Shown here in pieces: positions 1-41,508 of a stretch of 41,508 nt of DNA. Both the position numbers and the translations under genes were made by a program. A model generated the notes under the pieces. The model was not told where the DNA came from and did not search any database. It was given only the letters and a program-made list of their open reading frames with translations. This stretch comes from Nitrospinaceae bacterium (GTDB lineage: Bacteria; Nitrospinota; Nitrospinia; Nitrospinales; VA-1): contig CP070799.1 in the NCBI GenBank assembly GCA_020343535.1, forward strand, positions 1,782,601 to 1,824,108, written 5' to 3'. Every line of letters begins with the position of its first letter. Position 1 is the first letter of the stretch.

Positions 1-1488
1 GCGAGGGTCCATGCCGAGGGCGGCATGACGCAGATGTTCGGCACCATCACCGTGAGCGACGGCATTTCCATGGGCACCGAAGGAATGAAATGCTCGCTGG
101 TGAGCCGCGAGGTCATCGCCGATTCCATCGAAACCGTATGCCGCGCGGCGAGCCTCGACGCGGTGCTGTGCATCGGCGGCTGCGACAAGAACATGCCCGG
201 CGCCATGATCGCCATGGCGCGCCTCGACATCCCGGGCATCTTCGTTTACGGCGGCACCATCAAACCGGGCCACCTCGGCGACAGGGACCTCACGGTGGTC
301 AGCGCCTTCGAGGCGGTGGGCCAGTTCTGCGCAGGCACCATCGACAAGAACGAACTCGTCGCCATCGAAAAAAACGCCTGCCCCGGCATGGGATCCTGCG
401 GCGGCATGTTCACCGCCAACACCATGTCGTCGGCGTTCGAAGCCATGGGCATGAGCCTGCCCTACAGTTCCACCATGGCCAACGAGGACAAGGAGAAGGA
501 GGAGAGCGCCGCGCAGAGCGCGGCGGCGCTCATCGGCCTCATCGAAAAAAATATCCTGCCGCGCGATATCATCACGAAAAAATCGCTGGAAAACGCCATC
601 GCCGTTGTCATGGCCGTGGGTGGCTCCACCAACGCCGTGCTGCACCTGCTCGCCATCGCCCACTCGATGGGCGTTGCGCTCTCCATCGATGAATTCGAGA
701 CGATCCGCAAAAAAGTGCCGCATTTCTGCGACCTCAAGCCGTCGGGGAAATACGTCACTGTCGATCTGCACCATGCCGGCGGCATCCCGCAGGTCATGAA
801 AATGCTGCTGAACGCGGGCCTGATCCATGGCGACTGCATGACCGCAACCGGTAAGACCGTCGCCGAAAATCTCGCCGGCATACCCGACCAGCCCGACCCA
901 AGGCAGGATGTGATCCTACCCCTCGACCGGCCGAAATCTTCCGAGGGGCACCTCGTCATCCTGAAAGGCAACCTGAGCCCGGAGGGATCGGTGGCGAAAA
1001 TTTCCGGCGTGAAGACCCGGCGCATCGAGGGCCCGGCACGGGTGTTCGATTCCGAGGAAGCCTGCCTGGATGCGATTCTCGACAAGAAGATCAACGCCGG
1101 CGACGTGGTCGTCATCCGCTACGAGGGCCCCAAAGGCGGCCCCGGCATGCGCGAGATGCTCGCGCCCACCTCGGCCCTTGTGGGCGAAGGCCTGGGCGAC
1201 CAGGTGGCGCTCATCACCGACGGCCGGTTCTCCGGCGGCACCTACGGCATCGTCGTCGGCCACATCGCTCCGGAAGCGCAGGTGGGCGGCCTCATCGGTC
1301 TCATCGAGGAGGGCGACACCGTGCTCGTGGACATCGACCACCGGCTGCTGGAAGCAAAAATTTCCGACGAGGAAATCGCCAAGCGGCGAAATAAATGGAC
1401 GCCGAAATCGATCCAATACACGTCCGGCGTACTGGCGAAATACGCCAAGCTGGTGTCCACCGCCTCGAAGGGCGCGGTGACCGATTGA
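1..1488 (+). CDS. ilvD: Dihydroxy-acid dehydratase (5'-truncated by the window edge)
   Basis: Motifs [57 protein letters not shown]. The frame is open back to base 1. Confidence 0.97.
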
Positions 1489-1704
1489 TTCGCGCCGCGG
1501 GAGGGTGGCGCCACGTTTGCCGGGCGGTCTAGAGAGCACCTGGTTTACGGAAGTGGCCTTGCGGCCACCAGAAATTTTTTTTAAATTTACAACCGGATAG
1601 AAGCCGATCTTGCATTTGAGCCGCACCACCGGCACCGCGTGATCGCCGCGTGATGACCGAAAGGATTGCGTGGTTCATAGAAGATCCCTCGAACCACTGC
1701 CATC

Positions 1705-2649
1705 ATGAACCCACCGATCATCCTGCCCCCACGCCTTTTCGATGAAGACCGGCGCATCAACCTGTGCCATTTGCACGACACGTTTCAGGGGCTTGCCGGG
1801 CTCGCATCCAAGCGCCTTAAGGAATCCTGCGGCATCGACATCCCCATCACCGCGGGCATGTGGGGCGGGTCCTACCTCATCGCCGGGAGCGATGGCCGCG
1901 CCCGCACCAACGTCGTGCGCCTATACTCCATCGTCAACCTGCCTCAGAACACCGCCCTCGACGAGAAGGAATTGTTCGAGCAGCTGATGGAAATCTACCA
2001 CCAGAACTTCCGCACCGCCTTCGGAAAGTTCGGCCTCGACCTGGTGGACCCGCGTTGGGGCGAGCCCGTCCCCTACTCCAACCGGCTGCGCCCCACCACC
2101 ACCCTGCAAATGTGGGACGCGAGCAGGCGGGTGAAGTTCGTGCGCGCGTTTTTCGTCTGGAACACCGCGACGTGGGAAGAATCCATCATCTACGATGCGA
2201 TCCGCAACGTGCGGCAGCTCAAGGAAAATCTCGACATCAACCACCGGCCCGCCAAGAAAGCCAGCGACGAACTCAAATTTCTTTTGCAGGACGTTCTTAT
2301 CATCTATTTCACCCTTCGCCCCGCGCTCACGCCGGATTTCGCCGAGCACGCCGAGCCCATCGTTCAGGATCTTCTTGCCCGCTTTCTCCGCGGCCTGCAC
2401 GACCCGGAGGAAATCGAGGAGCAGTATCACAGGGTGTTCGCTAATGCACTGGTGTATGGCTACGAGGAGGCCCTGGAGGGTCCATACCGAAGGGACGGTC
2501 TGAACATCTTCAAGGTCGAAGACTGGCCCGTGGAGAAAATCAACTGGGTGCCCGGCGAGTTGAAGAAAACGCTGGCCCCCTATCTGCGGGAAACCTTCAG
2601 CCGCTTCCGGCTCAATCTGGAAAAAGAGAAGAAACCGCCTCCGGCCTGA
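1705..2649 (+). CDS. Hypothetical protein, 314 aa, apparently soluble
   Basis: Long ORF with coding-like codon usage and globular composition filling the gap between ilvD and the convergent gene. No family recognised. Confidence 0.8.
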   Translation: MNPPIILPPRLFDEDRRINLCHLHDTFQGLAGLASKRLKESCGIDIPITAGMWGGSYLIAGSDGRARTNVVRLYSIVNLPQNTALDEKELFEQLMEIYHQNFRTAFGKFGLDLVDPRWGEPVPYSNRLRPTTTLQMWDASRRVKFVRAFFVWNTATWEESIIYDAIRNVRQLKENLDINHRPAKKASDELKFLLQDVLIIYFTLRPALTPDFAEHAEPIVQDLLARFLRGLHDPEEIEEQYHRVFANALVYGYEEALEGPYRRDGLNIFKVEDWPVEKINWVPGELKKTLAPYLRETFSRFRLNLEKEKKPPPA

Positions 2650-2656
2650 GCCGGAT

Positions 2657-3505
2657 TCAGGGCATGCTGAGGAGAAGCCAGCCCGCGAGCCCCTTCTGGC
2701 CGTTGCGTTCGCGGTTGCCACCGTTCCACACCGCCACCGCCATCGGCGATGCGCCCTTCAACTGGACGTCGGCGTTGTCCGGGGTTTTGAGATCCCGCCT
2801 GAACACCACCCGCCAGCGATTGTCCTTCCAGACCCCGCGCCCCATGACGTTCTGCTCCTCTTGCGTCGTCAGGGTGCTGAAGCCTTCGGCGTTCAGGTCT
2901 TCCACCGGCGAGCCGCGCTTCGAGGGCTGCACCGTCGGCAGGCCGGAAACCGAACCGGAGCGCACGTGCTTCCCCGGCTCATCTCCTGCCAGGTCTGTCT
3001 GCCACATAGCGCGCCACTGCCAGACATTGACCGGGTCCTCCGCCCCGCCCATGGTAATGGGCGGCAATCCGCGTCCCGGGTGCAGGGGAAACATCAGCGC
3101 CGCCTGGTCGGTGTAATTGGCCGACGGACCGTACTGGAAATCGAGGCTGTCGTCCTCCCATTCCAGGCGCAGGGCCAGAGTGGAGGCGTTCCGCACCGCG
3201 CGGATCTCCACCTCCTTGATCGAAGGGTCCGGCCATTTCGGATTGGTGATCATCTGCGGACCCAGCTCGACGCGGACGGCGGCCGGCCCGCCGGCGGCGG
3301 TCCACTGCGGCGCGTCGGGATCGAGGGGCACCTCGCCCTCGACCCTCTGGACCAGCACTCGCGGCCCGCAACTTTCATCCTCCAAGCAGCTCTCGACGCC
3401 GGGACCGCAGGCGGCGATGGTCAGCAGCGACGCAAGGGCCGCGAGGCCGCCCACTGGACACACTCTCAAGATAGCTAGCATATCTATAGGAAACATGGAT
3501 CGCAT
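2657..3505 (-). CDS. Ethylbenzene dehydrogenase gamma (EbdC)/NxrC-like heme-b binding protein, probable lipoprotein
   Basis: LRLEWED, DQAALMFP, PPITMG, PVNVWQW, AEGFSTLT, WRVVFRR and AVAVWNG..RERNGQK match the DMSO-reductase-family heme-b subunit. Lipobox-like TIAAC. Confidence 0.85.
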   Translation of the reverse strand: MRSMFPIDMLAILRVCPVGGLAALASLLTIAACGPGVESCLEDESCGPRVLVQRVEGEVPLDPDAPQWTAAGGPAAVRVELGPQMITNPKWPDPSIKEVEIRAVRNASTLALRLEWEDDSLDFQYGPSANYTDQAALMFPLHPGRGLPPITMGGAEDPVNVWQWRAMWQTDLAGDEPGKHVRSGSVSGLPTVQPSKRGSPVEDLNAEGFSTLTTQEEQNVMGRGVWKDNRWRVVFRRDLKTPDNADVQLKGASPMAVAVWNGGNRERNGQKGLAGWLLLSMP

Positions 3506-4833
3506 CAGTAAGCCTCGACCGCCTCCTTAAGGCGGCGGCGATGGTCGGCGGTGACGGGACCGACGACGATGAGGTTGAGTTTCTCGCGCACCAGAAGACG
3601 CCTTGCAAGCGCGTGCAGATCGTCTCTTGTGATCTTTTCGATGCGCCGCCATTCATCCTCCGGCGACAGCGGTGAGGAATACAGCAACGGAAGCCCGAAG
3701 CGGATCAGCTGTTCGTAAGGGCCATCGCGGTCGACGTCGAGGTCGAACAGCGTGCGCTGCTTGACGTGCGCCAGTTCGTCGTCCGTAGGCCCGCCGGCGG
3801 CGAAGCCCTTGATCTCGGCGAGCAGGATACCCGCGACCTCAAGCAACTTCTCCGGACGAACCGAGACATCGAAATCCAGCGTGCCGATATCCGCCAGGCT
3901 CGTCGCCCGGCACTCCACCGAATACACCAGCCCGCGGTCCTCCCTGAGCGCGCGCTGCAGCCGCGACGAAAATCCATCGTCGAAGATGCGGTTGATGAGG
4001 CAGAGGGCATGGTAGTCGGGATGGTTGTAGGAAACCCCGCGGAAGCACACCTGCAACTGCACCTGACTGTCGGAATCCTGCTGAAAACGGCAGCGGGGCC
4101 CGTCTTGCATTTCATCCACGCTGCCTTGAAAGTAATCCGGCGGGAACACCCGGCCCCCGGCGGGAAAACGTGAAAAATAGCGGCAGGCCATCGCGATGAA
4201 CTCTTCGTGGCGAATGGGGCCTGCGGCGGCGAGCACCATGTTGCCGGGAACGTAATGCGTCTCGAACGCCTGCCGGAGCATCTCCTCATCCATGGCGGCG
4301 ATGGTTTCCTCGCTGCCGATGGTCTGCCAGGACAGAGGGTTCCCCTCGTACAGGAGCCGGCAGGCCTGGTCATCGATGTCGATGTTTTCCCCCTTTTCGT
4401 TCAACTCCTCCTGGCATTCCTCGAGGATGATCTGCCGCTCAAGCTCGATACCGGAGAACGTCGGCCGGGTGAAGAAGTCGGCGAACAGCTCCACCGCGCG
4501 GGGAAACCTGGAAATATGAGGGCTGAATCCGTAATACGTGTATTCGCTCAGCGTCGAGGCGCGCAACTCCCGCCCGAGCGACTCGAATTCGCGGTTGAGT
4601 CGGACCGAATCCGGAAATTTTTCGTTGCCGCGAAACAACATGTGCTCCAGAAAGTGGAAGACACCGTTGTTTTTTTCGTTTTCAAAGCGCAGCCCAGCAC
4701 GCACGAACACGGCAAGCTCCACCGAATGGATGTGCGGCATCTCCACGGTGACGACGGTGAGCCCGTTGTCGAGAAGATCCATGTGGTGTTTCAGACCGCT
4801 TTCGGTTAAATTCTTGAACGTTCTTGTTTTCAA
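3505..4833 (-). CDS. M16 family (pitrilysin/insulinase-like) zinc peptidase
   Basis: LDNGLTV, inverted zinc motif HFLEH, SSRL...LRE.RGLVYSV. Its stop overlaps the next start (TGATG). Confidence 0.92.
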   Translation of the reverse strand: MKTRTFKNLTESGLKHHMDLLDNGLTVVTVEMPHIHSVELAVFVRAGLRFENEKNNGVFHFLEHMLFRGNEKFPDSVRLNREFESLGRELRASTLSEYTYYGFSPHISRFPRAVELFADFFTRPTFSGIELERQIILEECQEELNEKGENIDIDDQACRLLYEGNPLSWQTIGSEETIAAMDEEMLRQAFETHYVPGNMVLAAAGPIRHEEFIAMACRYFSRFPAGGRVFPPDYFQGSVDEMQDGPRCRFQQDSDSQVQLQVCFRGVSYNHPDYHALCLINRIFDDGFSSRLQRALREDRGLVYSVECRATSLADIGTLDFDVSVRPEKLLEVAGILLAEIKGFAAGGPTDDELAHVKQRTLFDLDVDRDGPYEQLIRFGLPLLYSSPLSPEDEWRRIEKITRDDLHALARRLLVREKLNLIVVGPVTADHRRRLKEAVEAY

Positions 4834-4955
4834 TATCGCCTCGGGGCAAGGCCCGGCAGGGGTCGGGGAGCGAGGGTGCTCATGAACTTTTTCTTCCGCA
4901 TTATCTCACAACACGGCGCGCCGCTGGCAAAAAGATACCGGACGCAACCGGCTCG

Positions 4956-5594
4956 ATGCCGATGAAACCCACGGACTGGCTGACGCAGGACTACAACGCC
5001 GCCTTCGATTTTCTTCTCGACCACGAGGAAGCCGCCCGCGCCTGCCCCATTGTCGATACCGGCCAGGGCGTGGTGGCTGTGCTTCCCACCGCCCTGCCTG
5101 GCCTCGGCGTCCGCTTCATCGGCCTGTTCATGCTCGCGCCCATCGCCGTCTTCCTCGTGACCGTGGCCGCGTTTCCCTTCCTCGTCCTTGGCCCGCCCTG
5201 GGAATGGACGGCAAATGGTCTGTTCGTAGCAGGCCTCTCTGTGGCGCTTTTTCTCGGCCTGCTGTTCGCCCTGAAACTGATGCTTGGAAACCGCGACCTG
5301 TTTCCGCGGATCTTTTTCGTCACTCTCGGCGCAACGGGCATCGGCATGCATTTCTCGCGCTGGCACCGGCTGTTCAAAAATCCGGTTGTCGGCATTCCCT
5401 GGAACCGGGTGGGCGCGGTGAGCACGCGCGAGACATTGTATGCCCCGGCACTGGTTTTGGGGATCGTCCGCACCACCCTCCTCGAAGTGACCAGCCCGGA
5501 TGGCGCGTCCATCGTCATCCCGCTCGCGCCCGGCGCCCAGCCGGACCTAGCCGAAGATCTTCGGCGGCGCATCGGCGAACGTGCCCGGCGCTGA
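4956..5594 (+). CDS. Hypothetical membrane protein (2-3 TM, possible C-terminal PH-like domain)
   Basis: Hydrophobic segments and IPWNRV motif. Start moved from the track's 4824, which overlaps the M16 gene, to ATG 4956 (or 4962). Confidence 0.65.
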   Translation: MPMKPTDWLTQDYNAAFDFLLDHEEAARACPIVDTGQGVVAVLPTALPGLGVRFIGLFMLAPIAVFLVTVAAFPFLVLGPPWEWTANGLFVAGLSVALFLGLLFALKLMLGNRDLFPRIFFVTLGATGIGMHFSRWHRLFKNPVVGIPWNRVGAVSTRETLYAPALVLGIVRTTLLEVTSPDGASIVIPLAPGAQPDLAEDLRRRIGERARR

Positions 5595-5601
5595 TCATCC
5601 G

Positions 5602-8600
5602 CTACTCGAAATGGACCGAATCCTCTCCGAGGAGCATCTCGATCTCTCGAATCACCTCGTCGCTGGGCTGAATCCGCAGATCGTGGTCCACGCTCATCGT
5701 GCGAATGTGACTGTCGGGAAACAAAAAATGCAGGAAGGTCTCGTTGCCGCCCTTGTGCGAGGCGAGGACGTCGCGCACCGCCACCAGGGTCTCTTTTTCC
5801 AGGCCGGGGGTGCGGATATGAATATGCACCTTGCCCTTCCAGTGCCTCTTCGCCTCGGCAAGGGGAACGACGGACTGCGCGATCACTTTCGGCAGGTTGC
5901 CTTCAGCGTCGACCTCGCCGCGAATCAGCACCGCCACCTCGTCCTCCAGCAATTGCGCCACCTGGGCGTAAAGTTCAGGCCAAAAGATCACCTCCAGTGA
6001 ACCCTGCAGGTCCTCCAGCGTGACGATGGCCATTTTATCGCCCTTGCGCGTCGTTTTCGGCAGCACCTTGATGGGAATCCCGGCGAGGTTGACCGATTTG
6101 GGGCTGCTGCCCTCGGCGATGGTCGCCGAGTTGGCGTCGGTGAACCAGGCTAGGTCGCGGGCGTAGCTGTCCAAGGGGTGGCCGGTGATGTAGAAGCCGA
6201 TGGCTTCCTTCTCGAATTTCAGGCGCTCGTGATCGCTCCATTCGGGGATGTTGCCGTTGCCCGCCTCGGCGGCGTGGGCCGGTTCGTCGTCGAACAGGTC
6301 GAGCAGGCTCGACTGGCCGAGCTCGAAGTCCTTCTGCTTGGCCTGCCCGATGTCCATCGTGGCCGGCAGCCCGTGCAGCAGCGCCGCGCGAGCGACGCCC
6401 AGCGAATCGCAGGCGCCGCTCTTGATGAGGCTTTCCATCACGCGCTTGTTGACGGTGCGCATATCCACGGATTCGCAAAAGTGCTGCAGGGAGCTGAAGC
6501 GGCCGAGCCGGTCGCGGGTTTCGAGGATCGAGTCGATGGCCGCCGACCCCACGTTCTTGATGGCCCCCAGGCCAAACAGCAACTGGTCCTCCACGATGGA
6601 GAAGTCCTTGCAGCTGGCGTTGATGTCCGGCGGGCGCACGCGAATGCCCGCCTCGCGGCAATCGTGAATGTAGCGCAGCACCTTGTCGGTATTGTCCATG
6701 TCGCTTGTGATAAGCGCGCCGAAAAACTGCAGCGGGTAATGCGCCTTCAAATAGGCCGTCTGATAGGAAATCTGGGCGTAGGCGGCACTGTGCGACTTAT
6801 TGAAACCATAGCCGGAAAACTTCTCCATGAGGTTGAATATTTTTTCTGCCTTCGGCCCCGGGTGGCGGTTGGCCTCGCACCCCTTTAAGAATTTTTCCCG
6901 CTGCGCGGCCATTTCCTCAGGCTTCTTCTTGCCCATTGCGCGGCGCAGGAGATCCGCATCGCCCAGGCTGAAGCCGGAAAGGACGCTGGCAATATTCATC
7001 ACCTGTTCCTGATATAGGATGACGCCGTGGGTTTCCTTGAGGATATCCCGGAGCTCGGGGAGATCGTATTTTTCCTCCATGTGGCCATGCTTGCGCTTGA
7101 TGAAATCGTCGACCATACCACTCTCAAGTGGCCCTGGCCGGTATAAGGCGAGCAGCGCGATGATGTCCTCGAAGCAATCCGGCTTCATTTTCTTGAGCAG
7201 GTCGCGCATGCCGGAGCTTTCTAGCTGGAACACGCCCAAGGTGCGCGCTTCCCCGAGAAGCTGGTAGGTATCCGGATCGTCCTTGGGAAGGGTGAAGATA
7301 TCCAGCTCGTGCCCACGCGACTGCTTGATGAGCCTGAGCGCGTTGTCGATCACCGTCAGGGTCTTGAGGCCGAGAAAATCCATTTTGAGAAGGCCGAGCT
7401 TCTCCACACTGTTCATCGAGAACTGCGTCACCACCTCGTCGTTGCCGCCTTTGTAGAGGGGCAGGAACTTGGTCAGCGGCTGGGACGAGATCACCACCCC
7501 GGCGGCGTGGGTGGAGCAGTGGCGCGGCAACCCCTCAAGGCTCTCGGCGATGGCAAGCAGCTCTTCCACCTGCTTGTTCTCCTTGCGCAGCTGGCCGAAG
7601 CGGGGCTCGTCCTTAAAGGCTTCCTTTAAGGTGATGTTCAGCCTGTTGGGCACCAGCTTGGCGATCTTGTCCACCTCGCCGTAGGTCATGTCCAGCACCC
7701 GGCCGACGTCGCGGATCACCCCCTTGGCATTCATGCTGCCGAAAGTGATGATCTGCGATACGTTCTGGTTGCCGCCGTATTTCTCGGTCACATACTGGAT
7801 CACCCGGTCGCGCCCTTCGATGCAGAAGTCGATATCGATATCCGGCATACTCACGCGCTCGGGGTTGAGGAAACGTTCGAACAGCAGGCCGTAGGGGATC
7901 GGATCGATGTCGGTGATCTTGAGGGCGAAGGCCACCAGGCTGCCCGCCGCCGATCCGCGGCCGGGGCCGACGGGAATGTCCTGCTCGCGGGCGTAGCGGA
8001 TGAAATCCCAGACAATGAGAAAATAGCCCGGATAGCCCATATTGCGGATGATGCCCAGCTCTTCGTCCAGGCGCTTCTCGTAGACGACGGGGTCGAACGA
8101 TGCGCCGCCGGATTTGGACAGAATCTCCAGGCGCTCGGCGAGCCCTGCGCGGGCCGTCTTTTCCAAATAGGTTTCCAGCGTCTCGCCCTCCGGCACCGGG
8201 TAGTCGGGAAAATTGAGCTTGCCGAAATCGAAATCCAGCTCGCAACGCTCGGCGATCCTCAGGGTATTCTCGATGGCCTCGGGGGTTTCCTCGAACAGGG
8301 CGATCATTTCCTCGGCGGATTTAAAATAATATTCATTGCCCGGATATTTCATCCGCCGTTCGTCGCTCAGGGTCTTGCCGGTCTGCAGGCAGAGCAGGAT
8401 CTCGTGGGCGTGGGCGTCGTCCGGATTCAGGTAATGGCAGTTGTTGGTGGCAACGATGGGGATCGAGAGCTTATTCCCGAGAGCGGCGAGCTCGCGGTTG
8501 ACTTTTTCCTGGTGCTCAAGCTTGTGGTTCTGCAGCTCCAGGTAAAAATTCCCATCGCCCATGATCTCCACGTACTGCTGTGCTATTTTCGTGGCGCGCG

Positions 8601-9069
8601 GGATGTTCTCGCGATTCAGGTTCCACGCCACCTCGCCGCGCCCGCAGGAACTGAGCGCGATGAGGCCCTCCGCATGCTCGGCCAGCAACTCCTTGTCGAT
8701 GCGCGGCTTGTAGTAAAACCCTTCTAGGTAACCCGCAGTCACCAGCTTCAGCAAGTTGCGGTAGCCGCGCTCGTTTTCGGCCAGGAGGATCAGGTGATGA
8801 GAGGCATCGCGCAGGTTGTGATTGGTGGTCTTTTCCAGGCGGCTCTCCGGCGCGACGTACACTTCGCAGCCGATGATGGCCTTAAGCCCGTGCTTTTTCG
8901 CGCCGTTATAGAAATCCACAGCGCCGAACAGGTTGCCATGGTCGGTCATGGCGACGGCGGGCATGTTGAATTCCACCGCGCGCTGGAACAGCGCCTCGGG
9001 CCGAATCGACGAATCGAGCAGGCTGAAATACGTATGCAGGTGAAGGTGGACAAAGCCGGTCGCAACCAT
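5602..9069 (-). CDS. dnaE: DNA polymerase III alpha subunit
   Basis: PHP domain HLHLHT..SLLD, GPGRGSAAGS, FERFLNPER, PDIDIDF, FNKSHSAAY, C-terminal OB fold. 1155 aa with no intein-sized insert. Confidence 0.98.
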   Translation of the reverse strand: MVATGFVHLHLHTYFSLLDSSIRPEALFQRAVEFNMPAVAMTDHGNLFGAVDFYNGAKKHGLKAIIGCEVYVAPESRLEKTTNHNLRDASHHLILLAENERGYRNLLKLVTAGYLEGFYYKPRIDKELLAEHAEGLIALSSCGRGEVAWNLNRENIPRATKIAQQYVEIMGDGNFYLELQNHKLEHQEKVNRELAALGNKLSIPIVATNNCHYLNPDDAHAHEILLCLQTGKTLSDERRMKYPGNEYYFKSAEEMIALFEETPEAIENTLRIAERCELDFDFGKLNFPDYPVPEGETLETYLEKTARAGLAERLEILSKSGGASFDPVVYEKRLDEELGIIRNMGYPGYFLIVWDFIRYAREQDIPVGPGRGSAAGSLVAFALKITDIDPIPYGLLFERFLNPERVSMPDIDIDFCIEGRDRVIQYVTEKYGGNQNVSQIITFGSMNAKGVIRDVGRVLDMTYGEVDKIAKLVPNRLNITLKEAFKDEPRFGQLRKENKQVEELLAIAESLEGLPRHCSTHAAGVVISSQPLTKFLPLYKGGNDEVVTQFSMNSVEKLGLLKMDFLGLKTLTVIDNALRLIKQSRGHELDIFTLPKDDPDTYQLLGEARTLGVFQLESSGMRDLLKKMKPDCFEDIIALLALYRPGPLESGMVDDFIKRKHGHMEEKYDLPELRDILKETHGVILYQEQVMNIASVLSGFSLGDADLLRRAMGKKKPEEMAAQREKFLKGCEANRHPGPKAEKIFNLMEKFSGYGFNKSHSAAYAQISYQTAYLKAHYPLQFFGALITSDMDNTDKVLRYIHDCREAGIRVRPPDINASCKDFSIVEDQLLFGLGAIKNVGSAAIDSILETRDRLGRFSSLQHFCESVDMRTVNKRVMESLIKSGACDSLGVARAALLHGLPATMDIGQAKQKDFELGQSSLLDLFDDEPAHAAEAGNGNIPEWSDHERLKFEKEAIGFYITGHPLDSYARDLAWFTDANSATIAEGSSPKSVNLAGIPIKVLPKTTRKGDKMAIVTLEDLQGSLEVIFWPELYAQVAQLLEDEVAVLIRGEVDAEGNLPKVIAQSVVPLAEAKRHWKGKVHIHIRTPGLEKETLVAVRDVLASHKGGNETFLHFLFPDSHIRTMSVDHDLRIQPSDEVIREIEMLLGEDSVHFE

Positions 9070-9092
9070 GGCGTCAGGGGACCCGCGTCGGG

Positions 9093-10205
9093 TCAGTGCA
9101 AAAGTGTTTCGGGATCCACATAATCCATCTTGAGGGCGTTGGCCACTGCGGGGTGGGTGACGTGGCCCTTGAAGATATTGAGCCCCAGCCGGAGTGCAGG
9201 ATTTTCCCTGAGCGCGCGCAGCACGCCCTTGTCCGCCAGTTCGCGGGCGTAGGGAAAGGTGGCGTTGGTGAGGGCGAACGTCGACGTCCTCGATACCGCT
9301 CCCGGCATGTTGGCGACGCAGTAATGCACCACCCCGTCCACGACGAACGTGGGGTCGCTGTGAGTGGTGGGCCGCGAGGTCTCGGCAATGCCGCCCTGGT
9401 CGATACCCACGTCGACGATCACCGAACCGGTCTTCATGAAGCCGATCATATCGTGGGTGATGAGCCTAGGCGCCCGCGCGCCCGGGATCAGCACCGCGCC
9501 GATGACCAGATCGGCACTCTTCAGAGCGTCCTGCATGTTGATACGGTTGGACATCAGCGTCCGCAACCGCGCTCCGTGGATGTCATCCAGATAGCGCAGG
9601 CGTTGCAGGTTGACATCGAGCAACGTCACCGTGGCGCCGTTGCCGATGGCCATCTTGGCGGCGTTGGCGCCCACCACTCCGCCGCCGATGATGACGACGT
9701 GGCCCGGGTCGACGCCCGGCACTCCGCCGAGCAAAATGCCTCGGCCGCCATTCTCGCGCTCCAAGCACTTGGCTCCCTCGTGGATCGACATGCGCCCCGC
9801 CACCTCGCTCATGGGAATGAGCAGCGGCAGCGACCCATTGCCGTTCTGCACCGTCTCGTAGGCGATGGCGATGATCTTGCGCCGCAACAGCGCTTCGGTG
9901 AGCTCGCGCGCCGGCGCGAGGTGCAGGTAGGTGTACAGGATCTGCCCTTCGCGCAGCAGTTCGTATTCCTCCGGCAGCGGTTCCTTGACCTTGACGACCA
10001 GCTCGGCGCCGGCAAATACCTCATCGCGCGAGACGATGCGCGCGCCCTGCTCCTCGTACACATGGTTTTCCAGACCGCTGGCGAGGCCCGCGTCCGCCTC
10101 AATTAAAACCGTGTGGCCACCCTCGACCATATGGTGCACGCCTGCCGGCGTGAGGGACACCCTCCCCTCATCCTTCTTGATTTCCTTGGGAACGCCGATG
10201 ATCAT
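9093..10205 (-). CDS. ald: Alanine dehydrogenase
   Basis: [47 protein letters not shown]. Confidence 0.97.
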
Positions 10206-10416
10206 AGAATCCTGCTCCTGGGCATATTTTGCCGTTTCAGCGTGGGCGGCCAGGCCGCCGGTCTCCTGTTATACCGAATTCGGCCCCGCATTTCATCCTC
10301 AATAATTTTCGCCGATTTCGCCCTGTGCGTTTGATCTTTTACTGAAAATCCATTAAATTAAAGCATCGAACAAGTTCCAATGATTTGATTTTTTTGCCTC
10401 CCGGGAGGGTGTTGCC

Positions 10417-11235
10417 TTGGTAGAACTCGCCAAATCCAAATTTGAAGACCTGGTCCTCTCGCGCCTGAGCGCCGACGGAAAATGCCTGGACCTCGACGAA
10501 AAGCAGATCGGCGCCGAGGAACTGAAATTCCTTGCCGAATCGGAAGACGAGGCAATGGCTGGCGTGGAACAGCTCTACCTGAGCCACAACCATCTCGCCG
10601 ACGGCGACCTCGCCGTTCTCGCCCACCTGCGCGGGTTTCCCCGGCTCACCTCGCTGTACCTGAACCACAACGCCATCGGCGACGAAGGGGTGCGGTCGCT
10701 GGCGACGTCCAAGCTTGCCGGCAACCTGAAACGCCTCATGCTGGAGGCCAACAACGTCGGCCCGGAGGGCGCCCGGCTCATCGCCGAATCGGAAAACCTG
10801 AACCGCCTGGAAATCCTGTATCTCGACAGCAACCCCCTCGGGGCCGAAGGCGCCCGCGCCCTTGCCGAGTCCCCCGGCCTGGGGGCGCTCAGCGACCTGC
10901 ACCTAGACAGCACCGGCATGGGAGACGCGGGCACACGCGCCCTTGCCGAGTCGCCATTGCTCGCGCGGGTCCGGCGGCTCTACCTGTGCTCGAACGAAAT
11001 CGGCGACGAAGGGGCCATCGCGCTGGCGAAATCTCCGCACCTCGGAGGGTTGATCGTGCTCAGCCTGTGGCGCAACGAGATCCGCGACGCGGGCGGACGC
11101 GCCTTGGCCGAATCCACAACGCTCGGGAAGCTCGAACGGCTTTACATGAGCCTGAACCTGATCGACCGGCCGGTGCGAAAAATCATTCGCGGTTCGGAAC
11201 TGGCGAAACGGCTGAAGACCCTGGTGATGGATTAA
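10417..11235 (+). CDS. Leucine-rich repeat protein (about 8 repeats of 27 aa)
   Basis: Repeating LxxLxLxxNxIGDxGAxALAxSxxL units. TTG start with GGGAGGG upstream. Confidence 0.9.
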   Translation: MVELAKSKFEDLVLSRLSADGKCLDLDEKQIGAEELKFLAESEDEAMAGVEQLYLSHNHLADGDLAVLAHLRGFPRLTSLYLNHNAIGDEGVRSLATSKLAGNLKRLMLEANNVGPEGARLIAESENLNRLEILYLDSNPLGAEGARALAESPGLGALSDLHLDSTGMGDAGTRALAESPLLARVRRLYLCSNEIGDEGAIALAKSPHLGGLIVLSLWRNEIRDAGGRALAESTTLGKLERLYMSLNLIDRPVRKIIRGSELAKRLKTLVMD

Positions 11236-11244
11236 AAAAAACCG

Positions 11245-11282
11245 GCGGCGGGCAACGCCATGAGCGGCGGGCAACGCCATGA
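11245..11282. repeat. Perfect 19-bp tandem duplication (GCGGCGGGCAACGCCATGA x2)
   Basis: Copies at 11245-11263 and 11264-11282, read directly from the sequence. Confidence 0.95.
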
Positions 11283-11294
11283 AAGGATGGACGC

Positions 11295-11408
11295 GTGGAC
11301 TACAAATTCACCTACGATAAACTATTCAACATTCTGTTTCACGTCGGGGTGGTCATCAACGTCGTGCTGGTGACGTGGATGATCCTGGTGTTCACCGGCG
11401 TGCTCTGA
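11295..11408 (+). CDS. Small membrane protein, 37 aa (MDYKFTYDKLFNILFHVGVVINVVLVTWMILVFTGVL), below the ORF-track cutoff
   Basis: GTG start 7 nt after AAAGGA, GC3-rich codons, one hydrophobic helix, TGA ending at 11408. Confidence 0.7.
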   Translation: MDYKFTYDKLFNILFHVGVVINVVLVTWMILVFTGVL

Positions 11409-11417
11409 CGCCGGGGC

Positions 11418-12200
11418 TCAGGCGGTCAGGTTGGAATTGGCGGCCTTGACCAGCGATTCCGCGTTCCGCCACTCCAGCTTATCGCGCGGAATGAGAAAAT
11501 CCCCATCGACATTGCGAAAGGGCCGCCATTGCCCGTCGATGTAGACCTCGCTCGGGCGGAAGTTGGACTTGTAGTTGAGAGACGCGTTGTCCGCGATGTA
11601 GTAGCCGAGGTAGAAGTAGCGAATCCCCTTCAGGCGGGAAAACTCCAACTGCTTGAGAACGCTGAAGGTGCCGAGGCTCATCCCGGCGGCGTCTTGCGAG
11701 TAGAACGTATAGATCGCCGAGAAGGTTTTCCCCGTATAATCGCCGAGCGCCACCCCCAGCAAACGCCCGTCCCGGTAGTATTCGAACTCAATCCCGTACT
11801 GCGTGTTCACGTAGAACGACAGACGGAAGTTCTGCTCGTCCTCCACGTCATCCTGCAAGGTGTGGAAACGGTTCTTGTGATCCAGATACAGGCGGAATTT
11901 TTCGCGGCTGAAATGCGGCGTGCCGATGCGCGTTTCAACGGACCGGCAACTCGCCATCGCCCGCCGCTGACTGCGGTTCATCCTGAACTCCTCGGTGCGG
12001 ACGCGGATGGGAATGCAGCGGTAACAGTCTTGACAGCGGGGGCGGAAGAAATAATCGCCGAAATGGCGCATGCCGTGGGCCAGCAGGTACTCGAACTCGA
12101 TTTCCGAGATATCCTCCAGGAGGTATTCCTCGAACAACGAGCGGCGGTCCTTGAAATAACCGCACTGGAAAGGTTTGGAGTCGATGAAATGCGCCAGCAT
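11418..12200 (-). CDS. ATE1-like aminoacyl-tRNA-protein transferase (arginyltransferase / Asp-Glu leucyltransferase Bpt family)
   Basis: CGY, GMRHFG..FRP.C..C..C.PIR, SAIYTFY, SLGTFSVL, YFYLGYYI, YKSNFRP.E. Confidence 0.92.
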   Translation of the reverse strand: MLAHFIDSKPFQCGYFKDRRSLFEEYLLEDISEIEFEYLLAHGMRHFGDYFFRPRCQDCYRCIPIRVRTEEFRMNRSQRRAMASCRSVETRIGTPHFSREKFRLYLDHKNRFHTLQDDVEDEQNFRLSFYVNTQYGIEFEYYRDGRLLGVALGDYTGKTFSAIYTFYSQDAAGMSLGTFSVLKQLEFSRLKGIRYFYLGYYIADNASLNYKSNFRPSEVYIDGQWRPFRNVDGDFLIPRDKLEWRNAESLVKAANSNLTA

Positions 12201-12274
12201 GGCTTTTTACGAAAGGGGTTTTCCGGGCCGCGCCCGCCACCCCGGCGAATATCGATAATAAATGCTAAAGGGGC

Positions 12275-12283
12275 ATTATAACA
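12275..12283 (-). promoter_or_regulatory. Putative extended -10 element (TGtTATAAT) for the ATE1-like gene
   Basis: Minus-strand TGTTATAAT about 75 nt upstream of the ATG. No well-spaced -35. Confidence 0.5.
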
Positions 12284-12904
12284 CAACCCCTACTTAAGCA
12301 AACCATCACCAAGTTCAGCACGTTAGGCCCCCTCTTCGGCAAGGCGGCTAGCGCCCCTCCCGGCCATGGAGACTTTCTCGGCCCGTTCCCCCCGCGGAAA
12401 TTATTTTCGATGATCATAATGCCTGCGCCGTAAATGCATATTTTCCGCAAATTATAACGCGTGACAACTCCCAGCCCGTACCATGCGCGGGTGGCCTTTG
12501 ATCCAATACCACTTGCGATCCTGTAGACGGATGCGGTGGTTCCATCCGAGGGGAGACGGGGGTCCCTTGCGTTGCCGGGTCCATTTGTGACCCGCAGGAT
12601 GGGTTTTGCGACGAAACGCCTGCGCCCCGGGATGCGGGTGAAGTGTGCGCGCCTGGGGCAGGTTGCCCGAAGGGCCCAATGCAGTATGCCCCCTTTTCAG
12701 GATCCAGCCGGGGGAGGGAACGCGGTTCCCTTGTGAGCACCCCATCGGGAGCAAAATTGCAATGCCAGGGAAATTATGGTTAACTAACGGCGCCCGGGGC
12801 CGCCCGCCCCGCCCTGATCCACAAAAAGCATTGTCAGAGATCGTGGCCAGGCCCGACCCATAGACATGCCGCTCCTTAGGCGGCGGGCTAAAAAGGACGC
12901 CCCG

Positions 12905-13582
12905 TTGAAAATATCCGTCGTCATTCCTACACTAAATGAGGCCAAGGCGTTGCCCGAAAGCCTGAAAGCGGTGCATTGCCACCGGCCGCACGAGGTGATC
13001 GTCGCCGATGGCGGCAGCGATGACGGAACTCAGGACATCGCCCGCCGGGCGGGCTGCCGCGTGGTTTGTTCGCCCCCCGGACGCGCGGCGCAAATGAACG
13101 CCGGCGCGCTCGCGGCCAGCGGCGAGGTGGTGCTGTTCCTGCATGCCGACAGCCGAGTGAGCGAAAAATGTTTCACCAAGATGGCCCAGGCCATGAACCG
13201 TGACGACCGGGTGGGCGGTGCGTTTTCCCTCTCCATCGAATCGGACCTTTGGTCGTTGCGGCTAATCTCCACCCTCGCCACGCTCCGGTCGCGTTACCTG
13301 CACCTGGTGTACGGCGATCAGGCCATTTTCGTGCGGGCGCGCGCCTTTCACGAACTGGGCGGCTTTTCCCCGCTTCCCATCTGCGAGGATCTGGACTTTT
13401 TCCGCCGCCTGAAAAATCATGGCCCCGTCGTCCTGCTGCGCGAAAAAACCGTCACCTCCGCGCGGCGCTGGCGGGCCGAGGGCGTCTTCTTCACCACGGC
13501 CCGGAACATCGCCATTGCGTCATTGTTTCTCCTCGGATGTTCGCCAAAAATACTCAGCCGCTGGTACCTCGTCATCCGCTAG
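12905..13582 (+). CDS. Glycosyltransferase family 2 (TIGR04283-like)
   Basis: ISVVIPTLNE, DGGSDD, GRAAQMNAGA, LFLHAD, YGDQAIF, EDLDF, TSARRW. TTG at 12905 follows AAAAGGA; the track start is 12866. Confidence 0.9.
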   Translation: MKISVVIPTLNEAKALPESLKAVHCHRPHEVIVADGGSDDGTQDIARRAGCRVVCSPPGRAAQMNAGALAASGEVVLFLHADSRVSEKCFTKMAQAMNRDDRVGGAFSLSIESDLWSLRLISTLATLRSRYLHLVYGDQAIFVRARAFHELGGFSPLPICEDLDFFRRLKNHGPVVLLREKTVTSARRWRAEGVFFTTARNIAIASLFLLGCSPKILSRWYLVIR

Positions 13583-13654
13583 GTTTTCCAAAAACCCCCA
13601 CGAACAATGGCCCGGCGGCCAGCATTGCCATCGTTGCGTTAACCGTTAAAACCC

Positions 13655-13683
13655 TTGAAACATTATGGTCCAGTCCCTATAAT
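13655..13683 (+). promoter_or_regulatory. Sigma70-type promoter TTGAAA-N17-TATAAT
   Basis: -35 at 13655-13660, exact 17-nt spacer, -10 at 13678-13683, upstream of the CYCYC gene. Confidence 0.75.
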
Positions 13684-13735
13684 CGATAGGAAAAGAACCC
13701 CTGTTCACCTCAAAAACATGCGGACATTACCGCCC

Positions 13736-14197
13736 ATGGGCAAGAAAAAAACCGGCAACAACAAATCGAGAAAAAGCTCCCGGCGGATGTTGGCAGGTTT
13801 CGTCGCCGGCATCGTCGTGGTGCTTTCCGGGGTATACGTCGCCACCAAACCCCCGGTGGTGCCGGTGGCCCCGGCCACGGGCGACCTCATCGAAATACGG
13901 CCCGTCCTTTCTCCGGCGCTGTTCACCGGCAAGGTAGCGCAGGCCTACAAGGTTGCCGCGGAAATCCCCAAAGTCCTCGACGCGCAATTCTGTTATTGCT
14001 ACTGCAAGAAAGAGAAGGGGCACAAGAACCTGCTGACCTGCTTCACCAGCCGCCACGGCTCCAAGTGCGAAACCTGCATCAACGAGGCCCTATATGCGCA
14101 CGAGCTGTACAAGCAGGGCAAGACCATCGACGAGATCGTGGTGGCGGTGGACCGCAAGTTCTACCGCCCTTACCGGAAATCCACTTCCTCCCTATAA
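13736..14197 (+). CDS. PCYCGC/CYCXC-motif family protein with an N-terminal membrane anchor
   Basis: AY..A..IP.VL...FCYCYC....GH..LL.CF...HG..C..C..EA. Basic N-terminus followed by a TM segment. Start ATG 13736 (or 13718). Confidence 0.85.
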   Translation: MGKKKTGNNKSRKSSRRMLAGFVAGIVVVLSGVYVATKPPVVPVAPATGDLIEIRPVLSPALFTGKVAQAYKVAAEIPKVLDAQFCYCYCKKEKGHKNLLTCFTSRHGSKCETCINEALYAHELYKQGKTIDEIVVAVDRKFYRPYRKSTSSL

Positions 14198-14212
14198 GAT
14201 AACAACGGACCC

Positions 14213-14791
14213 ATGACCACCCAGACGGCGGAAAGCACCCTCGAGAGCAAACCGGTCAGCATCTTCATTCCCTACGCGTTGCTGGTGACCGCCCTGCTGT
14301 CGATTTTCATTATTTCCATCAACAAGGTCGAGCTCGAACCATTCAAGGTCGAGTACCCGGCCGAGGCCTTTCTTGCCCCCGGTTTCGAACTGCCCTCGTT
14401 GAACGGCGGCAAGGTGAACCTCCTGGACTACCGGGGCAAGGTGGTGTTCATCAACTTCTGGGCAACTTGGTGCGGCACCTGCGAAGTGGAAATGCCCTCG
14501 ATGGAAAAACTGTACCAGCGCTTCAAGGACGACGGTTTCGAGATGCTCACCATCAGCATCGACAAGGATCAAAGCCTCATCGAGCCGTTCATGAATAAAT
14601 ACGGGCTGACCTTCCCGGTCCTCCTCGACCCGGAGAGCACAGTGGCCAAGAAGGATTATAAAACCACCGGCGTGCCGGAGACCTTCATCGTCAACCGCGA
14701 GGGGATCATCGTCCACAAGGCCATCGGCCCGCGGCAGTGGGACAGCGATGAAAACATGGCGGCGTTCGCGCAGCTGGTCCTGGGGTCCTGA
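14213..14791 (+). CDS. TlpA/ResA-like thiol-disulfide oxidoreductase, membrane-anchored
   Basis: RGKVVFINFWATWCGTC..EMP, GVPETFIV, N-terminal TM. Confidence 0.93.
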   Translation: MTTQTAESTLESKPVSIFIPYALLVTALLSIFIISINKVELEPFKVEYPAEAFLAPGFELPSLNGGKVNLLDYRGKVVFINFWATWCGTCEVEMPSMEKLYQRFKDDGFEMLTISIDKDQSLIEPFMNKYGLTFPVLLDPESTVAKKDYKTTGVPETFIVNREGIIVHKAIGPRQWDSDENMAAFAQLVLGS

Positions 14792-14792
14792 A

Positions 14793-15194
14793 ATGATTCC
14801 GACCAAGCTGCTTCCCGCGTTCGCCTTATCGATCCTCGCCTCGCTCGCCCTGGCTTCGCTGGCGGCAGCCCACGGCGGTGCGCATAAAAAGCCGGAAGAG
14901 GCGCAAACCGCGCCCGCCCCGGCGGCGGACGCCCCCTCCCCCTACGCCCTTGAACCCACCCCCGAAGAAACGCCGCTGGACGACGACCTGCTTTCGCCCT
15001 TCGCGCGCGGCGTCATGGAAGACCACGAGATGGAAGAAGGCATGGGCAACGCCATGGACGGCCACGCCATGCCCGAGGTGGAACTTTCCCATCATACGCT
15101 CGTCTCACCATCGAAACCCGGTTACCCCTGGGCGGTGGCGGTGACGGCGCTTTCGGGCTTGTTGTTCGGGGTCCTGGCCATAAGGCGCAGGTGA
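14793..15194 (+). CDS. Exported His/Met-rich acidic protein with a C-terminal TM anchor, 133 aa
   Basis: Signal peptide ending AAA/HGGAH; MEDHEMEEGMGNAMDGHAM; C-terminal TM plus IRRR. ATG begins one base after the tlpA stop. Confidence 0.75.
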   Translation: MIPTKLLPAFALSILASLALASLAAAHGGAHKKPEEAQTAPAPAADAPSPYALEPTPEETPLDDDLLSPFARGVMEDHEMEEGMGNAMDGHAMPEVELSHHTLVSPSKPGYPWAVAVTALSGLLFGVLAIRRR

Positions 15195-15215
15195 CTCTCC
15201 GGAAAGGGAGATCCC

Positions 15216-16229
15216 ATGGCAAATAAATTTTCAGAGATCCTCAAGGAACGGCTGGGCGCGGGCGAACTCGATTACGAGATCGGCGAACACGCCAACACCA
15301 TTCCCTATTCGCTGGGCGGCATGACACTCGCCTCCCTGGGCCTCTTGATCCTCACCGGGATGCTGCTCGCCCAGTTCTACATTCCGGGGCCAGAGAGCGC
15401 CAACCAGAGCCTGCATTACCTGAGCGACCAGGTGTTTCTCGGCTGGTACCTGCGCGGCGTCCATTTCTGGGCCGCCGAAGTGCTGACGGTGACCCTGATC
15501 CTGCACATGATGCGGGTCTTCTGGACCGCGTCCTACAAGAAGCCGCGCGAAGTCAACTGGCTGGTGGGCGTCGTTCTGCTGCTCCTGATGGTCGGCCTGC
15601 TGTTCACCGGCACCGTGATCAAATGGGATCAGGAGGCCTACGAGGCGCTCGCGCATTTCACCTGGGTGGGCGAAAAACTCGGCATCCTGGGTCTACCGCT
15701 CACCGAACGATTCGCCGAGGGAGTGCCGATGGTGAGCCGAGTGTACATGTGGCACATCTCCCTGCTTCCCATCGTGACCCTGCCCGTGCTCGGGCTGCAC
15801 CTTTTCTACATCCGCCACCACAAGCTCTCCCCGCTGCCGGAATCCCCCGCGGGAGGCAGGACGATCCGCTTCACCGATCACCTGCTGTATCTTCAGAAAG
15901 CCGGCGCCGGCGTCGTCACCCTGATCTGCCTTCTCGCCCTAGTGATCGCCCCGCCGCTCGGCCAAGCGCCCGTGCATGGGCTGGAAGTCACCAAGCCGCC
16001 GTGGCAATTCGTCTGGATCTACGCCCTGGAAAACCTGTGGGTGCCCTCGCTGATCGTGGCGCCATTGCTCATCGTTTTGGCTCTCGTTCTGGTTCCGTTC
16101 GTGGACCGCAGCGAAAAGCGGCACTGGCGCGACCGCCCGGTGGCGGTGGCGGTCCTGGCGCTGACGCTTCTCCTGATGGGCGGCCTCATCATCTGGGGCA
16201 AAGTGACCACCATGACGCACTCCATGTGA
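15216..16229 (+). CDS. Cytochrome b/b6-family protein (fused b6 + subunit IV-like)
   Basis: YSLGG, LTG..LA..Y, RGVH..H..RVF, KPRE.NW..G, WDQ, four heme His, and KPPWQF at the PEWY position. Confidence 0.92.
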   Translation: MANKFSEILKERLGAGELDYEIGEHANTIPYSLGGMTLASLGLLILTGMLLAQFYIPGPESANQSLHYLSDQVFLGWYLRGVHFWAAEVLTVTLILHMMRVFWTASYKKPREVNWLVGVVLLLLMVGLLFTGTVIKWDQEAYEALAHFTWVGEKLGILGLPLTERFAEGVPMVSRVYMWHISLLPIVTLPVLGLHLFYIRHHKLSPLPESPAGGRTIRFTDHLLYLQKAGAGVVTLICLLALVIAPPLGQAPVHGLEVTKPPWQFVWIYALENLWVPSLIVAPLLIVLALVLVPFVDRSEKRHWRDRPVAVAVLALTLLLMGGLIIWGKVTTMTHSM

Positions 16230-16236
16230 CCCCCGA

Positions 16237-16500
16237 ATGCTCCCGGCACTCACTCTCGAAATGCTCAGCAAGGCCGACTGTTCGCTGTGCGACACCGCTA
16301 AAGCCACTCTGGAGAAAGTGCTGAGGGATTACCCCGGCGTCTCACTGACCATGACCGACATCGAAACCGACGCCGGCCTGTTCGAGCAATATAAAGAAAA
16401 AATTCCGGTGCTGAGAATCAACGGGGAGGACCGGTTTGTCTACAAAGTGCATGAAACCACGCTACGCAAAAACCTCGACCAGCTGATGAAAGACGCCTAG
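16237..16500 (+). CDS. Glutaredoxin-like protein (DUF836 type)
   Basis: CSLC motif, DI..D..L...Y...IPVL.ING. Confidence 0.85.
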   Translation: MLPALTLEMLSKADCSLCDTAKATLEKVLRDYPGVSLTMTDIETDAGLFEQYKEKIPVLRINGEDRFVYKVHETTLRKNLDQLMKDA

Positions 16501-16568
16501 GCGGGTATTTTCGGGTATAATACCTGGCCGGGGGTTCCCGAAATGACCCAACAGGAAGGAATCGACCG

Positions 16569-16874
16569 ATGGTGGAGAAAAAATCGTTGAACGCAGAGGA
16601 ACTGGCGGAACAACTCGCGGCCCAGGCCCCGGAATGGAAGACGGGGAAAAACGAAAAGGGCGTTCCCTACATCGAACGGGTGAAACACGCGGCCAAATAT
16701 ATGGAGGGCATCGAATTCGTCCGCCGGGTTGCCGAACTGGCCGAGGAAAACAACCACCACCCCGACATTTTCATCCACTACAAGCGCATCACCGTGCGCT
16801 ACTGGACCCACAGCGCAAGCGGCGTTACCCTGGCGGACGTGCAAATGGCAAACAAGGTCGACACCCTTTTCTAA
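16569..16874 (+). CDS. Pterin-4-alpha-carbinolamine dehydratase
   Basis: FV..VA.LAE..NHHPDI, THS..GVT..D..MA. RBS GGAAGG. Confidence 0.92.
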   Translation: MVEKKSLNAEELAEQLAAQAPEWKTGKNEKGVPYIERVKHAAKYMEGIEFVRRVAELAEENNHHPDIFIHYKRITVRYWTHSASGVTLADVQMANKVDTLF

Positions 16875-16938
16875 GCGGCGGGACAAAGGCTTCCCGCTCG
16901 CGGTCAATCCCGAAAACCCTAACTCCCTTCCACCTGCC

Positions 16939-19446
16939 ATGGCGCTGGGTTCCCGATTATTCAGGATTTACGACCGGCTGATCTTCCGTTATTCGAAAGC
17001 CTGGATCGCCGCCATCGTACTCATCGCCGCGGGCCTGGCTTTCAAAGTGCCTGAGTTCAAGCTCGACGCCTCGGCCGATTCGCTGGTGCTGGAAAACGAC
17101 GAAGCCCTCGCCTACAACCGCAAGATCAACAAACAGTACGGCACCGAAGATTTTCTCATCGTTACCTACAAACCGTTCGACGGCCTGCTTTCCCCACGCT
17201 CGATCGAGGGCCTGAAGGGCCTGAAGGAAGAGCTGTCCCGGCTGGAACGCATCAAGTCGGTGGTCAGCATCCTCGACGTCCCGCTGTTCAACAGCCCGCG
17301 TGTCAAGCTCTCGGAGCTTAGCGAAAACAACCGCACCCTGGAAACTCCCGGGGTGGACCTGGATCTCGCCCTCCGGGAATTCACCGAAAGCCCGATCTAC
17401 CGCAAGCTGCTCGCCAGCCCCGACGGCAAGACCACCGCCCTGCTCGCTCTGTACAAGCGCAACGAAAAATATTACTCCCTGCTCGAGCGGCGCAACGACC
17501 TGCGGGAAAAACGGCGCCACCAGGACCTTTCCCCCCAGGAGGAGAAAGAGCTTGCGGAGGTTTCACACGAGTTCAAGCAGTACCTCGCCGAAGTCCTCGC
17601 GACACAAAAGCGGGAGGTGGACACGGTGCGCGCCATCCTCGACAAATACCGCGACCGGGCCGATATCTTCCTCGGCGGCATCCCCATGATCGCCACCGAC
17701 ATGATCGACTTCATCCGCAGCGACCTGTCGACCTTCGGCATCGCCGTGTTCGCCCTCATGGTGCTGGTCATGTGGCTGTTCTTCCACGGAGTGCGCTGGG
17801 TGGCGCTGCCGATCGTCACCACCGGCGTGTCGGTATGGGTGGTCATCGGCTGTCTGGGTTGGCTGGACTGGCGGGCGACGGTCATCTCCTCCAATTTCGT
17901 CTCGATGCTCATCATCATCACCATCTCGCTGACGGTTCACCTCATCGTCCGCTACGGCGAGTTGTACGCCGATGGTCCCGAGCGCGAAGCGCCCGCCCTA
18001 GTGGAAGACACCGTACGGCACATGTTCCAGCCTTGCTTTTACACCGCCATCACCACCATCGTCGCCTTCACCTCGCTGATGGTCAGCGGCATTCGCCCGG
18101 TCATCGATTTCGGCTGGATCATGACGCTCGGTATCGCCATCGCCTTCACCCTGTCCTTCATCCTCTTCCCGGCCCTGCTCCGGCCGATGCGGCCTCGCGC
18201 CTCGGTCACTGCCCACGATTTCACGCGCCGCATCACCCGGGCCATCGCCGCCTTCGCCCTGCGGCACCGGGGCGGCCTCATCACCGGCTTCACCCTATTC
18301 TCCGCGCTGGCCGTGTTCGGCATCTTCCAACTGCGGGTGGATAACCGCTTTATCGATTATTTCAAGGAAAGCACCGAGATCTACCAGGGCATGAGCGTCA
18401 TCGATAAATCGCTCGGCGGAACCACGCCCCTCGACCTGGTGTTGGAGGCCGATCCGGCGTTTTTCGAATACCTTGAGGAAATCGAAAAGGAAAAAGCCCT
18501 GGAGGACCCGTTCGACGACCCCTTCGCGTCGAAAGAGCCGGTGGAGGAAAATTACTGGTTTCATCCGGACAAGCTACTGTGGGTGGAAAAGATCCACGAT
18601 CACCTGGAAGCCATGCCACAGATCGGCAAAGTGCTCTCCATCGCCACCACCCTCAAGGTGGTGCGCCTGATCAACGGGGGCCGCGTGCCCGACGATTACG
18701 ACCTCGCCATCTACCGCAAGTTGCTGCCCGAAGAGGCGCGCAAGAACTTTCTCGATCCGTATCTATCGAAAGACGCGAACCAGATCCGCCTCACCCTGCG
18801 CATCGAGGAAACCGAGCCCACGCTGAACCGCGGCGAGCTGATCGAGAAAATCAACCGCTACCTCATCGACGAAATGAACGTCGCCCCGGAGCGCATCCAC
18901 TTCACCGGCATGGCGGTGCTCTACAACAACATGTTGCACAGCCTGTACCGCTCGCAGATCCTCACTCTCGGGATGGTGCTGGCGGCGATCTGCGTCATGT
19001 TCGTGATCCTGTTCCGAAACATCTCCATCGCATTGCTGGCCACATTGCCCAACGTGTTTTCCGCTGTGAGCGTGCTCGGGATCATGGGCTGGCTCGACAT
19101 CCCGCTCGACATGATGACCATCACCATCGCCGCCATCACCATCGGCATCGCGGTGGACGACACCATCCACTACGTGCACCGTTTTCAGGAAGAGTTTCCC
19201 AGGTTCTCGAACTACCAGGAAACGGTCCTGCACTGCCACGGAACCATCGGCCGGGCGATGTATTACACCTCCATCACCATCACCGTCGGATTTTCCATCC
19301 TGGTGCTGTCGAACTTTATCCCCACCATCTACTTCGGCCTGCTGACGGGCACGGCCATGATTTTAGCTATTTTAGGCGATCTTATTCTATTGCCCCTCCT
19401 GATCGTTTTGTTCAAGCCTCTGGGGCCGGAAACGGCGCGGGCCTAG
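16939..19446 (+). CDS. MMPL/RND-superfamily exporter (lipid-type)
   Basis: Two TM bundles with large periplasmic loops, TAITTIVAF.SL, ITIGIAVDDTIH. Start placed at ATG 16939 because the track start overlaps PCD. Confidence 0.9.
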   Translation: MALGSRLFRIYDRLIFRYSKAWIAAIVLIAAGLAFKVPEFKLDASADSLVLENDEALAYNRKINKQYGTEDFLIVTYKPFDGLLSPRSIEGLKGLKEELSRLERIKSVVSILDVPLFNSPRVKLSELSENNRTLETPGVDLDLALREFTESPIYRKLLASPDGKTTALLALYKRNEKYYSLLERRNDLREKRRHQDLSPQEEKELAEVSHEFKQYLAEVLATQKREVDTVRAILDKYRDRADIFLGGIPMIATDMIDFIRSDLSTFGIAVFALMVLVMWLFFHGVRWVALPIVTTGVSVWVVIGCLGWLDWRATVISSNFVSMLIIITISLTVHLIVRYGELYADGPEREAPALVEDTVRHMFQPCFYTAITTIVAFTSLMVSGIRPVIDFGWIMTLGIAIAFTLSFILFPALLRPMRPRASVTAHDFTRRITRAIAAFALRHRGGLITGFTLFSALAVFGIFQLRVDNRFIDYFKESTEIYQGMSVIDKSLGGTTPLDLVLEADPAFFEYLEEIEKEKALEDPFDDPFASKEPVEENYWFHPDKLLWVEKIHDHLEAMPQIGKVLSIATTLKVVRLINGGRVPDDYDLAIYRKLLPEEARKNFLDPYLSKDANQIRLTLRIEETEPTLNRGELIEKINRYLIDEMNVAPERIHFTGMAVLYNNMLHSLYRSQILTLGMVLAAICVMFVILFRNISIALLATLPNVFSAVSVLGIMGWLDIPLDMMTITIAAITIGIAVDDTIHYVHRFQEEFPRFSNYQETVLHCHGTIGRAMYYTSITITVGFSILVLSNFIPTIYFGLLTGTAMILAILGDLILLPLLIVLFKPLGPETARA

Positions 19447-20684
19447 GATTCGGTCTCCTCGCGGAGGATGTCGTCCAGGGTTTGCCGGCGGCGGGTCTGC
19501 ACGAGGGTATCGCCATCGACCACCACTTCGGGAATCAACGGCTGGCTGTTATAGTTAGAGGACATGGCGAAGCCATAAGCGCCCGCCCCGCCTACCACGA
19601 TGAGATCACCCGGTTTCGGCTTGGGCAGCCGCCTGGCCACCGGTTCCTCGTCCTTCTGCGTGAGCACGTCGCCGGATTCGCACACGGGACCTGCGACGAT
19701 GATGTCCTGCTCGGGGCCGAGGTCGTCGCCGACGAACCAGATGGGGTGGAATGACCCATAGGCCATCGGGCGCAGCAGATGGCAGAAACCGATATTGCCG
19801 AGCACGTAGTCGAGGCGGCGGCCGGCCTCGTCGAACGTGTGATTGAGCGATCGCACCTCGCCGATGAGGTATCCCGCACCGGCGACAAAACGCCGCCCGG
19901 GTTCGATTTCGCAGACGATCCGGCGGTTGAAATGCGCTTCCAGGCGCTTCGTCCGCTCCTCAAGGATCGACCGGTAGCCGGAGATGTCCTCCTCGGCTTT
20001 CGCCGGGTCATACTGGTAGGGCAGCCCGCCGCCGAAATTGATGGTCTTGAGGTCGTCGAATTGCATGGCGAAATCGACCAGCTTGCCGGTGATGCGCTTC
20101 AGGTGCTCCATGTCCCCGCCGGAACCGATGTGCATGTGCACGCCGGAGATGGTGAGCCCGTATTTCCGGGCCAAGGCCTTGACCTCATCGAGGTTCTGGT
20201 ACCAGATGCCATGTTTGCTGTAGGGGCCGCCGGTGTTGGTTTTCTTGGAATGGCCGTGGCCTTCCCCGGGATTGATGCGAATGGAAATGGCGGGGGATCC
20301 GCCAGGGGCGCGCTCCAGAGCACGGCCGTATTCCTCGACCATGCCAAGGGTGCCAAGGTTGCAGAAGATGCCGCGCTCCAGGCAGAAGGCCACGTCGTCG
20401 GCATTGAAAAAAACGTCGCTGGTGAAACAGATGGCGTCCGGGTGAAAACCCGCGCGCAGCGCGCGTTCGACCTCGAACACGCTGACCGCGTCGATCAACA
20501 CTCCCTGGGCCAGCATTTCCTTGAGAACGCGAATATTGGAGCAGGCCTTCATGGCGTAACGGACCACCGGCGCCAGCGGCTTGATCTCGTCGATGGAGCG
20601 GCGCAGCGCCGCCAGGCTGTAGGCGTAAACCGGAGTCCCGAATCGGCGGGCGATCTCCCTCACGTCGACTTGTTCGATGTTCAT
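19443..20684 (-). CDS. lysA: Diaminopimelate decarboxylase
   Basis: FGTP.Y.Y, YAMKA (PLP Lys), SKHG, HMHIGS, FGGG, EPGR, GPVCESGD, GAYG..MSSNYN. Confidence 0.93.
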   Translation of the reverse strand: MNIEQVDVREIARRFGTPVYAYSLAALRRSIDEIKPLAPVVRYAMKACSNIRVLKEMLAQGVLIDAVSVFEVERALRAGFHPDAICFTSDVFFNADDVAFCLERGIFCNLGTLGMVEEYGRALERAPGGSPAISIRINPGEGHGHSKKTNTGGPYSKHGIWYQNLDEVKALARKYGLTISGVHMHIGSGGDMEHLKRITGKLVDFAMQFDDLKTINFGGGLPYQYDPAKAEEDISGYRSILEERTKRLEAHFNRRIVCEIEPGRRFVAGAGYLIGEVRSLNHTFDEAGRRLDYVLGNIGFCHLLRPMAYGSFHPIWFVGDDLGPEQDIIVAGPVCESGDVLTQKDEEPVARRLPKPKPGDLIVVGGAGAYGFAMSSNYNSQPLIPEVVVDGDTLVQTRRRQTLDDILREETES

Positions 20685-20942
20685 TCTCTCTCCTGATGGT
20701 CAAGTCCGATTCCCGCTGGCCGGCCGACACCGGAGCGCATCGGAATCTGGGTTTTATAGCACAAATCTCCACGGCCTAGAATTTCTTTTCGAGCCCCAAG
20801 TTTTTGGTTGAAATCCGCCGCGAATGTTATAACTTAAATTGCTAGACCACCGGCCATCCTCGGCCCCGGCCTGGCCAATGAACGGCCCCGCCGGGAGGGG
20901 TTCTGGCCCCGCCTTCCCTGAACCCGTGGAGACATCCTGCAC

Positions 20943-22871
20943 ATGAAAAAGTGGACCATCGAAGAATCCCGCGACTTGTACAATATCGAGGGTTGGGGCG
21001 CCGGCTACTTCGACATCAACCGGGACGGGCACATCGTCGTCAAACCCCGGCATAACGGCAAGCAGGAAATCGACCTCAAGCACCTGGTCAACGACATCCA
21101 GGACCGGGGTTATTCGCTGCCCGCGCTCATCCGCTTTTCCGACGTCCTGAAATCGAGCATCGACAACCTTGCCGGCGGGTTTCATAAAGCCATCCAGGAA
21201 TATGGCTACACCGGCCGTTACCACGGCGTCTACCCCATCAAGGTCAACCAGCAGCGCCAGGTGGTCGACGAGATCGTCAAGTTCGGCCGCCCTTACAACA
21301 TCGGCCTCGAAGCGGGTTCGAAGCCCGAGCTCCACGCCATTCTGGCGATCATGGACAACCCCAACGCGGTCATCATCTGCAACGGCTACAAAGACGATCC
21401 ATTCATCCGTCTCGCCCTACTCGGGCAAAAGCTCGGCCGGCAGGTGTTCATCGTCGTGGAAAAACTCGACGAGCTGGACCTCATCAACCACGTCGCCAAC
21501 GAGCTCGGCGTCGAGCCGAACATCGGCCTGCGCATCAAGCTGGTGAGCGCCGGGTCGGGCCGCTGGGCGTCCTCCAGCGGCGAGTACTCCAAGTTCGGCC
21601 TGAACGCCATGGAACTGGTGGAGGCCCTGAGAACCGCCGAGAGAAAAAATATACTGCACAACATCAAGCTGATTCACTTCCACCTGGGAAGCCAGATCAC
21701 CAACATCCGCCGCATCAAGAACAGCCTCAAGGAGGTCGGCCGCTTCTACGCCGAGCTCATGGGGGCGGGCTGCAATATCCAGTACATCGACGTGGGCGGC
21801 GGCCTCGGCGTCGACTACGACGGCACCCGCTCCACCTACCATTCCAGCACCAACTACACCGTGCAGGAATACGCCAACGACGTAGTCTATCACCTGCTTG
21901 AGGTCTGCGAGGCGGAAAACCTGCCGCACCCGCATATCATTTCCGAATCCGGCCGCGCGATGACGGCTTACCACTCGATCCTCGTGGTCAACGTAGTCGA
22001 CGTCACCTCGTTTCCCGAGTGGAACGAGCAGATCACTTTGGATGACAACGCGCCCGAAGTAGTGCGGGAAATCTACGATGTTCTCGAAACCACCTCCAAC
22101 AAGAACCTGACCGAATCGTGGCACGACGCGGTGCACTTGAAGGAAGAATCGCAGAACCAGTTTCTCATGGGCCTGATCTCGCTTTCCGACCGGGCGCTCG
22201 CCGAGCGAATCTTCTGGGGCATTTGCCGGAAAATTGAAAAACTCGCTTCGCGCCTGAAGTTCCTGCCCGATGAAATTAAATCGCTGAGAAAAACCCTGGC
22301 GGACAAGTATTTCTGCAACTTTTCGGTGTTCCAGTCGGTGCCCGACTCGTGGGCCATCGACCATGTCTTTCCCATCGTGCCCATTCAGCGCCTGCAGGAA
22401 GAACCAACGCGGGAAGCCACGCTGGAAGACCTCACCTGCGATTCCGATGGCCGCATCGACACCTTCATCGGTAGCCACCGCGGAACCGAAAAAACCCTGC
22501 GTGTCCATGCCCTGGAGCCGGGGGAGGTGTACCAGCTCGGCTTTTTTCTCGTCGGCGCGTATCAGGAAATCCTGGGAGACCTGCACAACCTGTTCGGCGA
22601 CACCAACGCCTTCCACGTCTCCCTCAATGACGACGGGACGCTGCACTACGAACAGATCATCGAAGGGGAAGATGTGACCGATGTGCTGGATTACGTCCAG
22701 TTCCGGGCCGATGAGCTGGCGGGCCGGGTGGCCGGGTTCCTGATCAGCGCGGTTGAAAAGGAAAAACTCACCCAGCAGGAAGCCGACGATTTTCTCGCCT
22801 TTTACAAGGAAGGCCTGAATGGCTACACCTACCTGCTCAAACCCCACCACACCCTGAGACCGCAGGAATAA
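20943..22871 (+). CDS. speA: Biosynthetic arginine decarboxylase
   Basis: YPIKVNQ, GLEAGSKPEL, CNGYKD, SKFGL, HFHLGSQI, SESGRA, NFSVFQS.PD.W, DLTCDSDG, GAYQEILG..HNLFG. Confidence 0.97.
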   Translation: MKKWTIEESRDLYNIEGWGAGYFDINRDGHIVVKPRHNGKQEIDLKHLVNDIQDRGYSLPALIRFSDVLKSSIDNLAGGFHKAIQEYGYTGRYHGVYPIKVNQQRQVVDEIVKFGRPYNIGLEAGSKPELHAILAIMDNPNAVIICNGYKDDPFIRLALLGQKLGRQVFIVVEKLDELDLINHVANELGVEPNIGLRIKLVSAGSGRWASSSGEYSKFGLNAMELVEALRTAERKNILHNIKLIHFHLGSQITNIRRIKNSLKEVGRFYAELMGAGCNIQYIDVGGGLGVDYDGTRSTYHSSTNYTVQEYANDVVYHLLEVCEAENLPHPHIISESGRAMTAYHSILVVNVVDVTSFPEWNEQITLDDNAPEVVREIYDVLETTSNKNLTESWHDAVHLKEESQNQFLMGLISLSDRALAERIFWGICRKIEKLASRLKFLPDEIKSLRKTLADKYFCNFSVFQSVPDSWAIDHVFPIVPIQRLQEEPTREATLEDLTCDSDGRIDTFIGSHRGTEKTLRVHALEPGEVYQLGFFLVGAYQEILGDLHNLFGDTNAFHVSLNDDGTLHYEQIIEGEDVTDVLDYVQFRADELAGRVAGFLISAVEKEKLTQQEADDFLAFYKEGLNGYTYLLKPHHTLRPQE

Positions 22872-22874
22872 AAC

Positions 22875-22910
22875 AAGCCCGGCCGGGAAGATTCCTCCCA
22901 ACCGGGCTTT
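22875..22910. terminator. Hairpin between convergent speA and pnp, probable terminator
   Basis: AAGCCCGG...GGGA..TCCC...CCGGGCTT inverted repeat with short A/T flanks. Confidence 0.6.
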
Positions 22911-22940
22911 GCATACTCTAAGGGCGGTGAATGCCGCCGT

Positions 22941-25037
22941 TTATTGCGAGACCGTCGCCTCGTCGCGCAGGGCTTCTTTGCGGCTCAACTTCACCTTGCC
23001 CTGGGAATCGACATCGATCACCTTGACCTTGATCTCGTCTCCCTCCTGGATTTCATCGCTGACGCTCTTGATGCGCCGCTCGCAAATCTGCGAGATATGA
23101 ACCAGGCCATCGGTACCGGGGAGGATCTCGACGAAGGCGCCGAAATCGACGATCTTCTTCACCTTGCCCAGGTAAACGCGGCCGACCTCGACCTCCTGCA
23201 CCAGGCTCTCGACATAATTGATCGCGGCCTGCGAAGCGGCCTCGTCGGTGGAGGCGATGGACACCACGCCATCGTCGTTGATATCGATGGTGACGCCGGT
23301 CTTCTCGATGATTTCGCGGATGACCTTGCCGCCCGGTCCGATGACGTCGCGGATCTTGTCCTTGGGAATGCGGATGGTGACGATACGCGGTGCGTATTTG
23401 GACATCACCTCGCGCGGCCGTTCCAGCACTTTGGCCATCTCGCCCAGGATGTGCATCCGGCCCTCGCGGGCCTGGCCTAGAGCGGTCTCCATGAGCGACT
23501 TGTCCAGCCCGCCGATCTTGATATCCATCTGCAACGCGGTGATGCCGTTTTTGGTGCCGGCCACCTTGAAATCCATATCGCCCAGATGATCCTCGCTGCC
23601 GAGAATGTCCGACAGGATGGCGATCTGATCGCCTTCCTTGATGAGCCCCATGGCGATGCCCGCCACCGGCTCCTTGATTGGAACGCCCGCGTCCATCAGC
23701 GACAGGGAACCGCCGCACACCGACGCCATGGAGGACGACCCGTTGGATTCCAGGATCTCGGAAACCAGGCGGATGGTGTAGGGGAATTTTTCCTTGTCGG
23801 GCAGGATGGGGATGAGGGACCGCTCGGCGAGCATGCCGTGACCGATTTCCCGCCGCCCGGGCCCGGCCAGGAACTTGACCTCCCCGGTGCAGAAAGCCGG
23901 AAAGTTGTAGTGCAGCATGAACGACTTCATGCCCTTGAACTCCAGGCTGTCCATGCGCTGCTCGTCCATGCCGGTGCCCAGCGTGGTGGCCACCAGCGCC
24001 TGTGTCTCGCCGCGGGTGAAGACGGCGGAACCGTGCGTCCGCGCCAGGTAGCCGACCTGAATGCTGATGGGGCGGATGTCGGACAACCCGCGTCCGTCAA
24101 TACGGGTCTTCTGCTCCAGGATCAGCCGGCGGACGACATCTTTCTCGATGCCGTGCAGGATTTCTCCCAGCTGCTTTTTGACCGTTTCGTCGCCCTCGGG
24201 GTTGAGCACCTGGGCGACGGTTTCCTTGACCTCCGTCATTGCGTCGGAGCGTTCCTGCTTGCCGGCAATCTGCATGGCGGCTTCGATTTTGGCGCGCACC
24301 AGGTCACTCACGCGCGTGGTCAGGGCCTCGTCGACCTCGGCCGCCTCCACGGCGGCCTTTTCCTTGCCGAGCCGCTTTCTGAGTTCCTCCTGAATACCGA
24401 TCAGCTTCCTGATCCGCTCGTGCCCGAAGGCCAGCGCGTCCATCATCACATCCTCGCCGACCTCCATCGCCCCCGCTTCGACCATGACGATGCCGTCCAT
24501 GGTGCCGGCCATCACGAGGTTCAGGTCGCTCTCCTTGGTCTCATCGTAGGTGGGGTTGAAGACGAACTCGCCATTGACCCGGCCGATGCGTGCGCCGGCG
24601 ATCGGGTTGTGAAACGGAATGTCGGAAACAAGGAGCGCCGCCGACGCACCGGTGATGGCAACGACATCGGCGGGGTTTACCTGATCGTGCGACACCACGA
24701 GGCAGATAACCTGCGTCTCGTTTCGAAACCCGTCCGGAAACAGCGGCCGGATGGGCCTGTCGATCAGGCGGCAGACCAGCGTCTCGAGTTCTCCCGGACG
24801 GGCCTCGCGCCGGAAAAAACTGCCGGGAATCTTCCCAGCGGCGTAGGTTTTTTCTCTGTAATCGACTGTCAGCGGGAAAAAGTCCACTTCTTCCCTGGGT
24901 TTCTTGGCCATGGTCGCCGCCACGAGGACCATCGTGTCCCCCTGCCGCACCACCACCGAACCCCCGGCTTGCTTAGCCAGGGTGCCTGATTCTATGGATA
25001 TTGTTTTCCCGTCAATTTCTATCTCAACTTTTTCCAT
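22941..25037 (-). CDS. pnp: Polyribonucleotide nucleotidyltransferase (PNPase)
   Basis: [47 protein letters not shown] and S1 domains. Confidence 0.98.
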
Positions 25038-25056
25038 TCAACGTCTCCAGTTTCTT

Positions 25057-25326
25057 TTATCGCCTTATGCCCAGTTGCGCGATGATGTTTTGGTACCGGC
25101 CGGCATCTTCGTCCTTGAGATGGTCGAGCAGCTTACGCCGCTGGCTGACCAGCTTGAGCAGGCCCCGCCGCGAATGATGATCCTTGGCGTGGGTTTTGAA
25201 ATGCTCGGTCAGATCATTGATCCTCTTTGTCAGCAGTGCAATTTGCACCTCGGAGGAACCGGTATCTTTTTCGTGCAGTTTATGTACCGAAATAATTGAA
25301 CCTTTTTCTTCCTTCTTAAGTGCCAT
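25057..25326 (-). CDS. rpsO: 30S ribosomal protein S15
   Basis: [23 protein letters not shown]. 89 aa, directly upstream of pnp. Confidence 0.98.
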
Positions 25327-25375
25327 GATGAAATCTCCCCTCGGTTAAATAAAAACCGCCCGAGGCAGACTGGCA

Positions 25376-25456
25376 AATGTTTTCGCAGAGGAATTCCGTG
25401 CCCCCGGTTGCTGCCACGTGTATCGGGCTCCGGCGGAACTCCTCTGCGAAAACATT
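25376..25456 (-). promoter_or_regulatory. 23-bp stem-loop in the rpsO 5' region (candidate leader or processing element)
   Basis: Arms 25376-25398 and 25434-25456. The single mismatch is a G-U pair on the minus (mRNA) strand. Confidence 0.6.
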
Positions 25457-25505
25457 CCAATCTTAATTCGGTCGGTGTTGATCATCGTTTAATTTGTACT
25501 CACGG

Positions 25506-26447
25506 TTAAACCAAAACGCGTTTCAGCTTGAACGCGATGTCTTCCGGCTCAAGCCGCTTGAGGCCCGCTTCGTCGACCACCGGCTCCACCACCGCCAGCA
25601 AATGGTCGCCGCCATTCATCACCCGAAGGTCCATGCCCGGCCTGAACGTCGGCGGAAAGGTTTCCAGGGAAGACTTTGAAAGCGCCAGCCCGTTGGCCAG
25701 GGAACTGACAAAGTCCTTCTTGACCCGGATTTCTGGAAGAAAATCGAGGGCGCGTTCCTGGGGAAACAACTTCTGGGGCAGGCTTCCATCGCCCGCAGCG
25801 GCATCGAACGCCTCAAGAGTCAGCGCATTCTCCAAATCGAACATGCCGACCCGCGTTCTCACCAGCCGGGTCATATGAGCGCCACAACCCAACCGGCGGC
25901 CCATGTCGTGGCACAGGGTCCTGACATAGGTGCCCGCGGAGCACTCCACCTCAAATTCCACCCGGTCCCCGGTTTTTTGTAGAAAATCAATGCGATGAAC
26001 GCAAATGGAGACGGGTTTCCTGTCGATAGTAATACCATTTCTGGCCAATTTGTAAAGAGGAATTCCTTTGTTCTTCTTTGCCGAAAACATGGGCGGGACC
26101 TGAAGCTGCTCCCCCAGGAAGCCCTCCACCACCCTTCGGGCCATCTCCGCGGTCACGGGCCCGGGGTCGCCCTGTTCGAGCACCTTGCCGGTGGCGTCCT
26201 GAGTGTCGGTGATGGCGCCGAGCACCAGTTCGGCCCGGTAAACTTTCTTCAGGGGCGACAGGAACTGGATGATCCGGGTCGCCCGGTTTAGGCAGATGGG
26301 CAGCACCCCCTCCGCCATCGGGTCCAGGGTGCCGATGTGGCCGGCCTTCCTGGCCTGCAGGCGCCTTTTCACCCGGTTCACCGCCTGGAACGAGGTGAGG
26401 CCCTTGGGCTTGAAGAGATTGAGGATGCTATCTTGGGTGTAACTCAT
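25506..26447 (-). CDS. truB: tRNA pseudouridine(55) synthase
   Basis: KPKGLTS, KAGHIGTLDP, TDTQD, QVPPMFSA, CSAGTYVRTL..D. Confidence 0.97.
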   Translation of the reverse strand: MSYTQDSILNLFKPKGLTSFQAVNRVKRRLQARKAGHIGTLDPMAEGVLPICLNRATRIIQFLSPLKKVYRAELVLGAITDTQDATGKVLEQGDPGPVTAEMARRVVEGFLGEQLQVPPMFSAKKNKGIPLYKLARNGITIDRKPVSICVHRIDFLQKTGDRVEFEVECSAGTYVRTLCHDMGRRLGCGAHMTRLVRTRVGMFDLENALTLEAFDAAAGDGSLPQKLFPQERALDFLPEIRVKKDFVSSLANGLALSKSSLETFPPTFRPGMDLRVMNGGDHLLAVVEPVVDEAGLKRLEPEDIAFKLKRVLV

Positions 26448-26775
26448 TGAGAATCTTGGTTATTTTTTCAACATGCTCGGCGTTGTCATCGCGCCTGAAA
26501 TCCAGCTCGGGGATGTATTTCAGGTACAGCTTCTTGCCCAGGGCGCCCCGGATAAAGCCGCGCGCGCTCCTCAGGCCTTCGAGGGTCTGCTTTTTTTCTT
26601 CCTCGCTTCCCAGGATGCTGACAAACACCTTGGCATGCTTGAGGTTATCGGTGACTTCCACCTTGGTCAGAGTGGCGAAGCCGATTCTCGGGTCCTTGAG
26701 CCCCTTCTGAATGAGATTGGATATCTCTTCATGCAAGAGTTCCTGAATTCTCTGGGATCGCTTGAATCGCATCAT
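26428..26775 (-). CDS. rbfA: Ribosome-binding factor A
   Basis: KDPRI, V.VT.NL..AKVFVS, IPELDF..D. ATG 26775 overlaps the DUF503 stop (ATGA), with GGAGG upstream. Confidence 0.95.
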   Translation of the reverse strand: MMRFKRSQRIQELLHEEISNLIQKGLKDPRIGFATLTKVEVTDNLKHAKVFVSILGSEEEKKQTLEGLRSARGFIRGALGKKLYLKYIPELDFRRDDNAEHVEKITKILNELHPR

Positions 26776-27089
26776 AATAAGCCTGCCTCCCTGTCGCTGT
26801 CGGTGAGGTGAACGAGGCGAACCTCGTGACCGGTGACCTCCGCCAGATTCATGACCTCGACCGCGTGGAGCAGTTTTTCCATCAGGCCCTCGAGGTACTT
26901 CGCGTCGCTTCCCACCGCGGCGAACCCCAACCGAAGGCTCTGCCACCGGTCCTGATCGTCCACTTCGGCGATGGAAACATTGAATTTATTTTTCAACCGG
27001 TCGCGCACCGCGTTGGCCACCCGGCGCTTTTCCTTGAGCGACCGGTTGCCGTGCAAATGAAACCGGATGGTGCAGCAGGCCACGATCAT
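26772..27089 (-). CDS. DUF503 (YlxP-like) protein
   Basis: SLKEKRRV, KFNVSIAEV..QD.W. Typical position between infB and rbfA. Confidence 0.92.
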   Translation of the reverse strand: MIVACCTIRFHLHGNRSLKEKRRVANAVRDRLKNKFNVSIAEVDDQDRWQSLRLGFAAVGSDAKYLEGLMEKLLHAVEVMNLAEVTGHEVRLVHLTDSDREAGLL

Positions 27090-27113
27090 GTCGACGGTAA
27101 GGGGGGTTCACTC

Positions 27114-29543
<2,430 letters not shown>

Positions 29544-29666
29544 ACAAATCCTCCTTACCACGGTTTTATCGCCAGCTACCTCGCCGGGGGCCTCCCAACC
29601 GTATTTATTCTATGAGTCCCGCTCACGGAGGCCGGTCCATCAGGAAATCCGGCCGGCCCCGGGCGG

Positions 29667-31289
29667 TCAGCCGATGTTCTCCATCTCCTCCATCCTCTGC
29701 CGCGCCTGCTCGATGACGAGGCGGGCCACTTCCTCGGTAATGCCTTCGATGGCGGTGAGCTCCTCGACGGGAGTGATGGAGAGTTCCGCCATCGTCTGGA
29801 ATTCGTTCTCAAGCAGCAGGTCGATGACGGCGGGCTCCACGCCGCCGAGCTCCCGCACGCTAATATCCTCCTCTTCTTCCTCTTCCAGCGTGGCGGTTTC
29901 CACTTCCTCCTCCAGCGGAGCGGCTTCCTCGCCCGCTTCCGGAACCGCAGCGGCTTCCCCGGTGGTTTCCTCCACCCCGGGGGCAACCTCTTTCACTGCG
30001 GCAGCCGCCTCTTCGGCCCTCTGGATCATCTCCTGGCAAAGCTCGATCAGGGCTTCGGCCTTTTTCGGCCCGATTCCAGGGAGCTCGATGAGGCCGTCGA
30101 CGCCGCGCTTCATCACCGCGTCCACCGTCACGAGGTTGTTGGTGAAGAGGATGGTCATCACCTTTTCACCGAGGCCCTTGGCGGATTTCACGGTTTCCAG
30201 GAAATCCTCGGCCGGCTCGGCTTTCTTGCTGAGAAACGCCGAAGCGGCCCCCAGGCCGACACCCTCGGATTCGCCCTTGATATCGATTTTCCACTTGACC
30301 AGCTTGGCGGCGAGGCGCACGTTCTGCCCCTTTTTGCCGATGGCGAGGGACATCTGGTCGTCGGCCACGATGACCGTCATGTGGTTCTCTTCCGGGTCCA
30401 TGATGATGCGCGAAATCTTCGCCGGGCTGAGCGCGTTGCGGATGTAGGTCTGCGGGTCCTCTGAATATTCGACGATGTCGATCTTCTCGCCGCGCAGTTC
30501 CTGAACGATGGACTGCACCCGCATGCCTCGCATGCCCACACAGGCACCGACGGCGTCGATATCCCGGTCGTTGGACCTCACCGCGATCTTGGTGCGGCCG
30601 TTGGGCTCGCGCACGATGCCCATGATCTCCACCATGCCCTCGCTGATTTCGGGAACCTCCAGCTCGAACAGCCGCTGAATCAGCCCCACATGCGTCCGCG
30701 ACAGGATCACGCTGGCGTTCTTCGCCGTTTTTCTGACATCCAGAACGTACGCGCGAATCCTCTCGCCGCGATTGAATGTCTCGCGGAACACCTGCTCGCG
30801 CCGGGGCAAGACCCCCTCGGCCTTGCCGAGTTCGACGATGAGGTCGCCGTGCTCGTAGCGCTGAACGATGCCATTGACAAGCTCGCCCTTCTTGTCGATA
30901 TAGTCGTGATAGGTGATGTCGATTTCCGCCTCGCGCACTTTCTGTAATATCACCTGCTTGGCGAGCTGGGCGGCAATGCGGCCGTAATTCTCGAGAAACT
31001 GGCGCACCGCGAGGTGGTCCCCCACTTCGGCGTCGGACAGCATCTCCCGCGCCTCGGCGAGGCTGATCTCCTCGTGCGGGTTCTGGACGGTTTCGACCAC
31101 CGTTTTTTCCGAATAGATCTCGATTTCCCCGGTCTCTTCGTTCAGCTCACTGGTCAGGTTCCGGGCGTCCGGCAGCCGCTTGCTGGCCGCAGCCACCATG
31201 GCGCTGGTCAGCGCTTCGATGAGGATCTCTTTATCTATCCCCTTTTCGCGGCTGAGTTGTTCGATGATGTTGACGACTTCGCTGTTCAT
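29667..31289 (-). CDS. nusA: Transcription termination/antitermination factor NusA with an extended C-terminus
   Basis: GRIAAQ.AKQ, FELEVPEI, GACVGMRG.R, LAIGKKGQNVRLA, two C-terminal HhH-like repeats. Confidence 0.97.
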   Translation of the reverse strand: MNSEVVNIIEQLSREKGIDKEILIEALTSAMVAAASKRLPDARNLTSELNEETGEIEIYSEKTVVETVQNPHEEISLAEAREMLSDAEVGDHLAVRQFLENYGRIAAQLAKQVILQKVREAEIDITYHDYIDKKGELVNGIVQRYEHGDLIVELGKAEGVLPRREQVFRETFNRGERIRAYVLDVRKTAKNASVILSRTHVGLIQRLFELEVPEISEGMVEIMGIVREPNGRTKIAVRSNDRDIDAVGACVGMRGMRVQSIVQELRGEKIDIVEYSEDPQTYIRNALSPAKISRIIMDPEENHMTVIVADDQMSLAIGKKGQNVRLAAKLVKWKIDIKGESEGVGLGAASAFLSKKAEPAEDFLETVKSAKGLGEKVMTILFTNNLVTVDAVMKRGVDGLIELPGIGPKKAEALIELCQEMIQRAEEAAAAVKEVAPGVEETTGEAAAVPEAGEEAAPLEEEVETATLEEEEEEDISVRELGGVEPAVIDLLLENEFQTMAELSITPVEELTAIEGITEEVARLVIEQARQRMEEMENIG

Positions 31290-31302
31290 GATGGTCTTGA
31301 TT

Positions 31303-31764
31303 CTAAAACTCGATGATCAATCGGGCCTGGGCAATGCCCTTCAAGGGAATTTCCCTCACGACCCCTTCGTCATCCAGATAAAGGGTTTGATTCTCGCAAC
31401 CGGCGATCCGGCCTTCAAAACTCTTCCGGTTCTCGATGGCCGAAAAGGTTTTGACGGTGATCCGCTTGTTCACGAATCTTAAAAAATCCCGCTCGTTTTT
31501 CAAGGGGCGGTCGAGGCCCGGAGAGGACACCTCGAGGACATACCGGGTAGGCACCAGGTTTTCAACGTCGATCAGATCCTCGACTTTACGGCTGATTTTC
31601 TGGCAATCGTCGAGGGTAACGCCCGACGCCTTGTCGATCAGAATCCGCAGCGTCCACTCCCGCCCGGTTTTCTTGTATTCAACATCGACGAGTTCGAGGC
31701 CCTCCTCCTCCACCAGCGGCGTCACCAGTTCCAAAACTGTTTGAGATATTGAAGCTTTGGTCAT
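31303..31764 (-). CDS. rimP: Ribosome maturation factor RimP
   Basis: LELVDVE, GVTLDDC..ISR, YVLEVSSPGLDRPL. Confidence 0.97.
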   Translation of the reverse strand: MTKASISQTVLELVTPLVEEEGLELVDVEYKKTGREWTLRILIDKASGVTLDDCQKISRKVEDLIDVENLVPTRYVLEVSSPGLDRPLKNERDFLRFVNKRITVKTFSAIENRKSFEGRIAGCENQTLYLDDEGVVREIPLKGIAQARLIIEF

Positions 31765-31829
31765 ATCCCCCGAGGGGTCAGGCGATCTCGCACGGCCGCA
31801 TTTGGCCTTCTGAACCCGGAGCGAATACT

Positions 31830-31860
31830 AAAAAAAAATGCGGGGTAGAAACCCGCATTT
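31830..31860 (-). terminator. Terminator hairpin in the rimP leader (rimP-leader-type attenuator candidate)
   Basis: Minus strand reads AAATGCGGG-TTTCTAC-CCCGCATTT then a U-run. It lies between the promoter and rimP. Confidence 0.7.
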
Positions 31861-31887
31861 CATTAACGAGCCAGAGGTTGTCGCCTA

Positions 31888-31916
31888 ATACTACTAAATC
31901 GGCACTATCGTTGCAA
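31888..31916 (-). promoter_or_regulatory. Sigma70-type promoter TTGCAA-N17-TAGTAT for the rimP operon
   Basis: Exact 17-nt spacing in the proS-rimP gap. Confidence 0.65.
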
Positions 31917-31949
31917 GAAAATTCTGGGTGGCGGGAGCCCCCGCGGGGA

Positions 31950-33653
31950 TCAGAGCGCCCGCAAAAGAGACACCACTTCGGAGACTGCGCCGGACAGGGG
32001 CTTGAGCTCGGAAACATTTGTTTTTCTTACCTTGATTTCAACCTGGCCGTTTTCGAGATTTTTCGGGCCGAGGATGATTTGCAAGGGCGCCCCGAGCAGG
32101 TCGGCATCGTTGAGCTTGACGCCGAGGCGGTCGGACCGGTCGTCGAGCAGGGCCTCCACCCCGGCATCCCACAGCGCCCGGTAGAGGGTGTCGCTCGCCT
32201 CGCGTACGCTCTCGTTGGAGTAATTGACTGGAATCACCATCACTTGAAAGGGAGCGATTGGCGCCGGCCACACGATGCCCCGCTCGTCGTGGTTCTGTTC
32301 GATGGCGGCGGCGGCGGTGCGCCCCACGCCAATGCCGTAGCATCCCATTTCCATGGGGGTTTCCTTCCCCTGGGGATCGAGGAAATTGGCCTTCATGACG
32401 CGGCTGTACTTGTTTCCCAGAATGAAGATGTGCCCGACCTCGATGCCCCGCCGGACCTGGTAGAGACCCGGACAGTGCGGGCAAGAGTCCCCCGCGCGCA
32501 CCTCGCGCAGGTCGCCCGCTTTCTCCACCTCGAAATCCCGCCCGGCGGACACGCCGGTGAAATGGGCATCCTGCTTGTTGGCGCCGGTGATGAAACTCCC
32601 CAGAGCGGTCACTTCCCGATCCGCATAAATCTTTAGGCCGAGTCCCACCGGCCCCACATAACCCACAGGGGGGCCGTCGATGCTTGCGATGTCCACCTCG
32701 CTTGCGGGATGCGCCCATTCGCAGCCGATCAGGTTCTTGAGCTTGATGGGGTTGAGTTCGCGGTCACCGCGCACCAGCCCCGCCACCATGCCGCGATCGG
32801 TTTCAAAGAGGAGCGTCTTGACGATGCGCTCGGCGGGCTGCGACAGAAACCAGGCCACCTCCTCCACCGATTTTTTGCCCGGCGTCGCCACCTCCCGAAG
32901 CTCTTCCCCGGGCTGGCCGTTTTCTCCCTCGGGCGGCCTGGCCGCGGCCATTTCAAGGTTTGAGGCGTAGCCGCACTGGTTGCAGAACCCGATCCGGTCC
33001 TCGCCGGAATCGGCGAGAACAGCGAACTCGTGTGAAAAACTGCCACCGATGGTGCCCGAGTCTGCCTGCACCTTGACGAAGGTGAGACCGCAGCGCTCGA
33101 AAATGTTGGCGTAGGCCTGAGCCATCTGGCCGTAGGTTTCGCGCGCGCTGTCCACATCGACATGAAAGCTGTAGGCATCCTTCATCATGAATTCGCGGCC
33201 ACGCATAAGGCCGAAGCGCGGACGCACCTCGTCGCGGAATTTGGTCTGGATCTGGTACAGGGTGAGCGGAAGGTTCCGGTACGACTTGACCTCGCGGCGC
33301 ACGATATCGGTGATGACCTCCTCGTGCGTCGGCCCGTAGCAGAATTCGCGGTCGTGCCGGTCCTTGATGCGCAACAGTTCCTTGCCGTAAAAACTCCAGC
33401 GGCCGCTCTCCACCCAAAGCTCCGAGGGCTGGATGCTCGGCAGGAACACCTCCTGCCCGCCAATGGCGTCCAACTCTTCGCGGATGATGCGCTCGATTTT
33501 CCTCAGCACGCGCAGCCCGAGCGGCAGGATCGAATAGATCCCCGAAGCGAGTTGCCGGATCATCCCCGCCCGAACCATGAGCTTGTGGCTCACCACTTCG
33601 GCGTCGGCGGGGGATTCCTTGAGAGTGGGAATGAGCATCTGGGAATAACGCAT
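31950..33653 (-). CDS. proS: Proline-tRNA ligase (with INS editing domain)
   Basis: SH.LM.RAG.I, GPTHEE, KFRDE.RPRFG.MR.REF.MKD, GIEVGHIF.LG, MGCYGIGV.R. Confidence 0.98.
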   Translation of the reverse strand: MRYSQMLIPTLKESPADAEVVSHKLMVRAGMIRQLASGIYSILPLGLRVLRKIERIIREELDAIGGQEVFLPSIQPSELWVESGRWSFYGKELLRIKDRHDREFCYGPTHEEVITDIVRREVKSYRNLPLTLYQIQTKFRDEVRPRFGLMRGREFMMKDAYSFHVDVDSARETYGQMAQAYANIFERCGLTFVKVQADSGTIGGSFSHEFAVLADSGEDRIGFCNQCGYASNLEMAAARPPEGENGQPGEELREVATPGKKSVEEVAWFLSQPAERIVKTLLFETDRGMVAGLVRGDRELNPIKLKNLIGCEWAHPASEVDIASIDGPPVGYVGPVGLGLKIYADREVTALGSFITGANKQDAHFTGVSAGRDFEVEKAGDLREVRAGDSCPHCPGLYQVRRGIEVGHIFILGNKYSRVMKANFLDPQGKETPMEMGCYGIGVGRTAAAAIEQNHDERGIVWPAPIAPFQVMVIPVNYSNESVREASDTLYRALWDAGVEALLDDRSDRLGVKLNDADLLGAPLQIILGPKNLENGQVEIKVRKTNVSELKPLSGAVSEVVSLLRAL

Positions 33654-33686
33654 CGGGGAGCCTGCCTCTTTTCTTAAGAATTTACT

Positions 33687-35423
33687 TTAGCTAAGTTGGA
33701 GGAACTCGTTGACTAGCTTTAGATCTTCGCCTCGGTGAATTTCCAGCCATCCTTGATGGATCTCCATGAAATGGACGCGAAAACCGCGGTCGATCATCTC
33801 CTGGATGATGTCCGTGAAGTTCAGGCGCGACACATCGTCGGCCTCGTGGAACCGTCCCTGGAAGTTCTCGGTGCAGTCCTGATAGGTCGCCATCAGCTGT
33901 TCGGCGCCAGTGCGCGAGAACCGGGCGAGCCCGATGAATTCGTGCGTGGCCGTCTCCGGCGGCAAATTGGCGCCAATTCGCTCGACGAGGTGCTCTCCGG
34001 CGAAGCTGATCCTGCGGCGGCTCGGCCGGTGCTTGCGCTTGCTGACGATGAAATCCAGCGCCTTTCCGCCTTCATACTTGTGATACTGGGTGGTGTTGTC
34101 GGCCACCAGCACGATGTCCTCGCGGCAGTCGAGGAGCTTGCCGATGATGTGATCCTCAAGAAGGATATCGGCGTAAAGCATCAGAAAACCGTTGTGCATT
34201 TTATCGCGCGCCACCATCAGGCTGTGCATCATCGAGCCGTTCTCATAATCCTTGTTCTCCAGGATGGCCACCCCCTCGGCGCGCATTTGATCGCTGGCAT
34301 AGCCCGCCACCACGGTGATGTCGTTCAGGTGGTTGGTCGCGAGAGAGGCGACCTGCCGGTCGAGCAGCGTGCGCCCGGCGATATCCAGCATCGCCTTGGG
34401 CCGGCCGTTCAGCAGGGGTTTCAGCACTTCGTCCTCGCCGGCGGCGGGGATGATGACCGCAATGTTGCCCGCCTGGCCTTCGCGCTGGTCCTTTTCCTTG
34501 ACGTCGAGAAAACCCACCGCGCGGAAGATATCCCGCACCGGGGCGCACAGAGGATCGGCCTCCAGCGACCGCTGGTTGAGCAGAATGGCCCGGCTGACCT
34601 CGACCATCGACTGGTACGCCGCGCGCAGAAGATGGTTGGCGTAGATCAGCACGCGGAACCCCTTTTGGGCCAGCTCGTCCTCGGTGAGGTGGTTGTAGGT
34701 GGTGGGCACGCAAACGAGCGGCTTGTCTAGACCGAGCTCCGTGAGAAGATCGCCGTAAGCCTCGGCAAAGCGGAAAAGCTCGTCCGGATTCTTGGATTTC
34801 GAGTGAATCATGATGCCGTCGACACCGGCCTGCAGGTAGGTGCGCGCCCGGGAAAGCGCATCTTCCAGGGGAAATCCAGCAATGAAACTCTCGATTCTCG
34901 CGATTATGAGAAAATCGCCCGTCAACTGGACCGCCTTGCCGCGGCGGATTTTTTGCGCGAACACCTCCGGGTCCTGCAGGGTCTGCGAAACGCCGGCTTC
35001 CAGGCTGTTCCGCTTCGGGAACACCTTGTCCTCAATGATCACCGCCGAAACGCCGGCGCGCTCCAGCTTCGACACCATGTATTCGAAGTTGTTCGCGTCG
35101 CCGCCGGTGTCGCCGTCGACAATCATCGGCTTTTCGGTGACCGCCAGAATTTCCTGGATCGTCGTCAGGCGCGAGTCGAACCCCACAACTTCGATATCGG
35201 GATGGCCCTTCGACGCCGAGTCCGTCAGGCTGCTTTCCCAGAGGGCGTCGAACTCGCGGATCACCGGCTGGCCCTTATCCTCGCCCTCGATGCGGGCGCT
35301 GCCGCCAACGATGCCGCTCAAGCCGTTGTGCGCCTCGATGACGCGGATCAGCCGGTTTTCTCGGAGCAAGGCTTTGAGCTTGCCGCGTCTTGCTTCGGGC
35401 AGAATGTTGTTTAGAAGGGTCAT
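33687..35423 (-). CDS. pepM: Phosphoenolpyruvate mutase fused to a C-terminal nucleotidyltransferase (LicC/PntC-like) domain
   Basis: EAHNGLS, DGDTGG, PepM signature EDKVFPKRNS (EDKx5NS), ARIES, VPTTY, IYANH.LRA. C-terminal IPAAG..RPKAML, YADIL, HEFIGL, GWLEI. Start ATG 35423 overlaps the upstream stop (ATGA). Confidence 0.9.
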   Translation of the reverse strand: MTLLNNILPEARRGKLKALLRENRLIRVIEAHNGLSGIVGGSARIEGEDKGQPVIREFDALWESSLTDSASKGHPDIEVVGFDSRLTTIQEILAVTEKPMIVDGDTGGDANNFEYMVSKLERAGVSAVIIEDKVFPKRNSLEAGVSQTLQDPEVFAQKIRRGKAVQLTGDFLIIARIESFIAGFPLEDALSRARTYLQAGVDGIMIHSKSKNPDELFRFAEAYGDLLTELGLDKPLVCVPTTYNHLTEDELAQKGFRVLIYANHLLRAAYQSMVEVSRAILLNQRSLEADPLCAPVRDIFRAVGFLDVKEKDQREGQAGNIAVIIPAAGEDEVLKPLLNGRPKAMLDIAGRTLLDRQVASLATNHLNDITVVAGYASDQMRAEGVAILENKDYENGSMMHSLMVARDKMHNGFLMLYADILLEDHIIGKLLDCREDIVLVADNTTQYHKYEGGKALDFIVSKRKHRPSRRRISFAGEHLVERIGANLPPETATHEFIGLARFSRTGAEQLMATYQDCTENFQGRFHEADDVSRLNFTDIIQEMIDRGFRVHFMEIHQGWLEIHRGEDLKLVNEFLQLS

Positions 35424-35683
35424 GTTTTGACGCTCAATCGCTCTCGCACCCAGGAAGGGAGATAAACCGCCTCCAGATCGAACCGGGAAAGCGCTTCCAG
35501 GATGATATTGACTTGCTCGGCGGGGTGCAACCGCCGGTCGAGAAGGATAAGGTCCTGCCCTCTCAACCGGCAATAACCGCCGCGCGTGGGAAACTCATCG
35601 TCGCCCAGGTTGCCCGCCTCAATGGCGATGGACAACCGGGCGGCGGTGTTTTTCAGATCCTCCAACTGGTGTTCTGGGTCCAT
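35420..35683 (-). CDS. Small hypothetical protein (GGYCRLRG motif)
   Basis: 87-aa ORF with protein-like composition, translationally coupled to pepM. Confidence 0.75.
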   Translation of the reverse strand: MDPEHQLEDLKNTAARLSIAIEAGNLGDDEFPTRGGYCRLRGQDLILLDRRLHPAEQVNIILEALSRFDLEAVYLPSWVRERLSVKT

Positions 35684-35772
35684 CGGGCAGGTGACGGGTG
35701 GGTTGGGATTTCTCGCGTCCGCCTAGCGGCAGACATGAAAAAATCCTTTATATTTTGAATGTTTAAAAATTA

Positions 35773-37146
35773 TCAGTTAATAATCCGCATGATATCGTTA
35801 TAGAAAGCGAAGATCATAAGGCTGATGAGCATGAACAAGCCCACCTGCTGGGCGCGCTCGCGGCTTTGTTCGCTGAGCGGCCGGCCCTTGGCCATTTCGA
35901 TCAGGAAGAACAGGATGTGGCCGCCATCGAGCACCGGGATAGGCAGCAGGTTGAGCAGCCCGAGGTTGATGCTGAGCAGCGCTGTCAGTCGAATGAGTTC
36001 GCTCAGGCCCTGCTCGGCGTATTCCCCGTAAACCTGGAAAATGAGAATAGGGCCGCCGATGGTGTCGGCGGAAATGGACCCCACGATCAGGCTCTTCAGG
36101 CTGACGCCGATCATGTAGGTGAGACGTCCGGTTTCCACCAGGCCGCGCCAGAGAGCTCCGAGCACTCCGTATTGTTCGAGAACCATCTCGCCGCTCATGC
36201 CGATGCCGATCAGGCCGATCTCGACCTTGTTGCCCTTCTCGTCTTCCACCACTTTGGATTCCGGAGTAACGGGAATCAGAAGCTCTTCACCGTTCCTGCG
36301 AACGCGGAAAGTCACCTCCTGCCCCGGCTTGTCCACCGCGGCGGTTTTGAGCTCGGCCCATCCCAGGATGGGCTGGTCGTCCACCGCAAGCAAGTGGTCG
36401 CCTTCCAGGAGACCGGCGCGGTCGGCGGCGGAGCCCTTCTTGACGAAGGTGACGTGGGTCACCAGCGGGCTGATGCCAATGAGACCGACGTTTTTCTTGT
36501 CACCGAACAGGGTGGTGACCTCTTCCGAAACCGGAGTGATAGTGAAATTGAGCGGCCCGGGAGCCCCCTCGCGCTCAACCTTGAAATTGAGTGCCTGGCC
36601 CGGCGCATTATGGACGATTTTCTGCAGGTCATCCCAGAAACGGACCTCCTGCCCGCCGATCTCGACGATGCGATCTCCCGCCTGGAGCCCCACCAGCTGA
36701 GCGGGGGATTTGTCCTTGATGGCGCCCGTCACCAAGCCGAGGGTCTCCACCCCCACCATGTACACCACGCAGTATATAGCCACGGCGAAGAGAATGTTGA
36801 AGAGAGGACCGGCGAAGGCGATGGCCAGGCGCGACAGCACCGGAGCGCCGGCGAACGAGCCTGGCTCCTTGAGCGAAGCATCGTCGTAGTCCTCGCCCTT
36901 CATCTTGACGTAACCGCCGAGGGGAATCGCCGAAATCAGGTATTCGGTGCCACCGGACTTGAAGCCCAAAAGTTTCGGCCCGAAACCGAGGCTGAATTTT
37001 TCCACCACCACGCCCACCTTGCGGGCCACCAGAAAATGCCCCAATTCATGCACGAAGATCAGGGCCGCGAGGCCAGCGAGAAAAACCAGCATCTTCAGTC
37101 CAAATCCGGCAAGGGCATCGAGGGTAAAAAGGGACGTTTCAAGCAT
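35773..37146 (-). CDS. rseP: RIP metalloprotease RseP with two PDZ domains
   Basis: HELGH, IPLGGYVKM, AGP..N, NLLPIPVLDGGH. Confidence 0.96.
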   Translation of the reverse strand: MLETSLFTLDALAGFGLKMLVFLAGLAALIFVHELGHFLVARKVGVVVEKFSLGFGPKLLGFKSGGTEYLISAIPLGGYVKMKGEDYDDASLKEPGSFAGAPVLSRLAIAFAGPLFNILFAVAIYCVVYMVGVETLGLVTGAIKDKSPAQLVGLQAGDRIVEIGGQEVRFWDDLQKIVHNAPGQALNFKVEREGAPGPLNFTITPVSEEVTTLFGDKKNVGLIGISPLVTHVTFVKKGSAADRAGLLEGDHLLAVDDQPILGWAELKTAAVDKPGQEVTFRVRRNGEELLIPVTPESKVVEDEKGNKVEIGLIGIGMSGEMVLEQYGVLGALWRGLVETGRLTYMIGVSLKSLIVGSISADTIGGPILIFQVYGEYAEQGLSELIRLTALLSINLGLLNLLPIPVLDGGHILFFLIEMAKGRPLSEQSRERAQQVGLFMLISLMIFAFYNDIMRIIN

Positions 37147-37166
37147 GAGTCGTTTCGCTAAAGTGA

Positions 37167-37844
37167 TTAAGGGTTGCCTGTGTAATCCAGGAGTTCTGCG
37201 TCCGCAGGAATTTGAAACTGGAAGGTCGAGTCAGGAATATCGATATTGATCTGTATATTCTGGAACCGCATCTCCGTCCGATTGCCTAATTTATCATACA
37301 CGGTCGATCCCACGATTTGAAAGTTTTTATTCTCGGTGTGCAGGAGGAGCTTTTCCAGGGTCTGGTCCGCCTGTTTCGGCGACAGCACCAGCGTGATTTC
37401 GGTGGCTTCGCGGACCACCCGCAATACATCGAACGCGTCGGTCAGCTTGCCCTGCCCGGCCAGAAACAGGGCCGGCGTGTTGGAGGAATAGATGCTTTCA
37501 AGCGCCATCTTGGTAACTTGGTTGTCGTCCGGCAGGTACAACCAGAGCGTTTTCTGGTCGCTCACCAGGACCTGCGGGTCCGGCGCGTTATACACCCACT
37601 TCATGCGTCCGGGTTTCTTGATCTCCACGTCGCCACGGGCCTCCAACGTCTGGCTCATCATCTTGACGTAGGATTTCTGCACGAAGGTGGCGCGGAAGGT
37701 GACGGTCTCCTCGTATTTTTTCTGAATGGCAAGAATGGCCTTCTGCTCCTCGCTCGCGGCCTGCGCCAAGGATGCCACGGCCCCGTCGTGAAACAGGCCG
37801 AAGAGCGCGGCAAGACACATAATGATGCGGGCGGGAAACAGCAA
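37167..37844 (-). CDS. lolA: Outer-membrane lipoprotein carrier LolA
   Basis: Signal peptide, A.F.Q, KKPG.MKW.Y..P..Q.LVSD..TLW.Y, TP..FL, D..GN.T...F. Exact start uncertain. Confidence 0.88.
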   Translation of the reverse strand: MLFPARIIMCLAALFGLFHDGAVASLAQAASEEQKAILAIQKKYEETVTFRATFVQKSYVKMMSQTLEARGDVEIKKPGRMKWVYNAPDPQVLVSDQKTLWLYLPDDNQVTKMALESIYSSNTPALFLAGQGKLTDAFDVLRVVREATEITLVLSPKQADQTLEKLLLHTENKNFQIVGSTVYDKLGNRTEMRFQNIQINIDIPDSTFQFQIPADAELLDYTGNP

Positions 37845-38468
37845 TCAGTTTTCCTTTATCAGCGCCTTGCGGCCCGTGAGGGTGAGGCGCCCCTCCATGA
37901 ACAGCCTGATGGCTCGCGGGTAGAGCAGATGCTCCTGTTCGAGAATACGCGCCGCCAACCGGCCGGCATCGTCTTCCTCCAGCACCGGGACGGCGCTTTG
38001 CAGAATGACGGCGCCGCCATCCACCGTCTCGTCCACGAAATGAACGGTGCAGCCGGAAATTTTCACGCCGTAGTCGAGCGCCTGCTGCTGCGGGTGCAGG
38101 CCGGGAAACGCGGGCAGAAGGGAAGGATGGATGTTCACGATCCGCCCCCGAAAGGCCTCGATGAATCCCTTACCGAGAATACGCATGAACCCGGCAAGGC
38201 AGACAAGATCCGCCCCGCGCGCCTGAATCGCCTCCACCATCGCTTGGTTGAACTCGATTTTCCCCGCGAAGGCCTTGGGATCGACGACCCTCGTTTCGAT
38301 GCCGTGCCGGCTCGCCCGCTTAAGGGCGGGCGCCTCGGCCACATCCGAGAGCACGAGGGCGACCCGGGCGCCGGGCAATTCCCCACGTTCGATACTGTCG
38401 ATGATCGCCTGCAGATTGGAGCCGCGCCCGGATACCAGGACGGCCAACTTGAAATCCTTCGGTTCCAT
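37845..38468 (-). CDS. purN: Phosphoribosylglycinamide formyltransferase
   Basis: VLVSGRGSNLQA, LAGFMRIL, NIHPSLLP, GCTVHFV, DGG.VI.Q, EH.LYP. Confidence 0.97.
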   Translation of the reverse strand: MEPKDFKLAVLVSGRGSNLQAIIDSIERGELPGARVALVLSDVAEAPALKRASRHGIETRVVDPKAFAGKIEFNQAMVEAIQARGADLVCLAGFMRILGKGFIEAFRGRIVNIHPSLLPAFPGLHPQQQALDYGVKISGCTVHFVDETVDGGAVILQSAVPVLEEDDAGRLAARILEQEHLLYPRAIRLFMEGRLTLTGRKALIKEN

Positions 38469-38700
38469 TCGTTATCTAATGTAAGAAACCCTTCCCGGAA
38501 CGAGAAAGAACGGGGAGCCGCTACGACCTGCTCAGGTTAACATTAATCGCCAGCATAAATCAACGCGCCCTCTTCCGCCCGGCAGCCGCTTCACCCAGGG
38601 GCGTCCCCCATAAACTCGAAAGCCCTGAAAAACCTGCTATAGCAAGATCCTGAGGCTGGAAACAGACGATGAGGCGGGCATTGTTCATCCCCTCGTCCGG

Positions 38701-38862
38701 TTCGCGGACGACCTTAAGGCGCTGGCTGCCGCGCAGGCGGTCAAGCCGATCCTTAAACCACCGCGTTCCGGTGGGGCACCCGGGCCTCCTTGAACGGACG
38801 GCGCTCGGGCGCCGCCTTCGCTCCATGGATAGCTTAAATGGCCGCCTGCGTCCAGCCGCGAA
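38701..38862. other. Structured intergenic element (candidate ncRNA or cis-regulatory RNA)
   Basis: Nested inverted repeats enclosing two hairpins; see findings. No family assigned. Confidence 0.35.
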
Positions 38863-38885
38863 ATCCGAACTCCTGGAATACTCCC

Positions 38886-39641
38886 TCAGAACTTGATGTT
38901 CCAGTCCTTGAGCATGGGAATGGCTTCATGGCGGGTGAGATCGTAATGAATGGGAGTGATGGAAATATGACGGCTGCCGACCATCTCGCAATCGGTCCCG
39001 GGGTCCACCTCGTCGAAGCGCATCTCCCCCGCCATCCAGTAGTAGGTGTTGTTGCGCGGGTCCACCCGCTTGTCGAAAGTCTCAAGCACGCGCGATTTCC
39101 CCTGCCGGGTGATGGCAACGCCCTGGATGGCCTCGCGCGGCACCGGCGGAATGTTGACGTTAAGCGAAACGCCCTCGGGAAGCCCCCTTTCGCAGACCAG
39201 CGGCACCAGCGTGCGGGCGAACTCGGCGGCGGGGCCGAAATCCGGATTTTCAAAGGTATCGAGCGACAGGGCCACCGAGGGGATGCCCATGATGGCACCT
39301 TCGGTCGCCGCGGACACGGTGCCCGAATAAATCGCACAGGTGCCCAGGTTGCCGCCGAGGTTGATACCGGAGACCACCATCTCCGGCGCCTCGTCGAGCA
39401 GCACCGAAACCGCGATCTTGACGCAGTCCGCCGGGGTGCCGTTGACGGCGTAGCCGATGAACTCCCCGTTCTCCACCACCTCCTGCACCTTGAGCGGCAC
39501 AGAAAGGGTGATGGCATGACCGACGGCGCTCTGCTCGCTGTCCGGCGCCACCACCACCACGGGGGCGATGCGCTTAAGCTCCTCGCGCAGGGCGCGCAGC
39601 CCGGGGGCATGGAAACCGTCGTCGTTGGAAAGTAGAATCAT
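38886..39641 (-). CDS. surE: 5'/3'-nucleotidase SurE
   Basis: ILLSNDDG..APG, AP..EQS, GTPADCV, SGIN.G.N, YSGTV.AA.EG, ISITP. Confidence 0.97.
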   Translation of the reverse strand: MILLSNDDGFHAPGLRALREELKRIAPVVVVAPDSEQSAVGHAITLSVPLKVQEVVENGEFIGYAVNGTPADCVKIAVSVLLDEAPEMVVSGINLGGNLGTCAIYSGTVSAATEGAIMGIPSVALSLDTFENPDFGPAAEFARTLVPLVCERGLPEGVSLNVNIPPVPREAIQGVAITRQGKSRVLETFDKRVDPRNNTYYWMAGEMRFDEVDPGTDCEMVGSRHISITPIHYDLTRHEAIPMLKDWNIKF

Positions 39642-39644
39642 GGT

Positions 39645-39683
39645 AAAAAAAGAGGCGATGGGCCCGAAGCGCCACCGCCTCTT
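39645..39683 (-). terminator. Intrinsic terminator after the peroxiredoxin gene
   Basis: Minus strand AAGAGGCGGTGG...CCATCGCCTCTT followed by a U-run. Confidence 0.75.
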
Positions 39684-39717
39684 GTCTCGGTTGTGAAAGC
39701 GCCGGTAAACGCCCGGG

Positions 39718-40305
39718 CTAGTTGTGCTTGGAGAAATAGTCGAGAGAGCCCTTGGGGTCGGCCTTCATGCCATCCTCGCCCTGGTGCCAGTTGGCCGGGC
39801 AGACCTCGCCGTTTTTCTCATGGAACTGCAACGCGTCGACCATGCGCAGCGCCTCGTCGATGTTGCGGCCGAGTGGCAGGTTGTTGATGAGCTGGTGCTG
39901 CACGACACCCTCCTTGTCGATGAGGAACAGCCCGCGGAAAGCAATGCCCATATCGGCCAGCACGCCATAGTCCCGGCTGATCTGTTTCGTCACGTCGGCC
40001 ACGAGGGGGTACTGGATTTCGCCCAGCCCGCCCTTTTTGCGGTCGGTGTTGCGCCAGGCCAGATGAGAGAATTTGCTGTCGATGGAAACACCGAGGACCT
40101 GGGTGTCGCGCTTCTCGAACTCCGCTGTCTTGTCGCTGAAGGCGACGATCTCGGTGGGGCAGACGAAGGTGAAGTCCAATGGGTAAAAGAACAGAACCAC
40201 ATATTTGCCCTTATAATCGGAAAGCTTGATTTGCTTGAAGTTTCCATCGGGCATGACGGCATCGGCCGTGAAATCCGGGGCGGGCTTGGCCACTAAGGTC
40301 GACAT
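39718..40305 (-). CDS. ahpC: Typical 2-Cys peroxiredoxin (AhpC/TsaA)
   Basis: [29 protein letters not shown]. Confidence 0.95.
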
Positions 40306-40416
40306 ATTTTACACTCCTGAAAGTAAGGGTTTTAATTTGAGGAATGCTAATTTAACACAAAGGCCCGGCCACGTTCAATCGGGAACTAGCCTCTCAAGCG
40401 GCGCCGCCGCGCATTC

Positions 40417-40445
40417 TTGACAGCGCCCAGGGCGGCTTCTACAAT
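40417..40445 (+). promoter_or_regulatory. Sigma70-type promoter TTGACA-N17-TACAAT for the CDF gene
   Basis: Consensus -35 at 40417-40422, 17-nt spacer, -10 at 40440-40445. Confidence 0.8.
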
Positions 40446-40532
40446 GAAATCGACCCCCCGCGGGCTATTTAATGAACGGCTCCAAACTGGAAACGGCCCG
40501 CGGCATCACCCGCACCGGAACGAAAACGCCCT

Positions 40533-41426
40533 ATGAACTCCCCGGCCGTTCGTAAACGGCTGACACTCTCTATCGTTCTCACCTTTTTCGTGCTCCTCCT
40601 GGAAGCTGCCGGAGGCGTGATCTCGGGCAGCCTGGCGCTACTCTCCGACGCGGGGCACATGTTCGGCGATGTGTTTTCGCTGACACTCAGCTGGTTCGCC
40701 CTCCGCATCGCCAGCCAGCCCGTCACCTCGACGCGAACGTACGGCTACCACCGCATGGAGATTTTCGCGGCGTTCCTCAACGGCGTCCTGCTCATTCTCA
40801 TGGCGGGGGTGATTTTTTACGAGGCCGTCCTGCGCTTTCAGGCCCCTTCCGAGGTGGACAGCGCGACACTCGTCATCGTGGCCGCCATTGGCCTTGCAAC
40901 CAACCTCGGCGTTATCTTTTTCCTCAAGGACGCAGCCGGCCACAGTCACGACCTGAACGTCAAAAGCGCCTTTCTGCACGTCATCGGCGACACCCTCGCC
41001 TCGGTGGGCGTGATCGTGGGCGGCGTCATCATGTGGAACACCGGCTGGTACCTGATCGACCCGCTCATCGCGGCGGCCATCGCCCTCCTGCTCCTGTGGG
41101 GCGGCTGGCGGGTGCTGGCCGATTCGGTGCACATCCTGCTCGAAGGCGTGCCCAAGGGCATCTCGCTGGGCGAGGTGGAAAGGGAACTCACCGCGATCCC
41201 GGCGATTCAGAACGTGCACGAACTGCACATCTGGTCCATCTGCTCAAACATCTATGCCCTAAGCACCCACGCGCTGGTCAATGACCAGAAGGTCAACCAG
41301 GTCGAGTCGATCCTGAATGAAGCGCGGGACCTTTTGAAAAATAAATTCAACATCACCCATTCAACCATCCAGTTCGAATCCCGCCCCTGCCAGGACAGCG
41401 AGGCACAATGCAATATGGAGCATTGA
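40533..41426 (+). CDS. Cation diffusion facilitator (CzcD/ZitB-like Zn/Co/Cd exporter)
   Basis: SLALLSDAGHM..D, TYGYHR.E..AA..N, N..SAFLHV.GD, VHELHIW, H.TIQ.E. Confidence 0.95.
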   Translation: MNSPAVRKRLTLSIVLTFFVLLLEAAGGVISGSLALLSDAGHMFGDVFSLTLSWFALRIASQPVTSTRTYGYHRMEIFAAFLNGVLLILMAGVIFYEAVLRFQAPSEVDSATLVIVAAIGLATNLGVIFFLKDAAGHSHDLNVKSAFLHVIGDTLASVGVIVGGVIMWNTGWYLIDPLIAAAIALLLLWGGWRVLADSVHILLEGVPKGISLGEVERELTAIPAIQNVHELHIWSICSNIYALSTHALVNDQKVNQVESILNEARDLLKNKFNITHSTIQFESRPCQDSEAQCNMEH

Positions 41427-41482
41427 TCCGGCGGGACGCCGCGCAGCCGTCGATACGGCAACGGGATAATGAGGCAAAAAAA

Positions 41483-41508
41483 ATGAAACTTGTTTTTCTC
41501 GGCACAGG
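41483..41508 (+). CDS. Start of a probable metallo-beta-lactamase-fold hydrolase (RNase Z/PhnP-like), cut by the window end
   Basis: ATG after GAGG gives MKLVFLGTG, a typical N-terminus for this fold. Only 8-9 codons are visible. Confidence 0.55.

Follow-up and report, generated by a model that had tools for sequence, protein, structure and literature searches.

A conserved five-gene operon of Nitrospinales places a Rieske-less cytochrome b among envelope thiol and histidine-rich proteins

Introduction

Among the nitrite oxidisers of the ocean, the Nitrospinota are the chief group. A 41,508-nucleotide stretch of DNA from a Nitrospinaceae bacterium (assembly GCA_020343535.1, contig CP070799.1), referred to here as the window, carries an operon in which a cytochrome b gene lies among genes for membrane-anchored thiol proteins and an exported His/Met-rich protein, raising the question of what a cytochrome b does in this company. 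A preliminary description of the sequence took the operon to be a self-contained system, in which an orphan cytochrome b may conduct electrons across the membrane for a periplasmic metal-binding module, and knew of no described system with this gene set. None was found in the literature searched, nor was any paper assigning a function to the operon. The analysis presented here points to an undescribed wiring of extra-membrane copper or disulfide chemistry to the electron-transport chain, and either outcome, if true, would be a new coupling of envelope Cys/metal chemistry to the quinone pool. The source genome is a Nitrospinota MAG that is 86% complete and in 349 pieces, so that absences from it are weak evidence.

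Operon layout and gene products

The operon consists of five tightly packed plus-strand genes, g1 to g5, separated by gaps of 15, 1, 21 and 7 nt, and lies downstream of a near-consensus sigma-70-like promoter (TTGAAA-N17-TATAAT, 13655..13683, + strand), assigned by consensus match alone, at 11 of 12 positions. The open reading frames and the promoter match agree with the preliminary description, as do profile matches with its identities for g1, g2, g4 and g5, while g3 falls in no family. Promoter-like sites number 3 in the interval 12500-17500, compared with 1.3 +/- 1.0 in shuffled sequence, and one RNA-library contig (13583-13794) spans the promoter. A search for inverted repeats in 13560-13760 found none. 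As had been noted, no Rieske, c-type cytochrome or DsbD/CcdA gene is found within the five-gene operon.

The first gene, g1 (13736..14197, + strand), encodes a membrane-anchored CYCXC/PCYCGC protein (NF041379, 124.4 bits against a cut-off of 90; PF13798, 43.2 bits against 25). Alternative starts are present at 13718 (ATG) and 13655 (TTG); because the TTG overlaps the -35 hexamer, the ATG at 13736, which starts the 153-residue version of g1 (P0271), is the likelier start. The protein has an N-in transmembrane helix and a helical periplasmic domain with a CYCYC motif, two His, one Cys and a CxxC motif, and the residues C92, C94, C96, C108, C117, C120, H102 and H113 are invariant in 27 aligned rows; its AF2 model has a pLDDT of 79. 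Some CYCXC relatives are selenoproteins, in which UxxC takes the place of the CxxC of g1 (PMC9312934, PMC13188914).

The product of g2 (14213..14791, + strand) is a membrane-anchored, TlpA/ResA-like thioredoxin-fold protein (AhpC-TSA, 103 bits; Redoxin, 95 bits), which scores below the equivalog cut-offs for ResA (124 against 170), TlpA (80 against 230) and DsbE (56 against 123). Its active site, WCGTC, is invariant, with both Cys present in 36 of 36 rows. The last gene, g5 (16237..16500, + strand), encodes a glutaredoxin-like DUF836 protein with a CSLC motif (PF05768, 56.5 bits against 26), which lacks a signal peptide and is presumably cytoplasmic. It is followed after a 68-nt gap, containing a TATAAT-like hexamer, by a gene for pterin-4a-carbinolamine dehydratase (16569..16874, + strand), which is found 3' of g5 in 27 of 30 and 6 of 6 further loci; whether this gene is part of the system is uncertain.

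Conservation across the Nitrospinales

The preliminary description made its proposal depend on conservation of gene order in related genomes. The order g1-g2-g4 is kept in all 30 loci of one set and all 6 further loci, 36 loci from four families of the order, which is far above chance. An open reading frame with the build of g3 is present in 30/30 loci, and g5 in 29/30 and 6/6, being undetected in locus L014. The identity of g2 across the order is 63-92%, and the operon is retained in the Nitrospinales as widely as core respiratory genes.

The operon is not self-contained in the sense first proposed: it joins two older gene pairs, which occur apart elsewhere. The CYCXC and TlpA-like pair (g1 and g2) occurs across the Nitrospinota, and a pair consisting of a small N-terminal-His protein and a cytochrome b (g3 and g4) is found across phyla, sometimes fused. 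The genome also holds, outside the operon, a DsbD_TM-family protein with its own TlpA paralogue.

A cytochrome b without a dedicated Rieske gene

The product of g4 (15216..16229, + strand) is an unsplit (b6 plus subunit-IV-like) dihaem cytochrome b (PF00033, 105 bits against a gathering cut-off of 27.2), a seven-helix protein carrying both haem sites. The haem ligands H83, H97, H180 and H195 are invariant in alignments of 30 rows (A1) and of 40 rows (A4), and residues 22-205 are about 40% identical to the b6 of solved b6f complexes. Like the cytochrome b of b6f and bc1 complexes, g4 has the b6-type haem-His spacing and a fused subunit-IV-like C-terminal half with a P-x-W motif. Unlike these, it lacks its own genes for a Rieske protein and a cytochrome c and forms a separate clade, its pair partner is a small His-rich bitopic protein, and several sequence features are altered. 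The b6 segment YCLGG aligns with YSLGG in g4, such that the haem-cn Cys35 of b6 is replaced by Ser and the CxGG motif is absent. The Qo motif is PPWQ, within a subfamily consensus P-P-W-x with a variable fourth residue, and departs from P-[EDV]-W-[YF]. The cd-helix, which in solved bc complexes helps build the Rieske docking surface, reads WDQEAYEALAH in g4 versus WDQ(I/V)GYWAVKIV in b6. On the periplasmic side lie H147 (invariant in the subfamily and, like E143, in A4), H335 and M337 (invariant in 36 rows of the order) and H67 (also invariant in the order), while the single invariant Cys, Cys238, is in a membrane helix and no periplasmic-side Cys is conserved.

In an unrooted tree (quick search, LG+G4), a branch of length 0.51 with SH-aLRT 100 parts g4 and 48 further rows from 24 rows, of which 12 are paralogues linked to a Rieske gene and 12 are further distant representatives. 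The preliminary description had named clustering with functional bc complexes as contrary to its proposal; g4 instead branches apart from the Rieske-linked proteins. It is a member of a well-separated subfamily of Rieske-less cytochromes b, for which a species-representative genome collection has at least 509 loci. The bc-type Rieske gene is single-copy in 15 of the 16 genomes with 10 or fewer contigs, and sits together with genes for subunit IV and an octahaem cytochrome c in 7/7 loci examined from the order, with b6 between them in 6/7 (BLAST). The sole bc-type Rieske of the complete relatives is in a separate Rieske/split-b6/octahaem-c operon, and g4 is without a dedicated Rieske gene. Among subfamily loci from other phyla, an adjacent Rieske gene is present in 1/80. 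The absence of a Rieske partner of its own is thereby supported; as to the label ‘orphan’, the gene is already in print as a second, unsplit cytochrome b copy (Lücker 2013).

The best named NCBIfam match of g4 is ExtP (NF040969), of a selenite/tellurite reduction operon, at 160.5 bits against a cut-off of 290. Like ExtP, g4 is of the cytochrome b/b6 type but is encoded away from any canonical Rieske/cytochrome b operon; unlike g4, ExtP is short, its profile having 205 positions. Clade G' and subfamilies H and K of Dibrova 2017 are further cases outside canonical operons, and that work records clades of cytochrome b whose function is unknown or obscure. For none of these systems did the literature searched describe CYCXC, TlpA-like or CopC-like partners.

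Small His-bearing partners and copper neighbourhoods

The product of g3 (14793..15194, + strand) is an exported, bitopic protein. It combines a signal peptide and a predicted HGG(A/G)H at the mature N-terminus with an acidic linker, a stretch rich in His and Met, and a transmembrane helix that is conserved at the C-terminus. It is largely low-complexity, and a family search gave no match; H91, G110 and A114 are invariant and H27 nearly so. In other phyla, a bitopic protein with ‘AH[GS]’ after the signal peptide adjoins the cytochrome b in at least 43 of 80 loci. In family f9, the partner gene and the start of the cytochrome b gene overlap in 4/4 loci, and in three proteins (P0134, P0140 and P0145) the partner domain follows the C-terminus of the cytochrome b as a fusion (blastp, 1e-10 to 1e-16). 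The partners of g4 relatives consist of a signal peptide, a domain rich in beta structure and an anchor at the C-terminus, and in partner cluster 2 a His directly follows the cleavage site in 21/24, with Asp instead in 3/24. In this they recall CopC/CopD and YcnI, copper-binding envelope proteins with an N-terminal His; the cluster-2 profile has CopC as its top PDB match, at a non-significant E of 0.06, and no Pfam CopC or YcnI match was found. Homology between g3 and the partners in other phyla is undetectable, the likeness being one of position and build.

Copper genes are frequent around the subfamily in other phyla. A P1B ATPase is near the cytochrome b in 28/80 loci, and a P1B ATPase, cupredoxin or multicopper oxidase lies within 4.5 kb in 42/80. 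The five ATPases tested all exceed the cut-off of the NCBI copper-translocating model (592-628 bits against 397), and one locus (L113) carries a RicR/CsoR-like repressor. Members with copper-gene neighbours include those of Actinomycetota and Chloroflexota, and in a Chloroflexota locus (L080) a PCYCGC protein is found 1.9 kb from the cytochrome b. By contrast, no copper gene adjoins the operon in any Nitrospinales locus examined. The copper genes beside the relatives in other phyla fit the suggestion of copper handling or reduction, given as an example in the preliminary description.

A proposed role in copper reduction and handling

The reading that we favour, tentatively and at somewhat less than an even chance, is that the operon encodes a haem-b-driven module for copper reduction and handling. 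The two gene pairs, together with g5, would have merged into a single envelope redox unit. As a small bitopic subunit, with its mature N-terminal His and His/Met-rich segment on the periplasmic side, g3 would capture Cu(II); electrons from quinol or from the cytoplasmic side would pass through haems bH and bL of g4 to the periplasmic face, reducing Cu(II) to Cu(I), which would be received or handled by the Cys-rich g1. The g1 cysteines would be kept reduced by g2, as TlpA does for ScoI and CoxB, with g5 serving as an accessory cytoplasmic thiol protein. We infer copper as the substrate, the direction of electron flow and the physical contacts among the proteins; the copper link comes from relatives in other phyla that are 38-47% identical.

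As in TlpA-ScoI-CoxB maturation, the TlpA-like g2 is encoded beside a Cys-rich membrane-anchored protein, although g1 is not a Sco protein. Like the bacterial cupric reductases CcoG and CrpH (a PepSY_TM protein), g4 is a redox protein of the membrane and may be able to reduce Cu(II), but it has no FixG_C match, and no description of a cytochrome b-family cupric reductase was found in the literature searched. In the eukaryotic transmembrane haem-b metalloreductases Fre/NOX, STEAP and Dcytb, two b haems move electrons across the membrane and reduce Cu(II) or Fe(III) outside; the likeness of the proposed scheme to these is in logic only, the folds being unrelated and no sequence relation being claimed. 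If the readings hold, the Rieske-less subfamily with copper neighbours offers a candidate haem-b cupric reductase in bacteria that can be put to the test, and homologues in culturable Streptomyces, Arthrobacter and Nocardioides make the readings testable.

Counted in favour of copper, besides the conservation, the haem ligands, the missing Rieske gene, the tree, and the copper neighbourhoods and small partners in other phyla, were the periplasmic-side His/Met residues of g4, H27 and H91 of g3, the Chloroflexota PCYCGC link, and the scarcity of the usual chaperones: PCuAC and FixG_C/CcoG were not found in the MAG itself, and clear Sco matches are present in only 3/31 genomes of the order. Counted against were the sub-threshold COX1 match of the MAG (29 bits), which leaves haem-copper oxidase biogenesis as no obvious need, the absence of copper genes beside the Nitrospinales operon, the non-significant CopC match, the lack of homology between g3 and the other-phyla partners, the N-terminal Asp in some of these, the variable CxxC of g5, and the presence of CYCXC without a g4-type cytochrome b in family f5. 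In two loci, L128 and L130, moreover, a multihaem cytochrome c gene is found upstream of the g4 relative, with no copper gene there, suggesting that the module may serve various acceptors.

Alternative readings

The main rival, which is possible though on balance doubtful, is that the operon substitutes for DsbB/VKOR, with electrons from periplasmic Cys passing via g2 and/or g1 to haem b or a bound quinone of g4 and on to the respiratory chain. The order has DsbA-like proteins (PF01323 and Thioredoxin_4, each 31/31 genomes) yet neither DsbB nor VKOR by profile search (each 0/31, with 30 of the genomes at least 95% complete), and two of the long DsbA-like proteins, with CPFC and a single N-terminal transmembrane segment, are thus without a fused oxidase domain. 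This is a gap across the whole order, for which the operon is a concrete candidate filler. Across the class, VKOR is confined to family f7 (3/3) and DsbB to one f7 genome (G108), and CYCXC is above cut-off in 0/3 genomes of that family (one weak match, 74.8 bits); this complementary distribution is one phylogenetic contrast only. In family f5, a dihaem cytochrome c with PDZ domains is flanked by CYCXC and a TlpA-like gene, a thiol-haem link with a high-potential acceptor, and the order-wide operon with its highly conserved g2 would fit a housekeeping role. However, g2 is of the TlpA/ResA class, in which the known proteins are reductants, g5 would be without a role, and g4 has no conserved periplasmic Cys. 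The g3-g4 pair also occurs beside copper genes in Actinomycetota, of which the sole control, Corynebacterium, has VKOR, and no operon protein matches DsbB or VKOR profiles. A bolder and rather doubtful form holds the operon to be the missing disulfide-generating machine of Nitrospinota, in which CYCXC and the TlpA-like protein would deliver electrons from periplasmic Cys to a Rieske-less cytochrome b (to the dihaem cytochrome c in f5) as a third, haem-based solution beside DsbB and VKOR. In a related bold reading, protein-bound copper on the small His-rich subunit may replace the Rieske cluster in a new quinol oxidoreductase.

Improbable, in our judgement, is a reductive transmembrane thiol conduit in the role of DsbD/CcdA, in which electrons would pass from g5 to haem bH and, aided by the membrane potential, to haem bL, then via g1/g2 to a periplasmic Cys client, without any metal. 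The layout fits such a route, with a CxxC protein in the cytoplasm, a dihaem protein in the membrane and TlpA-like and CxxC proteins in the periplasm. It recalls both DsbA-DsbB/VKOR and DsbD(CcdA)-CcmG/ResA-CcmH, which likewise pair a thioredoxin-fold protein of the periplasm with another CxxC protein and an electron carrier in the membrane; unlike in these pathways, the membrane component is a dihaem cytochrome b. In the MAG, DsbD_TM occurs in a single protein, which is fused to an FGE-sulfatase and has a TlpA paralogue of its own. With CcmH, g1 shares a small size, a helical build, a CxxC motif and a membrane anchor, and among natural structures the periplasmic domain of CcmH (2hl7_A) matches it best (Z 4.9, rmsd 3.3 over 67 residues), a lead only; this score is within chance for helical domains, and g1 has no match to the CcmH profile (PF03918 at E <= 0.01). 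A genuine CcmH for cytochrome c maturation is encoded separately in the genome, which would leave g1/g2 with a different client. Against the conduit, the CxxC of g5 is kept in only 70-95% of 35 rows and one locus of the order lacks a detectable g5, the g3-g4 pair occurs in other phyla without g1, g2 and g5, and we know of no precedent for electron transfer from a dithiol through haem b to a disulfide.

Quite improbable is that g4 works in an ordinary complex III, with the Rieske protein and the cytochrome c supplied by the split-b6 operon and the thiol genes either aiding assembly or being no more than syntenic neighbours. It retains both haems and a P-P-W recognisable as a Qo motif, high conservation would fit a core energy function, and nitrite oxidisers need reverse electron flow, in a source that also lists the second cytochrome b copy (Lücker 2013). 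The missing Rieske gene, the Rieske-less clade, the altered cd-helix, the Gln in place of Tyr/Phe at the fourth Qo position, and the coupling of a small His-rich subunit to the cytochrome b in each lineage examined all argue against it. Very improbable is that g1/g2 act on some other soft metal or metalloid, be it arsenic, mercury or selenium, with g4 as redox partner. A TIGR04283 arsenosugar-biosynthesis glycosyltransferase gene (244 bits against 182) sits upstream of g1, with such genes also upstream in L135 and L136, but in just these 2 of 6 wide loci. Beside a CYCXC-TlpA pair, L159 has a divergent ArsS-like radical-SAM/DUF3641 gene, and in L156 MerR-MerC-Trx-MerF genes lie upstream of CYCXC, at a distance of 3 kb; a search of the MAG itself gave no DUF3641. 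The ExtP match and the selenoprotein CYCXC relatives also fit, but the former is below its cut-off, and none of these genes is recurrent around g3-g4 in the 80 other-phyla loci.

Organization and expression of the operon

The operon is real and is not an ordinary gene set. In the literature searched, no functional description of this combination of genes was found. As the preliminary description had it, five closely packed genes with gaps of 1-21 nt lie on the forward strand: g1 ends at 14197, and is followed by g2 (14213-14791), g3 (14793-15194), g4 (15216-16229) and g5 (16237-16500), with intervening gaps of 15, 1, 21 and 7 nt. The TTGAAA-N17-TATAAT promoter noted there is present at 13655-13683 and matches 11 of 12 consensus positions; in 5 kb, three promoter-like sites were found, compared with 1.3 +/- 1.0 in shuffled sequence. 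Candidate g1 starts are TTG 13655, ATG 13718 and ATG 13736, the last being where the stored 153-aa protein (P0271) begins. Because TTG 13655 coincides with the -35 hexamer, either ATG is the likelier start. No inverted repeat was found at the promoter, and no Rfam match within 12800-17000. Three studies provide RNA-library contigs (depth 2-6) that match the window at 99-100% identity, overlap parts of all five genes and span the g2/g3 and g4/g5 junctions. They are compatible with transcription of the operon, and neither a single transcript nor the transcript start follows from them.

The g1 product belongs to the PCYCGC family (PF13798, 43 bits) and passes the NCBIfam model for CYCXC family (seleno)proteins (124 bits, cut-off 90). 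Two reviews include OS_HP4/CYCXC among selenoprotein families, with the motif UxxC (PMC9312934, PMC13188914), which marks the CxxC of g1 as redox-active; a paper on PCYCGC says only that its function is unknown. The AF2 model of g1 contains one transmembrane helix and a helical domain (pLDDT 79). A Foldseek search of the PDB with this model returned nothing (best E 0.7), a wider structural search (VIA) gave low Z scores only (a designed protein at 6.2 and CcmH at 4.9), a PDB profile search gave no matches, and the ESM Atlas gave no usable match. As modelled, g1 appears to have no convincing counterpart among solved structures. The g2 product is a TlpA/ResA-like redoxin (active site WCGTC) that falls under every equivalog cut-off, the His/Met-rich bitopic g3 product matched nothing in the family scan, g4 encodes a cytochrome b/b6 (PF00033, 105 bits) whose best named match is ExtP (160 bits, cut-off 290), and g5 encodes a glutaredoxin-like DUF836 protein (56.5 bits).

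Conservation in Nitrospinota

The assembly, nominally one contig, contains 348 runs of exactly 100 N and is a metagenome-assembled genome (MAG) made by concatenating 349 pieces, of which the window is one complete piece with N spacers at either side. As the MAG is fragmented and its estimated completeness is 86%, absences were checked in relatives where relevant. All named homologues are from Nitrospinota. Orthologues of g4 in the four families of the order Nitrospinales (f1-f4) are 62-71% identical over the full length, rising to 90% within the same genus, and g4 matches of any kind at E <= 1e-20 occur in 116 of the 120 phylum-set genomes. The concern that gene order might not be conserved in relatives is not borne out: across 30 loci (+/-1.5 kb, own locus included), the order g1-g2-g4 is found in every one. 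The g5 gene was detected in 29 of them, g3 was detected by tblastn in 26, and all 30 contain an ORF of g3 build in the interval from g2 to g4; the operon is also intact in all six further, wider loci examined (families f3 and f4). Invariant across the order are six Cys and two His in g1, both active-site Cys in g2, and nine His (including H67, H147 and H335) plus M337 in g4; by b6 topology, H67, H147, H335 and M337 should be on the periplasmic face. The CxxC of g5 is less strictly conserved (70-95% of rows). A pterin-4a-carbinolamine dehydratase gene (16569-16874, +) lies just 3' of the operon, as in 27 of the 30 loci and all six wider ones.

A distinct cytochrome b subfamily and the Rieske question

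Among 1.84 billion representative proteins, relatives of g4 are 34-52% identical to it, and some of those aligned bear C-terminal extensions. All four haem-ligating His are conserved without exception in the alignment, where the cd-helix has the form KWDQE-x-EAL-x-H and the Qo motif the form KPPW-x. Compared with solved b6 structures, the haem-cn Cys is replaced by Ser in g4, and WDQ(I/V)GYWAVKIV by WDQEAYEALAH. In an unrooted quick-search tree of 73 rows, two sets of sequences are separated by a branch of SH-aLRT 100. One set comprises g4, ten of its orthologues from the order, three sequences from family f9 (another order), 28 representatives and seven sequences from the best 80 loci of the pattern scan described below; the other comprises twelve Rieske-linked Nitrospinota paralogues together with twelve other distant representatives.

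The preliminary description had proposed looking for a free Rieske partner elsewhere in the genome, and none dedicated to g4 was found. The MAG contains five Rieske-domain matches, none within the window, of which two are bc-type (CTHLGC/CPCHGS), both at contig ends (L123:4624-5131, -; L124:4980-5528, +). These two genes lie on short or truncated pieces, share 80% identity, and could represent a real duplication, a strain mixture or assembly collapse. With one of these copies as query (E <= 1e-10), exactly one bc-type Rieske match was found in 15 of the 16 f1-f4 genomes with <=10 contigs; the remaining genome (G024) has two, the second adjoining another cytochrome b paralogue. In seven loci of the order, the Rieske gene lies in an operon of oxidoreductase, Rieske, b6, subunit IV and octahaem cytochrome c genes, with the b6 gene seen by BLAST in six and a matching gap present in the seventh (L149). 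Such a bc-like operon with a split b6 was described in 2013 by Lücker et al. (PMC3578206), who beyond this mention only another copy of cytochrome b, unsplit and located elsewhere. The two MAG genes were rejected as free partners of g4, the relatives' copy being in the split-b6 operon and the MAG being fragmented there. Since the single bc-type Rieske gene of relatives sits in that operon, g4 is without a Rieske gene of its own. The protein could conceivably be shared between the two systems, as a complex III built on a borrowed Rieske would entail. No papers dealing with complex III in Nitrohelix were found.

Relatives of the cytochrome b in other phyla

The cd-helix pattern was used to scan a species-representative genome collection, and 509 loci were confirmed. 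The best 80 of them, which belong to Actinomycetota, Chloroflexota, Thermaceae, Armatimonadetes and Gemmatimonadales, are 38-47% identical to g4. Many of these contigs are short, and the following counts, from the best 80 of the 509 loci, are lower bounds. Routine flanking by Rieske genes, the alternative envisaged at the outset, is not what these loci contain, an adjacent Rieske gene being present in one of the 80 (L101). A P1B ATPase lies near the cytochrome b in at least 28 loci, and all five tested score 592-628 bits against TIGR01511, the copper-translocating model (cut-off 397); some carry HMA domains, and others an N-terminal cupredoxin and a C-terminal YHS domain. Examples of the latter are found in Streptomyces and Kitasatospora (L113:1671-4517, -; L094:7309-10494, -). 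A P1B ATPase, cupredoxin or multicopper oxidase occurs within 4.5 kb in at least 42 loci, OmpR-type response regulators in at least 12, histidine kinases in at least 11, and a CcdA-like membrane protein in at least 12; L113 also contains a RicR/CsoR-like repressor, and L080 a PCYCGC protein.

Directly beside the cytochrome b, in at least 43 of the 80 loci, is a bitopic protein with a signal peptide, an 'AH[GS]' motif and a C-terminal anchor. In Chloroflexota, one group of these partners (cluster 2; the His is present in 21 of 24 members) is encoded downstream of the cytochrome b; in Actinomycetota, another (cluster 5) is encoded upstream. Paired cytochrome b and bitopic genes occur, for example, in Streptomyces (L113), Arthrobacter (L107) and Nocardioides (L103). 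P0134, P0140 and P0145 are fusions of the cytochrome b with the cluster-2 domain, and three CopC entries are the top PDB matches of the cluster-2 profile, though not significantly so (E 0.06). By BLAST, neither g3 nor the helical C-terminal extensions of P0122-P0125 matched any of the neighbours in other phyla, and the likeness of g3 to these partners is one of position and build, with undetectable sequence similarity.

Two modules joined in Nitrospinales

In family f9, the cytochrome b is 46-52% identical to g4, and a g3-like gene of 111-121 aa overlaps its start in all four loci examined. In two of these (L127, L131), a TlpA-like and a TolC-like gene follow, with Met-rich proteins upstream and, in L131, YHS/TRASH proteins also upstream. 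Two f9 loci have a 663-674-aa multihaem cytochrome c directly upstream of the His protein and cytochrome b (L128:5326-7347, -; L130:5319-7307, -), that of L128 with 13 paired-CXXCH Pfam matches. CYCXC is above cut-off in 108 of the 120 phylum-set genomes, and in the loci examined outside the order it is never beside a g4-type cytochrome b. In f9 the gene directly after it is TlpA-like and 50-53% identical to g2 (L159 and L160 have both genes), and in f6 CYCXC stands alone. In f5 (L156:1559-8103, -; L157), CYCXC and TlpA-like genes flank the gene for a Met-rich dihaem cytochrome c of 527 aa that has two PDZ domains; about 3 kb upstream of the CYCXC gene in L156, on the same strand, is a MerR-MerC-thioredoxin-like-MerF set. 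Because the pairs g3 + g4 and CYCXC + TlpA-like occur apart outside the order, the five-gene operon is a Nitrospinales-specific union of these two pairs (g3 + g4, g1 + g2) with g5. Its characterization as 'self-contained' needs amending in this light.

Copper, thiol or quinol chemistry

We tentatively favour a copper-centred haem-b redox module as the function of the operon, a reading consistent with the copper genes around g4 relatives in other phyla and held at somewhat less than even confidence. None of the loci examined within the order has a copper gene next to the operon, and clear Sco matches (>= 58 bits) occur in three of 31 genomes; weaker matches, g2 orthologues among them, probably represent TlpA-like proteins rather than Sco. 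The MAG holds a CopA-type ATPase and a CopZ-like protein, its COX1 match is sub-threshold only, and PCuAC and FixG_C were not found in it at 86% completeness.

The main rival, which we regard as rather unlikely, is that the operon substitutes for DsbB/VKOR. DsbA-family proteins are present in all 31 genomes of the order, and DsbB and VKOR in none, 30 of these genomes being >=95% complete. Across the 120 genomes of the class, VKOR is confined to family f7 (3/3) and DsbB to a single f7 genome, f7 being the family without CYCXC above cut-off. This complementarity is striking but amounts to a single phylogenetic contrast involving one family. Two long DsbA-like proteins (CPFC) were considered as fusions with a DsbB/VKOR-like domain and rejected, each having a single N-terminal transmembrane segment. 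The remaining probability is divided among a reductive thiol conduit, a complex III with a borrowed Rieske protein, and handling of another soft metal. The sole DsbD_TM protein of the MAG has an N-terminal FGE-sulfatase (EgtB/SenA-like) fusion (L126:3379-5752; contig C1, ~398.4-400.8 kb) and is preceded by a second TlpA/ResA-like gene; a genuine CcmH is encoded elsewhere.

Other genes in the window and arsenic-related neighbours

The gene preceding g1 (12866-13582, +) encodes a TIGR04283 arsenosugar-biosynthesis glycosyltransferase, which is likewise encoded upstream in two other loci (L135, L136). In an f9 genome, the CYCXC-TlpA pair has a divergently oriented ArsS-like radical-SAM/DUF3641 gene next to it (L159:2147-3130, -); a search of the MAG itself for DUF3641 found none. 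At 2660-3505 (-), the window encodes a protein resembling the haem-b gamma subunit of type II DMSO reductases (TIGR03477, 134 bits, under the cut-off of 170), which may be an NxrC-like nitrite oxidoreductase subunit. A PEP mutase fused to a nucleotidyltransferase-like C-terminal part (33690-35573, -; TIGR02320, 333 bits, above the cut-off of 320) suggests a capacity for phosphonate biosynthesis.
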